Source: Candidatus Marinacidobacterales bacterium
GTDB taxonomy: Bacteria > Acidobacteriota > Vicinamibacteria > Marinacidobacterales > DATDRI01
Assembly: GCA_965226495.1 (NCBI GenBank)
Contig: OZ245365.1
Location: 1,728,001-1,792,000, forward strand
Length of the DNA: 64,000 nucleotides
Direction: 5' to 3'
The notes beneath the pieces are model-generated. The model was not told where the DNA came from. It worked only from the letters and a program-made list of their open reading frames with translations, and made no database searches. Both the position numbers and the translations under genes were made by a program. Shown piece by piece: positions 1 to 64,000 of the stretch; within the stretch, counting starts at the first letter, position 1; each line of letters opens with the position of its first letter.

Positions 1-125
1 GGCTTGCAGCGGTCGTGGCCGTCTCTTTCTAATCGCAGCTCTGCGGGTAGTCGGCGTGGCTGCCTTCGGGCCGCTCAGTGCTGCTGCCATGCGGCCGGCC
101 ACGCCGCTGAAGCCCACTGTTATTC
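1..125 (+). repeat. attC site, truncated by window start
   Basis: ttgcagcgg...ccgctgaa inverted L boxes followed by core GTTATTC at 119-125; same layout as downstream attC sites. Confidence 0.75.
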
Positions 126-266
126 AGACGATTTTATTGGGACGCGTCGCAGCTTCCTGGAAGTCTCCGCTGCGCGCGTTTGGGGTCCACAGGTCCGAAC
201 CAACTTCCATTGCACCCTTACAGTACTATGGAGTAAGTTGTGCTCCTTTTTCCTGGAGGAAAACCC

Positions 267-2201
267 ATGAAAGCTATTATCGTTCCCGCAATATTTATTT
301 TGCTCTGTTCAGTTAGTCAGGCGGCCGAGCGCCTGGTGGAAGGAAACAGAACGACAGAGAATATTCCACCAATTAGCGCTCAGGAAATTGAACGTGCGGC
401 ACAATACAACAGTATACGTAGAGCGTCCGTGTTGTCATGGCACCCCTCTGGCGACTCACTCCTCATCAGTACTCGATTCGCTGCTACTGCGCAGTTGCAT
501 CTCGTGTCACAACCGATGGGCATTAGAAACCAGTTGACCTTTTACGAGGAAACCGTATCCATAGCATCATTTTCTCCCACGGCAAACCGACTTGTTTTCG
601 AGAGAGACACAGGTGGCGACGAAGGCTACCAGGGATTTATGCTTGATCTCGATTCTGGTCGTGTTAATCAATTAACGGTAGCCAACACCAGGAACAGCGG
701 TCTGCTCTGGTCACACGATGGTAAGCAGGTCGCGTACATGAGTAATCGTGACGATCTGTCGCGATTCGACGTTTGGGTTGCCCCTGCCGATTCACCGGAG
801 TCGGCCCGCATGTTAGTGCAGGGAACAGGTTTTTATTGGCGGCCCATAGCCTGGTCTGAAGACGACAGTCAGTTATTGGTTATGCAAGTAGTTTCTGCTG
901 TGGACACGCGACCCCATATCGTCGATGTAGCTAGTGGCCGCATGACACGAGTCGGACCACCTGATGAAAAGGCGGCATACACCGGTGGCAGATTCACAAA
1001 CGATGGCAACGGCATCTACATCGCCTCCGATCTAGGGTCTGAATTTACCCAGTTGAGGTATGTTGATCTTCGGGCAGGGGCAATTACTAACCTCTCTGCG
1101 GACATTCCATGGGGTGTTGAATCCATGGATCTTTCGAGCGATGGTAGAACGTTGGCGTTCACTACAAATGAGGACGGCATCTCGAGGCTCTATCTATTAA
1201 ATAGTCAAACCAACGTTTATCGACAGGTGGACGAGATTCCAACCGGGATTATATCAGGCATTCTTTTTGCGCCGGAGAATGATCGCATCGCCATTACGCT
1301 GAGCGCCGCTACTTCTGCACCTGATGTCTATGTTTATAATCCTCGCGAATCCAGCCTTACACGTTGGACCAAGAGTGAAATCGGTGGTTTGAATGCAGAG
1401 CAATTTGCCGAAAGTGAGTTAGTTCACTATCCCACTTTCGATATGGTGAAAGGTAGACCTCGACAAATCCCCGCGTTCGTATACAAGCCAAAAGGCACAA
1501 CCGGCAAACTTCCGGTTGTGATAGGTATCCACGGGGGACCTGAAGGTCAGGTAAGGCCCGGTTTTTCATCCCGCGTGCAACAAATGGTGAACGAGCTAGG
1601 TGTAATTTATATCACGCCAAACGTAAGAGGCTCTGCGGGTTATGGTAAGACCTACCTGGACCTCGACAATACCTTTAGGCGTGAGGATTCTGTTCGCGAT
1701 ATTGGAGCATTGCTGGACTGGATTGAAACCCAGGACGACATGGATGCCAATCGGGTCGGTGTTATTGGTGGTTCCTACGGTGGTTATATGGTGCTGGCTA
1801 GCATGACTCATTACAATGATCGAATTCGTGCTGCCGTAGAATTTTTCGGTATCAGCAATTTTGTCAGCTTTCTGCAAAATACAAGCGATTATCGCCGTGA
1901 CCACCGCCGTCAAGAATACGGTGATGAACGCTTGCCCGAAATCAATCAGTATTTAACCAGGACAGCACCAATGAACAATGTGGATAAGATCACCAAGCCT
2001 CTGTTTGTGCTGCAGGGAGCAAATGATCCTAGAGTGCCTCCCTCAGAGTCGGAACAAATCGTTGACGCGGTTCAAGCGAATGGTGGTGATGTCTGGGACG
2101 TATTGTTTGATGATGAAGGTCATGGTTTTCGAAAGAAAAATAATAATGACTATTCACAGGCGGCAATAACGACTTTCTTTCGGGAACATCTCCAGAATTA
2201 G
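267..2201 (+). CDS. S9 family (prolyl oligopeptidase/acylaminoacyl) peptidase with signal peptide
   Basis: Beta-propeller repeats, HGGPE, GGSYGG nucleophile motif, NDPRV and DEGHGF; GGAGG RBS before ATG 267. Confidence 0.9.
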   Translation: MKAIIVPAIFILLCSVSQAAERLVEGNRTTENIPPISAQEIERAAQYNSIRRASVLSWHPSGDSLLISTRFAATAQLHLVSQPMGIRNQLTFYEETVSIASFSPTANRLVFERDTGGDEGYQGFMLDLDSGRVNQLTVANTRNSGLLWSHDGKQVAYMSNRDDLSRFDVWVAPADSPESARMLVQGTGFYWRPIAWSEDDSQLLVMQVVSAVDTRPHIVDVASGRMTRVGPPDEKAAYTGGRFTNDGNGIYIASDLGSEFTQLRYVDLRAGAITNLSADIPWGVESMDLSSDGRTLAFTTNEDGISRLYLLNSQTNVYRQVDEIPTGIISGILFAPENDRIAITLSAATSAPDVYVYNPRESSLTRWTKSEIGGLNAEQFAESELVHYPTFDMVKGRPRQIPAFVYKPKGTTGKLPVVIGIHGGPEGQVRPGFSSRVQQMVNELGVIYITPNVRGSAGYGKTYLDLDNTFRREDSVRDIGALLDWIETQDDMDANRVGVIGGSYGGYMVLASMTHYNDRIRAAVEFFGISNFVSFLQNTSDYRRDHRRQEYGDERLPEINQYLTRTAPMNNVDKITKPLFVLQGANDPRVPPSESEQIVDAVQANGGDVWDVLFDDEGHGFRKKNNNDYSQAAITTFFREHLQN

Positions 2202-2617
2202 ATGAAAACTTGGTGCCGCTGTAAGTTCAGTAGCACAGAAATAACAATTAGGTGTGTGGGTGCAATGGGAAGTTGTTCAGCACAAGCCCAGCGGCAGCAG
2301 GGGCCACAATCTCGGCAGAGAGCTGTCCACTCGGCGGAACGTCGGAGATTACAATCTGAAAGTCCCCCTTTCAACTTGTATCGCTTCCTGGTAGGTTCGG
2401 AGTTATCTTGACTCGAGAAAGGGCCTCAGCCGGCCTCGTGGAGCGACCGTTTTTCCGAGTGGCCGGGTTGTTTTCGCCCCGGGGGCCAACATTATTAATA
2501 GTAAGCTAGACTACGTGGCCTCGGTCGGAGCCTCCGGTAACAAGTCTCTGACTAAACCGCACTAGGTGGAACCGTCGCCGCTGTCGTCAGAGGTAGATGA
2601 ATGTGACGCGTGGAGCT

Positions 2618-2723
2618 GCATAACTTCGGCTGGAGCAGACGGCCGGCACCGTACGATTCGACCAACGAATCAGATCTACCTTGTCTCCAATGAAGCCGGC
2701 CGCAGCTCAGCAGCACGTTAGGC
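2618..2723 (+). repeat. attC site
   Basis: GCATAAC...ctggagc...cggccggc...gccggccg...gctcag...GTTAGGC. Confidence 0.85.
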
Positions 2724-2807
2724 ATATCAGACCCGATGATTCTAAGGAATCCAGGGGAGTACATATGATTCGCATTGGTCTTTTCAAAGTGGTGATTCTC
2801 TCTGGAT

Positions 2808-4207
2808 GGTCAAGTCTTAATTTTCCTGTCAAATCTCCGTACGGTTCCCCGCGCTCGGTTAAGCTGCTGATTCCTCCGACGTGCCTTGCGGGAGAAGCTC
2901 GTTGCGAAGCTCCTCGACTTTCCTAGCGGCGAAGACATCCATCCTCACGCCGCGCCATTTGTTTGCGACGGCCAAGAGCACAGCGAACGAGAGTTTCATC
3001 GCGGCCTCCTCGGTGAAGAAGTGAGGAATGACCTTTGTGCGACGTTTGTGCTCTCCGAACGTGCGCTCAAGTAGATTCGACGTGCGAAGCCTTTTGTGAT
3101 GCGCCGCAGGAAGGCGTAGCGCCTGAAGACACGCTTCGAGGGTCTCTTCCATGCACTTCATCGCGCTCGGGAATCGTTGACGGTACCGAGCGATCACCTC
3201 CCGACCCTTCTTCAGCCCTTGCTCGTAGCTGTTCGCATGGAACGACTCAAGGATGGCCGCCTTGAGTTCGTCGCGCACTTCCTTCGGAGCCTTGCCCAGG
3301 ATGTTCTCGAGGCGGTGCTTCTGGCAACGTTGCTTGAGGCTTCGAGGGAAGACCTCTGCGATCGCTTTGAGCACTCCAGGATTCCCGTCCGTCACGATGA
3401 GCAACGGCTCCCTCATTCCTCGGGCCACCATCTCCTGCAAGAACCCCTTCCAGTTCTCGTAGGATTCTCGGTTGCCGACACCGATATGAAGAAGAACTCG
3501 CGTCCCATCAGCGCGATAGCCGGTCGCAACGAGGATGGGCTCTTTCCTCTCCGCTCCTTGGTGGTAGCGCAGGTACGTGCCGTCGAGCTCGAGATACAAC
3601 AGCTTCTCGTTCGAGAGATCCCGTTTTCGAAACGCCTCGAAATCCTCCGACAGACACCGTGTGACCCGGCTCACCACCGACTTCGAGACACCCGTGCCGC
3701 TCAGCACGTCCGCGAACGTCGCCTCAATGTCACGCGTCGACATCCCGTGGACGTACATCCGCGCGATCAGTTCATCGAGTTTCTCGGTCCGGCTCACGTA
3801 GGCGTCGAGAATCTTTGACTGAAACACCTTCTCTGTTTCTCGTACCCGCGGCACTTGCACCGTCACCGCTCCCTCGCCCGTGAGGACCCGATGCGACTCA
3901 TACCCGTTGCGTCGTCCCTTCTCCTTCGTCGTTGCCGGAGCGTTCTCATAGTAGTTTCGACCCAACGCCTCCGTCACCTCGCGCTCCAACGCATATTGAA
4001 GCATCATCTGAGCTCCCGACCGGACGATCTCCGAGAGATTCATCTCCCCAAATACCAGTTGTTCCTCGAACTGCTTGAGCAATCGCTGACTCGGTAGTAC
4101 CTTTCCCATGATGTATGGTTCTCCTTTTCTGTCCCCATGACGGGGACGGGTTTGAGCTTGGGGAACCATACATCGTTTTTCTTTGACAGGAATCTTAAGA
4201 CATCACC
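2808..4207 (-). mobile_element. IS256-family insertion sequence
   Basis: 26-bp imperfect terminal IRs (ggtcaagtcttaattttcctgtcaaa / ggtgatgtcttaagattcctgtcaaa); 8-bp TSD CTCTGGAT at 2800-2807 and 4208-4215. Confidence 0.95.
2859..4109 (-). CDS. IS256 family transposase
   Basis: RNGY, LDGTY, VTDG, QRCQKH and TSNLLER motifs; AAGGAG RBS before ATG 4109. Confidence 0.95.
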   Translation of the reverse strand: MGKVLPSQRLLKQFEEQLVFGEMNLSEIVRSGAQMMLQYALEREVTEALGRNYYENAPATTKEKGRRNGYESHRVLTGEGAVTVQVPRVRETEKVFQSKILDAYVSRTEKLDELIARMYVHGMSTRDIEATFADVLSGTGVSKSVVSRVTRCLSEDFEAFRKRDLSNEKLLYLELDGTYLRYHQGAERKEPILVATGYRADGTRVLLHIGVGNRESYENWKGFLQEMVARGMREPLLIVTDGNPGVLKAIAEVFPRSLKQRCQKHRLENILGKAPKEVRDELKAAILESFHANSYEQGLKKGREVIARYRQRFPSAMKCMEETLEACLQALRLPAAHHKRLRTSNLLERTFGEHKRRTKVIPHFFTEEAAMKLSFAVLLAVANKWRGVRMDVFAARKVEELRNELLPQGTSEESAA

Positions 4208-5197
4208 CTCTGGATTGGCGGCACCGCTTGTCGCTCAGGAGCTTCACATTGCAGACATGGGCAATTGTGAGTTGGAAGCTGGTGTAGTCCTGCAGGATTG
4301 CCGCATCGCCTATCGCACGGCGGGGCAGCTCAATGGAGAACGCTCTAACGCCGTGTTGTTCCCAACATGGTATACGGGTACCACTGAGAATCTGACGCAG
4401 GTCGTCGGAGCTGATGGCTATGTGGACAGCTCGAAGTATTTCGTCATCATGGTTGATGCTTTCGGGAATGGTATCTCAACTTCGCCGTCGAACAGTAGTC
4501 GGCAGTCAGGCACGTCATTTCCTCAAGTGAGCATTAGGGACATGGTCAGACACCAGTACAGGTTGCTGACCGAGAAGTTCGGTCTCGATTCCGTAAAAGC
4601 GGTGATCGGCATCTCGATGGGCGGAATGCAAGCTTTTGAGTGGGCTGTCTCCTATCCAGGTTTTGCCGACAAGGTGATTCCGATTACCGGCTCACCGCGT
4701 CTTGCGGTTTACGATATCCTCGGATGGGAGACAGAGCTCGATCTGCTTTCATTGTATCGGAGCTGTCATTGCGAAGAAGCAGTTCAAGCGTTCGCGGGGC
4801 TGCGATTACTTGTGGGTAGGACTCCCCAGTATCACTCACGGGTGAACTCAAGAGACAAGCTGGAAGCAGTTCAGGCGCAGATTGAGGATCGGCGGCTATC
4901 CGAGGACCAGGTGGACAATCGAAGCAGCCAGCTTTACGCGATGGTGAACCACAATGTAGCTGGTCCGTACGGAGACGACATGAACGAAGCGGCAGGACGC
5001 GTACGGTCCGATTTGTTGATAATTGTTAGTGAGGAGGACCATGTGGTAACACCGACTCCTGCCCTTGAGTTCGCGCGCCTAGTGGACGCCAAGGTCTTGA
5101 AGCTGACAAGTGACTGTGGACACCTGGCCGTTTTTTGTGAAGCTGAACGGGTGGGCAATACGATTAGCCGTTTCTTGGCCAGTGAACAGCACTGAAT

Positions 5198-5288
5198 GCC
5201 TAACCCGCCGTTGCAGCGGACGATCGGCGCCGGCATTGTGGGGGAGTCAACGGTTGGTACCGCTCGCCGCTGAACGGCCCTGTTAGGC
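5198..5288 (+). repeat. attC site
   Basis: GCCTAAC...ttgcagcgg...ccgctgaa...GTTAGGC. Confidence 0.95.
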
Positions 5289-5337
5289 CCCAAATTGACA
5301 AACCCGAACAACTCTACTATTCCAGGAGACGAGAGCC

Positions 5338-6309
5338 ATGACTAACGAAATCTTCCGTGTCTGGATGATACGAGGACTGCGAGTCACGATGCCCCTCATG
5401 TACATTCTCTTTGCGTTGTCGCCTCTCTCCCTTGCTCAGGAAGAGTTGGACGGGCGGACATTCGAGTCGGGAGAGGCGAAGCTTTATTTTGAGGTCATTG
5501 GCGAGGGGACGCGGACGCCGCTTATCGTGATCAACGGCGGGCCGGGCTTCGATCACACGTACCTACGCCTGTCCGGCGTATGGGAGGAACTCGCCCGTGG
5601 GGGCCCCGTCGTGTTCTACGACCAGCGCGGAAACGGACGGTCAAGCGTGCTGTCAGAGGGCCAGAGCTGTACGCTGCAGGACAATATTGAAGATCTCGAC
5701 GCGCTTCGTCGGCATCTCGATTACGAAAAAGTGATTCTGGTGGGGCATTCGTGGGGTGGGTACTTATCAATGGCGTACGCTGCCCGCTATCCGAAACGAT
5801 TAAAGAAATTGATACTCGTCGGTACGGCAGGGCCAAAATGGGAGGAGATTCCAGACAGTAACGGTGAACTGTGGTACTTGTTCAAGTACATCTTCCCCGA
5901 GGTCGTCGAGAAACGGTCGCGGCTCGCATTCCACGTTGCGCTCGGCGATGCAAACGCCCTTGACGAGCGTATGTCTGCCTACTTTTCGATGCTCTTTTTG
6001 TCGGAAGAGAAAAGAGATGATTTTATCTCCGGGTGTAAGGATTGCAGGTTCAACCTCCATGTAAACCGACTTGTGAATGAGGATTTGCGCCAATTCGACC
6101 TTACTCCGCAGTTGGAGCGGTTCGAGTTTCCTGCCCTCATCATTGCGGGGCGATACGACATCAACGTCGCCCCGCTTGTGTCCTATCGGATTCACCAGAA
6201 GATCCCAAAGTCGAAGTTGGTGTTCTTTGAAAGCAGCGGGCATCTGCCATTCTATGAGGAGCCTGAAAAGTTTGTTGAGGTGGTATCCACTTTCTTGAAT
6301 GGTAGTTAG
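5338..6309 (+). CDS. Alpha/beta hydrolase, proline iminopeptidase-like (cassette)
   Basis: NGGPG, YDQRGNGRS, GHSWGG and SGHLPF motifs. Confidence 0.85.
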   Translation: MTNEIFRVWMIRGLRVTMPLMYILFALSPLSLAQEELDGRTFESGEAKLYFEVIGEGTRTPLIVINGGPGFDHTYLRLSGVWEELARGGPVVFYDQRGNGRSSVLSEGQSCTLQDNIEDLDALRRHLDYEKVILVGHSWGGYLSMAYAARYPKRLKKLILVGTAGPKWEEIPDSNGELWYLFKYIFPEVVEKRSRLAFHVALGDANALDERMSAYFSMLFLSEEKRDDFISGCKDCRFNLHVNRLVNEDLRQFDLTPQLERFEFPALIIAGRYDINVAPLVSYRIHQKIPKSKLVFFESSGHLPFYEEPEKFVEVVSTFLNGS

Positions 6310-6319
6310 GTCAACTTTG

Positions 6320-7636
6320 TGTGAGCAACCGGGAACATAGCTAACAGAACGTCCGGGGACATGGTTAACACTTTCCACGGAGAGAGGGTGCCCCGGTGAT
6401 GGTTTTGTTTCGTTCGTCGAAACGTCCGAGTAGAGTGTCGTAGTAGAGGATGTTCCAGATGGCGTCTTGTACTTCCTCGAGCGCGATGTATTCGCCGTTG
6501 AGCGCCTGTGAGAGGAAATGTTGCCCTGAGTGGAGTCGGAAGGTACCGGCGTTGCTGACGCGTCGGACTTCAACATGGCCGGGATACTCAGGTGGTGTGA
6601 TCTGTTCTGGATAGAGGCGTGTTGATGGAGTCCAACGTGAAGCGGGTGTTTCGTCATCGATAGCCTCGTGAGGTCGAATGTCGTTGTAGGTTTTGCGGAA
6701 GTCGTTAAACACGCGCTGCTGGATGTTGAAATTGGCAGCGGGTGGTTTGGTGGCGCGCGCTTTGAGAGTTCTGTGCATGCGTTCATGAGCACCATTCTGC
6801 TGAGGATTGCCTGGATTGATTCTCTGATGGGTGATCCCGAGCTGGAGCCACCAAACGTTCAACCGACTGAGGCCGTGAATACCTGTGGAGGCAAACGGGG
6901 AGCCGTTGTCACTGCGGATGGCATCGGGAAGTCCATGTTGACGAAACAAGGACAGGAACTGGCTCTTGACAGCTTTTCCGCGCACGTCGGGGAGTCCGTA
7001 GCAGCAGAGCAGATAGCGGCTGAAGTGGTCGACGATGGTCAAGGGGTAGCAGTAGAGGCCGTTGCGCATACGGAACTGGCCCTTGAAATCGACGGTCCAA
7101 ATCTGGTTGGGTGCGGTGGTGTTGAAGGGAGCGGCGCCGGGATGTTTCCATCGTCGGTGGTGCCGCCGAGAGCGGACGCGGCCATGCCGCTCGAGAATGT
7201 CGAAGACCGTGCTGCGGGCGGGCCAGGCCCGGTCCGGAAAACGCTTCCGGAGTCGTTTCAGCACCTTTCGGGCGCCCCATCCATAGCGACGGTTCTCCTC
7301 CAGAATCAATTCCACGAGCTCGTCCGGAGTCTGATGGGGACACGAGCGCGGTGCCCTACTGTGGTCGTGGAGCCCGCTGGCTCCGCTCTGGCGGTACCGA
7401 TTAAGCCACTTGTAGCCGGTGTTCCGGCTGATACTGTAGCGGAGGCACAGCTCCGTCATCGTCCAGTGTTCGCTGCTAAAATCGTGGATAAAGTGACGTC
7501 TTTCGAGCATAGGGTTGGTCTCCAGCCAGGGCATCCATCCTCCTCCTTTAGGGATGGAGAAAGTGTCACCCATGTGCCCGGACACCTGTAACCTATGTAC
7601 CCCGGTTTTACCGTCACCCATGTCGGAGGCCTAACC
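6320..7636 (-). mobile_element. IS481-family insertion sequence (ends approximate)
   Basis: TGT start; repeated end motifs (ccgggaacatagctaaca and ccggggacatggttaaca; three tgtcacccatgt-like copies at 7564-7635); TSD not resolved. Confidence 0.8.
6365..7534 (-). CDS. IS481 family transposase
   Basis: MPW start, HTH, WTVDFKG, SDNGSPF and PQQNGAHERMHRTLK integrase core. Confidence 0.93.
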   Translation of the reverse strand: MPWLETNPMLERRHFIHDFSSEHWTMTELCLRYSISRNTGYKWLNRYRQSGASGLHDHSRAPRSCPHQTPDELVELILEENRRYGWGARKVLKRLRKRFPDRAWPARSTVFDILERHGRVRSRRHHRRWKHPGAAPFNTTAPNQIWTVDFKGQFRMRNGLYCYPLTIVDHFSRYLLCCYGLPDVRGKAVKSQFLSLFRQHGLPDAIRSDNGSPFASTGIHGLSRLNVWWLQLGITHQRINPGNPQQNGAHERMHRTLKARATKPPAANFNIQQRVFNDFRKTYNDIRPHEAIDDETPASRWTPSTRLYPEQITPPEYPGHVEVRRVSNAGTFRLHSGQHFLSQALNGEYIALEEVQDAIWNILYYDTLLGRFDERNKTITGAPSLRGKC

Positions 7637-7643
7637 GGTCGAG

Positions 7644-7763
7644 GCCTAACCTGGCGTTGCAGCGGACGGCACAAAGCCTTCGTGAAGGCATGAGACTCCT
7701 GGAAGAAGGGCTTCAGCTTCGGCAACGACATCACCGTGCCGCCGCTGAACGGCCCTGTTAGGC
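7644..7763 (+). repeat. attC site
   Basis: GCCTAAC...ttgcagcggacggcac...gtgccgccgctgaa...GTTAGGC. Confidence 0.95.
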
Positions 7764-7793
7764 GGCATGAGCCTTACCGAAAGGGAGAGACTA

Positions 7794-8774
7794 ATGAAGT
7801 ACCGTGTGACTACTATTGCCAGCGTCCTTCTGCTCGTTTGGAATAGTCAACCCATCGCTTGGGCGGGAGTCGCCTCCCCACAGAAAGAAGGAGGAGTGGT
7901 CGAGTCGCTCAAGGTCACCATATTGTCTACGATGCTTGCCGATCGCGGCATCGGTGAGTGGGGCTTCGCGGCGCTAGTCGAAGCGGACGGGCAAAGAATT
8001 CTCTTCGACACGGGTAGACGACCCGACACGGTGCTCGAGAATGCCAAGGAGCTGGGAGTGGCGCTGACTGGCATCCGGGACGTCATTCTGACCCACAACC
8101 ACGGCGATCACACTGGCGGGCTGTTGACCTTGCGGCGCGAGCTTGCAAAGGACGACCCGGATGCTCTTTCCCGTACACACGTGGGCCGGGGAATCTTCTG
8201 GAAGAGACCGCGCAATACCAGCGAGCGAAGTATGCCGGCCGTGAAGGACGCGTACGAGGAGCTGGGTGGACGCTTCATTGAGCACAGTAGACCCGCCGAG
8301 ATACACCCCGGCGTCTGGATTACCGGACCCGTACCTCGCACCCACCCCGAGCGCAATTACGGCGCGACAGGTCGGGTCCAGGCACCGGACGGTCTTGTTG
8401 AAGACACCATTCCGGAAAGCCAGTCGCTGGTCATCAACACGAAGCGGGGCCTCGTTGTGATCTCGGGCTGTGGTCATGCTGGCATTATCAACACGCTGGA
8501 GTATGCGCGCACGATAGTCCGCCAAACGTCTGTCCACGCTGCCTTGGGCGGCTTCCACCTGTTCCGGGCGAGCGACGACCATCTTGCGTGGACCGCAGAG
8601 GAGCTTCGCGCGATGCGTTTGGAACATTTTCTCGGAGCTCATTGCACAGGTATCGAAGCCGTGTTCCAGCTTAGGGGGGCAACGGGACTGACTAGGGAAA
8701 TGGCGGTCGTTGGGGCGGTTGGTGCCTCGTTCTCGTTGGAGACGGGTATCGACCCACTTGCACTGGCGCGATGA
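7794..8774 (+). CDS. MBL-fold metallohydrolase with signal peptide (cassette)
   Basis: THNHGDHTGG, SGCGHAG, GGFHL and HCTG motifs. Confidence 0.88.
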   Translation: MKYRVTTIASVLLLVWNSQPIAWAGVASPQKEGGVVESLKVTILSTMLADRGIGEWGFAALVEADGQRILFDTGRRPDTVLENAKELGVALTGIRDVILTHNHGDHTGGLLTLRRELAKDDPDALSRTHVGRGIFWKRPRNTSERSMPAVKDAYEELGGRFIEHSRPAEIHPGVWITGPVPRTHPERNYGATGRVQAPDGLVEDTIPESQSLVINTKRGLVVISGCGHAGIINTLEYARTIVRQTSVHAALGGFHLFRASDDHLAWTAEELRAMRLEHFLGAHCTGIEAVFQLRGATGLTREMAVVGAVGASFSLETGIDPLALAR

Positions 8775-8814
8775 CTTGATTCGGAACCGCGCGATTCCCA
8801 CCTGGGACGTGCCG

Positions 8815-9892
8815 TGTGACTTCAAGTTTGAAGCGCACCATTCGTTAGTTCCCATGGAAACGTTCCTCCGGTGTGCGGTAACCGAGCCTCTTGCGGGGCC
8901 GTGTGTTGAGCTTCTTTGCGATACCATCGCAGTGGCGTTGCGTGAGCGCTGCTTGGCTGGTGCGCTTCGGCAGGTATTGTCGTAGCAATCCATTGAAGTT
9001 CTCGTTGCTGCCTCTCTCCCATGAGTGATAGGGAGTTGCAAAGTAGAACTTGACGCCGGTCGCTTCCTCGACGGATTCGTAGTCGTGGAACTCCGTGCCA
9101 TTGTCCGCGGTGATGGTCTTGACCTGATCCGGCACCCGCCGGAGCAACATCTTCGTTCGCTGGCTAGTGCCGAACATGCTGCGGTCGGACAGTTTGCCGA
9201 TCAGCGCATAGCCCGTCTTTCGTTCCACGAGCGTGGTGACGCAGTCCGGCGCGTCTTTTCCTACCACGGTGTCAATCTCCCAGTGGCCAACGGCACGGCG
9301 CTTGTCGATACAAGACGGCCGCTCGGAGATGTGACGCTTCCCGGCCAGGCGGCCTCGGCTGTCGTAGCTGTTGTGGCGCTTGCGTCTAAGTTTGGGCGAG
9401 CATCGAAGGTGGCGGTATAGATGTCCTCCGGCCTCCTTGTCCCGCCAAACGTGGGTGTAGATCGTCTCGTGGCTGATCGAGAGCTCGCCGTGAAGGCGCA
9501 GGTGGCCGGAGATCTGCTCTGGGCTCCAGTCGGCCTTAAGCTTCTTCTCCACCAGGGCAAAGTCGGCCTTTGTGAAGTACTGGTTCCGGCGAGACCGCGA
9601 GCGTCGTCCGTTCGTTCTCTCGATGGCCTTGCTCGGCCGGTAGCATCCATCACTAGGTGAGCTGTTCCTCCTGACCTCTCTCGAGATGGTGCTCCGGTGG
9701 CGCCCCAGGCGCCGCGCGATCTCGGCCGAGCAAAATCCCTCCCGTCGCAGCGCCGCGATGGTGTAGCGTTCTTCCGAGGTGATCTGGTAATAAGTCATTA
9801 GCGAGTCCCCATTCTTGGTTGTTTGAGGAATCGTGGCACATTCCAGGTCACCTCATCCGGGAGCTGTGTTGCACTTACTTTATGAATTCGCG
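8815..9892 (-). mobile_element. IS30-family insertion sequence
   Basis: 26-bp imperfect IRs (tgtgacttcaagtttgaagcgcacca / cgcgaattcataaagtaagtgcaaca); CCG duplicated at 8812-8814 and 9893-9895. Confidence 0.88.
8845..9798 (-). CDS. IS30 family transposase
   Basis: HRSTISREVRRN, WSPEQI, GHWEIDTV, DNGTEF and WERGSNENFNGLLRQYLPK. Confidence 0.96.
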   Translation of the reverse strand: MTYYQITSEERYTIAALRREGFCSAEIARRLGRHRSTISREVRRNSSPSDGCYRPSKAIERTNGRRSRSRRNQYFTKADFALVEKKLKADWSPEQISGHLRLHGELSISHETIYTHVWRDKEAGGHLYRHLRCSPKLRRKRHNSYDSRGRLAGKRHISERPSCIDKRRAVGHWEIDTVVGKDAPDCVTTLVERKTGYALIGKLSDRSMFGTSQRTKMLLRRVPDQVKTITADNGTEFHDYESVEEATGVKFYFATPYHSWERGSNENFNGLLRQYLPKRTSQAALTQRHCDGIAKKLNTRPRKRLGYRTPEERFHGN

Positions 9893-9894
9893 CC

Positions 9895-9975
9895 GCCTGA
9901 CAAGGGAATGAACCAGACGAAGCCCGCAGCGCATCTCAATCGTGCGGTCTTCGCAGGTTATGCCCAGTGTTATGC
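9895..9975 (+). repeat. attC site
   Basis: GCCTGAC...atgaacc...ggttat...GTTATGC. Confidence 0.8.
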
Positions 9976-10006
9976 CGACTTTCAAGTGGGTACTTGAGAC
10001 GCGATC

Positions 10007-11014
10007 ATGAAGGCTGCTTGGTATGAGCAACAGGGCTCTCCGTCCGACGTCCTCATAGTAGGGGAGATGACAACGCCTGCGCCTGGCCCGGGCGAGGTTC
10101 GCATCCGCGTTGTCGCCTCGGGTGTTAATCCTGGTGACGTGAAGAAGCGTCAGGACACGTTCGGTGTTGGAATGCTTTTTCCGCGTGTGATTCCCCATAG
10201 CGACGGAGCTGGTGTGATCGAGGAGGTCGGCAAACAGGTGTCGTCATCGCGCATAGGCGAGCGCGCGTGGTGCTTCGGTGCGCAGAGTTATCGTCCCTTC
10301 GGGACCGCGGCGGAGTGTGTCGTGGTCCCAGTTGAGCACGCGATCCCCCTGCCGGATGGGATCTCGTTCGAGCAGGGGGCGTGCTTGGGAATCCCGGGCA
10401 TCACTGCGGATCGCGCTGTACATGTGGGGGGCTCGGTGCACGGGCGGGCCGTCCTTGTGCAGGGTGGAGCTGGGGCCGTTGGGCAGTGCGCCATCGGCCT
10501 CGCCCGGCATGCCGGAGCGCATGTGCTCGCATCGGTGCGCTCCGAACGCGATGTGGCAACCGCACAGCGGGCCGGCGCTCACCACGTATTAGTTACCGGT
10601 GGACTCCCTGCCGAGGAAATCGTGGAACGCATTCTTGACCACGTGCCCGATGGAATCGATCACATTGTTGAGGTCGCTTTCCACTCGAACGTTTCCGTGG
10701 ACGAGCGGTTGCTGAAACTAGGTGGCTCGATTGCGACGTACGCCACAGGCGACCCGACGCCAGCAATTCCTTTCTGGCCGCTTGTGTTCAAGAATGTTCG
10801 CCTGTTCTTCCTTGGGAGCGACGACTTTCCTGCCGCGGCCAAGACTGCCGCGGCCCGCGCACTGAACGAGACGTTAGAGGGCGAGTGGCCAGGCTTCGAG
10901 ATTGAAGAGCGGTTTCCCTTGGAGTCGATCGCGAAGGCTCACGAGGTGGTCGAGGAGCACAAAGCGTCGGGCCGAGTTGTAGTGACTCTCGGAGACCAGG
11001 AGGGCGCGGCATAA
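10007..11014 (+). CDS. NADPH:quinone reductase (zeta-crystallin-like MDR; cassette)
   Basis: GVNPGD, PHSDGAG and GGAGAVG; stop codon lies inside the attC box GCATAAC. Confidence 0.9.
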   Translation: MKAAWYEQQGSPSDVLIVGEMTTPAPGPGEVRIRVVASGVNPGDVKKRQDTFGVGMLFPRVIPHSDGAGVIEEVGKQVSSSRIGERAWCFGAQSYRPFGTAAECVVVPVEHAIPLPDGISFEQGACLGIPGITADRAVHVGGSVHGRAVLVQGGAGAVGQCAIGLARHAGAHVLASVRSERDVATAQRAGAHHVLVTGGLPAEEIVERILDHVPDGIDHIVEVAFHSNVSVDERLLKLGGSIATYATGDPTPAIPFWPLVFKNVRLFFLGSDDFPAAAKTAAARALNETLEGEWPGFEIEERFPLESIAKAHEVVEEHKASGRVVVTLGDQEGAA

Positions 11015-11103
11015 CCCGCCGTGGCAGCGGACGACCGGCGCCGGCATCATTGGAAAAGATAGTGGGGTTGGCAGCGTTCGCCGCTGAACGGCCCTGGTTA
11101 GGC
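11009..11103 (+). repeat. attC site
   Basis: GCATAAC (exact complement of this cassette's core GTTATGC)...gcagcgg...ccgctgaa...GTTAGGC. Confidence 0.92.
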
Positions 11104-11157
11104 TGCGTCTGCCAACCGTCGTCGGCGGGGCCGCCAGCCCATGATTGAACTATTGTG

Positions 11158-11856
11158 ATGACATCTCCTGTTACCACATCTCGCCCGCTGCCTCGTCAGG
11201 TGGCCATCATCGGCGCCGCCGGCGGTCTCGGCCGGGGCATTCTCAGCGTGTGCCGAGCAGAGAACATCGCGTTCACCGCCATTGTCCGCTCGCGGCCGGA
11301 GCGCATCACAGACGTGCCAGATGGCTCTCGCGTCGTCGTTGTCACCTCTCTCGCCGACCGCGCTGCCCTCACTGAGGCGTTTTCAGGGGCAGACGCTGTT
11401 ATCACGGCCATGGGGGTGACGTCGTCGAGCAGCGACCGCTCAGCCCTGCTCTCTGCCAACTTGGCCACCGTAGAGGCTTCAATGACAGCTGCCGGCGTCG
11501 ACCGCATCGTTGTCATCAACACGTTTCTAACCTCACCGCCAGGCAAGGCTGCGCGCCGGGCGGTGCGCTTCCTTTCGTGGGTGCCCGGTAACATTGGCCG
11601 TGGGGCGAAGGAGCTACAAGCCGTGGTTAATGCCCTTGGCCGCGGGGCGTTCCCCTCGCTTCGCTGGACACTCGTCCGGGCATCGGTCAACTCTCGCGGT
11701 AAGGACGAGCGCCCCGGGGCGTCGGCGGAGTTTGACAGCGCTCTCAACTCCTGGTGGGCCGTTTCGTATCAAGCCATGGGTCGGTGGATGCTGGAGGAAG
11801 CTGCGGCCAATGAGTTTGTCCTCGCAGCACCCGTCGTGTCGCAGCGCCGCAAATGA
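11158..11856 (+). CDS. NAD(P)H-binding protein, flavin reductase/atypical SDR (cassette)
   Basis: IIGAAGGLG Rossmann motif, ADAVI, WTLVR. Confidence 0.8.
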   Translation: MTSPVTTSRPLPRQVAIIGAAGGLGRGILSVCRAENIAFTAIVRSRPERITDVPDGSRVVVVTSLADRAALTEAFSGADAVITAMGVTSSSSDRSALLSANLATVEASMTAAGVDRIVVINTFLTSPPGKAARRAVRFLSWVPGNIGRGAKELQAVVNALGRGAFPSLRWTLVRASVNSRGKDERPGASAEFDSALNSWWAVSYQAMGRWMLEEAAANEFVLAAPVVSQRRK

Positions 11857-11949
11857 TAGGAGGACTTGACGCAAAGGGATGGACATTTGACCAACGACTA
11901 GCAGGCTGTTCTGGTGGTCGCCGGATGGGAAGTTGATGGGGATTCAGCA

Positions 11950-12012
11950 GCCTAACCAGGCGATGCAGACGGACGCGGCTTCCCCGCGCCACTGAACGCC
12001 AACGCGTTATCC
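11950..12012 (+). repeat. attC site
   Basis: GCCTAAC...atgcag...cgcgg...ccgcg...ctgaa...GTTATCC. Confidence 0.85.
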
Positions 12013-12041
12013 GGATACCTGGTAGGACGCGACGGTGCCAG

Positions 12042-12070
12042 TTGCATGCTATACGCCAATGGCGTATAGT
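12042..12070 (+). promoter_or_regulatory. Sigma70-like promoter with overlapping palindromic operator of the TA cassette
   Basis: TTGCAT-17 bp-TATAGT; perfect IR CTATACGCCA-a-TGGCGTATAG at 12049-12069; GTG start 5 bp after the -10 box. Confidence 0.8.
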
Positions 12071-12075
12071 TAGAT

Positions 12076-12393
12076 GTGCGCTTCGTTGAAACTCCTATCT
12101 TCACCCTGGAGGTAACGGGGCTACTCTCAGATGAGGAGTATCGTGGCCTCCAGTTGGCCCTTCTATTTCGGCCCGAGCAAGGTCCGCTAATCCCCAAGAG
12201 CGGTGGCCTGCGAAAGCTTCGCTGGGGACGACGCGGCGGAGGCAAGCGAGGTGGCCTGAGAGTGATTTACTACTGGGCCAAGGAGGCGGACACCGTTTAT
12301 ATGCTGTTTGCCTACCCAAAGAGTGAAAAAGAAGACCTGACAGCTTCACAACTCCGGGTCTTGAGCAAATTAGTGAGAGAGGAACTGAAGTGA
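12076..12393 (+). CDS. higB: RelE/ParE-superfamily (HigB-like) toxin
   Basis: GGLRKLRW...GKRGGLRVIYY...AYPKSEKEDL; toxin-first gene order. Confidence 0.9.
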   Translation: MRFVETPIFTLEVTGLLSDEEYRGLQLALLFRPEQGPLIPKSGGLRKLRWGRRGGGKRGGLRVIYYWAKEADTVYMLFAYPKSEKEDLTASQLRVLSKLVREELK

Positions 12394-12680
12394 AGAAGAA
12401 GGATTTTGAGAAACTGGTCGCAAGTGTCAAACAGGCGGGCAAGATCAAGCGAGGAAAGCTCAAAGCCTCGCGCATTGTTGATTTCAAGCCCGCAGACATC
12501 AAGGCGGTGCGCGAGAAGCTCGGTGTTTCACAGTCGGAGTTTGCCCTAATGATCGGCGTAAGCGTGTCGACGCTCCAAAACTGGGAGCAAGGTCGACGTC
12601 AGCCCGACGGTCCGGCGCGAGCGTTATTGAAGGTTGCTTTGGAGAACCCCAAAGCGGTTGCCGAAGCGCTGAGCGCGTAG
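12390..12680 (+). CDS. higA: XRE-HTH antitoxin (HigA-like)
   Basis: SQSEFALMIGVSVSTLQNWEQGRRQP; 4-bp overlap with the toxin gene. Confidence 0.9.
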   Translation: MKKKDFEKLVASVKQAGKIKRGKLKASRIVDFKPADIKAVREKLGVSQSEFALMIGVSVSTLQNWEQGRRQPDGPARALLKVALENPKAVAEALSA

Positions 12681-12696
12681 GTCAAATGTGAATACC

Positions 12697-12804
12697 GGAT
12701 AACGCGTGCATGCAGCAGTCGGTCGGCCACCGTCATTTCAGTCGTAGAATTCTGTTGGGTGGTGGTGGTTGTTGGCCGCCCGCAGCTGATGCACCCTGTT
12801 CGCC
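12697..12804 (+). repeat. attC site
   Basis: GGATAAC (complement of core GTTATCC)...tgcatgcagc...gctgatgca...GTTCGCC. Confidence 0.85.
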
Positions 12805-12834
12805 GGACACGACGCCGGCGTCTGGTCCGTGCAT

Positions 12835-13164
12835 ATGCTGAAGTACATCGAACTCAAGTCTGGCTATTCCGACAACGGACCCGCGTGGATCGCTCGCGTC
12901 ACGCTGTCTCGCTCCGGACGAACCGTCTATGTCAATGGAAAGGCCCTCAAGAGAGCCAGTGCCGGAATGATCTCAGGCAATCACTTCGACCTCGAGACCG
13001 GAGAAGAGTACTGGGTGTCCGGCATCAAGAGGGACGGGCTCGACCGATGCTTCAATCCTGCGTGGACAAGCGTACCTTTGGACAGGACGTTGCGGGAGAG
13101 CTGCGCCAGGGGCTGCTTTAGGGCCGTCGAACATTCGCTGAAGCAGACGGTCGGCACCGTCTGA
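12835..13164 (+). CDS. Hypothetical cassette protein, C-terminus possibly rearranged
   Basis: ORF directly after attC; no attC found after it. Confidence 0.55.
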   Translation: MLKYIELKSGYSDNGPAWIARVTLSRSGRTVYVNGKALKRASAGMISGNHFDLETGEEYWVSGIKRDGLDRCFNPAWTSVPLDRTLRESCARGCFRAVEHSLKQTVGTV

Positions 13165-13428
13165 CCAGCGCCTTCGCGGCTGACGGGCGATTCGCTATTC
13201 AGGCGATTGCTTCCGTAACGGGTTGAAGCTTCATCGGAGCATCCCACGTCAACGCCGGTTCCACGCTTCCACGGGCGCGGCGCCGAACTTGCGTTGAAAG
13301 ACGCCGCGGAAACCAGCCAGGCACAGCCGATCGGGATAACAACAATTCGCATTGCGCCCATAGAGTGACCTATAATTTTCCCTCATCCGCGGGCGACGGT
13401 CAGGCCGCGGGTCATAGGAGGTAGCACG

Positions 13429-13851
13429 ATGTCAGATGAATTGATTGGCACCGCACGTGGGATCGTCGACGCGTTCAACGCCAGCGATTGGGACGGCTTC
13501 CAGAACCTGATGACGGAAGATGCGGTCTACGACGAGGTCGGAACGTCTCGGACGATCAAGGGGGTCAACACCATTATCGAAGCCATGAAAGCGTGGAAGG
13601 ACGCGATGCCCGACGTAAAGGGTACCGTGGACAGCGCCGCGTCCACGGGGAACGGAGTCGTCCTCGAAGTGACCTGGAGGGGCACCCACACGGGTCCCTT
13701 GGCCGGTCCCGAGGGGTCGATCCCGGCTACCGGAAAGAGCCAGACTACGCGGGCGAGCTGGGTGATGGAATTCGATGGGCCGAAGCACAAACAGAGCCGC
13801 CACTACTTCGACATGCTCTCGTTCATGAAGCAGCTCGGCGTGATCAAGTAG
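13429..13851 (+). CDS. SnoaL-like ester cyclase / NTF2-fold protein
   Basis: GGAGG RBS; WRGTHTGPL...IPATGK motif. Confidence 0.85.
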   Translation: MSDELIGTARGIVDAFNASDWDGFQNLMTEDAVYDEVGTSRTIKGVNTIIEAMKAWKDAMPDVKGTVDSAASTGNGVVLEVTWRGTHTGPLAGPEGSIPATGKSQTTRASWVMEFDGPKHKQSRHYFDMLSFMKQLGVIK

Positions 13852-13924
13852 CACGTTCTGGGTTCGAATCGGCCCGACTGGATTCGTCGACGCGCTGCGT
13901 TCTTCTAGCACGTGCGCTGAATAA

Positions 13925-14012
13925 CAACAACAATCGGTGCAGCCTGCGAACGGCGTCACCTTGTGCTTCTTGAATACTCTGACGCCGTTCGCAGCTGACC
14001 TCTTCGTTGCAT
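13925..14012 (+). repeat. attC site
   Basis: CAACAAC...ctgcgaacggcgtca...tgacgccgttcgcag...GTTGCAT. Confidence 0.75.
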
Positions 14013-14024
14013 ATCTGACGGCAC

Positions 14025-14333
14025 ATGGGCAAGGAACTCACAGAGCGAACGCAGAGACTGATCGCGTTGATCGATAGTCCCGATGTTCGGGCTCAAGTCA
14101 CAGCGTTGTTCGAGACCGAGGCCGCGCTCTATGGTCCTCCGAGGGTGGAGGTGTTGGAGCGTGTGCGCTTCGCCGTGATCAAGCTAGCGCTTCAGGGACC
14201 ACAGATGTTACGCGTGGCGGCGGAGCTCTTTCGTGTCGACGCGCGAGACCTGTTGGTGAACGCAGGCTTTGCCGACGATCTCGAGGCGCATGAGAAGTGG
14301 TGCAAGGCTATATTGGCAGCCAGAGATGTATGA
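14025..14333 (+). CDS. Hypothetical cassette protein
   Basis: ORF fills the space between two attC sites. Confidence 0.7.
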   Translation: MGKELTERTQRLIALIDSPDVRAQVTALFETEAALYGPPRVEVLERVRFAVIKLALQGPQMLRVAAELFRVDARDLLVNAGFADDLEAHEKWCKAILAARDV

Positions 14334-14411
14334 CAAGAGATTTGAGCTGACGGCCGAGCGCATGACCACAGACCCGGAGCGCTCGCCCGCAGGTCAATCT
14401 CGGCGTTATCT
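14328..14411 (+). repeat. attC site
   Basis: GTATGAC...gagatttga...gagcgc...gcgctc...tcaatctc...GTTATCT. Confidence 0.75.
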
Positions 14412-14428
14412 GGCAACAAGACCGGTGG

Positions 14429-14713
14429 ATGTCTAACCAATCGATCGCAGACGATGTTTTGGCCGTCCTCGAAAACTTTCGGGCGGCGCGGTTGACGGCA
14501 ACAGATGTTGAGGACGCTGTCGAGCGTGCAGTTCAGGCCATGGAGAACGTCAGCTTGCGGGACATCCACCGAAGCCGAGACCTTACTCATAAACTCATCG
14601 AGGCCGCTCTCAATGATGAAAGTGAAGGTGCCTCTCCTGGATCAGAGGTGGCAGATGCTCTGGAGTCTCTGCGCAACTATGTAGCCGCACTTGGTAGGCG
14701 CCATGCGACATAA
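14429..14713 (+). CDS. Hypothetical cassette protein
   Basis: ORF between attC sites; stop lies in the box ACATAAC. Confidence 0.7.
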   Translation: MSNQSIADDVLAVLENFRAARLTATDVEDAVERAVQAMENVSLRDIHRSRDLTHKLIEAALNDESEGASPGSEVADALESLRNYVAALGRRHAT

Positions 14714-14805
14714 CCCGCCGGCAGTGCCAGATCATGGACGATCGGCACCGGCGTTTTGAAGGAATCAGTGGTGCCACCGATCGCCGCTGAGCGGCCCTGT
14801 TGGGC
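14708..14805 (+). repeat. attC site
   Basis: ACATAACccgccg...cgatcgg...ccgatcg...ccgctgagcggccct GTTGGGC; related to the 5198 and 11009 sites. Confidence 0.8.
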
Positions 14806-14832
14806 ACAGGAAGCACACCGTCCGAGGCCACC

Positions 14833-15342
14833 ATGGAAGACAAGTACGGCATCGACAAAGAGCATGCTCACCCAAGAGCTCGCGAGCTTGCGCCCGAGGA
14901 GTTCTTCTGGGACTGTTCGGATGAATTGGCACCCTTCGGCTCCGATGAAGGTGATACTGCTTTTGCCGAGTACCGCGAATGGCGTCAGGAGAATCCTGAG
15001 GCTCCGCTCGTCGAGTGTCTGAGCTGGACCATCGAGAGTGTTGGCGAGATCGAGTTCTCCGAGTACAGCAGCGCAATACTGTCGCCGACAACTGTCGCGA
15101 ATCAGGTGTCTGATCCCGCGTTCAACGATCAGCAGTACGTGTACACCGTCGATGTCTCGGTCATCGCCACCGGGTTTGGCCAACTCGTGGATCTCGGTAG
15201 GATCGATCCCGATGCTAAGCCACCGATCTCTCTAGCCTTGGAGCGTCAGATACTCTGGAGTCAGGCTCAACCGGATTGGACACACGCCGGCGAGTACATC
15301 AACAACCTCAAGGTGCTACAGCGAATTCTGCAGAGTGCCTAA
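14833..15342 (+). CDS. Acidic hypothetical protein, YfeS/MolR C-terminal-like (cassette)
   Basis: HPRA...FWDCSDELAPFGSDEGDT motif. Confidence 0.65.
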   Translation: MEDKYGIDKEHAHPRARELAPEEFFWDCSDELAPFGSDEGDTAFAEYREWRQENPEAPLVECLSWTIESVGEIEFSEYSSAILSPTTVANQVSDPAFNDQQYVYTVDVSVIATGFGQLVDLGRIDPDAKPPISLALERQILWSQAQPDWTHAGEYINNLKVLQRILQSA

Positions 15343-15393
15343 AGGTGCATGTACCTGACGGCCTTGAGCCGCAGGTGATGCTTGTCGTTATCC
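15337..15393 (+). repeat. Short degenerate attC site
   Basis: GCCTAAA...gcatgtacctg...caggtgatgc...GTTATCC. Confidence 0.65.
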
Positions 15394-15402
15394 GGACCTG
15401 TG

Positions 15403-15939
15403 ATGCGAAAGGAAGTCGGTAAACCCGTACGGGACGAGTTCTTCCGAGGAGTAGCGTCTCGCTTCCCGTGTTTCAAGCGCGTCAAGGGCCAGCGAGTGCC
15501 CGGGTTCACATGGGACTGGGTCTGGCGAATCTCATCGCGCCTGACCGTGTGGCTAACGTTCCAGCGTCACAAAAACGAGGACGCCTTCACTCTGCAGTTC
15601 GCTTGGGCTCAAGAAGGCGACGAGCCACCCACCTTTCCATTCGTGACGCCCGAGGAGTCAGCGACAGTGGAAAGAGGCTGCTTCCGCGTGGGTGAGCTTT
15701 GGGATCCCCGCGGGGACTACTGGTGGACCGTAGTGCCGGGCCCCGATCCGGACCGGCTTGTCTCGGACCCCGTGGCGTACGTCGAAGAGCTGATGCGCCC
15801 CCAGCCGTTGCCAGCGGATCTAGCGGTTCGAGTCCAGGCAGCTGTGCAGGATGCACTGGTCAAGCTCGAAGCGCACCTGCTTCCTCACATCATACATATG
15901 GCCGCGACGCGTGGCGATCCGGAAGTCCGATGTCTGTAG
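15403..15939 (+). CDS. Hypothetical cassette protein
   Basis: ORF directly after attC core. Confidence 0.65.
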   Translation: MRKEVGKPVRDEFFRGVASRFPCFKRVKGQRVPGFTWDWVWRISSRLTVWLTFQRHKNEDAFTLQFAWAQEGDEPPTFPFVTPEESATVERGCFRVGELWDPRGDYWWTVVPGPDPDRLVSDPVAYVEELMRPQPLPADLAVRVQAAVQDALVKLEAHLLPHIIHMAATRGDPEVRCL

Positions 15940-15968
15940 GCCGCGCCTCTAGCAGTTTGGAACGAGCC

Positions 15969-16046
15969 GGATTACGATGCGTTGAAACCGACGAGGCACG
16001 GCTAGAATGGGGCCTCGCTTGATAGCCAGACAGCGCGGCGTCACAA
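15969..16046 (+). repeat. Degenerate attC remnant
   Basis: GGATTAC (1 mismatch to the complement of core GTTATCC), cgaggc...gcctcg stem; right half eroded. Confidence 0.4.
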
Positions 16047-16209
16047 CACCCTATTGTTGAAGGATGTTCCCGAACATGGCAGCAACAATCACCGTTCGTT
16101 ATGCGCTAACGTGTACGATGCTGGCTTTTCTGGCGGTGGTGAAGGCTCTGGCAGTGGTCGGAACACCATGCCGGGCGAGGCTGCGGAGAACTCAAGGGGA
16201 GACGAACGA

Positions 16210-16581
16210 ATGAGCCAAGCGGAACAGGACCGTCGTGTGGACTACATAGAGTTTCTGAGCACAGACATTGAGGAGACCAAGAGTTTTTACTCGGAGGTCT
16301 TCGGTTGGGAGTTCACTGACTATGGCCCGGATTACACGAGTTTCACCGACGGTCGATTAGCCGGGGGTTTTAGTGTAGCGACGGAGGTGCGGGCAGGCGG
16401 TCCATTAGTCGTGCTCTATTCCACGAACTTGGCAGAGATTGAAACCCGAGTCAGTGAGAACGGGGGGCAGATCGTCCGAGAGACATTCGAGTTTCCGGGT
16501 GGAGACGCTTTCACTTCACCGATCCGAGCGGTAACGAGTTGGCGGTCACGGGGCCAGTTCGGTCGGTGGTCAGATCGATGA
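16210..16581 (+). CDS. VOC/glyoxalase family protein with internally frame-shifted C-terminal segment
   Basis: VDYIEF...FGWEFTDYGPDY; canonical RFHFTDPSGNELAV lies in another frame after 16502. Confidence 0.75.
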   Translation: MSQAEQDRRVDYIEFLSTDIEETKSFYSEVFGWEFTDYGPDYTSFTDGRLAGGFSVATEVRAGGPLVVLYSTNLAEIETRVSENGGQIVRETFEFPGGDAFTSPIRAVTSWRSRGQFGRWSDR

Positions 16582-16629
16582 TTTCGAGCCTGACCCCACA
16601 CAGATCGATGATTTCGGCCTGACCCCACA
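16571..16629. repeat. Tandem 30/29-bp duplication containing CCTGACCCC
   Basis: cagatcgatgatttcg(a)gcctgaccccaca x2. Confidence 0.9.
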
Positions 16630-16648
16630 CGGGTGGGCCAAGGGTGCT

Positions 16649-16768
16649 GGTTAACTATGAGTTGGAGCGGACGGCACCAAGACTTCGAGAAGGCGTGCGA
16701 TACTTCAAGATGAGCCGATGTTTTCGGCAGTTGCGTCGCCGTGCTGCCGCTCAACTCAACTGTTAAGC
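16649..16768 (+). repeat. attC site
   Basis: GGTTAAC...gagttggagcggacggcac...gtgctgccgctcaactc...GTTAAGC; related to the 7644 site. Confidence 0.88.
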
Positions 16769-16781
16769 GTCTGGCGGTGTG

Positions 16782-17000
16782 ATGAATCCACATACAAACA
16801 TCGAGAGTGCGAGAGAGGCAATTAACTCGTACAACGGTGCCCCGAAAGAGTTTCTACTTTCCATTTCCGACGAGTTGAACGATCCGATGGGCATGAACAT
16901 GGCGATTCTGACTGACGTTGCTCTCTCAAAAGGGTGGGAGCCTGATGGGTTTGATCAGGAAAAAGGGTATCGGGTCTACAGATATAAGATGTTGGCGTGA
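16782..17000 (+). CDS. Small hypothetical cassette protein
   Basis: ORF starts 13 bp after the attC core. Confidence 0.65.
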   Translation: MNPHTNIESAREAINSYNGAPKEFLLSISDELNDPMGMNMAILTDVALSKGWEPDGFDQEKGYRVYRYKMLA

Positions 17001-17081
17001 AGCAATGGCCCGCGTAATTACTGTTGTCAAGACAGGCAGTCAACCACAACAGTCAAAGGGATAGTGTGAAGGAGGGGACCA

Positions 17082-17294
17082 ATGGGCGTGAATACGGTCA
17101 TCGGAATCTTCGCAATCGTTTTTGGTGTCTATACTTTGTCCATCCGTGCCACCAACCCTAGCAAGTTTGGCAAGCTACAGGCGATGAAGGAACGCTTTGG
17201 TGACTCGGCGGGAAACGCGATTCACATTGTAGCCTACTCAGTTCTTCCGATCTTATTTGGCATTGTCATACTGGTTCGGGGACTACAGGAGTGA
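17082..17294 (+). CDS. Small two-TM membrane protein
   Basis: AAGGAGG RBS; two hydrophobic segments. Confidence 0.7.
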   Translation: MGVNTVIGIFAIVFGVYTLSIRATNPSKFGKLQAMKERFGDSAGNAIHIVAYSVLPILFGIVILVRGLQE

Positions 17295-17404
17295 GCACTC
17301 ACTGTGGCTCCTACGAAGGGTGGTCCCGGTCGACAGCAGCGACACGAACTCCCGACCCTGAGCTGAGGCCGCGGCGAATCGTGAGGAGAAAGTGAGGCCG
17401 GAGC

Positions 17405-17842
17405 ATGACACTACAAGATGTCCGCAAGACTTCACCCGACAAGCTGGCAGGAACTATTAGACTGCTATTGGGTCTGCTCTTTCTGATGACGGGGGCCATG
17501 AAGTTGGTCGTTCCCGTGCTCGCGGAGGCGTGGTCTGGGCAACTTCTGGCCGCCGGGCTTCCATTCTATTCCCTGACGAGGTGGATGGTGCCATTCCTGG
17601 AAATGTTTCTGGGTGTAGCGCTGTTGTTGGGGGCATTTGCGAGAGTTGCGGTCCTCGTGGTCACATGCATTATGGTCGTTGCGACGTACGTGCACTTGGT
17701 AGTCGATGATCCCTTGTTGTTTCCGCTCCAGCCGAGCGAGCCCATTATCCCGATCGTCGTCATTGCGGCGAGCGGGTACATCCTTTGGCGGGGGGCGGGA
17801 GGGTGGAGTTTGGACTTGGTTGCAACACGGGGAGCCGTCTAG
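17405..17842 (+). CDS. DoxX family membrane protein
   Basis: RLLLGLLFLMTGAMKL...GAGGWSLD. Confidence 0.85.
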   Translation: MTLQDVRKTSPDKLAGTIRLLLGLLFLMTGAMKLVVPVLAEAWSGQLLAAGLPFYSLTRWMVPFLEMFLGVALLLGAFARVAVLVVTCIMVVATYVHLVVDDPLLFPLQPSEPIIPIVVIAASGYILWRGAGGWSLDLVATRGAV

Positions 17843-17920
17843 CTACTCTCTTTGTCAGACGATCGGCGCAGGGATGTTGAATTCCGGTTGAATGGCGCCG
17901 CTCGCACTGGCATGTTAGCC
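17837..17920 (+). repeat. Degenerate attC remnant
   Basis: GTCTAGC overlapping the stop codon...ggcgc/gcgcc...GTTAGCC. Confidence 0.45.
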
Positions 17921-17952
17921 GTCGGAGAATCGTGTCAAGGAGAGAACGCCTG

Positions 17953-18456
17953 ATGAAGGACCTGTCGCCGAAGACTCTGCGCCGATTGGACATCCAAGGC
18001 TTTGAGCGAGTGGACGAGGAGCGCCTGGCCCAAATCGCGCCATGGCTGCGGTTGGCCTTCGGGCTGTGTGCCGCGCTTGCCGTGCTGGGGACAGCCCTTG
18101 GCTCGCCGAAGATCCTCCTGACCTTGGCAGTTATTGCATTGGCTGCAACGCTGTCGCCGGTCCATCCATTCGATTTGATTTACAACTATGGCATCCGTCA
18201 TGCGACTGGCACGCCCCGGTTGCCACGACGTGGCGCTCCCTCCCGTTTCGCATGCGGGATCGGCGTGGTCTGGCTAGTGGCAACGGCCTGGGCGTTTCAG
18301 ACCGGGCGGGCCCCTTTAGGATACACGCTGGGGTTTCTCCTGAGTTTGGTAGCGGTCCTCGTTAGCACTACGGACATTTGCATCCCGTCGCTCATTTACC
18401 GAGCGCTGTTCGGAGAACCTACTCCACGGATCGACAATAAAGACTCTGAAGCTTGA
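17953..18456 (+). CDS. DUF4395-like membrane protein
   Basis: HPFDLIYN...PSRFACGIG...ICIPSLIY. Confidence 0.7.
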   Translation: MKDLSPKTLRRLDIQGFERVDEERLAQIAPWLRLAFGLCAALAVLGTALGSPKILLTLAVIALAATLSPVHPFDLIYNYGIRHATGTPRLPRRGAPSRFACGIGVVWLVATAWAFQTGRAPLGYTLGFLLSLVAVLVSTTDICIPSLIYRALFGEPTPRIDNKDSEA

Positions 18457-18472
18457 AAATAGGCGAAACGAA

Positions 18473-18877
18473 ATGTATTGCCCCAATCCGGAGTGCCCCC
18501 ACGCTCAAACAGCGGGAGAGCCTGCGGAGTATCGGGAGGGTGTTGTCCGGTGTAACGATTGCGGCTCGGGCCTTGTGGCGTGGAAGCCGGAAGAGGGTCG
18601 GCAGCAATCCGAGCTGGAGTATGAAGAGTTCGTGCCGGTACTCGAGTTGCAGGGCGCCGCGATGGTTTCTTTTGTGAAATCGTTGCTTCAATCGGTAGGA
18701 ATCCGGTTTTTCATTAAGGGTGAACGGGTTCAAGATCTTATTGCTTTCGGTCAGCTCGGCGCCGGCTTCAACCCAATCACGGGTCCACCCGTCGTGTTGG
18801 TGGAGCCTTCTAGGTCGGAGGAAGCGCGTGTGCTTCTAGCGGCGATCGAAGAGGAAGGGGAGGAAGACGATGTCTAA
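18473..18877 (+). CDS. Zn-ribbon plus DUF2007-like protein
   Basis: CPNPEC...EYREG...CNDCG; KSLLQSVGI. Confidence 0.75.
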   Translation: MYCPNPECPHAQTAGEPAEYREGVVRCNDCGSGLVAWKPEEGRQQSELEYEEFVPVLELQGAAMVSFVKSLLQSVGIRFFIKGERVQDLIAFGQLGAGFNPITGPPVVLVEPSRSEEARVLLAAIEEEGEEDDV

Positions 18878-18947
18878 CCCGCGCATGCTACACACGGCTA
18901 CCGCTAATGTGTCGTGGCGGCGCCAGCCGTTCAACGGCCTGTTAGGC
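18872..18947 (+). repeat. attC site, partly degenerate
   Basis: GTCTAAC...acggct...agccgt...GTTAGGC. Confidence 0.7.
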
Positions 18948-18976
18948 ATTTACGAATCGTGGCCGGACGAGTGGGA

Positions 18977-19519
18977 ATGGAGAATGCAGTGAGATCAGGC
19001 GCGGCGTACGTGGTGTTGGTTGTGGCGAACATCCTCTCCGTCGCTGGCTGGGGTTGCCAAGGTTTGTCCCAGCGTCGAACCGCCACAATGCGAGCATCTT
19101 CAATGGAACCCACGATCGAGAACGGAGCGGTTGTTCGCTATGAACTCCTTTCCGAAGACAACGCCGGTGCCGTCCGGCGTGGCGAAGTAGTTGTTGTTAA
19201 ACCGCCGCTCGAGACGAAGAGAAACGAATGGCTCAAGAGAGTGGTGGCCCTTGAGGGAGACGTCGTCGAGATACGAGAGGATCGTATGTTCGTTAACGGA
19301 GAAGTTGTGCTAGCGGAGTATGGCAGACATCCTGCAGAACGCGACCCTCCGAACGGAGAGAAATACCGCTCTTCACCGACCGGGTCGACGCAGGCGCCGG
19401 TAGCAGTCCCGGCAGGCACGGTTTTCGTCATCGGTGACAATTGGGAAAATTCTATGGACAGTCGCCATTTCGGCCCGATACCCTTGGAGTCGATCGTCGG
19501 TATCGTCGAGCTGGACTGA
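18977..19519 (+). CDS. Signal peptidase I (S26), last clear cassette gene
   Basis: SMEPT, LKRVVALEGD and GDNWENSMDSRHFG motifs. Confidence 0.88.
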   Translation: MENAVRSGAAYVVLVVANILSVAGWGCQGLSQRRTATMRASSMEPTIENGAVVRYELLSEDNAGAVRRGEVVVVKPPLETKRNEWLKRVVALEGDVVEIREDRMFVNGEVVLAEYGRHPAERDPPNGEKYRSSPTGSTQAPVAVPAGTVFVIGDNWENSMDSRHFGPIPLESIVGIVELD

Positions 19520-19625
19520 AGGCAGGGGTGGTCAGTCGCGAAGAGCTCAACGACGATGCGATAGCCCGCTTGATTGCGGCTAGAGACCGCGTGTTTTAGA
19601 TATTCTCTACGCCCTCGCCATAGTA

Positions 19626-19865
19626 GTGGGGTTGGTCCTTATTTGGGCCAAATTGAATCGCTCGACCGGTGAGCGATTGCTAAGGCGGGATGTTTCTCCT
19701 CCTTCTGGCGAGGGGACCGAGACAGATGTGGAGCGCCTCGTCGTGGCGGGACGTCGCATTGACGCCATTAAGCTATACCGGGAGATTCACAGCGTCGGAC
19801 TCAAGGAAGCCAAAGACGTCGTAGACAAGCTCGTTGGGCGTCTCGACCGTGGACCAAGGGAATGA
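19626..19865 (+). CDS. Small protein with ribosomal L7/L12 C-terminal-like domain
   Basis: IDAIKLYREIHSVGLKEAKDVVD; start uncertain. Confidence 0.6.
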   Translation: MGLVLIWAKLNRSTGERLLRRDVSPPSGEGTETDVERLVVAGRRIDAIKLYREIHSVGLKEAKDVVDKLVGRLDRGPRE

Positions 19866-20075
19866 GAGGTGCACGGCGGACACGGAAAGCCGGCGTTTTG
19901 CTCTCGGGGTTCAGCTCTCATCGAGGATAGATGTTCGACTCGAGGTGCGTGGGTTCGGGGCTAAGCGGAGTTTGTCATTCGATACCCCCAACGACTGGAT
20001 TTTCAACAGTATGGGATTTTTCGGCGGGAGCTTCCGATTCTGATATGGTACGGAGGTCTGTGCTCGGCCCCCACC

Positions 20076-20480
20076 ATGAAACAAACCATTGGCCACGTTG
20101 CTCTTGTCGTTAGAGACTACGACGAGGCCATCGAGTTCTTCACACAAAAGCTCCGCTTCAGGCTGATCGAGGATCTCGCGCAGGAGGGCAAGCGGTGGGT
20201 CCTGGTCGCTCCTCCCAACTCAACGGGCCCGAGTCTACTTCTTGCCCGAGCGTCGACGCCGGAACAGGAGTCTCGCATTGGCAACCAGACCGGAGGTCGG
20301 GTGTTTCTTTTCCTGCACACCGATGACTTCGCCCGGGACTACGCGGAGATGACGGACCGCGGCGTCCAATTCTTGGAAGCGCCGCGGGACGAAGCCTACG
20401 GCAAGGTTGCTGTCTTTGAAGACCTCTATGGTAACAAGTGGGACCTGTTGGAGTTGAGAGGCGATACCGTCTCCCATTGA
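20076..20480 (+). CDS. VOC/glyoxalase family protein
   Basis: VRDYDEAIEFF...GNQTGGRVFLFL...DLYGNKWDL. Confidence 0.9.
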   Translation: MKQTIGHVALVVRDYDEAIEFFTQKLRFRLIEDLAQEGKRWVLVAPPNSTGPSLLLARASTPEQESRIGNQTGGRVFLFLHTDDFARDYAEMTDRGVQFLEAPRDEAYGKVAVFEDLYGNKWDLLELRGDTVSH

Positions 20481-20513
20481 TGATTGATGGCGAGGGTGAT
20501 CCGGAGGAAGCCC

Positions 20514-20864
20514 ATGGACATTCGAGTCAAACGAGTCTACGAGCCACCATCGAAAAGCGACGGGCGGCGGGTTCTGGTGGATCGGCTTTGGCCGCGAGGT
20601 TTGTCAAAGGCGGGCGCGAAGATCGACTACTGGCCCAAGGAAATCGCCCCGTCGACCGAGCTTCGCAAGTGGTATGGCCACGAGCCGGATAAGTGGCCCG
20701 AATTCAAGCGGCGGTACTTCAAGGAGTTGAAGTCCAAAGCCGCCGCGGTTCAGGCTCTCCTCGACTACGTCGGCAGCGGGAAGGTGACGTTCGTTTACGG
20801 GTCGAAGGAGGAACGTCTCAACAATGTCGCCGCGCTGAAGGAGTACCTGGACAAGCGGGGATAG
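20514..20864 (+). CDS. DUF488/YeaO family protein
   Basis: KRVYE...DGRRVLVDRLWPRG...APSTELRKWYGH. Confidence 0.9.
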   Translation: MDIRVKRVYEPPSKSDGRRVLVDRLWPRGLSKAGAKIDYWPKEIAPSTELRKWYGHEPDKWPEFKRRYFKELKSKAAAVQALLDYVGSGKVTFVYGSKEERLNNVAALKEYLDKRG

Positions 20865-21010
20865 TGCCTCGCCGGACGGGCGCTCGGAGCAGCCAGGGCA
20901 AAGAGAACTTTACTTTGTGAATGCTTCCCCGACGGTCGATGGCATCTTGTTCTATATCGAGGGGGCAGGGAACGAGGGTCGGCAGACGCCATTTGTTGGT
21001 GCAGCTAACG

Positions 21011-21295
21011 ATGAACAAAGAAGTGGTGGACACCTACTACTCGGAGGACGGTTGGCATAGAGTCGAGATCGTGCGGCGTTCGGATCGGCTACTCGAAATC
21101 ATACCCGCTTCTTGGCGTCGTGAGCTCGTCGAAGGGTACGGTGAAGTCAGCGAACCGTACTGGTCTCCGAATAGGAGCTCACCGGTGAAACTGTGTGACA
21201 CGATGGAAAGGGCAAAGGAGATGGCGTTGGAAGAACTGCGGTTACTTTCTGGCAGCGATGGTTGGACAGGCTCATGGCAAGAACCAACGTCCTAA
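21011..21295 (+). CDS. Hypothetical protein
   Basis: ORF only. Confidence 0.45.
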   Translation: MNKEVVDTYYSEDGWHRVEIVRRSDRLLEIIPASWRRELVEGYGEVSEPYWSPNRSSPVKLCDTMERAKEMALEELRLLSGSDGWTGSWQEPTS

Positions 21296-21681
21296 GCGGA
21301 CCACGCCTGAGGGGATCGGTTTGACCCTAATGTTCGTACGGGTGCAATTGATTCACAAGGGAGAATTACTATGAAGCCGACGATCCAGCGCACGCCACAC
21401 GTCTCGCTAAAGATGGTCGCGGCTCTTCTCTAGGTTCTTGGTTCGGTTGGCAATGACACAACAGCTGAAGAAACGAATCGGCTCATCGGCGATGTTCTGT
21501 CGGTGTACGAGATCAGCGACGAACTCGGTCGATCTTGCAAGGGTCTATTCAGCCGCTGTTCGTCCGAGCTCGCCGCGCATGAAGAAATTGCCACGAGCGT
21601 AGGGAATGGTCATGGAATGGTTTACAAACCTTATGAGGAGTGGGTGGGGCCCACCCTGCGGTGGGCCGAGAGATAGTCGAT

Positions 21682-22515
21682 ATGAGTGACGCTCGCAAGA
21701 ATGTATCCGAACACTACACCCAGGGTGACCTCGAACAGCGCATTCTGTCGGCGCTCGAGGAAGCTGGGAAGGATCTCGATTCGCTCTCCGTCGACGACTT
21801 GGCACCAGTGGATGAGTTTCACATTCGCGGGAGGACGGCGACCGAGGAGCTGGCGAAGCTGGCGGAGATCCAGCCGGGGCAGGCGTTGCTCGACGTCGGC
21901 TGTGGTTTGGGTGGAACGAGCCGCTATCTGGCGAGCACGTTCGGTTGTAACGCCGTGGGCGTGGACTTGACCGAGGAGTATTGTCGCGTCGCCGAAAAGC
22001 TGTCGGCGCGAGTTGGACTCGCCGATCGAACCGTCTTTCGGCAAGGGAGCGCTCTCGGTCTACCGTTTCCAGATGGTCAATTCGATGTCGTTTGGACGGA
22101 GCACGTTCAGATGAACATCCCGGATAAAGCCGGCTTTTACCGCGAGCTTCGCCGAGTTTTAAAACCCCACGGACGACTCGCGTTTCACGATATCTTCGCG
22201 GGCGCCAACGAGGGCGTCCATTTCCCGGTTCCATGGGCATCGGATGCCTCGATTAGCCATTTGATCTCCGTCGAAGAGCTAAAGACTCTTCTCACTGATC
22301 TGGGTTTATCGGCGTTGTGCTGGGAGGACAAGAGCAAGGCCTCTATAGTTTTTTTCAAGACTTCGCAAAAGCGGATACGAACCAAGGGTTGGCTTCCGGT
22401 CGGGCTACATTTGTTGATGGGGGACGACGCCTCGACTAAATTCGGAAACGTACTTCGCAACCTGGAAGAGGGTCGCGTGCTGGTGATTCAGGCTGTGATG
22501 GAGTGCGCGGTTTAG
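21682..22515 (+). CDS. Class I SAM-dependent methyltransferase
   Basis: DEFHIRG, LDVGCGLGG, LPFPDGQFD, RVLKPHG. Confidence 0.9.
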   Translation: MSDARKNVSEHYTQGDLEQRILSALEEAGKDLDSLSVDDLAPVDEFHIRGRTATEELAKLAEIQPGQALLDVGCGLGGTSRYLASTFGCNAVGVDLTEEYCRVAEKLSARVGLADRTVFRQGSALGLPFPDGQFDVVWTEHVQMNIPDKAGFYRELRRVLKPHGRLAFHDIFAGANEGVHFPVPWASDASISHLISVEELKTLLTDLGLSALCWEDKSKASIVFFKTSQKRIRTKGWLPVGLHLLMGDDASTKFGNVLRNLEEGRVLVIQAVMECAV

Positions 22516-22522
22516 CGGACCG

Positions 22523-23140
22523 ATGAGCGTCGGTCTGCTTATCTTTCTCGTGATCGTGAGTGGGCTTGGGCTCGGTTGGGTAATGCACCGGCATTCGGTG
22601 CGCCGTATGACGCCAGCCTTGAGGCGCCTGGCCCTGGAGCGGGATGGAGTCGTGGAATCGCCTAGCCTCGTCTCGATGCCGAAGTTGCTTTTTTCGCACG
22701 CCGGCGCCGCGGTCGAAGTCTCCAGCGCATCCTCGGGATCGGAGGGACAGTCGGGGCGCTATACTTACGTGCTCTTCTCCGGGCTGGACTGTAGACCATT
22801 CGAGTTTCGAATTCGCCCTCGATCGCTACAGACCATCGGGGACGCCGCCCTCGGGATCAAGAAGCCGATGCCTCAGCTACCGGGTCGGCTGGGAGAGCGG
22901 CTGGCCATCTATACGAACGATGAGACCCAAATGGAGTCTGTGCTATCAGAGCGAGTGCGGGTGGATCTCCTGTCATGGGCGGAGCAGGAAAAGGAAAATC
23001 AGATCGAGGATGTTCGCAACTACGACGATAAGCTGATCTATGCCGTCACCGGCACGCTGGGCGAACACAAGGAGTATCAACTCCTTCTCGAAACGGCGTG
23101 TCGGTTCTACGACGCCGTGACGAACGCGGTATCCAATTAG
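22523..23140 (+). CDS. Membrane-anchored hypothetical protein
   Basis: N-terminal TM segment; operon-like spacing. Confidence 0.65.
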   Translation: MSVGLLIFLVIVSGLGLGWVMHRHSVRRMTPALRRLALERDGVVESPSLVSMPKLLFSHAGAAVEVSSASSGSEGQSGRYTYVLFSGLDCRPFEFRIRPRSLQTIGDAALGIKKPMPQLPGRLGERLAIYTNDETQMESVLSERVRVDLLSWAEQEKENQIEDVRNYDDKLIYAVTGTLGEHKEYQLLLETACRFYDAVTNAVSN

Positions 23141-23159
23141 TTCTAATAGAAGGTGATAT

Positions 23160-24119
23160 ATGCAGAAGGTTGTCCTTTGCGGAATGTTCCTCTTAATTGC
23201 AGGCGCGGCGACTGAAGCGGCGCAGAAGGAACACAATGTCACCGTCACGATTCTGACCACCAATGCCGCGGACACCGTTGGGCAAGGCGAATGGAGTTTC
23301 GCCGCTTGGGTCGAGGTGGATGGTCGCGCTTTCCTGTTCGACACGGGCTGGTCGCCTGGGAACGTTCTCTCGAACGCCGGGGCGCTCGGGATCGATCTTT
23401 CCGTTGCCGAGGATCTGGTCCTCAGCCATCATCACGGCGATCATACCGGGGGCCTCGAAACTCTGAGGACGGAGTTGTCGAAGCGGAACCCCAAGGCGCT
23501 TTCCCGGATTCACGCGGCAGAGGGGATTTTCACCGCGCGACCGTCCCTGGATGGGAGCGAAAGAAACCCCATGGTGGCGTTGCGCAAACGGCTCGAGGAA
23601 TCCGGTGCCACCTTCATTATCTATGATCGGGCAACCGAGCTTGCTGATGGAGTGTGGATCACGGGTCCGGTTCCAAGGCCGCACGACGAAAAAGTCTATC
23701 CGGTCGGTCCCCAATGGGTTATGAAGCAAGGCGGTTCCAACGTGCCGGATATCGTCCCTGAGAGCCAGTCGCTGGTGGTGGTAGCAGATGGCGGTCCGGT
23801 CGTCGTGTCCGGGTGCGGTCATGCCGGCCTGATCGATACGCTCGAACACGTCCGGAGCAAAGTTTCCGACGCGTCACCGCAGGCAGCGATCGGTGGGTTT
23901 CATCTCTTTGCTGCATCAGACGACGTTCTGATCTGGACCAGCAAGGAGCTCGAGAAACTCGGGCTCGGCTATTTCTTGGGCTCGCACTGCACCGGTTTCG
24001 AGAGCGTGTATCGTATTCGGGAGCTCGGCTCGATGGGCCGCGACAGGGCGCTGGTGGGTGCCATCGGGACCAAGTTCGTGAGCGGGAAGGGCATCGAGGC
24101 TGGCGCCATCAATCGCTAA
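23160..24119 (+). CDS. MBL-fold metallohydrolase with signal peptide (paralog of 7794-8774)
   Basis: SHHHGDHTGG, PESQSLV, SGCGHAG, GGFHL, HCTG. Confidence 0.88.
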   Translation: MQKVVLCGMFLLIAGAATEAAQKEHNVTVTILTTNAADTVGQGEWSFAAWVEVDGRAFLFDTGWSPGNVLSNAGALGIDLSVAEDLVLSHHHGDHTGGLETLRTELSKRNPKALSRIHAAEGIFTARPSLDGSERNPMVALRKRLEESGATFIIYDRATELADGVWITGPVPRPHDEKVYPVGPQWVMKQGGSNVPDIVPESQSLVVVADGGPVVVSGCGHAGLIDTLEHVRSKVSDASPQAAIGGFHLFAASDDVLIWTSKELEKLGLGYFLGSHCTGFESVYRIRELGSMGRDRALVGAIGTKFVSGKGIEAGAINR

Positions 24120-24129
24120 GAGGAACCGC

Positions 24130-24597
24130 ATGCAAAGCGAACTAATAGAAGCGTGGCGGACCAACAATCGAATCAACCTGTTTCTCATCCAGCGTATCAG
24201 TGCCGCAGGGATGAAATGCACTCTCTCGAAGCGAGGTGGGCGGGATGTGGCCCTTCAGTTTGCACATATCCACAACGTACGCGTTTGGCACCTCGAGAAG
24301 CGAGCGAAGGATTTGTCGAAGGGACTTGCGACGTTCGAGAGCAAGGTGAGCCCCAAGAAAACCGAGCTCAAGAAGGCCCTTACCGCGTCTGGCCGGGCGG
24401 TCGAGACCTTCCTCGGAGACGTGCTTTCTGGAAAGCCGCGGCGGCGCGGGTTCAAGAAAGGGCTTTTCACCACGCTCTCTTACTTCGTTGCCCACGAGAG
24501 TCACCATCGCGGTAGCATCTTGCTGACGTTGAAGGAGCGCGGTCATTCGCTCGACAACGCGACCGCCTACGCAATCTGGGGCTGGGATCAAATGTGA
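24130..24597 (+). CDS. DinB family protein
   Basis: AHIHNVR...HESHHRG. Confidence 0.85.
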   Translation: MQSELIEAWRTNNRINLFLIQRISAAGMKCTLSKRGGRDVALQFAHIHNVRVWHLEKRAKDLSKGLATFESKVSPKKTELKKALTASGRAVETFLGDVLSGKPRRRGFKKGLFTTLSYFVAHESHHRGSILLTLKERGHSLDNATAYAIWGWDQM

Positions 24598-24646
24598 CGA
24601 ACCGGGAGCATGGACGAGTTATCAAAACGGTTTATAATCACTTCGC

Positions 24647-25330
24647 ATGAAACGCTACATCGCAGAATCCATCGGAACGTTTGCGCTCGTATTCGCGGGT
24701 ACGGCGGCCATTGTCATTAACGAACTGAACGGCGGCGTCATTTCCCACGTCGGGGTGGCCATGACGTTTGGCCTGGTGGTCATGGCAATGATCTATTCGG
24801 TCGGAGATGTTTCCGGTGCGCATCTGAACCCCGCCGTGACGCTGGGGTTCTGGGCTTCGGGCCGCATGTCAGGACGCGACGTTCTGCCGTACGTGGTGAG
24901 TCAGTCGGCGGGCGCCCTGGTTGCCAGCCTCGTCGTACGCGCATTGTTTTTCGAGAGTCAGACTCTCGGCGCCACCCTTCCAGCCGGTCGGGTCTCGCAA
25001 TCCTTCCTTCTCGAAGTGCTCCTAACTTCCATCCTGATGTTTGTGATTCTCGGCGTTTCCACCGGTGCCAAAGAAAAGGGTCTCATGGCTGGCATGGCCG
25101 TAGGTGGAGCCGTCGCCCTGGGCGCTCTTTGCGGAGGTCCGGTCTCCGGTGCGTCGATGAATCCGGCGCGATCCCTAGGACCCGCCCTCGTGAGCGGACA
25201 GGTGCAGGCGCTTTGGATTTACTTGACGGCGCCGGTGATCGGCGCGTTTATCGCAGTCGGCGCGTGCCGCTGCGTGCGGGACTCGGATTGCTGCAGTCCA
25301 GCCACCACCAATGTTCAAATAGAACAGTGA
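24647..25330 (+). CDS. MIP family aquaporin/aquaglyceroporin
   Basis: Two NPA boxes (SGAHLNPAV, SMNPARS); Cys-rich tail. Confidence 0.93.
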   Translation: MKRYIAESIGTFALVFAGTAAIVINELNGGVISHVGVAMTFGLVVMAMIYSVGDVSGAHLNPAVTLGFWASGRMSGRDVLPYVVSQSAGALVASLVVRALFFESQTLGATLPAGRVSQSFLLEVLLTSILMFVILGVSTGAKEKGLMAGMAVGGAVALGALCGGPVSGASMNPARSLGPALVSGQVQALWIYLTAPVIGAFIAVGACRCVRDSDCCSPATTNVQIEQ

Positions 25331-25386
25331 CCTCGGGACTTTGCTGCGGCTGAACTCCCGGTCGCCGGAAAGGATACTGAAGGCTT

Positions 25387-25800
25387 TTGGGAAAGACGCT
25401 CCTCCACCGACTCTTTGGAGCGGGTCGCATTCCCAAGGCGATGTTGCCCATCTTGCAGCAAGAGGGCATCGTGCTCCTCGACGAAGGCATCGGGGGGAGT
25501 ATCATCTTTCGGAACTTCCGAGCCCCCGGAAAGCGCTATAGCTACCGCAGCAATTGGTTTACCGGCTCGCTGGTCCTAACCGGGATACGTTTCGCTGGTT
25601 TTCAGTACTCCAAGCCGATCATCAACGTGCCTCTCGAGGAGAAGTGGCTCAACGAGCTGGATTGCTCGGTCCGACGCGAGAAGACACTCTCGGTATCCTT
25701 CGATTCGTCTGCATTCCACGAAGATTGGTCCGGCATGATCGAGTGCCGGTTCTCGACGAACTACGCGCGTCTTTTTCTAGAGCGGCTCGAACGCCGATAG
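25387..25800 (+). CDS. Hypothetical protein
   Basis: Co-oriented ORF; start uncertain. Confidence 0.55.
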   Translation: MGKTLLHRLFGAGRIPKAMLPILQQEGIVLLDEGIGGSIIFRNFRAPGKRYSYRSNWFTGSLVLTGIRFAGFQYSKPIINVPLEEKWLNELDCSVRREKTLSVSFDSSAFHEDWSGMIECRFSTNYARLFLERLERR

Positions 25801-25867
25801 GTGGGGTTTTTGCATTCCCCTCAGGCCGATTAGAATATCCGGGCCCTGGCCGTTTGGAGGTGTTCCG

Positions 25868-26404
25868 ATGAGAGCTCTGATAGCCGTCTTCACCACAAGT
25901 CTCGCGGCGGGGCCCCCGCCCACGGCCTCGGAGGCGCCGTCTGCTACGGTCCTGACCGCAAGCGCATTCATCGAGGCGAGCTATGAGGCGGTTTGGGAGA
26001 GATTTACCAAAGCCGAGGCGTACGAAGCGTGGTACTCGTCACCATGTCGGGAGTTCGGAGCTCACCCCGGAGACCCTGTCGTCTGGGGGAACGAGGAACG
26101 GGTTCTCTACCGTGGGGCGCTGGAGAGAATAGAAAAGGGTGTGGGTTTGACCCATACGTTTCAGTTCGTGGGCTTCGGCTTCGAAGAGCCTCCCACTTCG
26201 GTAGAGATCGATATCTTCGAGCGCGGCGAAACCGTGCTGGTTGCGATCCGCCACGATTGCACCGAGGCTCCCAAGACATGCGAGATAATCAGCCCCGTGG
26301 GATGGCTGAAATCCCTCTCGAGACTCAAGACGCTTCTGGAGACCGGCCGAGCGATGCCATGGCCAGAAGACCCCAAGTCTCCCAACTCTGGTGATAGCAG
26401 GTGA
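25868..26404 (+). CDS. SRPBCC/AHSA1 domain protein
   Basis: FIEASYEAVWERFT...GWLKSLSRLKTLLETG. Confidence 0.8.
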   Translation: MRALIAVFTTSLAAGPPPTASEAPSATVLTASAFIEASYEAVWERFTKAEAYEAWYSSPCREFGAHPGDPVVWGNEERVLYRGALERIEKGVGLTHTFQFVGFGFEEPPTSVEIDIFERGETVLVAIRHDCTEAPKTCEIISPVGWLKSLSRLKTLLETGRAMPWPEDPKSPNSGDSR

Positions 26405-26407
26405 CCG

Positions 26408-26689
26408 ATGTGCAGAAACATCAAGACGCTCTTTAACTTCGCTCCTCCCGCCACCGATGCAGAGGTTCGATCGGCATCCGTTCAATTCGTTCGGAAGTTG
26501 AGCGGGTTTACCAAACCCTCCAAGGTCAACGAGGCCGCGTTCGACCGCGCGGTCGAAGACGTTGCGGCAGTCGCCAGTGAGTTGATCGGTGCTCTCGTCA
26601 CGACCTCACCGACACGCAACCGGGAAGAGGAAGCGGAGAAGGCACGGGCCCGGGTCGAGAAGCGCTTCGGCAACGCGCGAAGCGCCTAG
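26408..26689 (+). CDS. DUF2277 family protein
   Basis: MCRNIKTLFNFAPPAT...QFVRKLSG. Confidence 0.88.
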   Translation: MCRNIKTLFNFAPPATDAEVRSASVQFVRKLSGFTKPSKVNEAAFDRAVEDVAAVASELIGALVTTSPTRNREEEAEKARARVEKRFGNARSA

Positions 26690-26692
26690 TGA

Positions 26693-26815
26693 GGGGGTCT
26701 GATCCAAGAATATGACAGGGAATATGACAGGGGTCTGATCTAAAAATGTGCATCCGGGTCAGACTTGTGCACATTTTTAGATCAGACCCCTGCGATAATT
26801 CTGGATCAGACCCCC
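26693..26815. repeat. Nested inverted-repeat element (REP/MITE-like)
   Basis: Outer 14-bp IR gggggtctgatcca; inner perfect 25-bp IR at 26728-26752 / 26768-26792; 12-bp tandem gaatatgacagg. Confidence 0.9.
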
Positions 26816-26828
26816 AGGACTTGTGAAC

Positions 26829-27077
26829 ATGCGTGCTCTCAAGGAATACGACAACGTCCGTATCGTCCGTCTTTTGAAGGAGAACCGGCACTACGACGGA
26901 ACCGACGGAGTACGCCGGGCGCCAGCAGTGGGCGACGTTGGGATCATCGTTCATGAGTACGATCCGGAGGATCCGAGGGGGCCGCTGGCGGTTGAGAAAG
27001 TGGATCCGGATGGGAATGCGCTCTGGCTCGCCGACTTCGAGCGCGACGAGCTCGAGTACGTCGACCCGTTTGTATAG
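26829..27077 (+). CDS. Small DUF4926-like protein
   Basis: KEYDNVRIVRL...GDVGIIVH...VE. Confidence 0.65.
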   Translation: MRALKEYDNVRIVRLLKENRHYDGTDGVRRAPAVGDVGIIVHEYDPEDPRGPLAVEKVDPDGNALWLADFERDELEYVDPFV

Positions 27078-27086
27078 AAAGCAGTC

Positions 27087-28208
27087 ATGAGCGAAGCGCG
27101 CCCCGAGCTGAAGAAGGACATCAGTGCCCTCCAGTTTTTTACTCTCGGCTTCGGAACCATTATCGGAGTCGGTTGGGTGGTGGTGTTGGGGCAATGGCTA
27201 TCGAAGGCTGGACCCCTTGGCGCGATCTTGGGTTTTGCGGGGGGCGGCTTGATCATGATGCTGGTCGCGCTCTGTTACGCAGAGATGTCTGGCCAGCTAC
27301 CCGTGGCGGGTGGGGAAGTGGCCTACGCCTACGAGCTCTACGGCGTCAACGTGAGCTTCGCCATCGGTTGGGCAATGGCCTTGATTTACATCGCCACCAC
27401 GACGTTCGAGGCACTGTCGGTGGGGTGGGTGGCAGGCGCGCTGCTCGAAGGCTTCGAAGGTCGGATTCTCTACACCGTGCGGGGTGATCCGGTTTATCTG
27501 GGGAGCCTCGCGCTCGGTCTCGGGGGGATGGCGCTTCTCACCTACCTGAATTATCGCGGCGCCAAGGCCGCCACTCGATTTCAAGACGTTCTCACGTACG
27601 GCGTTCTCGGCCTCTCGCTGATTTTCATTACCGCGGGACTCGTTTGGGGCAAAACTGCAAACTTGGAGCCCTTGTTTCAGCAGACGAGCTCGGCAGGCAT
27701 GGGTATTGTGGGAGTCCTGGTCACAGCGCCGTTCTGGTATGGCGGCTTCAATGTCATCCCGCAAGCGATCGAGGAAATGGCTCCTGGCACCTCGGTCAAG
27801 ATGGTGGGCCGGATGATCCTCCTGTCGCTGTTCTTTGCGGGACTCTTTTACTGCTTGATCATACTCTCCGCTTCCATGAGTATGCCGTGGCAGGAGATGC
27901 TCGAGCTCGAGCTTCCCGCTGCCGGGGCCTTCGAAGCGGCGCTCGACTCTCCCGCGCTCGCGCACTTGGTTCTGTTGGCCGCCTTCTTTGGGATCGTCAC
28001 CACCTGGAACGCGGTCTTCCTGGCCGCTTCCCGAGTGTTGTTCGCGCTGGGCCGGGCCTCTATCATTCCGCCGGCCTTCGCTTCGGTTCATAGCAAGTTT
28101 CGGTCGCCCTCGGTGGCCGTTTTCTTCGTGGGTGTCATCGGTTCCGCCGGCGTCTTCTTAGGCGAGGCGCGATCATGTCCCCGAAGAGGGAAAGGAAATC
28201 ACATCTGA
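27087..28208 (+). pseudogene. APC family amino acid permease, C-terminally truncated
   Basis: GTIIGVGW, AGPLGA, YAEMS, SRVLFALGR; TM pattern stops abruptly near 28165. Confidence 0.75.
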
Positions 28209-28356
28209 GGAAATCGTGGAATATTGTCGGGAGAAGCTAGCGGGTTACAAGATCCCCCGAATCCTCGAGCTCACCGACGAGATCCCCCGGACGCCCACCG
28301 GGAAGATTCAAAAGCACACGTTGATAGAGCGCTTCCCTGGACCGGCACCGGAGTGA
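28170..28356 (+). pseudogene. Orphan 3' fragment of an AMP-binding acyl-CoA ligase
   Basis: Translates EEIVEYCREKLAGYKIPRILELTDEIPRTPTGKIQKHTL...*; its TGA overlaps the GTG of the next gene. Confidence 0.8.
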
Positions 28357-30233
28357 AAGAGATAAGACTGCTCGTCGCCGGAGCGTGGAGTGATTTCCGG
28401 CGCACGTGGCCCGCACTCATCGCGACGGACGTCCTGTACAAAGCCCTGGCTTTCGTTCTCCTAACGCCGCTCGTCGGGCTTGCGCTTCGTCTGCTCGTCA
28501 GTACGTCGGGGACCTCCGTGCTGGCCGATACCGACATTCTCTTCTTCGTCTTGAGCCCCATCGGCGTGGTGACGTTGATCGTCGTCGGAGCGGTGGGTCT
28601 CGCGATCGTGTCGTTGGAGCAGGCGTGCTTGATGACCATCGGCTTCGGTGCGGTTCATGACAAGCGCATTCGGTATTCCGACGCGCTTCGCTACGGCGCG
28701 CGGCGCGTCCCCCGGGTCCTCGACCTTACGGTCCGCATCGTCGTCAAGGCACTTCTGATTGCATCGCCGTTCCTCCTCGCAGGGGGCCTCGTTTACCTAG
28801 TGCTTCTGACGGATTTCGACATCAACTACTATTTAAACGAGAAACCGCCGGCCTTTTGGGTTGCGGCCCTATTGATCGGTGGGATCTTGTTAGTGTTGGC
28901 GACGGTGCTCGTTCCGCGGCTCATCGGTTGGGCCTTTGCTCTTCCGCTCCTCCTCTTCGAGGATATCCCCACCCGCCGAGCTCTATCCGTAAGCCAACAA
29001 CGGGTCACGGGCCATCGGTGGACCATCACCGTCCTGCTCGTGGGATGGGCGGTGGCCTCGATTCTTCTTTCTGGTTTTGTGTTCGGCGCAGGGGGACTAC
29101 TGGGACGTCTCATCGTGCCGACCGTGGCCGGCTCCATGGCTCTTCTGATTCTCGTCATGGGAGCAGTTCTTCTCCTTTTGAATGGTGCCAACCTCGTCCT
29201 GAGCCTCGTGGTCGCGGCCACTTTCGCTCTATTGGTGATCCGCTTGTACGAACGTTTCGCGGAGGCACCGGAGAAGAGCATCGACTGGGAAGGAGCTGAT
29301 CCCCTGGGGAGCCGGCGCGAGTGGCGAGTCTCGATGAGGGCTCTCGTCGCAGGCTTGGCCGTCGGGGCAGCCATGGCCGGACTCATTGGTGCCTTCTTGG
29401 TAGACAGCATTCGATGGGACACCGACGTACTCGTTATTGCGCACCGCGGCGCGGCGGGAGCGGCGCCCGAGAACACACTGGCCTCGATCGAGCGGGCGAT
29501 CCTCGATGGTACGGATTTGGTCGAGATAGACGTCCAGGAAACCGCCGATGGGGAAGTCGTCGTCATCCATGACAGCGATCTCATGAAGGTCGCAGGCGTA
29601 AATCTAGCGATCTGGGACGCCACTTATGAGCGGCTTCAGGAAATCGACGTCGGGAGCTGGTTTGCTCCGCAGTTCAGCGACGAGCGGGTGCCTAGCCTCG
29701 AGCAAGTGCTCGAGCTTTGCAAGGGGAGGGCTCGCGTTGACATCGAGCTCAAATATTACGGACACGACGAACGTCTCGAGGAACGGGTGGTGGAAATCGT
29801 CGAGCGGACGGGGATGGAGTCGCAAATCGTCGCCATGTCTTTGAAGTACGATGCGATCCAGAAGGTGCGCGGGCTGAGACCGGGCTGGACGCTCGGACTC
29901 TTGACCGCTAAGGCGGTGGGGGACCTTACGAGGCTGGACGCCGACTTTCTCGCCGTTCACGCCGGGCTGGCGACACCCCGCTTTATCAAGTCGGCACACG
30001 CTCGGGGAAAGGACGTCTTCGTGTGGACGGTCAACGACCAGGTGCAGATGGCGACGATGGTGGGCCGTGGCGTCGATGGCATCATCACCGACGAGCCGGC
30101 TCTGGCACGAGAGGTGCTCGAACGGCTCGATGAAATGAATGTGGTCGAGAGGCTCATGCTGGAGTTTTCACTATGGTTCGGTGTGGTGCCCAAGCAGGCG
30201 GGACCGGAGACCGACGCTAATGAGCTATCCTAG
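28353..30233 (+). CDS. Glycerophosphodiester phosphodiesterase with N-terminal membrane domain
   Basis: AHRG...PENTL, EIDV, IHD, IELK, WTVND, GIITD. Confidence 0.9.
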   Translation: MKEIRLLVAGAWSDFRRTWPALIATDVLYKALAFVLLTPLVGLALRLLVSTSGTSVLADTDILFFVLSPIGVVTLIVVGAVGLAIVSLEQACLMTIGFGAVHDKRIRYSDALRYGARRVPRVLDLTVRIVVKALLIASPFLLAGGLVYLVLLTDFDINYYLNEKPPAFWVAALLIGGILLVLATVLVPRLIGWAFALPLLLFEDIPTRRALSVSQQRVTGHRWTITVLLVGWAVASILLSGFVFGAGGLLGRLIVPTVAGSMALLILVMGAVLLLLNGANLVLSLVVAATFALLVIRLYERFAEAPEKSIDWEGADPLGSRREWRVSMRALVAGLAVGAAMAGLIGAFLVDSIRWDTDVLVIAHRGAAGAAPENTLASIERAILDGTDLVEIDVQETADGEVVVIHDSDLMKVAGVNLAIWDATYERLQEIDVGSWFAPQFSDERVPSLEQVLELCKGRARVDIELKYYGHDERLEERVVEIVERTGMESQIVAMSLKYDAIQKVRGLRPGWTLGLLTAKAVGDLTRLDADFLAVHAGLATPRFIKSAHARGKDVFVWTVNDQVQMATMVGRGVDGIITDEPALAREVLERLDEMNVVERLMLEFSLWFGVVPKQAGPETDANELS

Positions 30234-30264
30234 CGGCGGGGCCTAGCTTTTATCGGAGGGAACC

Positions 30265-31101
30265 ATGAACGAGTGGATCCTGCGCAACGAGCTGATCATC
30301 CGCGGCGCCGTTTTCATCGCCGTCCTCATCCCTATGGCGCTGTGGGAGATCGTCGCACCTCGGCGTCCGCTGACCGACTCCAAACCGGTGCGCTGGTTCA
30401 GCAACCTCGGGATCGTTTTGCTTAACCTCGTTACCCTGAGACTGGTCCTGCCGGTCGGCGCCGTGGGCCTAGCCTGGTTGGCGAGCGAGCGCGGATGGGG
30501 CCTGTTGAACAACGTGGAGCTGCCGTACGTCCTATCCGTCGTTCTGTCAGTCGTTGCGCTCGACTTCGTCATCTACGTGCAACATGTTCTCTTTCACGCC
30601 ATCCCCGCACTTTGGCAGCTTCACATGACGCACCCCGCCGACGTGGACTTCGATGTAACCACCGGCACCCGATTTCACCCCATCGAAATTGTTCTCTCGA
30701 TGCTAATTAAGTTTGCCGCCGTCGCTGCCTTGGGCCCCCCGGTTTTGGGAGTACTGATTTTCGAGATCGTTCTGAACGCGACTGCGATGTTCAATCACAG
30801 CAACGTCCGTATCCCCCTAGGTCTGGACCGAATACTGAGGTTGTTGGTGGTGACGCCGGACATGCATCGGGTCCACCACTCGGTGGTCCGAGAGGAAACG
30901 AATAGTAACTTTGGCTTCAACCTGCCGTGGTGGGATCGGCTCTTGGGCACCTATACGGCTCAGCCCGTCGAAGGGCATCAGGACATGACCATTGGCCTGT
31001 CGCACTTACAGGGGTTGGGTCGGCAGAGACTGCCTCGAATGTTGGCCATTCCGTTCACCGAGCCTCCCGGCGACTACGTGATTTGCCGCCAGCCAAGTTG
31101 A
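30265..31101 (+). CDS. Sterol desaturase/fatty acid hydroxylase family protein
   Basis: QHVLFH, RFHP, FNHSN, HRVHHS, WDRLLGT. Confidence 0.88.
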   Translation: MNEWILRNELIIRGAVFIAVLIPMALWEIVAPRRPLTDSKPVRWFSNLGIVLLNLVTLRLVLPVGAVGLAWLASERGWGLLNNVELPYVLSVVLSVVALDFVIYVQHVLFHAIPALWQLHMTHPADVDFDVTTGTRFHPIEIVLSMLIKFAAVAALGPPVLGVLIFEIVLNATAMFNHSNVRIPLGLDRILRLLVVTPDMHRVHHSVVREETNSNFGFNLPWWDRLLGTYTAQPVEGHQDMTIGLSHLQGLGRQRLPRMLAIPFTEPPGDYVICRQPS

Positions 31102-31124
31102 AGATGTAGCGATCTTCAAAGTAA

Positions 31125-31331
31125 AATCGTCGCCTCAACACGCCGGGCCTCGAAGCCAAATACACCGGGCTATTCGAGCCTCGATACGTGTTAGAGTCCG
31201 CCCGCGTCCTTGCCCAATTGGGGCAGAAAGAAGCGGCACGCGATGAGTATCGCCGCTTTCTCGAATTCTGGAAAGACGCCGATCTCGATCTCCCGGAGCT
31301 TCGGGAAGCTAGAGCATACTCGGCAGAGTAG
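31125..31331 (+). pseudogene. Orphan C-terminal TPR fragment
   Basis: Reads ...AARDEYRRFLEFWKDADLDLPELREARAY*; upstream in-frame stop and no convincing start. Confidence 0.65.
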
Positions 31332-31346
31332 AGAGGTGCCCTCGCC

Positions 31347-31808
31347 ATGTGGAGCAAAGGCATAAAGCCGTCTACCCGCGGGAAGATATTCTTGTTCACC
31401 GGGATGCCATTCGTCGCCATTGGTATCCTGGGGGGCCTCAGTACGAATGAGCTTCAAGTGCGAGGTGTCCTTACGCATGCGAGTTTGGTCGAGAAGTATA
31501 CGAGTCGAGTCCACCCCGGAGAAAGCGGTAATCTGCATTACAAACTGCGAGTCGTCTTCACTGGGCCCTATGGATACGAGCACGAGCACGTGACTGAGGC
31601 GAAGAATCAGCATCACTTCGAGACGCTAGAGGTAGGCGATGTCATCGACCTCGTCTACGATCCGCAAGACCCTTCGCGCGCTGCCCTCCCTCGGCAATTG
31701 GCCCAACCTTGGTGGGGGGGTGCGCTCGTGGTTGGCGTACTGGGGTTGCCTATGATGGGGATAGGGGCTTGGATTCTACTTCGCGACCGAATGGCGGCCG
31801 CAAACTGA
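31347..31808 (+). CDS. DUF3592-like membrane protein
   Basis: TM-beta-TM layout; VGDVIDLVYDPQDPSRA. Confidence 0.75.
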   Translation: MWSKGIKPSTRGKIFLFTGMPFVAIGILGGLSTNELQVRGVLTHASLVEKYTSRVHPGESGNLHYKLRVVFTGPYGYEHEHVTEAKNQHHFETLEVGDVIDLVYDPQDPSRAALPRQLAQPWWGGALVVGVLGLPMMGIGAWILLRDRMAAAN

Positions 31809-31871
31809 CCTACCCGCATGTACTAGCTTGAGCTCGCGCTTGACCGCGATGGATTTCAGGAGGACTTCACG

Positions 31872-34800
31872 ATGAGGAGGATTGTTTTGCTATTCGTCTA
31901 CTTCGCTATCTTTTTAATTGCCGGGGCCGGTGCGCCTACTGCGTCTGCACAAAGTGGCGCGCGGCAGGTGGAGAGCGCCGATCTTTCCAACCTTCTGTGG
32001 CGGAACATCGGTCCCGCCCGTCCGAGTGGCCGCGTGACCGATTTGGCGGTGCTCCCGACGAGACCGAGTACCTTCTACGCGGCGACCGCCACCGGGGGGG
32101 CCTGGAAGACAACCACCAACGGCACGACGTGGACCCCGGTGTGGGATAGCGAGGGGAGCATTTCTTTGGGCGCCATTGCTCTCGCTCCCTCCAATCCAGA
32201 CGTGGTCTGGGTAGGTACGGGCGAAGCTTGGAGCGCGCGGGTCTCGTCCTACGGCGATGGTGTCTACAAGTCCGAAGACGGTGGCAAGACCTGGCATCAC
32301 ATGGGGCTGCGAGAGACCCAGTACATCGGTCGTATCGTCGTGCATCCAGAAGACGAGAACACGGTTTACGTCGCCGCCCTGGGTTCACTGTGGGGGCCCA
32401 ACGAGGAACGAGGGCTCTTCAAAACCACCGACGGCGGTAAGTCGTGGACCAAGATGCTCTATAAGAACCCACACACCGGCGTGGTGGAGGTTGCGTTGGA
32501 CCCCACGCGTCCCGATACCGTCTACGCGGCGACGTACCTTCGGGAGCGAAGGGCCTGGAACTTCGTGGGAGGTGGTCCGGAGAACGGTCTCTTCAAATCG
32601 ACCGATGGCGGCGAGACCTGGGACGAACTCACCAACGGGCTTCCCGACGTGGATATGGGTCGCATCGGGCTCTCGATCTGTCGAAGCCAACCCAACACCA
32701 TCTACGTAGCGGCCGAAGCGCAAGGACAAGCCGGAGGTATCTTTCGCTCCGACGACCGCGGCGCCAGCTGGGAGCGGCGCACGGGAAAGTGGAACACCCG
32801 GCTCGACTACGGGAAGTTGAATTGCGATCCCAACAATCCGGAGAGCGTGTACTTGATGCATGTACGGCTTTCGCGCTCGGATGATGGGGGAGAGACGTTT
32901 CGGACCGACGTGATCGGCCCGGGAGGGCACGGCGATTGGCGCACCATGTGGATCAACCCATCGAACTCCGATCATCTCATTTCGGGGAGCGATGGTGGCG
33001 TGTACCTCTCCTACGACCGCGGGCGGAACTGGAGCTTCATCGGGAACCTTCCCGTGTCCCAGTTCTACGACGTGGCGGTGGATATGCAGGAGCCGTTCTA
33101 CTACGTCTACGGCGGCCTTCAAGATAACGGCACTTTCGGGGGACCGAGCGGGACGCGCTACGCCGACGGCATCACCAACGCAGATTGGACGCTGACGACG
33201 GGCGGCGATGGCTTCTACGTTCAAATCGACCCCGAAGATCCGACGATCGTCTATAGCGAGTGGCAGTATGGTTTTCTCAACCGGTTCGACACCAGAACCG
33301 GCGAGCGGCACTTCATTCAGCCGCAACCTAAAGACGGGGAAAACTATCGGTGGAACTGGTCGGCGCCGGTCGTCCTTTCGCAGCATGATCGCAATACTCT
33401 CTATTTTGGAGCGAACTATCTCTTCCGGAGCCGGAACCGAGGAGATAGTTGGGACACCATCGGCCCCGATCTCACGCGCGCACTGAATCCCCTCGAGCTG
33501 CCCCTGATGGGCAAAGTATGGCCGAAGGATGCGGTGGCCTATCATGCTGGGACTGCCGATTACGGAAGCATTTCCACGATCGCCGAGTCACCGCTTCGAG
33601 CGGGCGTGCTCGCGGTGGGTACCGACGACGGCTTGATTCAGGTGACGACCGATGATGGAGAGAATTGGTTTCGCATCGAAACCATTCCCGGTGTTTCCAA
33701 CCGAGCTTGGGTGACACGCGTTTTGTTGTCCGAACACGACGAGCAAACGCTCTATGCCACCATTGACGCCCATCGAGATAACGACCTCAAGCCCTACGTC
33801 GTCAAGAGCACCGACTTGGGACGCACGTGGAAGTCCATCGCGAGCAACTTGCCGGAGTTTGGGCACGCCCGAACGATCGCCGAGCATCCACAGAATCCGA
33901 ACCTTCTCTTCGTGGGGACCGAGTTCGGCGTCTTCATTTCAATAGATGGCGGAGGTCGTTGGGTTCAACTCAAGAATAATTTGCCCACGGTAAACGTCTA
34001 CGATCTTTTGATCCATCCCAGAGAGAACGATCTCGTCATGGCGACCCATGGTCGAGGGTTTTGGATTATGGACGACATTGGAATCCTCGAAGATCTGGGG
34101 CCGGCTCTCGGTAAGGACCTCCATATTGCCGCGGTCCGTCCTGCGACCCAGCTACATCGCTACGCGCGCACTCAACGCTCGATCGGGGCGGATCACTTTA
34201 TGGCTCCCAATCCACCCGACGGCGCGATCATTACCTACTACGTCAACCCCACGTTACTGGAAGGAGACGCACCCGCCACGACACGTGTGGAGGTCGACAT
34301 CCTGGATACGGGCGGTGCCTTCGTTCGCCGCTTGGACGCTCCGCAAGGACGAAAAGGAGCCGGCATCCAACGCGTGGTCTGGGATGTGCGACACCCGCTG
34401 CCGTATGAGATTAGCGCCGAGGAAGCACGGAACAGCTGGCGCCCTCCACCGCGCGGCGCTTTTGTCATTCCCGGCGACTACCGTGTCCGCCTGAGGGTCG
34501 GAGACAAGGAAACAGTACAGTCGCTGACCGTGCGAGGCGATCCGGAAGTCGCGATTTCGACCGAGGACCGGCGGCTGTGGCATGACACGTTGCTTCAGCT
34601 CGCAGAGTTGGATGCGGCGGCGCGAGCTTCCGTCGCCACCGCCGAACGCGCCTGGGAGCAGCTGGAGGAAGTCGAGAAAGCCATGGCGTCCAACCCGGAC
34701 CCTTCCGCGACTCTGCGCGAGGAGCTCCGCGGCCTTCAAGCGGCCGTCGACGGCGTCTTGGAGAAATTGCGTGGTAGTGGACGCCGGGACATTGCCGAGC

Positions 34801-35048
34801 AACCCAAGACTCCGCCCATTGCGCGCCGGATCCGCGAAACCTATTTTTCCGCAGAGGCGTCCACCGCGCGCCCCACCGACGATCAGCTCCGCATTACCCA
34901 AGAAACAGGGCAGCGGTTGAAGGAGGAGGTCGCAACGCTCGATCGGTTGGTGAACGGATCGATACCGGCATTCAATCGGAAGCTGGACGAGGCGGGAGTT
35001 CGGTGGACTCCCGGCCGCTCTCCGGTGGCGCCGGCGACGACGCAGTGA
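31872..35048 (+). CDS. Secreted BNR/Asp-box repeat (VPS10-like) glycosyl hydrolase-like protein
   Basis: Signal peptide; WRNIGP...GR; many SxDGGxTW repeats; GGLQDNG; ATHGRGFW. Confidence 0.9.
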   Translation: MRRIVLLFVYFAIFLIAGAGAPTASAQSGARQVESADLSNLLWRNIGPARPSGRVTDLAVLPTRPSTFYAATATGGAWKTTTNGTTWTPVWDSEGSISLGAIALAPSNPDVVWVGTGEAWSARVSSYGDGVYKSEDGGKTWHHMGLRETQYIGRIVVHPEDENTVYVAALGSLWGPNEERGLFKTTDGGKSWTKMLYKNPHTGVVEVALDPTRPDTVYAATYLRERRAWNFVGGGPENGLFKSTDGGETWDELTNGLPDVDMGRIGLSICRSQPNTIYVAAEAQGQAGGIFRSDDRGASWERRTGKWNTRLDYGKLNCDPNNPESVYLMHVRLSRSDDGGETFRTDVIGPGGHGDWRTMWINPSNSDHLISGSDGGVYLSYDRGRNWSFIGNLPVSQFYDVAVDMQEPFYYVYGGLQDNGTFGGPSGTRYADGITNADWTLTTGGDGFYVQIDPEDPTIVYSEWQYGFLNRFDTRTGERHFIQPQPKDGENYRWNWSAPVVLSQHDRNTLYFGANYLFRSRNRGDSWDTIGPDLTRALNPLELPLMGKVWPKDAVAYHAGTADYGSISTIAESPLRAGVLAVGTDDGLIQVTTDDGENWFRIETIPGVSNRAWVTRVLLSEHDEQTLYATIDAHRDNDLKPYVVKSTDLGRTWKSIASNLPEFGHARTIAEHPQNPNLLFVGTEFGVFISIDGGGRWVQLKNNLPTVNVYDLLIHPRENDLVMATHGRGFWIMDDIGILEDLGPALGKDLHIAAVRPATQLHRYARTQRSIGADHFMAPNPPDGAIITYYVNPTLLEGDAPATTRVEVDILDTGGAFVRRLDAPQGRKGAGIQRVVWDVRHPLPYEISAEEARNSWRPPPRGAFVIPGDYRVRLRVGDKETVQSLTVRGDPEVAISTEDRRLWHDTLLQLAELDAAARASVATAERAWEQLEEVEKAMASNPDPSATLREELRGLQAAVDGVLEKLRGSGRRDIAEQPKTPPIARRIRETYFSAEASTARPTDDQLRITQETGQRLKEEVATLDRLVNGSIPAFNRKLDEAGVRWTPGRSPVAPATTQ

Positions 35049-35054
35049 GCGGGC

Positions 35055-35993
35055 TTATTCGTCCCGGTTCTGAACGAACTGCCAGCCGAATCGGCCTTTG
35101 ATGCAAAGGTGTCCGCTGGTCACGCTGTGATCGAGGGGTGACGTCACTTTTACGATTTGGTTGTCCTGGACGTGCAGCTCGAGGTTACAACCCACGCCAC
35201 AGTAGGGGCAAATCGTTCGCGTGACACTTTGTTCGCTCTCGTCCCAGGTGCCGGCGGCGCGCATATCGAACTCCGACTTGAACATGAGCGCTCCGGTGGG
35301 ACAGACCCCGATGCAGTTACCACAATAGACGCATGCGGACTGATCGAGACGGCGGTCGAACTCCGTCGAAATGCGTGCGTCGAAGCCACGTCCGGCCACC
35401 GAGATCGCGAAAGTATTCTGGGCGTCCTCACCACAGGCTTCTACGCACTTGTAGCAGAGGATGCAACGCCCGTAGTCACGAATATAAAGCTCGTCGTGAA
35501 TCTTCACCGGCTGGGCGACGGTCTCGGTTTGGTCTCCGTCGGGCAGATGGTGGTGTCCGGGGTGTCGTGCCTCTCGTTCTCGGTCGGCGGACGGGGGAGA
35601 CGGAGGGCCAAACCGCTCCGGATCCACCTCATAACGCTCCATCCATTGCTGTGTTTCCTTGTCGACCAGGGAGAGGTCGACCGAGGAAGCCAAGAGCTCG
35701 AGCACCAGCTTCCGGCTCAGGCGAACGCGTTCGGTGTCGGTGAGAACAGTCGCTCCCGGCTCGGCCTTCCGCGAGCAAGCGGGGACCAAGGTTCGTGCGC
35801 CCTCGAGCTCGACCACGCACACCCGGCAGGCGTTGACCGGCGTCAAGGTCTCGAGGTAGCAAAGAGTCGGCGTCTCGATGCCCTTCGACCGGCAGGCGTC
35901 GAGAATCGTCGATCCTTCGGGCACCAGAGTCTTCTCACCATCGATCGTCATTTCGATCTCACGCTTGGGAGGGCCGGTCAAGGTGTCCGTCAC
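35055..35993 (-). CDS. Fe-S subunit of formate dehydrogenase (detached FdsA N-terminal module: 2Fe-2S, 2x4Fe-4S and the Mo-proximal 4Fe-4S motif)
   Basis: PTLC...CRVC...C; CILCYKC...C; CVYCGNC...CP; CPYCGVGC...LCIKGRFG; GTG overlaps upstream TGA. Confidence 0.88.
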   Translation of the reverse strand: MTDTLTGPPKREIEMTIDGEKTLVPEGSTILDACRSKGIETPTLCYLETLTPVNACRVCVVELEGARTLVPACSRKAEPGATVLTDTERVRLSRKLVLELLASSVDLSLVDKETQQWMERYEVDPERFGPPSPPSADREREARHPGHHHLPDGDQTETVAQPVKIHDELYIRDYGRCILCYKCVEACGEDAQNTFAISVAGRGFDARISTEFDRRLDQSACVYCGNCIGVCPTGALMFKSEFDMRAAGTWDESEQSVTRTICPYCGVGCNLELHVQDNQIVKVTSPLDHSVTSGHLCIKGRFGWQFVQNRDE

Positions 35994-37849
35994 TTCTTTT
36001 GCCCTTTTCTGTTCAAGAGCCCGAGTCCGACCGCCGATTGCACAGCGCTCGCGGCGGTTTGTCCAAGTCCGCAGATCGAGGCATCCTGCATGACCTGGGC
36101 GAGGTCTTTGAGTAGCGTCTCGTGGTTTCCCGCCCCGCCGTTCCGGGTCAGACGATGCAGAACCTCCTCCTGCCGCACTGTGCCCACACGACAGGGAACG
36201 CACTGGCCGCAGGACTCGTCACGGAAGAATGCCGCGATGCGGAGAATGATATCGGTGAGATCGATCGTGTCGTCGAAGGCCATGACCACACCGGAACCTA
36301 AGGTCGCACCGATGGCCCGGGTGCCCTCGAATGTCATCGGAGTGTCGAGGTGCTTGGGGTCGACGAACATGCCCGCCGCGCCGCCCAGCAAGAAGGTTTT
36401 CCACGAGTGGCCATCGAGTGGGCCACCCGCCAGCTCGAGTAGCTGCCGCAGTGTGGCACCAAAAGGGACTTCGTAGAGTCCCGGACGTTTCACAGATCCC
36501 GATACGCAAAAGAGTTTGTGCCCAGTCGAGTCGTTGGTGCCGATCCGAGCGAATGCCGGTCCGCCCTCGAGAAGAACGTCGAGAGTGTTGACCAAAGTCT
36601 CTACGTTGTTAACGATCGTGGGCTTGCCGAAGAGACCGGATTGAGTGGGGAAAGGCGGCTTGCTTCTCGGCTCGCCGCGGAATCCCTCAATCGAGTTGAA
36701 CAAAGCGGTCTCCTCACCGCAGATATAGGCCCCGGCTCCTCGGCGTAGCTCGATCTCGAAGCGAAGGCCCGAGCCCATCACCTTGTCGCCCAAGAAGCCG
36801 GCCCGCTTGGCGCTGGAGATCGCGTTGGCCAGCCTCTTAGTGGCCAATGGGTACTCGGCGCGGATGTAGACGAATCCCTGCTCGGCTCCGGTGGCGTAGC
36901 CGGCGATAGTCATCGCTTCGATGATCGCGAACGGATCCTCTTCCATCAACACACGATCTTTGAACGTGCCAGGTTCGGACTCGTCGGCGTTGCAGAGGAT
37001 GTAATGGGGACGTACCGGATTTTTCGCCACCGCGTCCCACTTGCGACCCAAAGGAAAGGCGGCTCCACCCCGTCCCAACAACTTGGAGTCGAGTAGCTCG
37101 CGTAGCACGCCCTCCGGACCTATCGCGCTCGCCTGCTGGAGCGCCCGATAACCACCATGGGCCCGGTAGTCGGACAAGCTCTCCGGGTTGGCGACACCGA
37201 CTCGTCGAAGAAGGCGCAAATTAGGCTCTCGCGGCTCTACCGTTTGAGGAGCGGCGACTCTGGTCTGAGAAGGCAATGACTCCCCGTGGAGGAAGCCCGC
37301 GATGGTAGCGGCATCGGCGGGCGCCAGGACGTCGTCTTCTTCATTACCCGCTTGTTGAAACAGCACTGCCGGTCCACGCTCGCAGAGTCCCAAGCACGGA
37401 CTTCGAAGCCACGTGCAGTCGCCTCGGCCATTGGCTTTCGCGGACTTGCTGGGTGTGCCGGGCGGACCCAGCTTTTGTTTGAGCTCGGCACAAAGCGCAT
37501 CCGCGCCGGCCGTCTTGCAAGCAATGTCGTCACAGACATGCGCTACGCGCGGCGGACGCTTCTCCATCGAGAACAGGGCGTAAAAGCTCGCGACTCCGAA
37601 GGCTTCCGCCGGTGGAACCGTGAGGCGTTCGCAGATGTAATTGAGCGCGCCCTTGCTGACCCAGCCCACCCGGCCTTGCACCGCGTGGAGGGCAGGGAGG
37701 AGTAAGTGGCGTTTCCCCAGCGTCGAGGCACGGCCGCCGTGCGCCCATTGAGCTCCCACGCTGCCGGCACCGCTCATTGAGCGGATCGCTCCGTCGACCG
37801 CACTTTTTTCTTCAGTGGTCGGAGCTTCCGGCAGCAGTTTCAAATCCAT
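35990..37849 (-). CDS. NuoE-NuoF (FdsG-FdsB-like) fused diaphorase subunit
   Basis: CDDIAC...CLGLC; GRGGAAFP, NADESEPGTFKD, GAGAYICGEETAL, ESCGQCVPC. Confidence 0.92.
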   Translation of the reverse strand: MDLKLLPEAPTTEEKSAVDGAIRSMSGAGSVGAQWAHGGRASTLGKRHLLLPALHAVQGRVGWVSKGALNYICERLTVPPAEAFGVASFYALFSMEKRPPRVAHVCDDIACKTAGADALCAELKQKLGPPGTPSKSAKANGRGDCTWLRSPCLGLCERGPAVLFQQAGNEEDDVLAPADAATIAGFLHGESLPSQTRVAAPQTVEPREPNLRLLRRVGVANPESLSDYRAHGGYRALQQASAIGPEGVLRELLDSKLLGRGGAAFPLGRKWDAVAKNPVRPHYILCNADESEPGTFKDRVLMEEDPFAIIEAMTIAGYATGAEQGFVYIRAEYPLATKRLANAISSAKRAGFLGDKVMGSGLRFEIELRRGAGAYICGEETALFNSIEGFRGEPRSKPPFPTQSGLFGKPTIVNNVETLVNTLDVLLEGGPAFARIGTNDSTGHKLFCVSGSVKRPGLYEVPFGATLRQLLELAGGPLDGHSWKTFLLGGAAGMFVDPKHLDTPMTFEGTRAIGATLGSGVVMAFDDTIDLTDIILRIAAFFRDESCGQCVPCRVGTVRQEEVLHRLTRNGGAGNHETLLKDLAQVMQDASICGLGQTAASAVQSAVGLGLLNRKGQKK

Positions 37850-37864
37850 CGCGATTTCCTGAAC

Positions 37865-39778
37865 CTAGGTCGTCTTGAGAGTCGCCACCGCGATTTTGTC
37901 GATCCGGATCGCGGTCGCCTTGAACTCGGCGGTTCCCGATTTTGGATCCCAAGCGTCGATGGTGAGTACGTTAGTATCCACCTCGTCGGGAAAGTGGATG
38001 GTCATGAACACGAGACCCGGTCGCAGTCCGTCGTCGTACCGAACTGGTGCTTCCAAGGATCCACGCCGCGAAGTCACGCGAACTCGTTCTCCCTCGGCAA
38101 TGTCCATCCGCTCGCCATCTTCCGGGCAGATATCCAGCGTCTCTCCGTCCCGGATAGGCGAACGGAATCCACCGCTTTGGACGCCCGTGTTAAAGGAGTC
38201 CAATCGCCGCCCGGTCGTGAGACGGACCGGGAACTCGTCGGTCAGCTCGTCCACCGGCGGCACAAATTTCACCGGGCAGAAAGGAGCCGGCCGACCACCA
38301 ATAGGTTTCTCCCAAAGTCGGCCATGAAGGAATTGGCTGCCTGGGTGTTTCTCGTCGACACAGGGCCACTGAATGCCACCGAGCTCCTCGAGGCGGCGGT
38401 AGCTCATGCCGGCGTGCATGGGAGAGAGGCTTCGCAGCTCGTCCCAAATCTGCTCGGCGGTCGGTTGGCCCCAGTCGTGACCCAAGCGCTTTGCGATTTC
38501 GCAGAGGATCTCGTCGTCGTCGCGAGCGTTGCCCGGAGAGTCGAGTGCCTTTCGAACGCGCTGCACCCTCCGCTCGCTGCTGGTCACCGTACCTTCGGAC
38601 TCCGCCCAGCCGGCCGAGGCGGGAAGCACGACGTCGGCCATCTCGGCGGTCTTGGTGAGAACTGTGTCCTGGACGACCAGATGCTCGAGGCCTTCCAAGA
38701 GTCGTCGCGCCCGCTGGACGTCCGCCTCGGACTGCGCCGGATTTTCCCCGATGATGTAGAGAGTGTGCAGCTCGCCCTTCTCCATCGCCTCGAACATCTG
38801 TGAGAGGTGCCAGCCTTTCTTCGGTGGGATTTTGCAACCCCATCGCTTTTCGAACTTGCCCCGCACCTTGTCGTCTTCGACGTCCTGAAACCCGGGGAGC
38901 TTGTTCGGAATGGCACCCATGTCGCCTCCGCCTTGGACGTTGTTTTGTCCCCGGAGCGGATTCAAGCCGGATCCATAGCGGCCGACGTGGCCGGTCAGAA
39001 GGGCGAGGTTGATAAGAGCCAAGACGTTGTCGACCGCGTTGTGGTGCTCGGTGATTCCGAGGGTCCAGCAGATCTGAGCGGTGGGCGCTTTGGCGTAGGC
39101 GTGGGCCAGCTCACGGATCGCCTGGGCCGGTACGCCCGAAATCTTCTCCGCGTGCTCCACCGTGTAAGGTTCGACCTCGTGCCGATAGTCTTCGAACCCC
39201 GTCGTGGCCCGATCGATAAACGTTCGGTTGACGAGACCGGCGGCGATGATCTCGCGGCCTACGGCGTTGGCCAGAGCGATGTCCGAGCCAACGTCCAGAC
39301 CCAGCCAAACGTCGGCCCAGCGGGCCGAGGAAGTGCGTCTTGGGTCCACGACGTAGAGCTGCGCTCCGTGCCGCACTCCCTTGAGAACGTGGTGAAAAAA
39401 AATGGGATGGGTCTCGCGTGCGTTCGAGCCCCAGAGAACGATGAAATCGGTTTCCTCGACCTCCTGATAGGAGCTCGTCCCGCCCCCGGCGCCGAATACC
39501 GTCGCCAGACCGACGACGCTCGGCGCGTGTCACGTACGGTTGCAGCTATCGATGTTGTTGCTACCGATCACCGAGCGAGCGAACTTCTGAGCGATGAAGT
39601 TCATCTCGTTGGTTGCCTTCGAGCAGCTGAACATGCCGAACGACGAGCCCCCCTGCCGAGCGACGACGTCACGGAATCCTGAGGATGCTCGTTCGAGAGC
39701 CTCCTCCCAGCTTGCGTTCCGGAGTTTGCCGTTTTCTCGGACCAACGGCTCGGTTAGCCTCGAATAGCGCTTGCTCAT
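37865..39778 (-). CDS. fdhF: Selenocysteine-containing Mo/W-bisPGD formate dehydrogenase catalytic subunit (Sec at TGA 39530-39532)
   Basis: Two in-frame ORFs joined by TGA in DSCNRT-U-HAPS; LRGQNNVQG; hairpin right after the TGA. Confidence 0.92.
39488..39529 (-). promoter_or_regulatory. Putative bacterial SECIS hairpin
   Basis: After UGA: CAC GCGCCGA G CGUCGUC GGUCU GGCGACG GUAU UCGGCGC; two stems and an apical GGUCU resembling the E. coli fdhF SECIS. Confidence 0.8.
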
Positions 39779-39891
39779 CCGCTAGCCTCCTTCGCGACCG
39801 AATGCTATCACGTTGTACTCCTGAGAGAGACCGGGAAAATACCCATGGGTTTGGCTTAGAATGTTCCCACCGCCATGAGGGGGGCGAGCGC

Positions 39892-41055
39892 GTGGCATTC
39901 TCTTGGGGAAATCCTCTTAATTGGTTTCGATCCTACCGGCATCTGTCCGCTTACATTTGGGACAATACGGACAAGAAGCGGAAGGAGTGGGTTCGAGCTC
40001 AGAGGGAGCGACATGGGGATGATTTCCTAGTCGATCGGACGGATCTCGGAAAATTCAGCTTCCTCTTACTGGCGGACACGGGCGAGGGCGATCAATCGCA
40101 GCTCGTGTTAGTCGACAAACTCCTGAAGGAAGGGAAGTCGACCGAGTTTGCGATCATAGGAAGCGACGTCGTCTACCCGGCCGGTCGATCCCACCACTAT
40201 CTTGCGAACTTTTACATGCCCTATCGGAACTACCTGAAAGACATCTACGCGGTCCCGGGCAATCACGACTGGTATGACGTGCTAACCGGCTTCATGATCC
40301 ACTTCTGCGACAATCAGTTCCATCGGAGAAAAAGAAGTAAACGAACGGTGGACGAATCGAAGCTGAGGGACATGCGCGCCATCCGGAGGAACGAGATTTA
40401 CCAGCCGAACATGTATTTCTGCTTGGACACCGCCTCCCTGCGGATCGTGTGCGTCGATACCGGCATCAGGACCCACATCGATGACGAGCAGATGGCATGG
40501 CTGCGGAGAGTTTCTGAAACGGATAAGCGCAAGATCCTGATCACCGGAGACCCCATCTATGCCAATGGAAGATATGAAAAGCGACTGGCCGAGTTAGACG
40601 AGATCGTCAGAAATTACGGTTACCTGGCGGTCATTGGAGGAGATACCCACAACTACCAGCAGTACCGGGTGACGTTGACCGCGGCCGGATCGAAGCGAGA
40701 CGTTTGGTATTTCGTGAACGGGGGAGGAGGTGCTTTCTTGAGCCGCACCGACCATATTCCGGAGCCGTCGGCGATGAAGGTTCCAGATGACGTACGCGTC
40801 AGCGACTTCGATTTGTATCCGGACCGCGAGGCTTCCCGCGAGTTCTTCGATTCCGGCAACATGAGCTTCCTCCCTGATGTCATCAAGTGGAGGATGCCCG
40901 CCGCTTTGCTCAACAAGGATCGGCCACCATACTACAAGAGCTTCATGAAGGTCGTGGTCAGGAAGACGTTCATCGAATTCCAGGTGTTCCGCATCGAGAA
41001 CTTCGGCCAGCCTTGGCTAGATGCAGGTCCCTGGAAGCGGATTCGGATTGAGTAG
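39892..41055 (+). CDS. Calcineurin-like metallophosphoesterase
   Basis: ADTG, SDVVYP, PGNHDWYD, GDTHNYQ; start uncertain. Confidence 0.85.
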   Translation: MAFSWGNPLNWFRSYRHLSAYIWDNTDKKRKEWVRAQRERHGDDFLVDRTDLGKFSFLLLADTGEGDQSQLVLVDKLLKEGKSTEFAIIGSDVVYPAGRSHHYLANFYMPYRNYLKDIYAVPGNHDWYDVLTGFMIHFCDNQFHRRKRSKRTVDESKLRDMRAIRRNEIYQPNMYFCLDTASLRIVCVDTGIRTHIDDEQMAWLRRVSETDKRKILITGDPIYANGRYEKRLAELDEIVRNYGYLAVIGGDTHNYQQYRVTLTAAGSKRDVWYFVNGGGGAFLSRTDHIPEPSAMKVPDDVRVSDFDLYPDREASREFFDSGNMSFLPDVIKWRMPAALLNKDRPPYYKSFMKVVVRKTFIEFQVFRIENFGQPWLDAGPWKRIRIE

Positions 41056-41096
41056 GAGGCGGGCTGCCGGTTACAAGTGCCACCCACTTGGTAGTG

Positions 41097-42389
41097 TCAG
41101 GCTCGCCTGCGCCCCTCTTTCTCGAAGAACTCGCGGAGCCTTCGGGCTACGAGTACCTCTTCACCGTCTCTCAGACAACGGGTTCGAACTGTGACGCCGT
41201 CATAAGCCAGGCGAGGTTCCCCCTGCATTAGCTTTTCTTTGGCCTCGTCGGGGGTGAGAGGGATGATTTTTTCGTCCCATTGTATGTAGACGTCAGCGTA
41301 GCCGACGGTGTTGGTGGCGTAGGTGGCAGTCAGGCCGTGGATGCCTTGTATCTGATCCGTGAGCCATCTGGCCTTGGCGTTCCAGCGCTCTTCGACCTTG
41401 TCGTGGTCGAGCTCGATCCAGCGATTGAGGGCGACGATGGGGCCGACGATTTCTTCTTTGCCGACTTTCATGCCGCGGCCGAGGTTACCGTTGGGGGCAG
41501 CGTGGAGGCGGGCGGCTTCGATCAAGTCGCGACGACCGGCCAAAATGCCCGTCGACTGAGGGCCGCGGATTCCCTTGCCGCCGCTGATCACGACGAGATC
41601 CGCTCCGGCGTCGATGAAGCGAGTGAGGTTGGCAGCCGGCGGTAGATCGGAAGCCATGTCGATCAGTACGGGGACACCGGTTCGTCTACCAATCGCAATG
41701 AGCTCCTCGGGCATCATCACCTCGGGACTATGAGGATGAGCTAGTTCGCGCGGGAGAGGCGGACCGAACTCACGTTGCTTTTCGACCGCGGTCAAGACGG
41801 CGATCATGGCGGTGCGGTCGTTGATCTTGGCGATGAACTCCTCCCGAGTCGTCGCCTCGACGATGCTCATACCAGCCGCTCGGTAGGCGCGGTCGTACTC
41901 GAAACGATGTGCGGTCTGAATGAGGCAATCTCGCTTTGGCCACGTTGCTTGGGGCAGCGCTTCGATTTTTTCTGGATCGGCGCCAGTCAGGCACGCTGCG
42001 GCGCCTAAGATCATGGCCGAGAAAGCCCCAGACGTTACGAGAGCTGCCTCAGCTCCCATGAGCTCGGCAACCCGCTTGCCGGCGGCTTCGGTAAGCTCGT
42101 GCATGTCGACGAAATAGTCGTTGGCTTCGACCATCGCTTCCGTAACTTCGCGAGGCATCCGCGACCCGCCCAGTCTCGTGAGATGCTCATGAGCTCCCAG
42201 ATGCGGGCGTACACCAAGTAGTTGCGTGTAGATATTGTCGCGATAGGCGGATTCCAAACGCTCGAGCTCTGCTGGGGTCGCCGGTCCCTGCTCGCGCGAC
42301 GAGCTTCCGAGTCCCAGCGCTCCTGCGGCAACGGAAGTGCCCAGAAACTCGCGCCTGGACCATCGTGTCGACTTCTCGTTCTGATTCAT
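41097..42389 (-). CDS. SelA/DgaE-like PLP-dependent enzyme with Tat signal
   Basis: SRREFLG; GAEAALVTSG; ISGGKGIRGPQSTG; GRGMKVGKEEI. Confidence 0.85.
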   Translation of the reverse strand: MNQNEKSTRWSRREFLGTSVAAGALGLGSSSREQGPATPAELERLESAYRDNIYTQLLGVRPHLGAHEHLTRLGGSRMPREVTEAMVEANDYFVDMHELTEAAGKRVAELMGAEAALVTSGAFSAMILGAAACLTGADPEKIEALPQATWPKRDCLIQTAHRFEYDRAYRAAGMSIVEATTREEFIAKINDRTAMIAVLTAVEKQREFGPPLPRELAHPHSPEVMMPEELIAIGRRTGVPVLIDMASDLPPAANLTRFIDAGADLVVISGGKGIRGPQSTGILAGRRDLIEAARLHAAPNGNLGRGMKVGKEEIVGPIVALNRWIELDHDKVEERWNAKARWLTDQIQGIHGLTATYATNTVGYADVYIQWDEKIIPLTPDEAKEKLMQGEPRLAYDGVTVRTRCLRDGEEVLVARRLREFFEKEGRRRA

Positions 42390-42463
42390 GTGAGCCCTCC
42401 AACCCGGAAGCATAATGCAGATCGGGTGGGAGCAGGGTGAGAAGTTGAGGAGGACCAGGCTAT

Positions 42464-43246
42464 TTAGCGTCCGGCGTATAGATTGGCCTCGCGCTCGTGC
42501 GGGCGTTCGTCATGATCAGGCCACCCTTCGAGCAAGGCGGGTGCGCCGTTTGCGAAGACGAGAAGGTTGAAGCGGAAACTCTTGTAGTGCCAATCCTTGA
42601 ACGTCGACCCTCTTTCGGCCTGCAGGCTGTGAATCAGTTCATGAGTGAAGACGGTCTCATCATCGATATCGGAAGCATCGATCCAAATAACGCCGGGGAC
42701 ATACAGGCCTCGCACATAGGGATCCGGTTCCGTTTTCTGAAATACCAGACTCCCGCCATACAGCGTGCGACCAACGTCCATGTCGTACCGATCGGAGAAC
42801 AGGTAGTACGCCGAGAAACCGGCGTTCACCACGTCCAATTGGACGCTCGGTTTCTTTCCATGGAACTCGAGGTAAACAAAGGAGTGGGTCAATGCCCAAT
42901 GGGAGTAAAGGCTCTCATCGAAGACCGGTTCGCCCCGGATGGAACGGTGGCCCATGAGAGTAGATTTTTGCGCGATGGTTTTACCGACGAGTGCCAGTTT
43001 CGGATTCCTTCCGGTCACGTAGTACCCGGTGTGTGCGACCATGCCCCACGCACTACCCTCGATAAGCGCTTCCTTGAACGCGTCGCTAGCGGGCGTACGC
43101 GCAATGAGAAGTTTACCTAGAAAACTGGTAGCGATACCGAAGCCGACTTGGCTGGCAACCAAACTAGGATCGGCCCATTGTGCGACAGCATTGTTGGGGA
43201 AAGCACACATGAGCAGGAAAAACCCAACAGCTACCCTTCGGTACAT
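42464..43246 (-). CDS. Exported hypothetical protein with HExxH motif
   Basis: Signal-like N-terminus; THELIHSLQ...E. Confidence 0.65.
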   Translation of the reverse strand: MYRRVAVGFFLLMCAFPNNAVAQWADPSLVASQVGFGIATSFLGKLLIARTPASDAFKEALIEGSAWGMVAHTGYYVTGRNPKLALVGKTIAQKSTLMGHRSIRGEPVFDESLYSHWALTHSFVYLEFHGKKPSVQLDVVNAGFSAYYLFSDRYDMDVGRTLYGGSLVFQKTEPDPYVRGLYVPGVIWIDASDIDDETVFTHELIHSLQAERGSTFKDWHYKSFRFNLLVFANGAPALLEGWPDHDERPHEREANLYAGR

Positions 43247-43422
43247 CGTTACCTCTGACAGAAGTGATCGCAAGAAACTTGCCAGGCTCGCCGAGTGCAG
43301 CGACGGTCGGCTCGGTCTAGGAAGAGCAAACAGTAGAGGGGTTTGCTAGGAGATCCGTTTGACGCACGCATGTGCGCCAAATCACAAAGTGAGTATTTTT
43401 GGTGAGACCAGTAGGGAAATAA

Positions 43423-45156
43423 CTACCGATGTTGGTTTCGCAGGTTTCTTGTGGCGGCGACATCGATGTCGCACGAGTTCGGGTTCAGCACAACCCCAAA
43501 AAGCTCTGCAGCTTCGTCCGGACGGTAGTACCCGCGCTCGACGTCTCGCGCCACCAGCTGCGGATCTCGTTCGAAAGGATTCCCGTAGCCACCACCACCC
43601 GGCGTGGAAACGCGTACCTGATCACCAGGGCCGATGAGGATGTCTTGATCTTTCGAGAGGTGAGGTGGAATGTACTCCTCGCCGTTTCGCCGCACGACGA
43701 CCTTGTTGACGCCGCCGTCGCCTCCCCCCAACACGCCTGGCGGCCCGTAGCGACCGTGGTCCATGACGAAAGACGCCCGCGCATCTCCGCGTCGGAGCGT
43801 TACCGCATAGTTGACGCCGAAACCCCCACGAGCCTTGCCGGCACCTCCTGAGCCTTCGTGCAACGAGTATTCATCGAAAAGCACCGGGTAGCGCTGTTCG
43901 ATGACCTCGATGGGTGTGGTCTTGGAGATGCCTATGGTCGAACATCCGTTCGAGAGACCGGAGCCTTGAAAACTGCCGCCATAGCCGCCTCCGGAGATCA
44001 GATACATCACATAGGCACGTTTTTTCTCGGGGTCGTAGCCACCTAAAGCGAAGTTGCCGCTCGTTCCGGCTGGAGCCGCGAAGAGTCGGTCGGGGATAGC
44101 CTTGACCAAAGCCACGAAAACCGCCTCTGCGATGCGCTGGCTCACTTCCGCCGCGCAGCCAGAAACCGGCCGCGGGTACTTGGCATAGAGGAAAGTACCG
44201 TGGGGCTCGATGATCTTGAGCGGTTCGAAAGTGCCCGCGTTGATCGGCACTTCCGGGAAGATATGTTTGATCGCGAGATAGATCGAGGATTTCGTCGTGG
44301 CAATGACGCTGTTCATCGGTCCGAGACAGGGCTTACTCGAGCCGGACATGTCGAACGTGAGCTCGTTGCCTTGCTTCGTAATCTTCATCGCGATTCGAAG
44401 CGGCTCGTCGACGACACCGTCCGAGTCCACGAAGGATTCGCCCTGGTAGACGCCGTCCGGGATGGGAGCGATTTTGGCGCGCATCTGCTGCGCGGCACGC
44501 TTCTTCAATTCAATGATGGACTCCTCGACGATGTCCTTGCCGTAGCGGTCCAGTAAGATCGTGAGCCGTCTTTCGCCAACCGTGAGAGCGGCCGCCTGCG
44601 CCTTGATGTCACCGATGCGCTGATCGGCGATGCGTATATTCGAAAGGATGATGGAGAGGATCTCCTCGTCCATCTTCCCTTGCTTGAAAAGCTTCACCGG
44701 TGGCAGACGCAGACCCTCTTGCTCGACTTCGGTCGCGGTTGCGGAGAAGCCGCCGGGTACCGCACCGCCCGTATCCGGCCAATGGCCAGTGTTGGCGAGC
44801 CAACAAAAAAGTGTTCCTCGATAGAAGAAGGGCTTCGTGAATCGCACGTCCATCAGGTGAGTGCCACCGAGGTAGGGATCGTTCACGATAAACAAATCGC
44901 CGGGTCGAAGATCTTTGGCGCGCTTTATGACTTCCTGTGTTCCGAATTGCATCGTGCCCACGAAAACAGGTAGGCCTAACTCACCTTGTGCGATGAGCTC
45001 GCCGGTCTCCCGGTGGTAGATTCCGTCGGAGCGATCCAGTGCTTCGGAGATCACAGGACTGAAAGCCGCGCGCACGAAGGCTAGATCCATTTCGTTGCAC
45101 ACCTGTTGGAGCCCATTGTGAATGACTGCGAGGGTTACTGGATCCAGCGTGCTCAA
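43423..45156 (-). CDS. Hydantoinase B/oxoprolinase family protein
   Basis: NDPYLGGTHLMD, HWPDTGG, GGAGKARGG, TPGGGGYG. Confidence 0.92.
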   Translation of the reverse strand: MSTLDPVTLAVIHNGLQQVCNEMDLAFVRAAFSPVISEALDRSDGIYHRETGELIAQGELGLPVFVGTMQFGTQEVIKRAKDLRPGDLFIVNDPYLGGTHLMDVRFTKPFFYRGTLFCWLANTGHWPDTGGAVPGGFSATATEVEQEGLRLPPVKLFKQGKMDEEILSIILSNIRIADQRIGDIKAQAAALTVGERRLTILLDRYGKDIVEESIIELKKRAAQQMRAKIAPIPDGVYQGESFVDSDGVVDEPLRIAMKITKQGNELTFDMSGSSKPCLGPMNSVIATTKSSIYLAIKHIFPEVPINAGTFEPLKIIEPHGTFLYAKYPRPVSGCAAEVSQRIAEAVFVALVKAIPDRLFAAPAGTSGNFALGGYDPEKKRAYVMYLISGGGYGGSFQGSGLSNGCSTIGISKTTPIEVIEQRYPVLFDEYSLHEGSGGAGKARGGFGVNYAVTLRRGDARASFVMDHGRYGPPGVLGGGDGGVNKVVVRRNGEEYIPPHLSKDQDILIGPGDQVRVSTPGGGGYGNPFERDPQLVARDVERGYYRPDEAAELFGVVLNPNSCDIDVAATRNLRNQHR

Positions 45157-47197
45157 CCCTTGCCCCCCTGGTGATGATCAGATTGCCAAGGTCATCGACG
45201 ACCACATGATTGCGCGGTTCGACGACGATGGTTGTGTCGAGCTGTTCGATGATCGCGGGTCCCTCGAGCCGAGTGCCGGGCAGCAAATGTTGCCGTTCGT
45301 GAATAGAGGTGTCGAGCCAGCCTTCCTCGAACCACACGCTCCGCTGCGACGCGGAAGCGCCGCGCTGGCCATCCATCGAGGCGAGCGCCTTCAAAGGCAC
45401 CGGCCTGCGGGAGCCGACGACGGCGGTGTGTAGATTCACCAACACGGCACGGATCTCGGGGAGCTCGACTTCGAATCGGTTCCAGTAGGCTTTTTCGAAC
45501 GCTTCCTGCAGCCGACGACGGGTGACGTCGATATCCGCGACGGGTACGGTCAGAATATGCGTCTGACCTTGAAACTGCATATCCGCGGAGTGAATGACCG
45601 TGAGTTTCTCGATTTCGATGCCTTCGCGCTCGATGGTCTGTTTTCCTTCTTCGATTTGAGATTTGAGGATCTTGCGCACTTGATCCATGTCCAGCGTCGG
45701 CACCGGACGGTTGAGCGTATTGACGTAGTCGTGACGCACATCGGCGGCGATGCAACCGACCGCATTGGTGATGCCAGGCCGGGCGGGAACGATGACCGTC
45801 GGAACCGCAAGCTCACGAGCGAGGGCGACGGCGTGAAGGGGTCCCGCCCCGCCGAATGCAAAGAGAGCGAAGTCGCGCGGATCGTGACCACGGGCCAAGG
45901 AGACCATGCGCAGGGCACCCGCCATTCGGACGTTGGCGATCTGTAGAATCGCCGCCGCCGCTTCTTTTGCGGTCATTCCGAGGGGCGTGCCGACGTCGCG
46001 GTCGATGATGCCATTTAATTCATTGAGTGATACCGGATTGTCGACGGCGAGCAACGTTTCTGGGTTGAGACGACCTAGAACCAAATTCGCGTCGGTTATC
46101 GTAGGACGGTCCCCGCCGCGCCCGTAGCAAATCGGGCCGGGATCGGCTCCGGCACTTTCCGGACCGACTTGCAACATGCCGGCGTCATTGATGAAGGCGA
46201 CAGAACCCCCTCCGGCGCCGATGCTGTGAACGTCGACCATCGGCACATGAATCGGCATGGCGTACTCGAGCTCGAGCTCAGCACTGACTTGGGGGATACC
46301 GCCTTGGATCAGGCCTACATCACAACTTGTACCGCCCATGTCGTAGGTAATGACGTTCGGATAACCGGAAGTCTTCGTGGTGTAGGCAGCCGCCATGACA
46401 CCGGAGGCCGGCCCGGACATCACGGTGTTGACCGCGGCCTCGGACACGATCTTCGAGGATACCGTTCCACCGTTGCCCTGCATCACTAGAAGGTCGTGGG
46501 CGTAGGAACGTCCTTGCAGCTCCTTTTGAAGGCGGGAGAGGTACCGGTGAAGGACCGGTTGAATCGCGGCGTTGACGGCGGCCGTTGTACCGCGCTCGTA
46601 CTCGCGGTACTCGCTCAGAATCGCATGGCCCATGGTGATATAGGAATTGGGCCAGAGCTCGCTCGCGATTTCTGCGACTTGGCGCTCGTGCTCCGGGTTG
46701 ATGTAGGCGTGCAGGAAATGGATGACCAAAGATTCGCAGCCCAAGTCCAGGAGTTTCTTGACGGCCGCCGCCGCCCCTTCCTTATCGAGGGGCATCACCA
46801 CGTTTCCGTCCGCGTCCATGCGCTCGTGCACCTCGAGCCGCAGCTCGCGCGGGATCAACGGTTCGAAGTGGCCGACCATGCCGTACGGATTGGGACGAGT
46901 ACGGCGGCCCAGCTCGAGGACATCTCGGAAGCCTTTCGTCGTGATCAAGCCGCACCGAGACACTTTGCGCTCGAGCAATGCGTTCGTGGTAGTCGTCGTC
47001 CCGTGGACGATGGATATGACTTCGCTCAGATCGGCGCCGGCCGCCTCGAGCGCCGCCAACACACCGATAGCCTGGTTTTGGACGGTGGTGGGAACCTTGG
47101 CGATGCGGACGCCCTCACCGCCCTCATCCATCCAAACGAGATCGGTGAACGTACCGCCGACGTCGACCCCGACAATCTTGTTGGTCCTGCTAGTCAA
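45153..47197 (-). CDS. Hydantoinase A/oxoprolinase family protein (probable 1-bp homopolymer indel at the 3' end)
   Basis: DVGGTFTD, HGTT, SGPASG, DMGGTS, IGAGGGS; one extra base in the C6 run at 45163-45168 gives a TGA overlapping the next TTG. Confidence 0.9.
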
Positions 47198-47937
47198 GAG
47201 CTAGCTCGGCGTCCCTCGCGACCCATGGGCGCATCCGGCGCCACCCACTCCCGCTGCAGACGGTCGGGGAGAAGTCCCATGCGAGGTTGTCTCTCGGGAA
47301 TAAGTACGTAGAGGGACGTTGCGGCCTTGCCGAGATGTTCGAAGCCGTGGAATGCCTGGGACTCTTGCCATGCGGCAGCGTCCTCGGTCGTTTCCCAGTA
47401 GGTAAGCAAGACGTATTGCACAGGCGCGGCCTGGGGCAAGACACCCACCGGTCCGGTGAACACATAGGGCGTGGGGATGGGGGAGCCTCTTAGCGTCTCG
47501 TAGGGTAGTACCCCGAATCGAGAGCCTTCCGCGGCGGCCGCGATGGCAACTTCATGCTCCTCCGGGCTCAGCGGCTCGTCTCGGAGCAGCACCGACTCGC
47601 ACAGGAGCTTGCCCTCGGCGGCCTCGGTCGCTGCCAGCAAGCGTCCTTTGCGAACGTAGTAGGCGTACCAAAACGAGTCCCTGGCTTCGTCTTGCACGTC
47701 GTTGTGCGTTCGGTCCGCCTGCCATTTCTCCATCTCTTCCAGGCTCCGAAACTTGGCGGTGAAAAAGCCCCAGTCGGTGCCAGTAATCGGACCGCCATAG
47801 GTTTCGAGGAAGCCGGGCTGTTGGGCGGCGTAGGGTTTTATCTCCTCATCTCGCTTGTCCGAATCGACCTTCTTTTCGGGGCGACCGAGGAAGCCTCCCT
47901 CGGCGATGTGAACCGTCGATTTTAGTGTTGTTTTCAT
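47194..47937 (-). CDS. Hypothetical protein with antibiotic-biosynthesis-monooxygenase-like (dimeric alpha/beta barrel) segments
   Basis: QQPGFL...FRSLEEMEKW...H and LTYWET...W...FH; coupled to hydantoinase A. Confidence 0.55.
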   Translation of the reverse strand: MKTTLKSTVHIAEGGFLGRPEKKVDSDKRDEEIKPYAAQQPGFLETYGGPITGTDWGFFTAKFRSLEEMEKWQADRTHNDVQDEARDSFWYAYYVRKGRLLAATEAAEGKLLCESVLLRDEPLSPEEHEVAIAAAAEGSRFGVLPYETLRGSPIPTPYVFTGPVGVLPQAAPVQYVLLTYWETTEDAAAWQESQAFHGFEHLGKAATSLYVLIPERQPRMGLLPDRLQREWVAPDAPMGREGRRASS

Positions 47938-48028
47938 CCCGGCGTGAATCTACCTCAATTCGGCGACTCTTTGCCAAACGAGCTCCTAAGATCGCAAGCC
48001 GCTTCCCGCCATGATATACGGTTCGGAC

Positions 48029-50626
48029 ATGGGAAACTTGGTGCAATGCAAAACAATCGCATTTCTGGTCTCGGTGACTTTGGCGTTGGCGGCAGCGCCC
48101 GCGTTCTCCCAGGGTGCGGGCGTCGACGAGGAAGGCACGAGGGCGATTCGCAGCTATACGACCCGCCCTGAATTCCTTTCGCCTCTTGTCGATCACCTAC
48201 CCGCTTCGATCGACGGGGTTCCGCCTCCCCGGGAGGTTCTCGGCTACACCATAGGCAAACCTGGCAAGATGACTTACTACACCGATGTCGTTCGGTACGT
48301 GGAAGCGCTGGCTGAAAAATCTTCGCGAGTCGATTCGTTCTTCATCGGGACATCGAGCGAAGGTCGCCGCATCATCGCGCTCGCCGTAAGCTCCGAAGAG
48401 AACATCCGGCAAATCGAGAAATACAAGTCCATGACGTTGGCCCTCGCCGACCCGAGACAAACCTCCGAAGCCCAAGCCGCGGTCATCGTTCGGGAAGGCA
48501 AACCCATTTATGCCGTGATGGGAGCGGTTCAGGGGGCGGAGACGGCGAGCCCCGAAATGATGATGGAGCTCGCGTACCGGTTGGCAGTCAGTAGCGCTCC
48601 GATGATCGAGCGGATTCGCAACGAAGTCATCGTTCTCATTCTGCCGGTCTTCGAGCCCGACGGGCGGGACCGATACACTGATTGGTACTCTCGATACCTC
48701 GTCGATATTACCGACCAGGCACAGTGGAGGCCGGCCTCGCCCTACTGGAGCAAGTATCTCTACCACGACACCAACCGGGACGGGCTCGTTCTTTCTCAGC
48801 CAACGACCCGCGCCCTCCTCGAGCTTTTCGATCGCTTCCACCCCCAGGTGATCGACGACTTCCATGAATCCCTGCCGTTCCTCTACATATTCACCGGCAC
48901 CGGGCCCAACTACCCTAACTACGACCCCATCTACGAAACGGAGTTATCGTGGTTGGCTCACTACGAGCTGGCGCAAATGAATCGCTGGGGAATGCCAGGC
49001 GTTTGGGTGCACGACTTCGCGCAGGCTTGGTACCCGGGATACGTGGCATGGATCGCGGTGAATCGAAATGCGGTGGGGCGCTTTCATCAGTCCTTCGGCA
49101 ATGCAGGCGCCAGCACGATGAGACGGGAGCTCACCGAACCGATTCTGTCTATCTACAATCACACACGAACGTACGCAAACCGTCTTAGCCGGGAGTGGTT
49201 TCGTCCCGTCCCACCCTACCAGGAAGTCGATTGGTCCCATCGGAACAACATCAATTACCAGCAGACGGCGGTGTTGAGCGCGTTGGACCTGGTCTCCCGT
49301 CATCCGGATACGTTTCTCGAAAACTTTTGGAAAAAGGGCTTCAACTCCCTTCGTCGAGGAAGGACCGAGCCCCCTCACGCATGGGTCGTCCCCTCGGGGC
49401 AGGGGAAAGTTGGGCACCGAGACGCGGACGCGAGAGCTCGGTCGCTGATCAACCTCGTTCGTCGCCACGGGATAGAAGTTCACCGACTGACTTCCGATAT
49501 GACACTGGCGTCGGTAGTGGATACGAGCGATGTCGATGGTGCTACGGGAGGCGGCGAGGGTGGGGCACGTGTGCCTCGAGGCTCCTACGTCGTCCGTATG
49601 GATCAACCCTATCGTAACTTCATCCAGACCCTTTTCGAGATTCAGGAATATCCGGAGAACGCTCCCCCTTCCTATGACGACACGGCCTGGACACTCGGCC
49701 TCATGTTCGGCGTCCGCACGATAGAAGTGCGGGACAAAGCCGTCTTGAACGCTGCGATGGAACCGGTGGTGACCGACGTACCGAATAGCTACACGGAGAC
49801 GAAAGCCTTGGAGCGTCGCTTCGAGGAAGCTGGTTCGCCGCGCATCGGACTCGTCTACACGTGGAGATATACACAGGACACCGGCTGGCTGAGGTTCACG
49901 CTGGACACGCTGGGTATTCCCTATGAGCTCGTCAACGAAGACAGGCTGCGAAGGGGTTCTCTGGCCGATGATTTCGATGTGCTCGTTTTCGGCCCCGCGA
50001 GCCCTGCCGGGAGAGGCGACGGCCAAGCCATCGTACAAGGCTTAGACCGAAAGTATGGGCCGCTCGCCTATACCAAGACCGTACGTTTTCGCTTTATGGG
50101 CGACTACGATTCCTCCGAAGACATTACGGGAGGGATGGGTCTCGAGGGAGTAGAAAACCTCGGGTCGTTCGTCGAGGCGGGCGGCACGCTCGTTACCATC
50201 GGGTCCGCGTCCCGAGTACCGGTGGATTACGGCCTGGTACCGGAAGTGAAAATCCTCGATCCTTCGGAGCTCCTCGTTCCCGGATCGATTCTCAAGGCGG
50301 AGGTAGTCGACGACGGTCGGCCGACGACGAGTGGCTACTCTCGAGATCTGGCGGTTTTTTTCGCCAAGGCCCCGGTGTTCTCGGTGAGGGAAGGTGGGCG
50401 CGCCTCCGTGCTGCTGCGCTTTTCCGAGAGCGAAATGCTGCTATCCGGGCTTGCCGATAACGCGGCGCCGCTTCAAGGTGCGCCGGCGATCATCGAAGCG
50501 CGGATCGGGCGAGGGCACCTCGTGATGTTCGCGTTCAATCCCGTTCACCGCTGGCTGAGTGTCGGCACCTTCGACCTTCTCTTCAATACGATGCTCGCAC
50601 CGCGTGAGGCGCATCACTCGCGATGA
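48029..50626 (+). CDS. M14 zinc carboxypeptidase-like protein, active site apparently degenerate
   Basis: GTSSEGR, PDGRD, DTNRD, DFHE; QGAE instead of HxxE. Confidence 0.8.
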   Translation: MGNLVQCKTIAFLVSVTLALAAAPAFSQGAGVDEEGTRAIRSYTTRPEFLSPLVDHLPASIDGVPPPREVLGYTIGKPGKMTYYTDVVRYVEALAEKSSRVDSFFIGTSSEGRRIIALAVSSEENIRQIEKYKSMTLALADPRQTSEAQAAVIVREGKPIYAVMGAVQGAETASPEMMMELAYRLAVSSAPMIERIRNEVIVLILPVFEPDGRDRYTDWYSRYLVDITDQAQWRPASPYWSKYLYHDTNRDGLVLSQPTTRALLELFDRFHPQVIDDFHESLPFLYIFTGTGPNYPNYDPIYETELSWLAHYELAQMNRWGMPGVWVHDFAQAWYPGYVAWIAVNRNAVGRFHQSFGNAGASTMRRELTEPILSIYNHTRTYANRLSREWFRPVPPYQEVDWSHRNNINYQQTAVLSALDLVSRHPDTFLENFWKKGFNSLRRGRTEPPHAWVVPSGQGKVGHRDADARARSLINLVRRHGIEVHRLTSDMTLASVVDTSDVDGATGGGEGGARVPRGSYVVRMDQPYRNFIQTLFEIQEYPENAPPSYDDTAWTLGLMFGVRTIEVRDKAVLNAAMEPVVTDVPNSYTETKALERRFEEAGSPRIGLVYTWRYTQDTGWLRFTLDTLGIPYELVNEDRLRRGSLADDFDVLVFGPASPAGRGDGQAIVQGLDRKYGPLAYTKTVRFRFMGDYDSSEDITGGMGLEGVENLGSFVEAGGTLVTIGSASRVPVDYGLVPEVKILDPSELLVPGSILKAEVVDDGRPTTSGYSRDLAVFFAKAPVFSVREGGRASVLLRFSESEMLLSGLADNAAPLQGAPAIIEARIGRGHLVMFAFNPVHRWLSVGTFDLLFNTMLAPREAHHSR

Positions 50627-50636
50627 GCGGAAAGTG

Positions 50637-53600
50637 TCATTGCTTGTCCCAGTGGGTGACGGGGAGGACGTCGTCCTTTAGGGTGTCGGGATTCACCCAG
50701 TAGTAGTCGCCGAAGGGTCGGTCCTCCGGCCAAATCTCATCTAGAGTTTCGGCTTCATAAAGGATGCCGCCCTTCATGACGTACTCGATGTCCAACGTGT
50801 TGCGGATGTTAACAAGGGGATTGGAGTTGAGGACGAGGACATCCGCCAATTTGCCTGGCACGATGGAACCGATGTCCTGGTCTACACCGATGAAGTAGGC
50901 ACCCTGAAGGCTTGCGACCTCGAGGGCTCCCATTGCTCCGAGCGCAGATTCCGCCATCCACACCTCCCAGTGGGTGGCGAGGCCGTGCTGTTGTCCATGC
51001 GAGCCAACGGCGCCGTGGCCTCCTTCATCGATGACGTCTGCCAACCCCTGGGCCCGCAAGGGGAAATCGTAATCGCTATCCGGACGCAGCATGCGTTGAC
51101 GAAGATGCGGCATGAGCTGCCACCAGGGCGAGAAACGGCGGAGTTTCTCGTCTTTCCAAAGATCGCCTTCTTGAAAGAAGTAGTCCTGGTTGAAGATGTA
51201 GGCCGGACCGGCGACCGAAAAGACGGGGGAGTACACCGCGTCGGCTTGGCCGAGAAATTTCGCCACGTCGCCGTAAATGGGGAAGTGGCTCAGACCGTGC
51301 TCGAACCCCTTGTGACCGTCCATGATCATGCTGAGATTGAACTCGAGGTCGCCACCTTCACCGGTGACGGTTAACCCAACCTTTCGCGCCGCATCCACGA
51401 TCCACTGCCGCTGGTCTCGGCGGGGTTGAAGGTACTGTTTGATCGCAGTCGCGCCGGCTTGCGCCTTTCTTTGCACTTCTTCCATCGCTACTTCGGAGCT
51501 CGTGATGGGGTTAGGGCCGGGGCCGTCTCCGCGCCCCAAACCCTCGCCGGTGCTGAAAGTGCGGGGCCCGATGGCGAGTCCCGCGGCGGTGAGCTCGGCG
51601 GTTGGGAACACTTCTTCGTCGGGGGCGGCTGGATTGCGAGTCGTCGTCACGCCGTAGGCTAGATAGACCGCGGTCTCGAAGTTATGGGCGGGCATGATGC
51701 CCAAGTGCTGGGAGTGATGGTGCGCGTGCGCATCCACGAGACCGGGGATGATCGTCTTTCCCTGCGCGTCGATCACACGGTCGGCTGTCGTCGCATCGCA
51801 ATCGCCCACGCAGACGATGCGCTTTCCCCGCACGATCAGCGTACCCTTGTCGATGACCTTACGTTCATTGAGCGTGATGATCCGTGCGTCCCGGAGCGCG
51901 ATCGTTCCGGTTGGAGCTCGCGGCTGAACTTCCAGGTCGATCGTGATCCTCGTCGTGTGCCGCGAGACCGTGTCGTGAGAGAAGTAACGGCGTCCGTGTC
52001 CAAACTCGACGACGGTGTTGCTTCGCCAGCGTGGAAACAGGCCGCCATCTCGACTGAGGCGAATGACACCCGGCGTTTGTTTGTCAATTACGTTGGCAAC
52101 TACCTTGGCATTCACCTCGGAACGCATTTCCATCGGCGTCAAATAGACGTTCGAACCGTACTGGAACGCTACCCAATTCCCGTCGGGGGAGACGGCAATT
52201 TGTTCCGCATCCCGGAACGTCAGATGCGTGGTCGGCTCGCCGCCGTCCCGGCCTACCGAAAGGAGGTCGGTGAACGTTCCCAAACGTTTCCCTTTTTGTA
52301 GCGGATAGAAAATTCGGCCGCCTGGGCCGTAGGAGGCGCGCACGATGGGTGCGCGGACCGTCCCACCGCCGGGAGGTCGGACGCCTTCGAAAACGGGTCG
52401 GCTGATTCTCGCTATGGAGGTTGCCTCCCCTCCTGGCACCTGCACTCGAACCAACTCATACCAAACGTTGGCCGCCATGGGTCTTCGCCGCGCCGTGGCA
52501 CCCGAGCCGCGAAGCACGACGACCTCAGCTCCGTCGTCGCTCCAAGCCGGATGAAAATACTCGCCCGGATCTTCGGTCAGCTGCTTCGGCCGGCCCCCCG
52601 CCGCCGGCATCACCCAAAGATGTCCTCGCTCTTTTTCGTCCCAGCTCGTGAATGCGATCCACTCGCCATCGGGAGACCATGCGGGCATGAACTCGAAGGC
52701 GGTGAACGAGTCGGACGTGAGTCGCCGCGGCTTCCCGCCGGTGGCGGCAGCGATCCAAAGCCTCCCGACGGATTGAAAAACCACTTGACCCCCATCGGGT
52801 GAACCGGCTGGCCACCGCAAGTATTTTGCCCGGAACCGGTCGTCCGGAATACGAAACGGTGAATAGGCGGTTTCCGAGAGCGTGCGTTCGACGTGCGCCG
52901 TGAACGGAATCGTGCGGACCTCTCCCGTGTCGACGCGGACGGTTCGCAGCTTGCCCCCTTGCGACAAGACAATCGACGTCCCGTCCGGAGCCCATCGGTA
53001 CCGAGGAAGAAGGCTCACCGCATACCAGATGTCCCATCCCGCTTGGTCCACATCAATCGGATCCATGAGCACGCGCTCATGTCCGGTCTCGAGGTCTCGA
53101 AGCCACAGAGCCGAACGAGGTCCGTATTGGTGGCCCTTGTAAGAGATCTTTCCGTCGGGGATGCGGCGGGCGAATGCCAGCCAGCGTCCGTCCGGAGAGA
53201 TTTGGGGGGCGACGGCTCCACCGTTCGACGCCCTGAGGTAACCTGCCCCGGGGTCGCCTTGGCCGGCGGTCACTTGCTCCAGAGCTCCCGATTGCAGAGC
53301 GAGCCGCCGAATCTGGTAGTCGCCCTGGACGACGTCGGCCCGACGCACGTCGCCATTGAAGACATGGAAGTAGAGGTAGGTTCCATCGGCGGAAATCGAT
53401 GGGAAACCCGCTCCTCGCGTGGCTCCGCCGATGACTTCCTCTCCCTCACCCGTCGCCACGTCGTACTTCCACAACTTGGTTGACAGTCGAAAACGACGAC
53501 CGCCGGTCATGTCCTGGCGTCGGACAAAAATATATTTACCGTCCGGAGACCATTCCGGTTCGTCGAGCCGGTGGTCGAGCTCCGCTGTGACGAGGCGTGG

Positions 53601-53981
53601 GGCGGCCCCGTCGGCGTTCATCGTCCAGACGTTGAATTGGCCGGAGCGATCGGAGACGAACGCGATCTTTCTGCCGTCTGGGGAGTAACGGGGTTGAAAA
53701 TTGATCGCAAGTCCGCTGTCCGCCGTTAGGCACTCGGCAGCGCCCCCAGAGAATGGAACGCGGTAGACGTGACCGAGGAGATCGAAAATTAGAGATTGGT
53801 CGTTGGGGGAGAGGTCCACCGACATCCGCGTGCCTTCGCTGGTGTCGAAATCGATCGCACGCGTTTCACCACGCGGCTGTGTGATGTCCCAACCCAGCTC
53901 TCGCTGGAGAGGAAAGGCAACCTGTGGGGTTGCCGCCAGAAACGTTAGAGCGAGGCAGGCCCCGATCCACTTCTTACTCAT
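50637..53981 (-). CDS. Amidohydrolase with N-terminal TolB/PD40 repeats
   Basis: SPDG repeats; PGLVDAHAH; GSHGQ; GSIVPGKLAD. Confidence 0.9.
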   Translation of the reverse strand: MSKKWIGACLALTFLAATPQVAFPLQRELGWDITQPRGETRAIDFDTSEGTRMSVDLSPNDQSLIFDLLGHVYRVPFSGGAAECLTADSGLAINFQPRYSPDGRKIAFVSDRSGQFNVWTMNADGAAPRLVTAELDHRLDEPEWSPDGKYIFVRRQDMTGGRRFRLSTKLWKYDVATGEGEEVIGGATRGAGFPSISADGTYLYFHVFNGDVRRADVVQGDYQIRRLALQSGALEQVTAGQGDPGAGYLRASNGGAVAPQISPDGRWLAFARRIPDGKISYKGHQYGPRSALWLRDLETGHERVLMDPIDVDQAGWDIWYAVSLLPRYRWAPDGTSIVLSQGGKLRTVRVDTGEVRTIPFTAHVERTLSETAYSPFRIPDDRFRAKYLRWPAGSPDGGQVVFQSVGRLWIAAATGGKPRRLTSDSFTAFEFMPAWSPDGEWIAFTSWDEKERGHLWVMPAAGGRPKQLTEDPGEYFHPAWSDDGAEVVVLRGSGATARRRPMAANVWYELVRVQVPGGEATSIARISRPVFEGVRPPGGGTVRAPIVRASYGPGGRIFYPLQKGKRLGTFTDLLSVGRDGGEPTTHLTFRDAEQIAVSPDGNWVAFQYGSNVYLTPMEMRSEVNAKVVANVIDKQTPGVIRLSRDGGLFPRWRSNTVVEFGHGRRYFSHDTVSRHTTRITIDLEVQPRAPTGTIALRDARIITLNERKVIDKGTLIVRGKRIVCVGDCDATTADRVIDAQGKTIIPGLVDAHAHHHSQHLGIMPAHNFETAVYLAYGVTTTRNPAAPDEEVFPTAELTAAGLAIGPRTFSTGEGLGRGDGPGPNPITSSEVAMEEVQRKAQAGATAIKQYLQPRRDQRQWIVDAARKVGLTVTGEGGDLEFNLSMIMDGHKGFEHGLSHFPIYGDVAKFLGQADAVYSPVFSVAGPAYIFNQDYFFQEGDLWKDEKLRRFSPWWQLMPHLRQRMLRPDSDYDFPLRAQGLADVIDEGGHGAVGSHGQQHGLATHWEVWMAESALGAMGALEVASLQGAYFIGVDQDIGSIVPGKLADVLVLNSNPLVNIRNTLDIEYVMKGGILYEAETLDEIWPEDRPFGDYYWVNPDTLKDDVLPVTHWDKQ

Positions 53982-54002
53982 TGCGTACCTCGAGGAAGAA
54001 AC

Positions 54003-55376
54003 CTAGCGGTCGGTTAGACTCATGGACCCTTCGGTTTGCTTGAACACCTTGCCACCCTTCATCACGAACGTGACTCGAGTCAACTCCGCGATGTCATCGA
54101 GCGGGCTTCGGGCGGTGGCGATAATATCGGCCGACTTGCCGGGTTCGATGGTTCCGATCTCATCCGAAAGACCGAGTAGGGCGGCCGCGTTCACCGTAGC
54201 CGTTCGAATGGCTTCCGACTCGGTCATCCCGATCCGGACGTACTCGATGAGCTCACGCGCGTTGTCCCCGTGGGGATAAACCCCGGAGTCTGTGCCCAGC
54301 GCGACCTTGACACCGGCCTGATGGGCGGCCTTCAACATGACGCGCGGCTGTTGGGGGAGCACGATTTGGAAGACCTTTTCCAACACCTCTGGAGGTTGGT
54401 ATCCCCAAGGGCCGTTGCGGACTTTTTCTTTCGTGTCGCCCACGTATTCGATCAAGTAGGCGGTAGGGGATAGGTAGGCGCCCGTCCGCTTGAAGAGCTC
54501 GAAGATTTCTGGATCTTGATCGGCCCACGTACCATGCTCGATAGAGTCCACGCCCGCGAGCAAGGCCACTTTGATCCCCTCCGCGCCGTGTGCATGGGCG
54601 GCTACCTTGCGGCCCAACCCGTGCGCGGTCTCGACGATGGCGAGCAATTCCGCTTCGGTCAACTGCACGCCAGTACCGGTAGCCACGGCGCTTGCCGCGC
54701 CGCCGGTCACCATGACTTTGATGACATCGGCACCGCGTTTGATCTGCTCCCGCACGGCGCGACGACAGCCATCGGCGCCGTCACAGATCCCACCGCTCGC
54801 CACGACACCTAGCACGTCCGCTCGATAGCCGTGCACGTCGCCGTGCCCTCCGGAAACAGAGATGGTTTCACCGCCGGCCAGAATGCGCGGGCCCGGAACC
54901 TTGCCCTGGTTGATCGCGTTGCGGAGGGCGAAGACCGCATAGCCGGGGGCGCCGACGTCGCGAATCGCGGTGAATCCCGCTTCGAGGGTTTGGCGCGCGT
55001 AGACGGAAGCGTTAAGTGCGATGTCAGCATCGTTCTCGGTGACTCGCTTTAGCTTGGCTCCCGGGCCGGGGTCATGAGTGATGTGAGTGTGAACATCGAT
55101 GAGGCCAGGGAGGACGAAGCGGTCGCGGAGATCAACGAGGGTCACCGTTGCGCTACCGGCATCCAAGGCCGAAGCGTCTACGAACCCAGAGCGGATCTGG
55201 TCAACTTTCCCATCCTTAATGATGATCGTTTGATCTGGTTGGGGCGCTTGGTCAGGACTGGCCAGCAGTTCACCGGCATACAAGAGGGTCCATTCCTCGT
55301 TGGAGCCGGCCGCCTCCGACGAGCGATTCATGCTGGTGAATGACAGACAAAGGCAGGCGATAATGAGGCGCAACAT
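54003..55376 (-). CDS. Metal-dependent amidohydrolase (Xaa-Pro dipeptidase-like)
   Basis: PGLIDVHTH, GADVIK, AAHAHG, SIEHG, GTDSG. Confidence 0.92.
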   Translation of the reverse strand: MLRLIIACLCLSFTSMNRSSEAAGSNEEWTLLYAGELLASPDQAPQPDQTIIIKDGKVDQIRSGFVDASALDAGSATVTLVDLRDRFVLPGLIDVHTHITHDPGPGAKLKRVTENDADIALNASVYARQTLEAGFTAIRDVGAPGYAVFALRNAINQGKVPGPRILAGGETISVSGGHGDVHGYRADVLGVVASGGICDGADGCRRAVREQIKRGADVIKVMVTGGAASAVATGTGVQLTEAELLAIVETAHGLGRKVAAHAHGAEGIKVALLAGVDSIEHGTWADQDPEIFELFKRTGAYLSPTAYLIEYVGDTKEKVRNGPWGYQPPEVLEKVFQIVLPQQPRVMLKAAHQAGVKVALGTDSGVYPHGDNARELIEYVRIGMTESEAIRTATVNAAALLGLSDEIGTIEPGKSADIIATARSPLDDIAELTRVTFVMKGGKVFKQTEGSMSLTDR

Positions 55377-55414
55377 CGTTTCTCCCGGCGACTAAATAGG
55401 AAATCTCTCGTTCG

Positions 55415-56215
55415 TTAAACCCACCATTCAAGGAACGCCGTGCGAACTAAAAGGCCAAGGACGAGAGCAGCCAGTACGCTCGCCAGAGTTCCTACCAAGA
55501 AATACTCCGCGAAGTCCCGATCCTCAAATTCCTTGATACGGATGAGTCCTTTCGCGGCGACAAGAAAGCCGAGAGCGGCGTAGCTACCGAGAGCAACCGT
55601 CAGCAGCATGAGTCCGCGTTCTAGGTTTCCGATCACTCGGCCGCGATTGTACTCGGAAGTGTCGATCTCTTCCGAACCGGCACGAGCCCGAGGAACCGTC
55701 CCAACCTTGTCGAGGATGCCGCGCACGATGTGGGTCGCACCCTGGCCAGCGAATGCCAAAGCGGCGCCCGCCATTATCAAGGGGATTAGACGCTCAGCCG
55801 AGAGCGGGACCCGCATGATCGAGTGTGCGATTCCGAGCTGTGCGTGGCCGACGATAGACCCGGCCGTAACGATGACAAGAATATTGACGCATAGCTCCCA
55901 TTCGGCTTCTGCCTTGATACCTCTCGCGACGAGGAGTCTGCGCCCGAAGGGAAGGATGAGCGCTCCGGTAAGAGTCAGAACCGCCAAGGCGACACCGGGC
56001 AGGCTCCAGCCCACGATTAAGACGGTCACGACGCCGAGCGCCAGGCTCCTGGCGACGACTTGGTAGGTCCATCTTGAATGCTTGTCGAGCGAGGACCGGA
56101 TCTCCTGAAAACCGATCGGATCTCGACCCAGCGCGTAATTGACGACGGACCAAGCGAGGAGGACTTCTGCCAATGCGAGCGTTTCGCTGGGCGAACTAGG
56201 CCAAGAAAAGTTCAT
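55415..56215 (-). CDS. DUF3307-like integral membrane protein
   Basis: Several TM segments; GRVIGNLER...AAKGLIR...EYFLVGTLAS; starts 2 bp after satD. Confidence 0.75.
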   Translation of the reverse strand: MNFSWPSSPSETLALAEVLLAWSVVNYALGRDPIGFQEIRSSLDKHSRWTYQVVARSLALGVVTVLIVGWSLPGVALAVLTLTGALILPFGRRLLVARGIKAEAEWELCVNILVIVTAGSIVGHAQLGIAHSIMRVPLSAERLIPLIMAGAALAFAGQGATHIVRGILDKVGTVPRARAGSEEIDTSEYNRGRVIGNLERGLMLLTVALGSYAALGFLVAAKGLIRIKEFEDRDFAEYFLVGTLASVLAALVLGLLVRTAFLEWWV

Positions 56216-56217
56216 CG

Positions 56218-56922
56218 TTAGTTGTCGTCGGGGTTGTCGTCGGTTGTCGTCCGGTCGGCACTGCCCAGCATCTTCAGCGCCGCCCGCCAGCCCGTTTCGG
56301 CGAGGAAGTATTCTTCCCAGCCCATTGCTCCTACGTGATCGCTAACCGCCTGTTTTGTGATTTCGAGCATTTCCGCGACTTCAGTCTGCGTCTTGCCTTG
56401 CCTCAGTATCACCGCAACCTCACGCTGCCTTTCCGTCATGTCGGATCGATGACGATGCAGCACGCGGGCGAAGCCATTGAGGATTTTGTCGCCTGGGTCG
56501 CTGAAGCCAAGGAAAACCCCGCCGTTCCAGCCCTTCTTCGCCGCCTTGGTGATCGCTTCGCGAGCTCGATGGAAGGCTGGCCCATCCATGCCAATCGCCT
56601 CTGGCCGCAACGGGGTGTAGATCGTGCCAAAGCCAATCCCGAGTCGAACACCGACATGGGCGAGCTTCGCCTCGAGCTCCCAAGCCAAGTCCGGAATCAG
56701 TTCGGGATCTCGAAGTAAGGCCTGGAACTCGTCCCCGGTCGTAATCACGAAATCCGAAAGTATGGCGGCTCGATAATCCTGGTTGAGCCAGCTAAGGAAC
56801 TGCCGAAGCTCGGCTTGCACCTCCCGGCGGTCAGGCGGTGATAACTGCCTCGACGCCACGAGATCTCCAATGACGGCGGTGACGGGATTCGTAGGAGGTG
56901 CCTGCGAGCCGCTTTTCGCCAT
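56218..56922 (-). CDS. satD: SatD family protein (nucleotide-cyclase-like domain plus C-terminal HTH)
   Basis: IGDLVASR, GDEFQ, RLGIGFG, DGPAFHRAR; TERQRE...TQTEVAEMLEITKQAVS. Confidence 0.88.
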   Translation of the reverse strand: MAKSGSQAPPTNPVTAVIGDLVASRQLSPPDRREVQAELRQFLSWLNQDYRAAILSDFVITTGDEFQALLRDPELIPDLAWELEAKLAHVGVRLGIGFGTIYTPLRPEAIGMDGPAFHRAREAITKAAKKGWNGGVFLGFSDPGDKILNGFARVLHRHRSDMTERQREVAVILRQGKTQTEVAEMLEITKQAVSDHVGAMGWEEYFLAETGWRAALKMLGSADRTTTDDNPDDN

Positions 56923-56976
56923 GACTCATCCTCGTAAGATCAAATGTAACAATAGATTACGCTCATTTTTTAGTGA

Positions 56977-57087
56977 GTCAAGTGTATTAACTTTACTATG
57001 ATGAAGACAAGTTAAAAAGGCTTACTTTTTTCACGATAGTCAACTTATAAAGCTTTACTTTTGATTTGTCAATCTTTTTAGCTTTAC
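56977..57087 (-). promoter_or_regulatory. satD promoter overlapped by four 20-bp imperfect palindromes
   Basis: Minus strand TTGACA (57072-57067)-17 bp-TATAAG (57049-57044); G(T/A)CAA-N10-(T/C)TTAC boxes start at 56977, 57006, 57039 and 57068. Confidence 0.8.
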
Positions 57088-57104
57088 ATACTGTGGGCGC
57101 AGGA

Positions 57105-57691
57105 TCATCGCAGGCCGTCCTCACCCTTGATATCGGAGGCCCCGAGGCCGCCTACGCGTTCGTGGATTCTGGGTCCTATGGCCATGGCCAGGACGAGCAC
57201 CATTTCATGAGAGCGGGGTGCATCCGGCACGCCGACTTCCATGGCGTCGAAATGGCTGCGTACGTAAGCGGCGTTGATGTGACCGATGGGAATGTCGATC
57301 CTCGCGCCGACACCAGCCACTTTTTTGCTCGAAGGAACGATCGCCTTGGCGCCGCCCAGGACCTCGCGCATCCCGTAGCCGCCCGGAACGTGCCAAAGGG
57401 CACCGTGCTCGAGCTCACCGGCTTCGCCGACGATCGTTCCCTTGCCGTAGCCATCGATGGCTGCCGGATCGGCTCCGAGAGTGTCGATGAGTCGCCGTGA
57501 CATCTCGAGTCCTAGCGGCTTGAGGGCTTCCATCATCGCCGTGATCTCGGGTTCGTACCGCCCCGCGTATGGGTTCTTCACGACCGCGCAGATCGCGCCC
57601 GGCGGCGCGGTTTTTCGGGAAGGGGACCTCCGTCGTGAAGGATCTCCTCGAGGAGGACGATAAACTTTCGTACCTGAATCAGTTTTGACAT
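57105..57691 (-). pseudogene. Amino acid synthesis (DUF1185) family protein, frameshifted near 57598
   Basis: MSKLIQVRK... in one frame; VKNPYAGRY...GELEHGA...YVRSHFD in another. Confidence 0.8.
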
Positions 57692-58621
57692 TTAGATCCT
57701 AACTAGCAATGGGAGAACTTCTCTGTGTCGGCCGGCGAGAGAAAGCCGTGCTGCCTCGATCATCCCGGACAGTCTCATGGCTTCGGCTCTCTCGGCTCCG
57801 CGGTCCAGGGCCTCTTCGACCTCACTGTCGCCGAGTGCGCCGACCGAGGCCGTGACCAATCGGTCCCCGAGATCGCTGTCGGGATCCAGCTCCAGGGCCG
57901 GAACGCGCTCGATGGAAGGATGCTCCGCGTTAACTGCGTTTTCGATGAGCGTTGCCGCGACATCCGCGGCGGTGGCGTTCTTCGCTATGACCGTGACCGA
58001 GTCTGCGACGCCCAGTGACAAGCTACGTCCGCCCTGCCCACTCGTCGCGATGCCACGCACCGGCATGTCAGCCGTGATGGTGATGGCTCCGTCCAGCATC
58101 GTCCCCGTTATTCCCTCTCCCTCCGGGCGTATGGCCGTCAAAACAGGTTGTGCCATGGAGCGAAGTGGCCAGCCGGCGGGTGAGGGTACCGGTTGCGTGA
58201 CGAAGCCGGTTTCGAAACTCCGTCCCGGAGAGAGAAACAGCGCAATATCTCCACCATTGTTCACGTAGGCGCGCTCGAGGTGCCGATCCGCGACCAGTGC
58301 TTCGAGGACCTCTTCCGCGACGGCACCCGCGACCGCCGCCATCGGAGTTACGAAGACATTGCGGTGCGGCCACACCGCGGCAACCATGCGCTTCGCGGTT
58401 GGCCCTTGGACCTGCGGCCGTTGGTCTTCGACTTGTCGGCGCAGTGTGGGGAGTTCTTCTACGAGACCGGGAAGGATCGTTTCGAAACGCTGCCAGGCCT
58501 GAGCGTACGCACCGTCGACGTCCCTAGCATCACCGAATGCCTCGAGAATGAGATCAATCGGTCCATGCTGGAAATGCCATCGGCGTCCATCACGAAGCTT
58601 GGCTCTCTGGGGACCCTGCAT
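57692..58621 (-). CDS. UPF0280 (ApbE-like) family protein
   Basis: QHGPIDL, TPMAAVAGAVA, NNGGDIA, ATSGQGGRSLSLG. Confidence 0.88.
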   Translation of the reverse strand: MQGPQRAKLRDGRRWHFQHGPIDLILEAFGDARDVDGAYAQAWQRFETILPGLVEELPTLRRQVEDQRPQVQGPTAKRMVAAVWPHRNVFVTPMAAVAGAVAEEVLEALVADRHLERAYVNNGGDIALFLSPGRSFETGFVTQPVPSPAGWPLRSMAQPVLTAIRPEGEGITGTMLDGAITITADMPVRGIATSGQGGRSLSLGVADSVTVIAKNATAADVAATLIENAVNAEHPSIERVPALELDPDSDLGDRLVTASVGALGDSEVEEALDRGAERAEAMRLSGMIEAARLSLAGRHREVLPLLVRI

Positions 58622-60147
58622 CTAGTCGTCTTAGTTGGCTTAGTTGGCTTAGTTGGCTTAGTTGGCTTAGTTGGCTTAGTTGGCTTAGTCGGCTCCGTTC
58701 GATTGGGGATGGACCAGGGCCATGGGTTCTTCTCATGCCACTCGGTGACTTTGACTCCCGGCTTGGTAACGACTTCTTCGAGTCTTGTCACGCTGTCCAT
58801 GTGTCCTCCGAGGTCGCGGTAGTCGTCGAGACGGAGCGTGAACTCGATAGGGGAGACGAGCGCCGGAGTCGGCACGTAACCGAAGGAGTTGTCGGGCATC
58901 CGCGCGACGTCGACCATAAACGTGATGCCGCCGCCCGGCCAAACATAAACCGGCGCGCCACCGCACGTGACCCGTGTCAACGCATCCCGTACCGAGCGCG
59001 TCAGCTTGACCGGGTTCTCGGTAACGCCGGCGCGTAGGCTACCTCCCGCTCCCGCCATATAGAGGACGGTGGCCAGGGCTGGCTCGCAATTTTCTCCGAT
59101 ACGCTCCACGACCTTCTTAAGCGGTTCGGGCATCGCCGCAGGAGTCGGCTTCAGGTCGTCATCGAGAACGAAGTACTCGGCGTCTTCTCCCGTCGTCGAG
59201 ACCATGAAGAGACGAAGCCCGGGCCGCGCGACTTTGGGATCGATGTTCTTGATGATGACGAGCGGATCCTGAATGTCCGTTCCGCCCCAACCCGTACCTG
59301 GTTTGGCCACTCGAAAATAGCGGCCGGCGGTCGACTTGTATCCGCGAACACGGATCCCGGCGAGCGGAATGTCGAGAAACCGTCCCGCCTGATGTTCGGT
59401 AAGGACCCCGGTGATGTGATCATCGACCACGATCACCTCGTCTGCGTGCCCGAGCCACTGTTTGGCGAACATGCCGATCGTGGCCGAGCCGCAACCGACA
59501 CGCATGCGCTCTTCCTGGACGTCGTTGATGACCGGCGCTTTCCCCGCCTGGATCGTGAGCTTCGCTCCTTTGTCGACCTCTAGGTCCATCGGTTCTCGAT
59601 TGCAGAGCGCGAGCAACATGTCACAGGTGGCGACGCCCTCTTCCTTGGAACCTCCCGTGAGGTGACGGACCCCACCCAAGGCGAGCATCTGAGAGCCGTA
59701 TTCGGCCGTCGTGACGTGTCCGACCTGCTCTCCCTTGCGCCGGACGGCAGACTGCTCGGGTCCGACGAAACGGTCGGTATCGATCTTCACTTTGACACCG
59801 CAGTAGCTAAAGATGCCTTCGGTCACAACGGTGACCATGTCGACGCCCTCGTGCTCGCTGGACACGATGAAGGGCGCAGGTTTGTAATCGGGGTAGGTGG
59901 TGCCGGTGCCGATTCCCGTTAGGAACTTCGGCGCTTCAGCCAGAAGCTCGCCGTCCCAGTCCCGGGCAAGGAAGGGAACCATCTTGCCCTTATCGTCGAT
60001 CGTTTTCTGAGCCACGACGATCGGATCCGTCCGCGTGAGCACCCCGTCAACGTTGCCGTAGCGGTCGCAAGCGCCGGTGCGGCCGGGCCGGATCCGGCAA
60101 AGAACCGGACACGCATCACAGGTAATGGTCTCTTTGTTGGAGCTCAT
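58459..60147 (-). CDS. 6-hydroxynicotinate reductase-like protein (C-terminus extended through a 9-bp repeat)
   Basis: CDACPVLC...C, TTYPDYKPAPFIV, MRVGCGSATIG, WPGGGI. Confidence 0.82.
   Translation of the reverse strand: MSSNKETITCDACPVLCRIRPGRTGACDRYGNVDGVLTRTDPIVVAQKTIDDKGKMVPFLARDWDGELLAEAPKFLTGIGTGTTYPDYKPAPFIVSSEHEGVDMVTVVTEGIFSYCGVKVKIDTDRFVGPEQSAVRRKGEQVGHVTTAEYGSQMLALGGVRHLTGGSKEEGVATCDMLLALCNREPMDLEVDKGAKLTIQAGKAPVINDVQEERMRVGCGSATIGMFAKQWLGHADEVIVVDDHITGVLTEHQAGRFLDIPLAGIRVRGYKSTAGRYFRVAKPGTGWGGTDIQDPLVIIKNIDPKVARPGLRLFMVSTTGEDAEYFVLDDDLKPTPAAMPEPLKKVVERIGENCEPALATVLYMAGAGGSLRAGVTENPVKLTRSVRDALTRVTCGGAPVYVWPGGGITFMVDVARMPDNSFGYVPTPALVSPIEFTLRLDDYRDLGGHMDSVTRLEEVVTKPGVKVTEWHEKNPWPWSIPNRTEPTKPTKPTKPTKPTKPTKPTKTTRCRVPREPSFVMDADGISSMDRLISFSRHSVMLGTSTVRTLRPGSVSKRSFPVS
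58631..58693. repeat. 9-bp tandem repeat (TTAGTTGGC) x7
   Basis: Six perfect copies and one imperfect copy; encodes (TKP)n on the minus strand. Confidence 0.95.
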
Positions 60148-62870
60148 TTCTGTTTGTCCAACAGCGCAGCGCGCACCCGGTCGGGTGTTGCAGGTACACG
60201 AGTGATGCGCACCCCGGTCGCGTGGTGGATCGCGTTCAAGATCGCGGGAGCCGTCGCAACGAGCGCCGGCTCGCCGATCCCCTTGGCACCATAGCTTCCG
60301 AGGGGCTCGTTCTCCTCGATGATGATAGTTTCTATCTTGGGGACGTCGCCGAAGGTGGGGATGAGATAATCGTGCAAGTTCTCGCTTCGTCCGGGGATGT
60401 ATTCCTCCATTAGCGCGAGTCCGATCCCTTGCGCGATGCCGCCGTGCACTTGGCCCTCGACTTGGATCGGGTTGATGGCGCGGCCGACGTCATGTGCGGC
60501 CACCATCCTGAGCACCTTGACCGTTCCTAGCTCGGTGTCGACTTCCAACTCAGCCATTTGAGCGGCAAAACCGTAGGTAGCGTAGGGGATTCCCTGGCCC
60601 TTCTCGTCGAGCGGCGTCGTCGGCGGATTGAAGTAACCCTTGCCCACCAGGACGTCGCCATTTTCCTCTTCGGGAAGCTCGGGCAGGTCGATAACGTGTT
60701 CGGTCTTCCCGTCCCGAACGACGACGCGCGGGCCTTCGAGAGAGATCGTTGCACACCCGCAACTGTTCGTGAGATCTAAGATCTTTCGCCGAAGCGCTTC
60801 GCCCGCGGACTTCGCCGCGTTGCCAGAAACGAACGTTTAGCGCGAGGCCGATGTCTTCCCCGCGTCTTCGGTGAGGTCAGTGTCTCCGACGAGCAAATGG
60901 AATTGCGAGACCGGTACTCCCAAAGCGTCGGCGCAGATTTGAGTCAAGATAGTGCTGGATCCTTGGCCGATGTCGACCGCGCCGTTATAAAGAGTCAGCT
61001 TGCCTTCCCGGTTGAGCGCCACCCGTATGGTGGAAGGATTGGCCATCGCGGTGTTTCCGATGCCGTACCACATGCAGCCGACGCCGACGCCACGTTTGAG
61101 AACGCTGGACCCGCGATTGAAGCGCTCCGTGGCACGCCGGGCGTCACGCCAGCGTGGTCGAAGTCCTTCGAGACACCGCGCGAGTCCTGCGCTGGCTTCG
61201 AGCTTCTGCCCGGTCGCGGTTTCCTGACCGACGCGTATCGCGTTTTTAAGTCGAAACTCCAAGGGATCGATACCGCAATTTTCTGCCAACTCGTCCATCA
61301 GTGTTTCATGGGCGATGGCGGCTTGCGGTACACCGAAGCCGCGGAAGGCGCCCGCCGGGGGCTGGTTGGTAAAGATCGCCCGCGTCGTGGCCTTCATGTT
61401 GGGAACGAAATAGGGTCCGGTGGCGTGGATCGGAACACGCCCCGCCACCGTCGGTCCCCATGACGCATAGGCGCCGGTGTTGAAGTCGCCGTGAAAGCGA
61501 GAGGCGGTTAGAACGCCGTTTCGTTTACAGGCGAATCGCGCCGTCATTCGCGAAGGATGGCGCTTGGTCGTCGAAGTCATAGATTCGGGACGGGTGTAGA
61601 TGGCGCGGACCGGTCGATCGAGAACCCAGGATGCGCATGCGATCAGTGGCTGCACCGCCATGTCGAGCTTACCGCCGAATCCACCACCGCAGGCGGTGGG
61701 GATGATGCGTACCTGTTCCGGTTCAAGGCCAAGGACCAGAGCGACTTCGTTTCGATCCATGTAAGGCGTTTGGGTCGATACCGTGACCTCGATCCGATCT
61801 TGGACACGCCGTGCCCATCCGGCCTCGGGCTCGATGTAGGCGTGCTCAATGAAGGGAGTTTCGAACGTCCCCTCGGCCGTGACTTCACCCTCTTCGAGCC
61901 CGGCAACTGCGTTCCCGCGCTCGACCAAACCGCTGACCAGGATGTTGTCAGGCTTGTCGGAATGGAGAGCTGGAGCACCCTTGGCGAGGGCTGCATCGAT
62001 TCCGAGGAGTGGTTCGAGCGGCTCCCACTCGATGGGGAGGTCCTCGTCACGAATTGAAAGGACCGTCTCGCGATCCCCGATCAATGCGGCCACTGCTTCG
62101 CCACGAAATCGTACTTCGCCATCGGCGAGGACCGGTTGGTCTTTGATATGAGGATAGATTCCGAATCCGTTGTGGCCCGGAATGTCCGCGGCCGTCATGA
62201 CCTTCTCGAGGCCCGGATACTTGGCGTGTAAAGAGTCGAACCGACCGAGGCGAAAACGCGCCCGCGCGTGGATCGAGCGGATCGCTCGCAGCCACAAGGC
62301 ATCGGCGGGCGCTGAGTCGGCACCATAGGCGGCCGCTCCCGTGATTCGCTCGAGGCCGTCCACCTTAGGAATGCGTGCGCCGACGGACTTCTCGGGCGAC
62401 GATTCCTGAACGTGCGCCGGCGTCGTGGCGAGCACCGCCTCCACGATCTTCTGGTAACCCGTGCAGCGGCAGAGCACGCCACCGAGAGCATCTTCGACGT
62501 CCAGTTTCGAAGGACTGGATTTTCGGCGCAGCAGATCGTCGGCGGCCATCAACATGCCGGGTGTGCAGATACCGCATTGCGCCGCTCCATGCCTGTGGAA
62601 GGACTCTTGAAGGGGGCTCAAGCGACCGTTCTCGGCAAGCCCCTCCACGGTCACGACCCGGCGACCCGCCGTCTGTCCGACCGGAACCAGACAGGAGCAG
62701 ACCTGCTCGTCATCTAAAAGAACTGTGCAGGCGCCACAGTCTCCCGCATCGCAACCGATCTTCGTCCCGGTCAGTCCGAGCTCGTCTCTCAACATATATG
62801 CGAGCCGCTGTATGGGGTTGGAGGTCACCGTGACCGCGCGGCTGTTGACGGTGAGGGAGATCGCGGCCAC
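60144..62870 (-). pseudogene. Xanthine/nicotinate dehydrogenase family 2Fe-2S plus Mo-binding subunit with in-frame TAA at 60837-60839
   Basis: GCDAGDCGAC, QCGICTPG, CRCTGY, GGGFGGK, AFRGFG, ASR*TFVSG, KGIGE; both parts in the same frame. Confidence 0.85.
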
Positions 62871-62905
62871 GGTCTTTTTCGTCTCCTTCGTTTCCTTCGT
62901 TTCCT

Positions 62906-63746
62906 TCAGGGGGCGCCTCCGAGCTCGTTGAGCGTTCGCCGAACGAGAGTCAGCGCGGCATCGTTTCGATACGCCGCGCTACCGCGCACGTCGTCGATGG
63001 GCGAAAGTGAAGACAAGTGGTGGGCGCCGGTAACTTCACCTAGTTTGGCGTCGAGCGCTCGCCCCACGAGCTCTCGTTCGAGCTCCTTCAATCTTTGGGC
63101 GACGACCGAGCACGAACCGACGGCGATCCGGGCGGCCGCTACGGTTTCGGATTCGAGTTCCACCACGGCGGCGACCATGACGATCGAGATGACGAGATAC
63201 CTACGTGCACCCAACTTGAGGAAGTGCGCGCGGGCGGGTTGTTTCGGCCTCGGGACCTTCAAACCAGTGACAAGCTCGTCCGATTCGAGCGCCGTCTGGC
63301 GATTGCCGGTGACAAAGGCTTCGATGGGTACGGAGCGCTCGCCGCGCGCGGAAGCGATTTGGACTTCAGCTTCGAGCGTCATGAGGTTCGGGACGCCATC
63401 GGCCGCCGGAGAGGCATTACAGATGTTGCCGCAGAGGGTCCCCGCGTTTTGGATCTGAACGCCACCTATCTCGCGTGCCGCCAGCGCGAGGCCGTCGAAC
63501 CAGGAGGGAAGGGGCTTTCGCAGGAGGTCGGTCCAGGTGGTGAGGGAACCAATGTAATAATGGTCGTCCCTCTCCTCTATGGCTCTGAGCCCCGAGATCG
63601 CCGGTGATGTCCAGGACCTTCTCATCGAGCGGTTTGCCAACCCGGGCGGGATAGAAGTCGGTTCCCCCGGCAACGATCACTCGCTTCTCGGCACTCAACG
63701 CTCCGAGCGCCTCTGATAGTTCCGCTGGCCGTAGATAGCTCGTCAT
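62906..63746 (-). pseudogene. XDH-family FAD-binding subunit, frameshifted near 63600
   Basis: MTSYLRP...AGGTD in one frame; IQNAGTLCGNICNASPAAD...PIDDVRGSAAYR in another. Confidence 0.85.
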
Positions 63747-63812
63747 ATCTCCCAAAATCAACGCTTTGGAGGTAAATCTATGCCCAAAGCGATCGGGATT
63801 CAAGGAAGGCCT

Positions 63813-64000
63813 ATGAAGTCACGCGTCCTTCTATTAGACTCCTTGCGGAATATGGCCCGTACCGTCCCCATCCGACGCAGTCTGCTCGCTAATCTCGTGA
63901 TCATCGTGCTCCTGCTGGGAGGAGCGATCCTTTCCCTCACTTACCTGGGTAGCCAGCGGGCCGTGCGCCGGTTCTCAGAGTCTCTCATCGAACAGACGGT
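63813..64000 (+). CDS. 5' part of a membrane-anchored, probably sensory, protein
   Basis: Open frame to the window end with an N-terminal TM helix. Confidence 0.5.
   Translation, partial: MKSRVLLLDSLRNMARTVPIRRSLLANLVIIVLLLGGAILSLTYLGSQRAVRRFSESLIEQT

Follow-up and report, generated by a model that had tools for sequence, protein, structure and literature searches.

A satD–satE operon from a Candidatus Marinacidobacterales bacterium: a predicted autoregulatory protein with a cyclase-like fold and its membrane partner

The two-gene operon described here is a new member of the SatD/SatE family, which is named and widespread and functionally uncharacterized. It is a real and self-contained unit within the window, i.e. 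the whole 64-kb stretch of DNA that was analyzed. We put forward that SatD may be a nucleotide-binding, possibly catalytic autorepressor gating SatE, a membrane protein that is probably harmful when uncontrolled; as a whole, this sequence-derived model appears to us about evenly balanced between being right and being wrong. The first-pass annotation had described the locus as a candidate signaling or defense system consisting of a cyclase-like protein and a membrane protein. All sequence features that it named are present, both genes lying on the minus strand, and what escaped it is the identity of the pair as satD–satE, i.e. SatD plus a DUF3307 protein, already annotated in public genomes under the PGAP names 'SatD family protein' and 'DUF3307 domain-containing protein'. 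The pair is known from the sat operon of Streptococcus mutans (original paper Kremer 2001, as cited in PMC11323703). The operon is laid out as follows:

56923-57104, minus strand: AT-rich leader of 182 nt, from the AA_synth stop to the satD start (from sequence and GC content)
56929..56933, minus strand: Shine-Dalgarno sequence GAGGA, 6 nt upstream of the satD ATG (read from the sequence)
56218-56922, minus strand: satD, open reading frame of 234 aa
56213..56220, minus strand: junction of the satD stop (56218-56220) and the satE start (56213-56215), 2-nt gap (read from the sequence)
55415-56215, minus strand: satE-like membrane gene, divergent DUF3307-family partner, open reading frame of 266 aa

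Since only 2 nt separate the satD stop codon from the ATG of the partner gene, translation of satD and satE is probably coupled. The leader has a GC content of 0.355 (56900-57099) as opposed to 0.55-0.66 on both sides, in line with its earlier description as AT-rich. Rfam yielded no family at threshold for 55300-57300, two sub-threshold matches being all that was returned. The operon is flanked by genes for amidohydrolases, an AA_synth protein, a UPF0280-type protein and a molybdopterin-binding subunit.

The association of the two genes is conserved far beyond this genome. In a sample of 80 loci, one per species, from across the bacterial phyla and the haloarchaea, a homologue of the partner accompanies satD in 77 cases, the three misses being loci cut by contig ends, and in 74 of the 80 it lies directly downstream on the same strand, which rules out chance adjacency. 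The two reading frames frequently overlap by 1 or 4 nt in the relatives. No third gene common to the sampled loci was found; a LuxR gene divergent from satD at three Chloroflexia loci was considered as a further member and rejected because it matches SatD via the HTH only. A pattern scan of species-representative genomes identified at least 504 SatD stretches, and the SatE profile matched 9,845 clusters at 50% identity.

The partner is an all-helical protein with about eight hydrophobic helices (AF2 model, pLDDT 95.1) and is thus the multi-TM protein that it had been taken for. It contains no Pfam, NCBIfam or PADLOC domain and no cyclic-nucleotide-binding domain, and it does not match Pfam DUF3307 (PF11750) even at E≤10. 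A profile built from its relatives, on the other hand, detects the gene beside satD in the same 77 of 80 loci. Of 12 partners that were checked against Pfam, 7 score above the DUF3307 cut-off, and the profile of the family to which the window's partner belongs reaches the Streptococcus partners with E values of about 1e-13. By this sequence evidence the partner is a divergent SatE/DUF3307 protein, recognizable through its clade profile only. All invariant columns of the SatE alignment (A2), namely G192, G196, E199, R200, Y238, G242 and S246, fall into one segment:

55475..55651, minus strand: C-terminal module universally conserved among the partners, residues 189-247, with NRGRxIGNLER, AAKxLxR and FAEYFLxGTLxS

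Judged from the lysine and arginine content of the loops, this module would face the cytoplasm.

SatD itself belongs to its family by the Pfam score: it matches Pfam SatD (PF16264) over residues 16-195 with an E value of 7.3e-26 and 91.6 bits, the cut-off being 29. Scoring of 813 candidates yielded 309 homologues at E≤1e-3, and PF16264 is present in all 120 SatD homologues among the matches listed. The closest relatives (P0001-P0006) are 85-98% identical. The AF2 model (pLDDT 94.2) consists of two parts:

56503..56883, minus strand: palm domain of the class III cyclase/GGDEF-like type, about residues 14-140 (Foldseek, conservation, model)
56863-56865, minus strand: codon of Asp20, in the palm domain
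56731-56733, minus strand: codon of Asp64, in the palm domain
56323..56445, minus strand: C-terminal HTH of the LuxR/GerE or sigma-70 region 4 type, about residues 160-200 (Pfam, profile, model)

The cyclase-like nature of the fold, previously proposed from two aspartate motifs, is borne out by the structural comparison. All six Foldseek matches of the SatD model in the PDB with E≤1e-3 are catalytic domains of class III adenylyl or guanylyl cyclases (E from 4.5e-4, probability 1.00, TM on target 0.50-0.56). Further down the list come GGDEF domains, Cas10 and two regulators, 9f80 and 3onq_B. No match of SatD to Pfam Guanylate_cyc or GGDEF was found at E≤0.01, and when the SatD family profile (alignment A1) was run against PDB sequences, HTH proteins alone were matched, so that the link to the cyclases rests on fold. 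The two motifs, GDLVAS (residues 19-24) and GDEFQ (residues 63-67), are indeed retained: among 201 sequences D20 is aspartate in 194 with gaps in the other 7, and D64 is aspartate in 198, with one glycine and two gaps. The domain also holds R93 and the motif GMDGPxFHxAR (residues 111-121), in which R121 is present in 201 and D113 in 200 of the 201 sequences; S24, R32 and Q36 show no substitution at all. In class III cyclases two metal-binding aspartates are located in strand 1 and in the hairpin of strands 2 and 3. D20 of the SatD model lies at the end of strand 14-21 and D64 between strands 54-60 and 65-70; going by this strand order and the class III topology, the two residues may be equivalent to the metal ligands of the cyclases.

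That SatD ends in an HTH, as had been read from its sequence, is supported by three lines of evidence, i.e. a Pfam GerE match of residues 162-200 that scores slightly below the cut-off (22.6 versus 23.5 bits), hits of the family profile among PDB sequences to GerE (1.2e-4) and NarL (4.3e-4), and helices 164-174, 179-185 and 190-200 of the model. Fused or longer forms of SatD were not found, which is weak evidence. A literature search gave no biochemical study of SatD, consistent with the first-pass remark that its biochemistry is unsettled.

The leader in front of satD carries an array of repeated sites that are arranged around two predicted promoters:

57068..57087, minus strand: predicted operator O1 (GTAAAGCTAAAAAGATTGAC), exact GTAAAG-N9-TTGAC, repeat family D1; its right half is the -35 element TTGACA (57067-57072) of predicted promoter P1
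57039..57058, minus strand: predicted operator O2 (GTAAAGCTTTATAAGTTGAC), exact match, starting 29 bp after O1 and containing the -10 element TATAAG (57044-57049) of P1
57006..57025, minus strand: predicted degenerate operator O3 (GTAAGCCTTTTTAACTTGTC), 75% identical to the reference copy, starting 33 bp after O2
56977..56996, minus strand: predicted operator O4 (GTAAAGTTAATACACTTGAC), exact match; its right half is the -35 element TTGACT (56976-56981) of proximal promoter P2
56954-56959, minus strand: -10 element TAATCT of the predicted weak proximal promoter P2, 3/6 match (read by eye)

The three exact copies of GTAAAG-N9-TTGAC all fall within 56977-57087, and at zero mismatches there is no other in the 64 kb. 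O4 also matches on the opposite strand with two mismatches and is therefore an imperfect palindrome. P1 (TTGACA-17 nt-TATAAG) agrees with the consensus in 11 of 12 bases, which substantiates the near-consensus promoter claimed before. Its -10 element lacks the conserved final T, and because this last base is G, P1 is absent from the automated promoter scan; P2 is not listed there either, and the promoters given here are consequently predictions read by eye. The placement of the last operator differs among relatives: it sits over a -35 element, like O4, at loci L008, L009 and L013, and at L019-L022 it takes up the spacer that separates -35 from -10.

New here is the finding that, across phyla, satD is preceded by about three palindromic candidate operators at intervals of 28-30 bp, the sequence of which differs by clade. 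A three-copy repeat that outscored all 40 shuffles was present in 30 of 78 satD upstream regions and in 1 of 72 control regions; the remaining 48 satD regions did not outscore every shuffle. Both spacings amounted to 28-30 bp in 28 of the 78 regions (0/72 and 0/69 in the controls), and strongly self-complementary sites occurred in 19 (1/72 in controls). The operator sequence tracks that of the recognition helix from clade to clade, a correlation that follows phylogeny and is therefore not independent evidence. The autoregulation suggested by the first-pass annotation thus gains weight from repeated palindromic candidate operators in the leader and from the same architecture upstream of satD in other phyla. 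We infer from the sequence that SatD itself binds these predicted sites and that the operon is regulated by repression and not by activation. Relatives of the window's clade, however, have operators that coincide with -35 elements near -40, a position that would also suit an activator, so that positive autoregulation is possible.

Taken together, these features bear the possibility of the following mechanism. SatD would be a one-component regulator in which an N-terminal palm of the class III cyclase/GGDEF fold, with its fully conserved pocket of acidic and basic residues, is joined to a C-terminal HTH of the LuxR/GerE type. Dimers of SatD would sit on three to four imperfect palindromes (GTAAAG-N8-CTTGAC) at intervals of 29-33 bp, and as the -35 and -10 elements of its promoter region lie under these sites, the operon would be autorepressed. 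The pocket would bind, and may convert, a ligand that is presumably a nucleotide, and occupancy would set how tightly SatD holds its operators. The sole regulated output would be SatE, an eight-helix protein with its universally conserved residues on the cytoplasmic side, which would probably be harmful if made without control. A bolder version, in which SatD is at once a DNA-bound nucleotide synthase and a transcription factor and the conserved cytoplasmic face of SatE reads the product, taking it for a signal to open or for a constitutive one to stay shut, strikes us as unlikely. If true, it would make SatDE a new nucleotide-signaling membrane module spread over many bacterial phyla and the haloarchaea.

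Information on the consequences of losing satD comes from Streptococcus pyogenes. According to a published transposon survey, satD (a label taken from eggNOG) is the single essential accessory gene of this species, present in 178 of 249 genomes and missing from 71; it received a score of 2 (essential), whereas the other gene of the two-gene operon (group_1858), known as the partner by its operon position, scored 0 and is dispensable. These data probably point to harm from uncontrolled SatE, and they lend indirect support to the earlier suggestion of a toxin-antitoxin-like module. In the full form of that suggestion satDE would be an addiction pair, with SatE as membrane toxin and SatD as an antidote that acts by repression and perhaps by direct binding, the palm serving dimerization or stability only. 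Like type II toxin-antitoxin pairs, satDE appears to regulate itself, with two translationally coupled genes of which the first encodes the DNA-binding protein, and with candidate operators covering the promoter region. A gene that is essential yet missing from 71 of 249 genomes next to a dispensable partner, as the survey has it, would fit, as would locus L035, where satD and the partner gene are both broken into fragments. On the other hand, both proteins are large for such a pair, the genes are chromosomal and seldom found on plasmids (2 or 8 of 72,556 records by tblastn, depending on the query, all of them replicons of 200-815 kb), and the conservation of the palm pocket far exceeds the needs of a scaffold. 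We consider an addiction pair doubtful. A prediction of the SatD-SatE complex (score 0.00, mark 0.32) counts neither way on binding.

Compared with the preferred model of a nucleotide-responsive autorepressor, a repressor that responds to a substrate of SatE appears quite improbable. According to this explanation, which follows the logic of TetR and TetA, the palm would sense a small molecule handled by SatE, which as a transporter or membrane enzyme would carry it out of or into the cell or modify it, in the service of ordinary metabolic housekeeping. A local repressor with private operators beside a single polytopic membrane protein is what such logic predicts, and over its whole length SatD aligns with the GGDEF-like-plus-HTH regulators 9f80 and 3onq_B (Foldseek probability 0.93 and 0.85). 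Furthermore, the membrane helices of SatE proteins from Firmicutes and haloarchaea retain His/Asp motifs, within the region covered by the Pfam match, and these could form a metal site. In alignment A2, however, the window's clade has lost these motifs and carries other residues opposite them, while the C-terminal module is universal. SatE does not resemble any transporter or enzyme fold: Foldseek gave no usable match in the PDB (best E 0.33, probability 0.25 or lower) or among the viral structures of BFVD (best E 0.46), and the ESM Atlas offered nothing beyond clusters without a name and leads to DUF3307 at 0.79-0.80. The neighborhood of satD-satE varies from locus to locus and does not imply a pathway.

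Equally improbable in our view is a second-messenger defense module, in which SatD would actively make a nucleotide product, as a cyclase or synthase. Upon infection this product would open SatE, in the manner of PycTM in Pycsar, or it would be made constitutively and keep a toxic SatE channel shut, in the manner of the HalB product and HalA in Hailong. The fold of SatD would allow it, the near-invariance of acidic and several basic residues fits catalysis better than loose ligand binding, and the conserved charged residues of SatE appear, by inferred topology, to be cytoplasmic. There are also precedents. Pycsar couples a cyclase related to class III to a receptor of the TM or TIR type (PMC11224242), and in Hailong loss of the nucleotidyltransferase HalB renders the membrane partner HalA toxic (review, PMC13434031), which would fit an essential satD in S. 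pyogenes. The Pycsar- or CBASS-like defense function proposed for the operon was nevertheless not upheld. PADLOC models match neither SatD nor its partner beyond the HTH (best E 8.9e-4, a CARF-regulator model), no match to a PycC-type cyclase of Pycsar was obtained for SatD and none to a CBASS CD-NTase for either protein, the SatD fold being a class III cyclase-like palm, and the failure of SatD to match Guanylate_cyc or GGDEF in Pfam and the missing cyclic-nucleotide-binding domain of SatE point the same way. Enrichment in defense islands, the check suggested for this claim, was not seen either: PADLOC matches were returned for 14 of 134 flanking open reading frames, a raw count with no background rate, and concerned mostly generic helicase and ATPase domains in flanks that are largely housekeeping or catabolic. 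Few plasmid records carry SatD, and tblastn placed it on none of the phage records (0 of 50,697). Finally, the excerpts of PMC11224242 and PMC13434031 do not mention an HTH on the enzyme of Pycsar or Hailong, and the tight operator architecture argues for transcriptional control as the main switch.

No mechanism for SatD/SatE was found in the literature searched, though the name is 25 years old and the family pair is large. Three testable handles are now at hand, i.e. a near-invariant pocket of the cyclase type, a private operator array with 28-30 bp spacing that recurs across phyla, and a partner whose fold is unlike solved structures. Together they could explain why satD of S. pyogenes is essential and still absent from some genomes, and satDE could reveal a new coupling of nucleotide chemistry to a membrane protein.

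Among known systems, Hailong, with HalB holding the HalA channel shut, resembles satDE in its two-gene layout. It combines a nucleotide enzyme with a membrane protein, and cells that lose the enzyme suffer toxicity (review, PMC13434031), to be compared with the essential satD of S. pyogenes. No PADLOC model of any system matches SatD or SatE outside the HTH, SatE has no match to a solved membrane-protein structure, and the parallel is one of logic only. With Pycsar (PycC plus PycTM or PycTIR) satDE shares a class III-related, cyclase-like protein encoded beside a membrane protein (PMC11224242). It differs in that SatD lacks a PycC match in PADLOC and carries an HTH and candidate operators of its own, and in that SatE lacks a cyclic-nucleotide-binding domain and no defense-island context is seen.

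The class III cyclases (3et6, Ma1120 5d0g, Rv1900c 1ybu) are likened to SatD by fold, with 119-141 aligned columns at an rmsd of 3-5 Å in the model comparison. In the SatD model one aspartate lies where strand 1 ends and another in the hairpin of strands 2 and 3, which may correspond to the cyclase arrangement, and SatD possesses an RxGxGxG strand and a conserved motif that opens the helix after it. Identity is 14-24% with no Pfam Guanylate_cyc match, and SatD is shorter after strand 4 and is fused to an HTH. The order of a palm-type domain followed by an HTH is shared with the Rv2242 fragment 9f80 and BAD_0249 3onq (237-244 columns, probability 0.85-0.93), which we take to be PucR/CdaR-type regulators with GGDEF-like domains that are presumably non-catalytic. 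The overall TM score, however, is 0.24-0.26, and SatD has no Pfam match to those families; a GGDEF protein was not found in the window or the sampled loci. The satD-satE pair of S. mutans (PF16264 and PF11750) differs in that the window's partner misses the Pfam DUF3307 model and its clade lacks the His/Asp motifs of Firmicutes and haloarchaea, and it shares with the operon described here the gene order, the 1-4 nt overlap or short gap between the genes and a SatD protein that passes the Pfam cut-off.

The two-gene operon with an AT-rich, operator-bearing leader described in the first-pass annotation was confirmed, and the features relevant here are as follows:

56218-56922, minus strand: satD, 234 amino acids
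55415-56215, minus strand: satE-like partner gene, 266 amino acids, its ATG two bases 3' of the satD stop codon
56923-57104, minus strand: leader upstream of satD, 182 nt
57068-57087, minus strand: putative operator O1, exact GTAAAG-N9-TTGAC
57039-57058, minus strand: putative operator O2, exact GTAAAG-N9-TTGAC
57006-57025, minus strand: putative operator O3, degenerate fourth copy
56977-56996, minus strand: putative operator O4, exact GTAAAG-N9-TTGAC
57692-58621: UPF0280-type ORF
58459-60147: 562-amino-acid ORF with a PTKPTK... run near its C-terminus

The leader has a GC content of 0.355 compared with roughly 0.55-0.66 in the surrounding DNA. Its minus strand carries the only three exact copies of GTAAAG-N9-TTGAC in the 64 kb. 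Each site is an imperfect palindrome, GTAAAG being opposed to CTTGAC, and start-to-start distances are 29, 33 and 29 bp. The right half of O1 forms the -35 element of a predicted promoter (TTGACA-17-TATAAG) whose -10 lies inside O2, while the right half of O4 forms that of a weaker predicted promoter (TTGACT-16-TAATCT), followed about 25 nt 3' by a GAGGA ribosome-binding site. A small inverted repeat over the weak proximal -10 (GTAAT-N5-GTTAC, 56946-56960) has the same GTAA core as the operators and may represent a fifth site of half strength.

The strongest result of our analysis is the comparison of such arrays across 80 satD loci sampled from bacterial phyla and haloarchaea. The 150 nt upstream of satD were scanned, leaving out L001 and L006 (upstream DNA too short) and L049 (contains N), with controls taken 1.5 kb upstream. 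A three-copy 18-mer family beating all 40 dinucleotide shuffles was present in 30/78 satD upstream regions versus 1/72 controls. Both spacings measured 28-30 bp in 28/78 upstream regions and in none of the controls 1.5 kb upstream (0/72) or 3 kb downstream (0/69); for at least one such spacing the corresponding counts were 49/78, 11/72 and 5/69. Sites at least 80% self-complementary occurred in 19/78 upstream regions as against 1/72 controls 1.5 kb upstream. The operator sequence varies by clade: TCACCC-N6-GGGTGA in L017-L022, CAACC-N6-GGTTG in L009, L010 and L013, TTAGCC-N6-GGCTAA in L029 and L037, GTTCG..CGAAC in haloarchaea and a direct TTTTCCGTT-type repeat in streptococci. The SatD recognition helix shifts along with it, a correlation that also tracks phylogeny and is therefore not independent evidence. 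The promoter-proximal site occupies the spacer between -35 and -10 in L019-L022 and provides the -35 in L008, L009, L013 and the window. Since SatD is the only DNA-binding protein common to these loci, the economical reading of the sequences is that SatD autoregulates at a private operator array, as had been proposed from the window alone; repression of its own promoter is likelier than activation.

SatD passes the Pfam SatD model (91.6 bits, cut-off 29); of 813 candidate proteins, 309 count as homologues at E<=1e-3. No cyclase family in Pfam matched its sequence, and when a SatD profile was searched against PDB sequences only helix-turn-helix (HTH) proteins came back. An AlphaFold model based on an alignment of 63 SatD sequences (mean pLDDT 94.2, pTM 0.89) gave six Foldseek matches in the PDB at E<=1e-3, all of them class III guanylyl/adenylyl cyclase catalytic domains (probability 1.00, TM on target 0.17-0.55). 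Numerous other cyclases ranked just below, ahead of a GGDEF domain, Cas10/Csm1 and two regulators, 9f80 and 3onq_B, which we take to be of the PucR type. The predicted link to cyclases is thus invisible to sequence methods and seen by Foldseek of the model. In the latter, Asp20 ends strand 1 and Asp64 sits in the hairpin joining strands 2 and 3, presumably the positions of the two metal ligands in class III cyclases. Among 201 sequences (the window's SatD, 120 from the database search and 80 from genomic loci), position 20 is Asp in 194, the other seven being N-terminally short and gapped there, and position 64 is Asp in 198 (Gly in one, gap in two). R121, G97, G99 and G114 are each present in 201/201 and D113 in 200/201; S24, R32 and Q36 show zero substitutions. 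Because these residues stay fixed at an overall identity of 30-50% across two domains of life, the pattern of constraint points to a functional nucleotide or metal pocket, in line with the cyclase-like character originally suggested. Residues 160-200, approximately, form a LuxR/GerE-type HTH. An acidic C-terminal tail, TTDDNPDDN, encoded by a 10-nt repeat of 2.9 copies (56221-56251), is not kept in relatives. Three Chloroflexia loci (L031:5152-5787, L038:5087-5749, L054:5128-5763) encode a divergent LuxR/GerE-family regulator directly upstream of satD, matching the SatD profile through the HTH only.

The partner matched nothing in Pfam (even at E<=10), NCBIfam or PADLOC. Of 8000 candidates scored, 373 are homologous to it at E<=1e-3; the 120 that were listed all lack a Pfam domain. 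When an HMM built from the window's partner and these 120 was applied to every ORF in the 80 satD loci, 77 of the loci yielded a match; in L010, L012 and L050 the sequence stops within about 600 nt of satD. The partner lies directly downstream of satD on the same strand in 74/80 loci, often overlapping it by 1 or 4 nt. Exceptions are L001, where 1.9 kb with only short ORFs intervene (L001:776-2720), and L079, where it is divergent and upstream (L079:5070-5870). A third exception is a Sulfotelmatobacter MAG (L035:4997-6534), where satD is broken into three fragments and the partner into two, which suggests that they decay together. Clustering of all ORFs yielded no third gene shared by the 80 loci. 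Tested against Pfam DUF3307, seven of 12 partners scored above the cut-off, one below, and four had no match. As the HMM finds satD-linked genes and seven of those tested pass, the window's partner is, on sequence grounds, a divergent SatE/DUF3307 protein; on a haloarchaeal plasmid PGAP labels the equivalent pair 'SatD family protein' and 'DUF3307 domain-containing protein'.

In an alignment of 60 partners, the Firmicute and haloarchaeal proteins carry His/Asp motifs (H..DF..Q, H..ID, DQ..H) in the N-terminal half, at the region of the DUF3307 match; these are replaced in the window's acidobacterial/gemmatimonadal-type clade by W..NY, ILP and EWE..N (residues 20-30, 85-90 and 103-112). If these motifs form a metal site, it would be dispensable for the family's core function. 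All invariant columns (G192, G196, E199, R200, Y238, G242, S246) lie in the C-terminal third, and K222, R226 and E237 are nearly invariant. The Lys/Arg distribution in the loops suggests that this module is on the cytoplasmic side. Its partner's AlphaFold model aside, no fold evidence bears on this; that model (pLDDT 95.1) found no fold match in the PDB (best E 0.33) or BFVD (best E 0.46). Run against 1.84 billion representatives, the partner profile retrieved 9,845 proteins at E<=1e-3, of which 2,551 also reached E<=1e-30.

The window's pair is flanked by genes for amidohydrolases, an AA_synth protein, a UPF0280-type protein and a molybdopterin-binding subunit. One amidohydrolase gene lies 38 nt downstream of the partner gene, and transcription may run on into it because no terminator-like site was found in 55200-57300. 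The start of the UPF0280-type ORF is overlapped by about 160 nt by the 562-amino-acid ORF, whose PTKPTK... run stems from a 9-nt unit repeated 7.2 times in tandem (58630-58694); probably one gene end is mis-called or the repeat length varies.

The proposed role in defence failed each test run. The neighbouring genes sampled have housekeeping roles (pantothenate kinase, biotin ligase, ABC ATPase, GrpB). PADLOC at E<=1e-8, run on 134 of the 146 nearest flanking ORFs, matched 14, a raw count uncorrected for background; most matches came through UvrD or DEAD helicase, AAA ATPase, TnpB-like or protease domains. By tblastn, the window's SatD hit 2/72,556 plasmid and 0/50,697 phage records, streptococcal SatD hit eight plasmid records, each a replicon of 200-815 kb, and streptococcal SatE hit zero phage records. 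Context and replicons thus bear no mobile-defence-island signature, and a true second-messenger defence module of the Pycsar or Hailong kind, which the cyclase-like fold might bring to mind, is unlikely. The Agrobacterium tumefaciens plasmid pAt (NZ_CP011248.1, 34257-35332) encodes a distant 'SatD family protein' followed by a 90-amino-acid hypothetical gene that is not DUF3307, surrounded by antitoxin, HEPN/nucleotidyltransferase and DUF4365 genes; here SatD may be paired with another protein, in surroundings rich in defence/TA genes.

The literature searched yielded no study of the biochemistry or structure of SatD or DUF3307, other mentions being confined to expression tables. In one study, S. 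pyogenes satD stands alone as an 'essential accessory gene', present in 178/249 genomes, with an essentiality score of 2/2 in vitro and in vivo, and belongs to a two-gene operon whose other gene, putatively satE, scores 0 (PMC11323703). Such scores would be expected if loss of SatD frees a harmful partner. A TA-like addiction pair would share this feature, and we regard it as improbable, though the best placed of the alternatives.

The best-supported model, to which we give about an even chance, is an autorepressed cassette. SatD dimers would occupy three to four operators, and the palm-domain pocket would bind, perhaps convert, a nucleotide that adjusts how fully the operators are occupied. 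SatE would be the single output, harmful without control. The window's operon adds a new, divergent member to a named but mechanistically uncharacterised family; with its conserved operator array and invariant pocket it is a good subject for experiments. A TetR/TetA-like pair of sensor and transporter is as doubtful as the Pycsar- or Hailong-like module. The cassette model overlaps with both, and with the addiction pair, the main differences being whether SatD makes a product or none and what role SatE plays.
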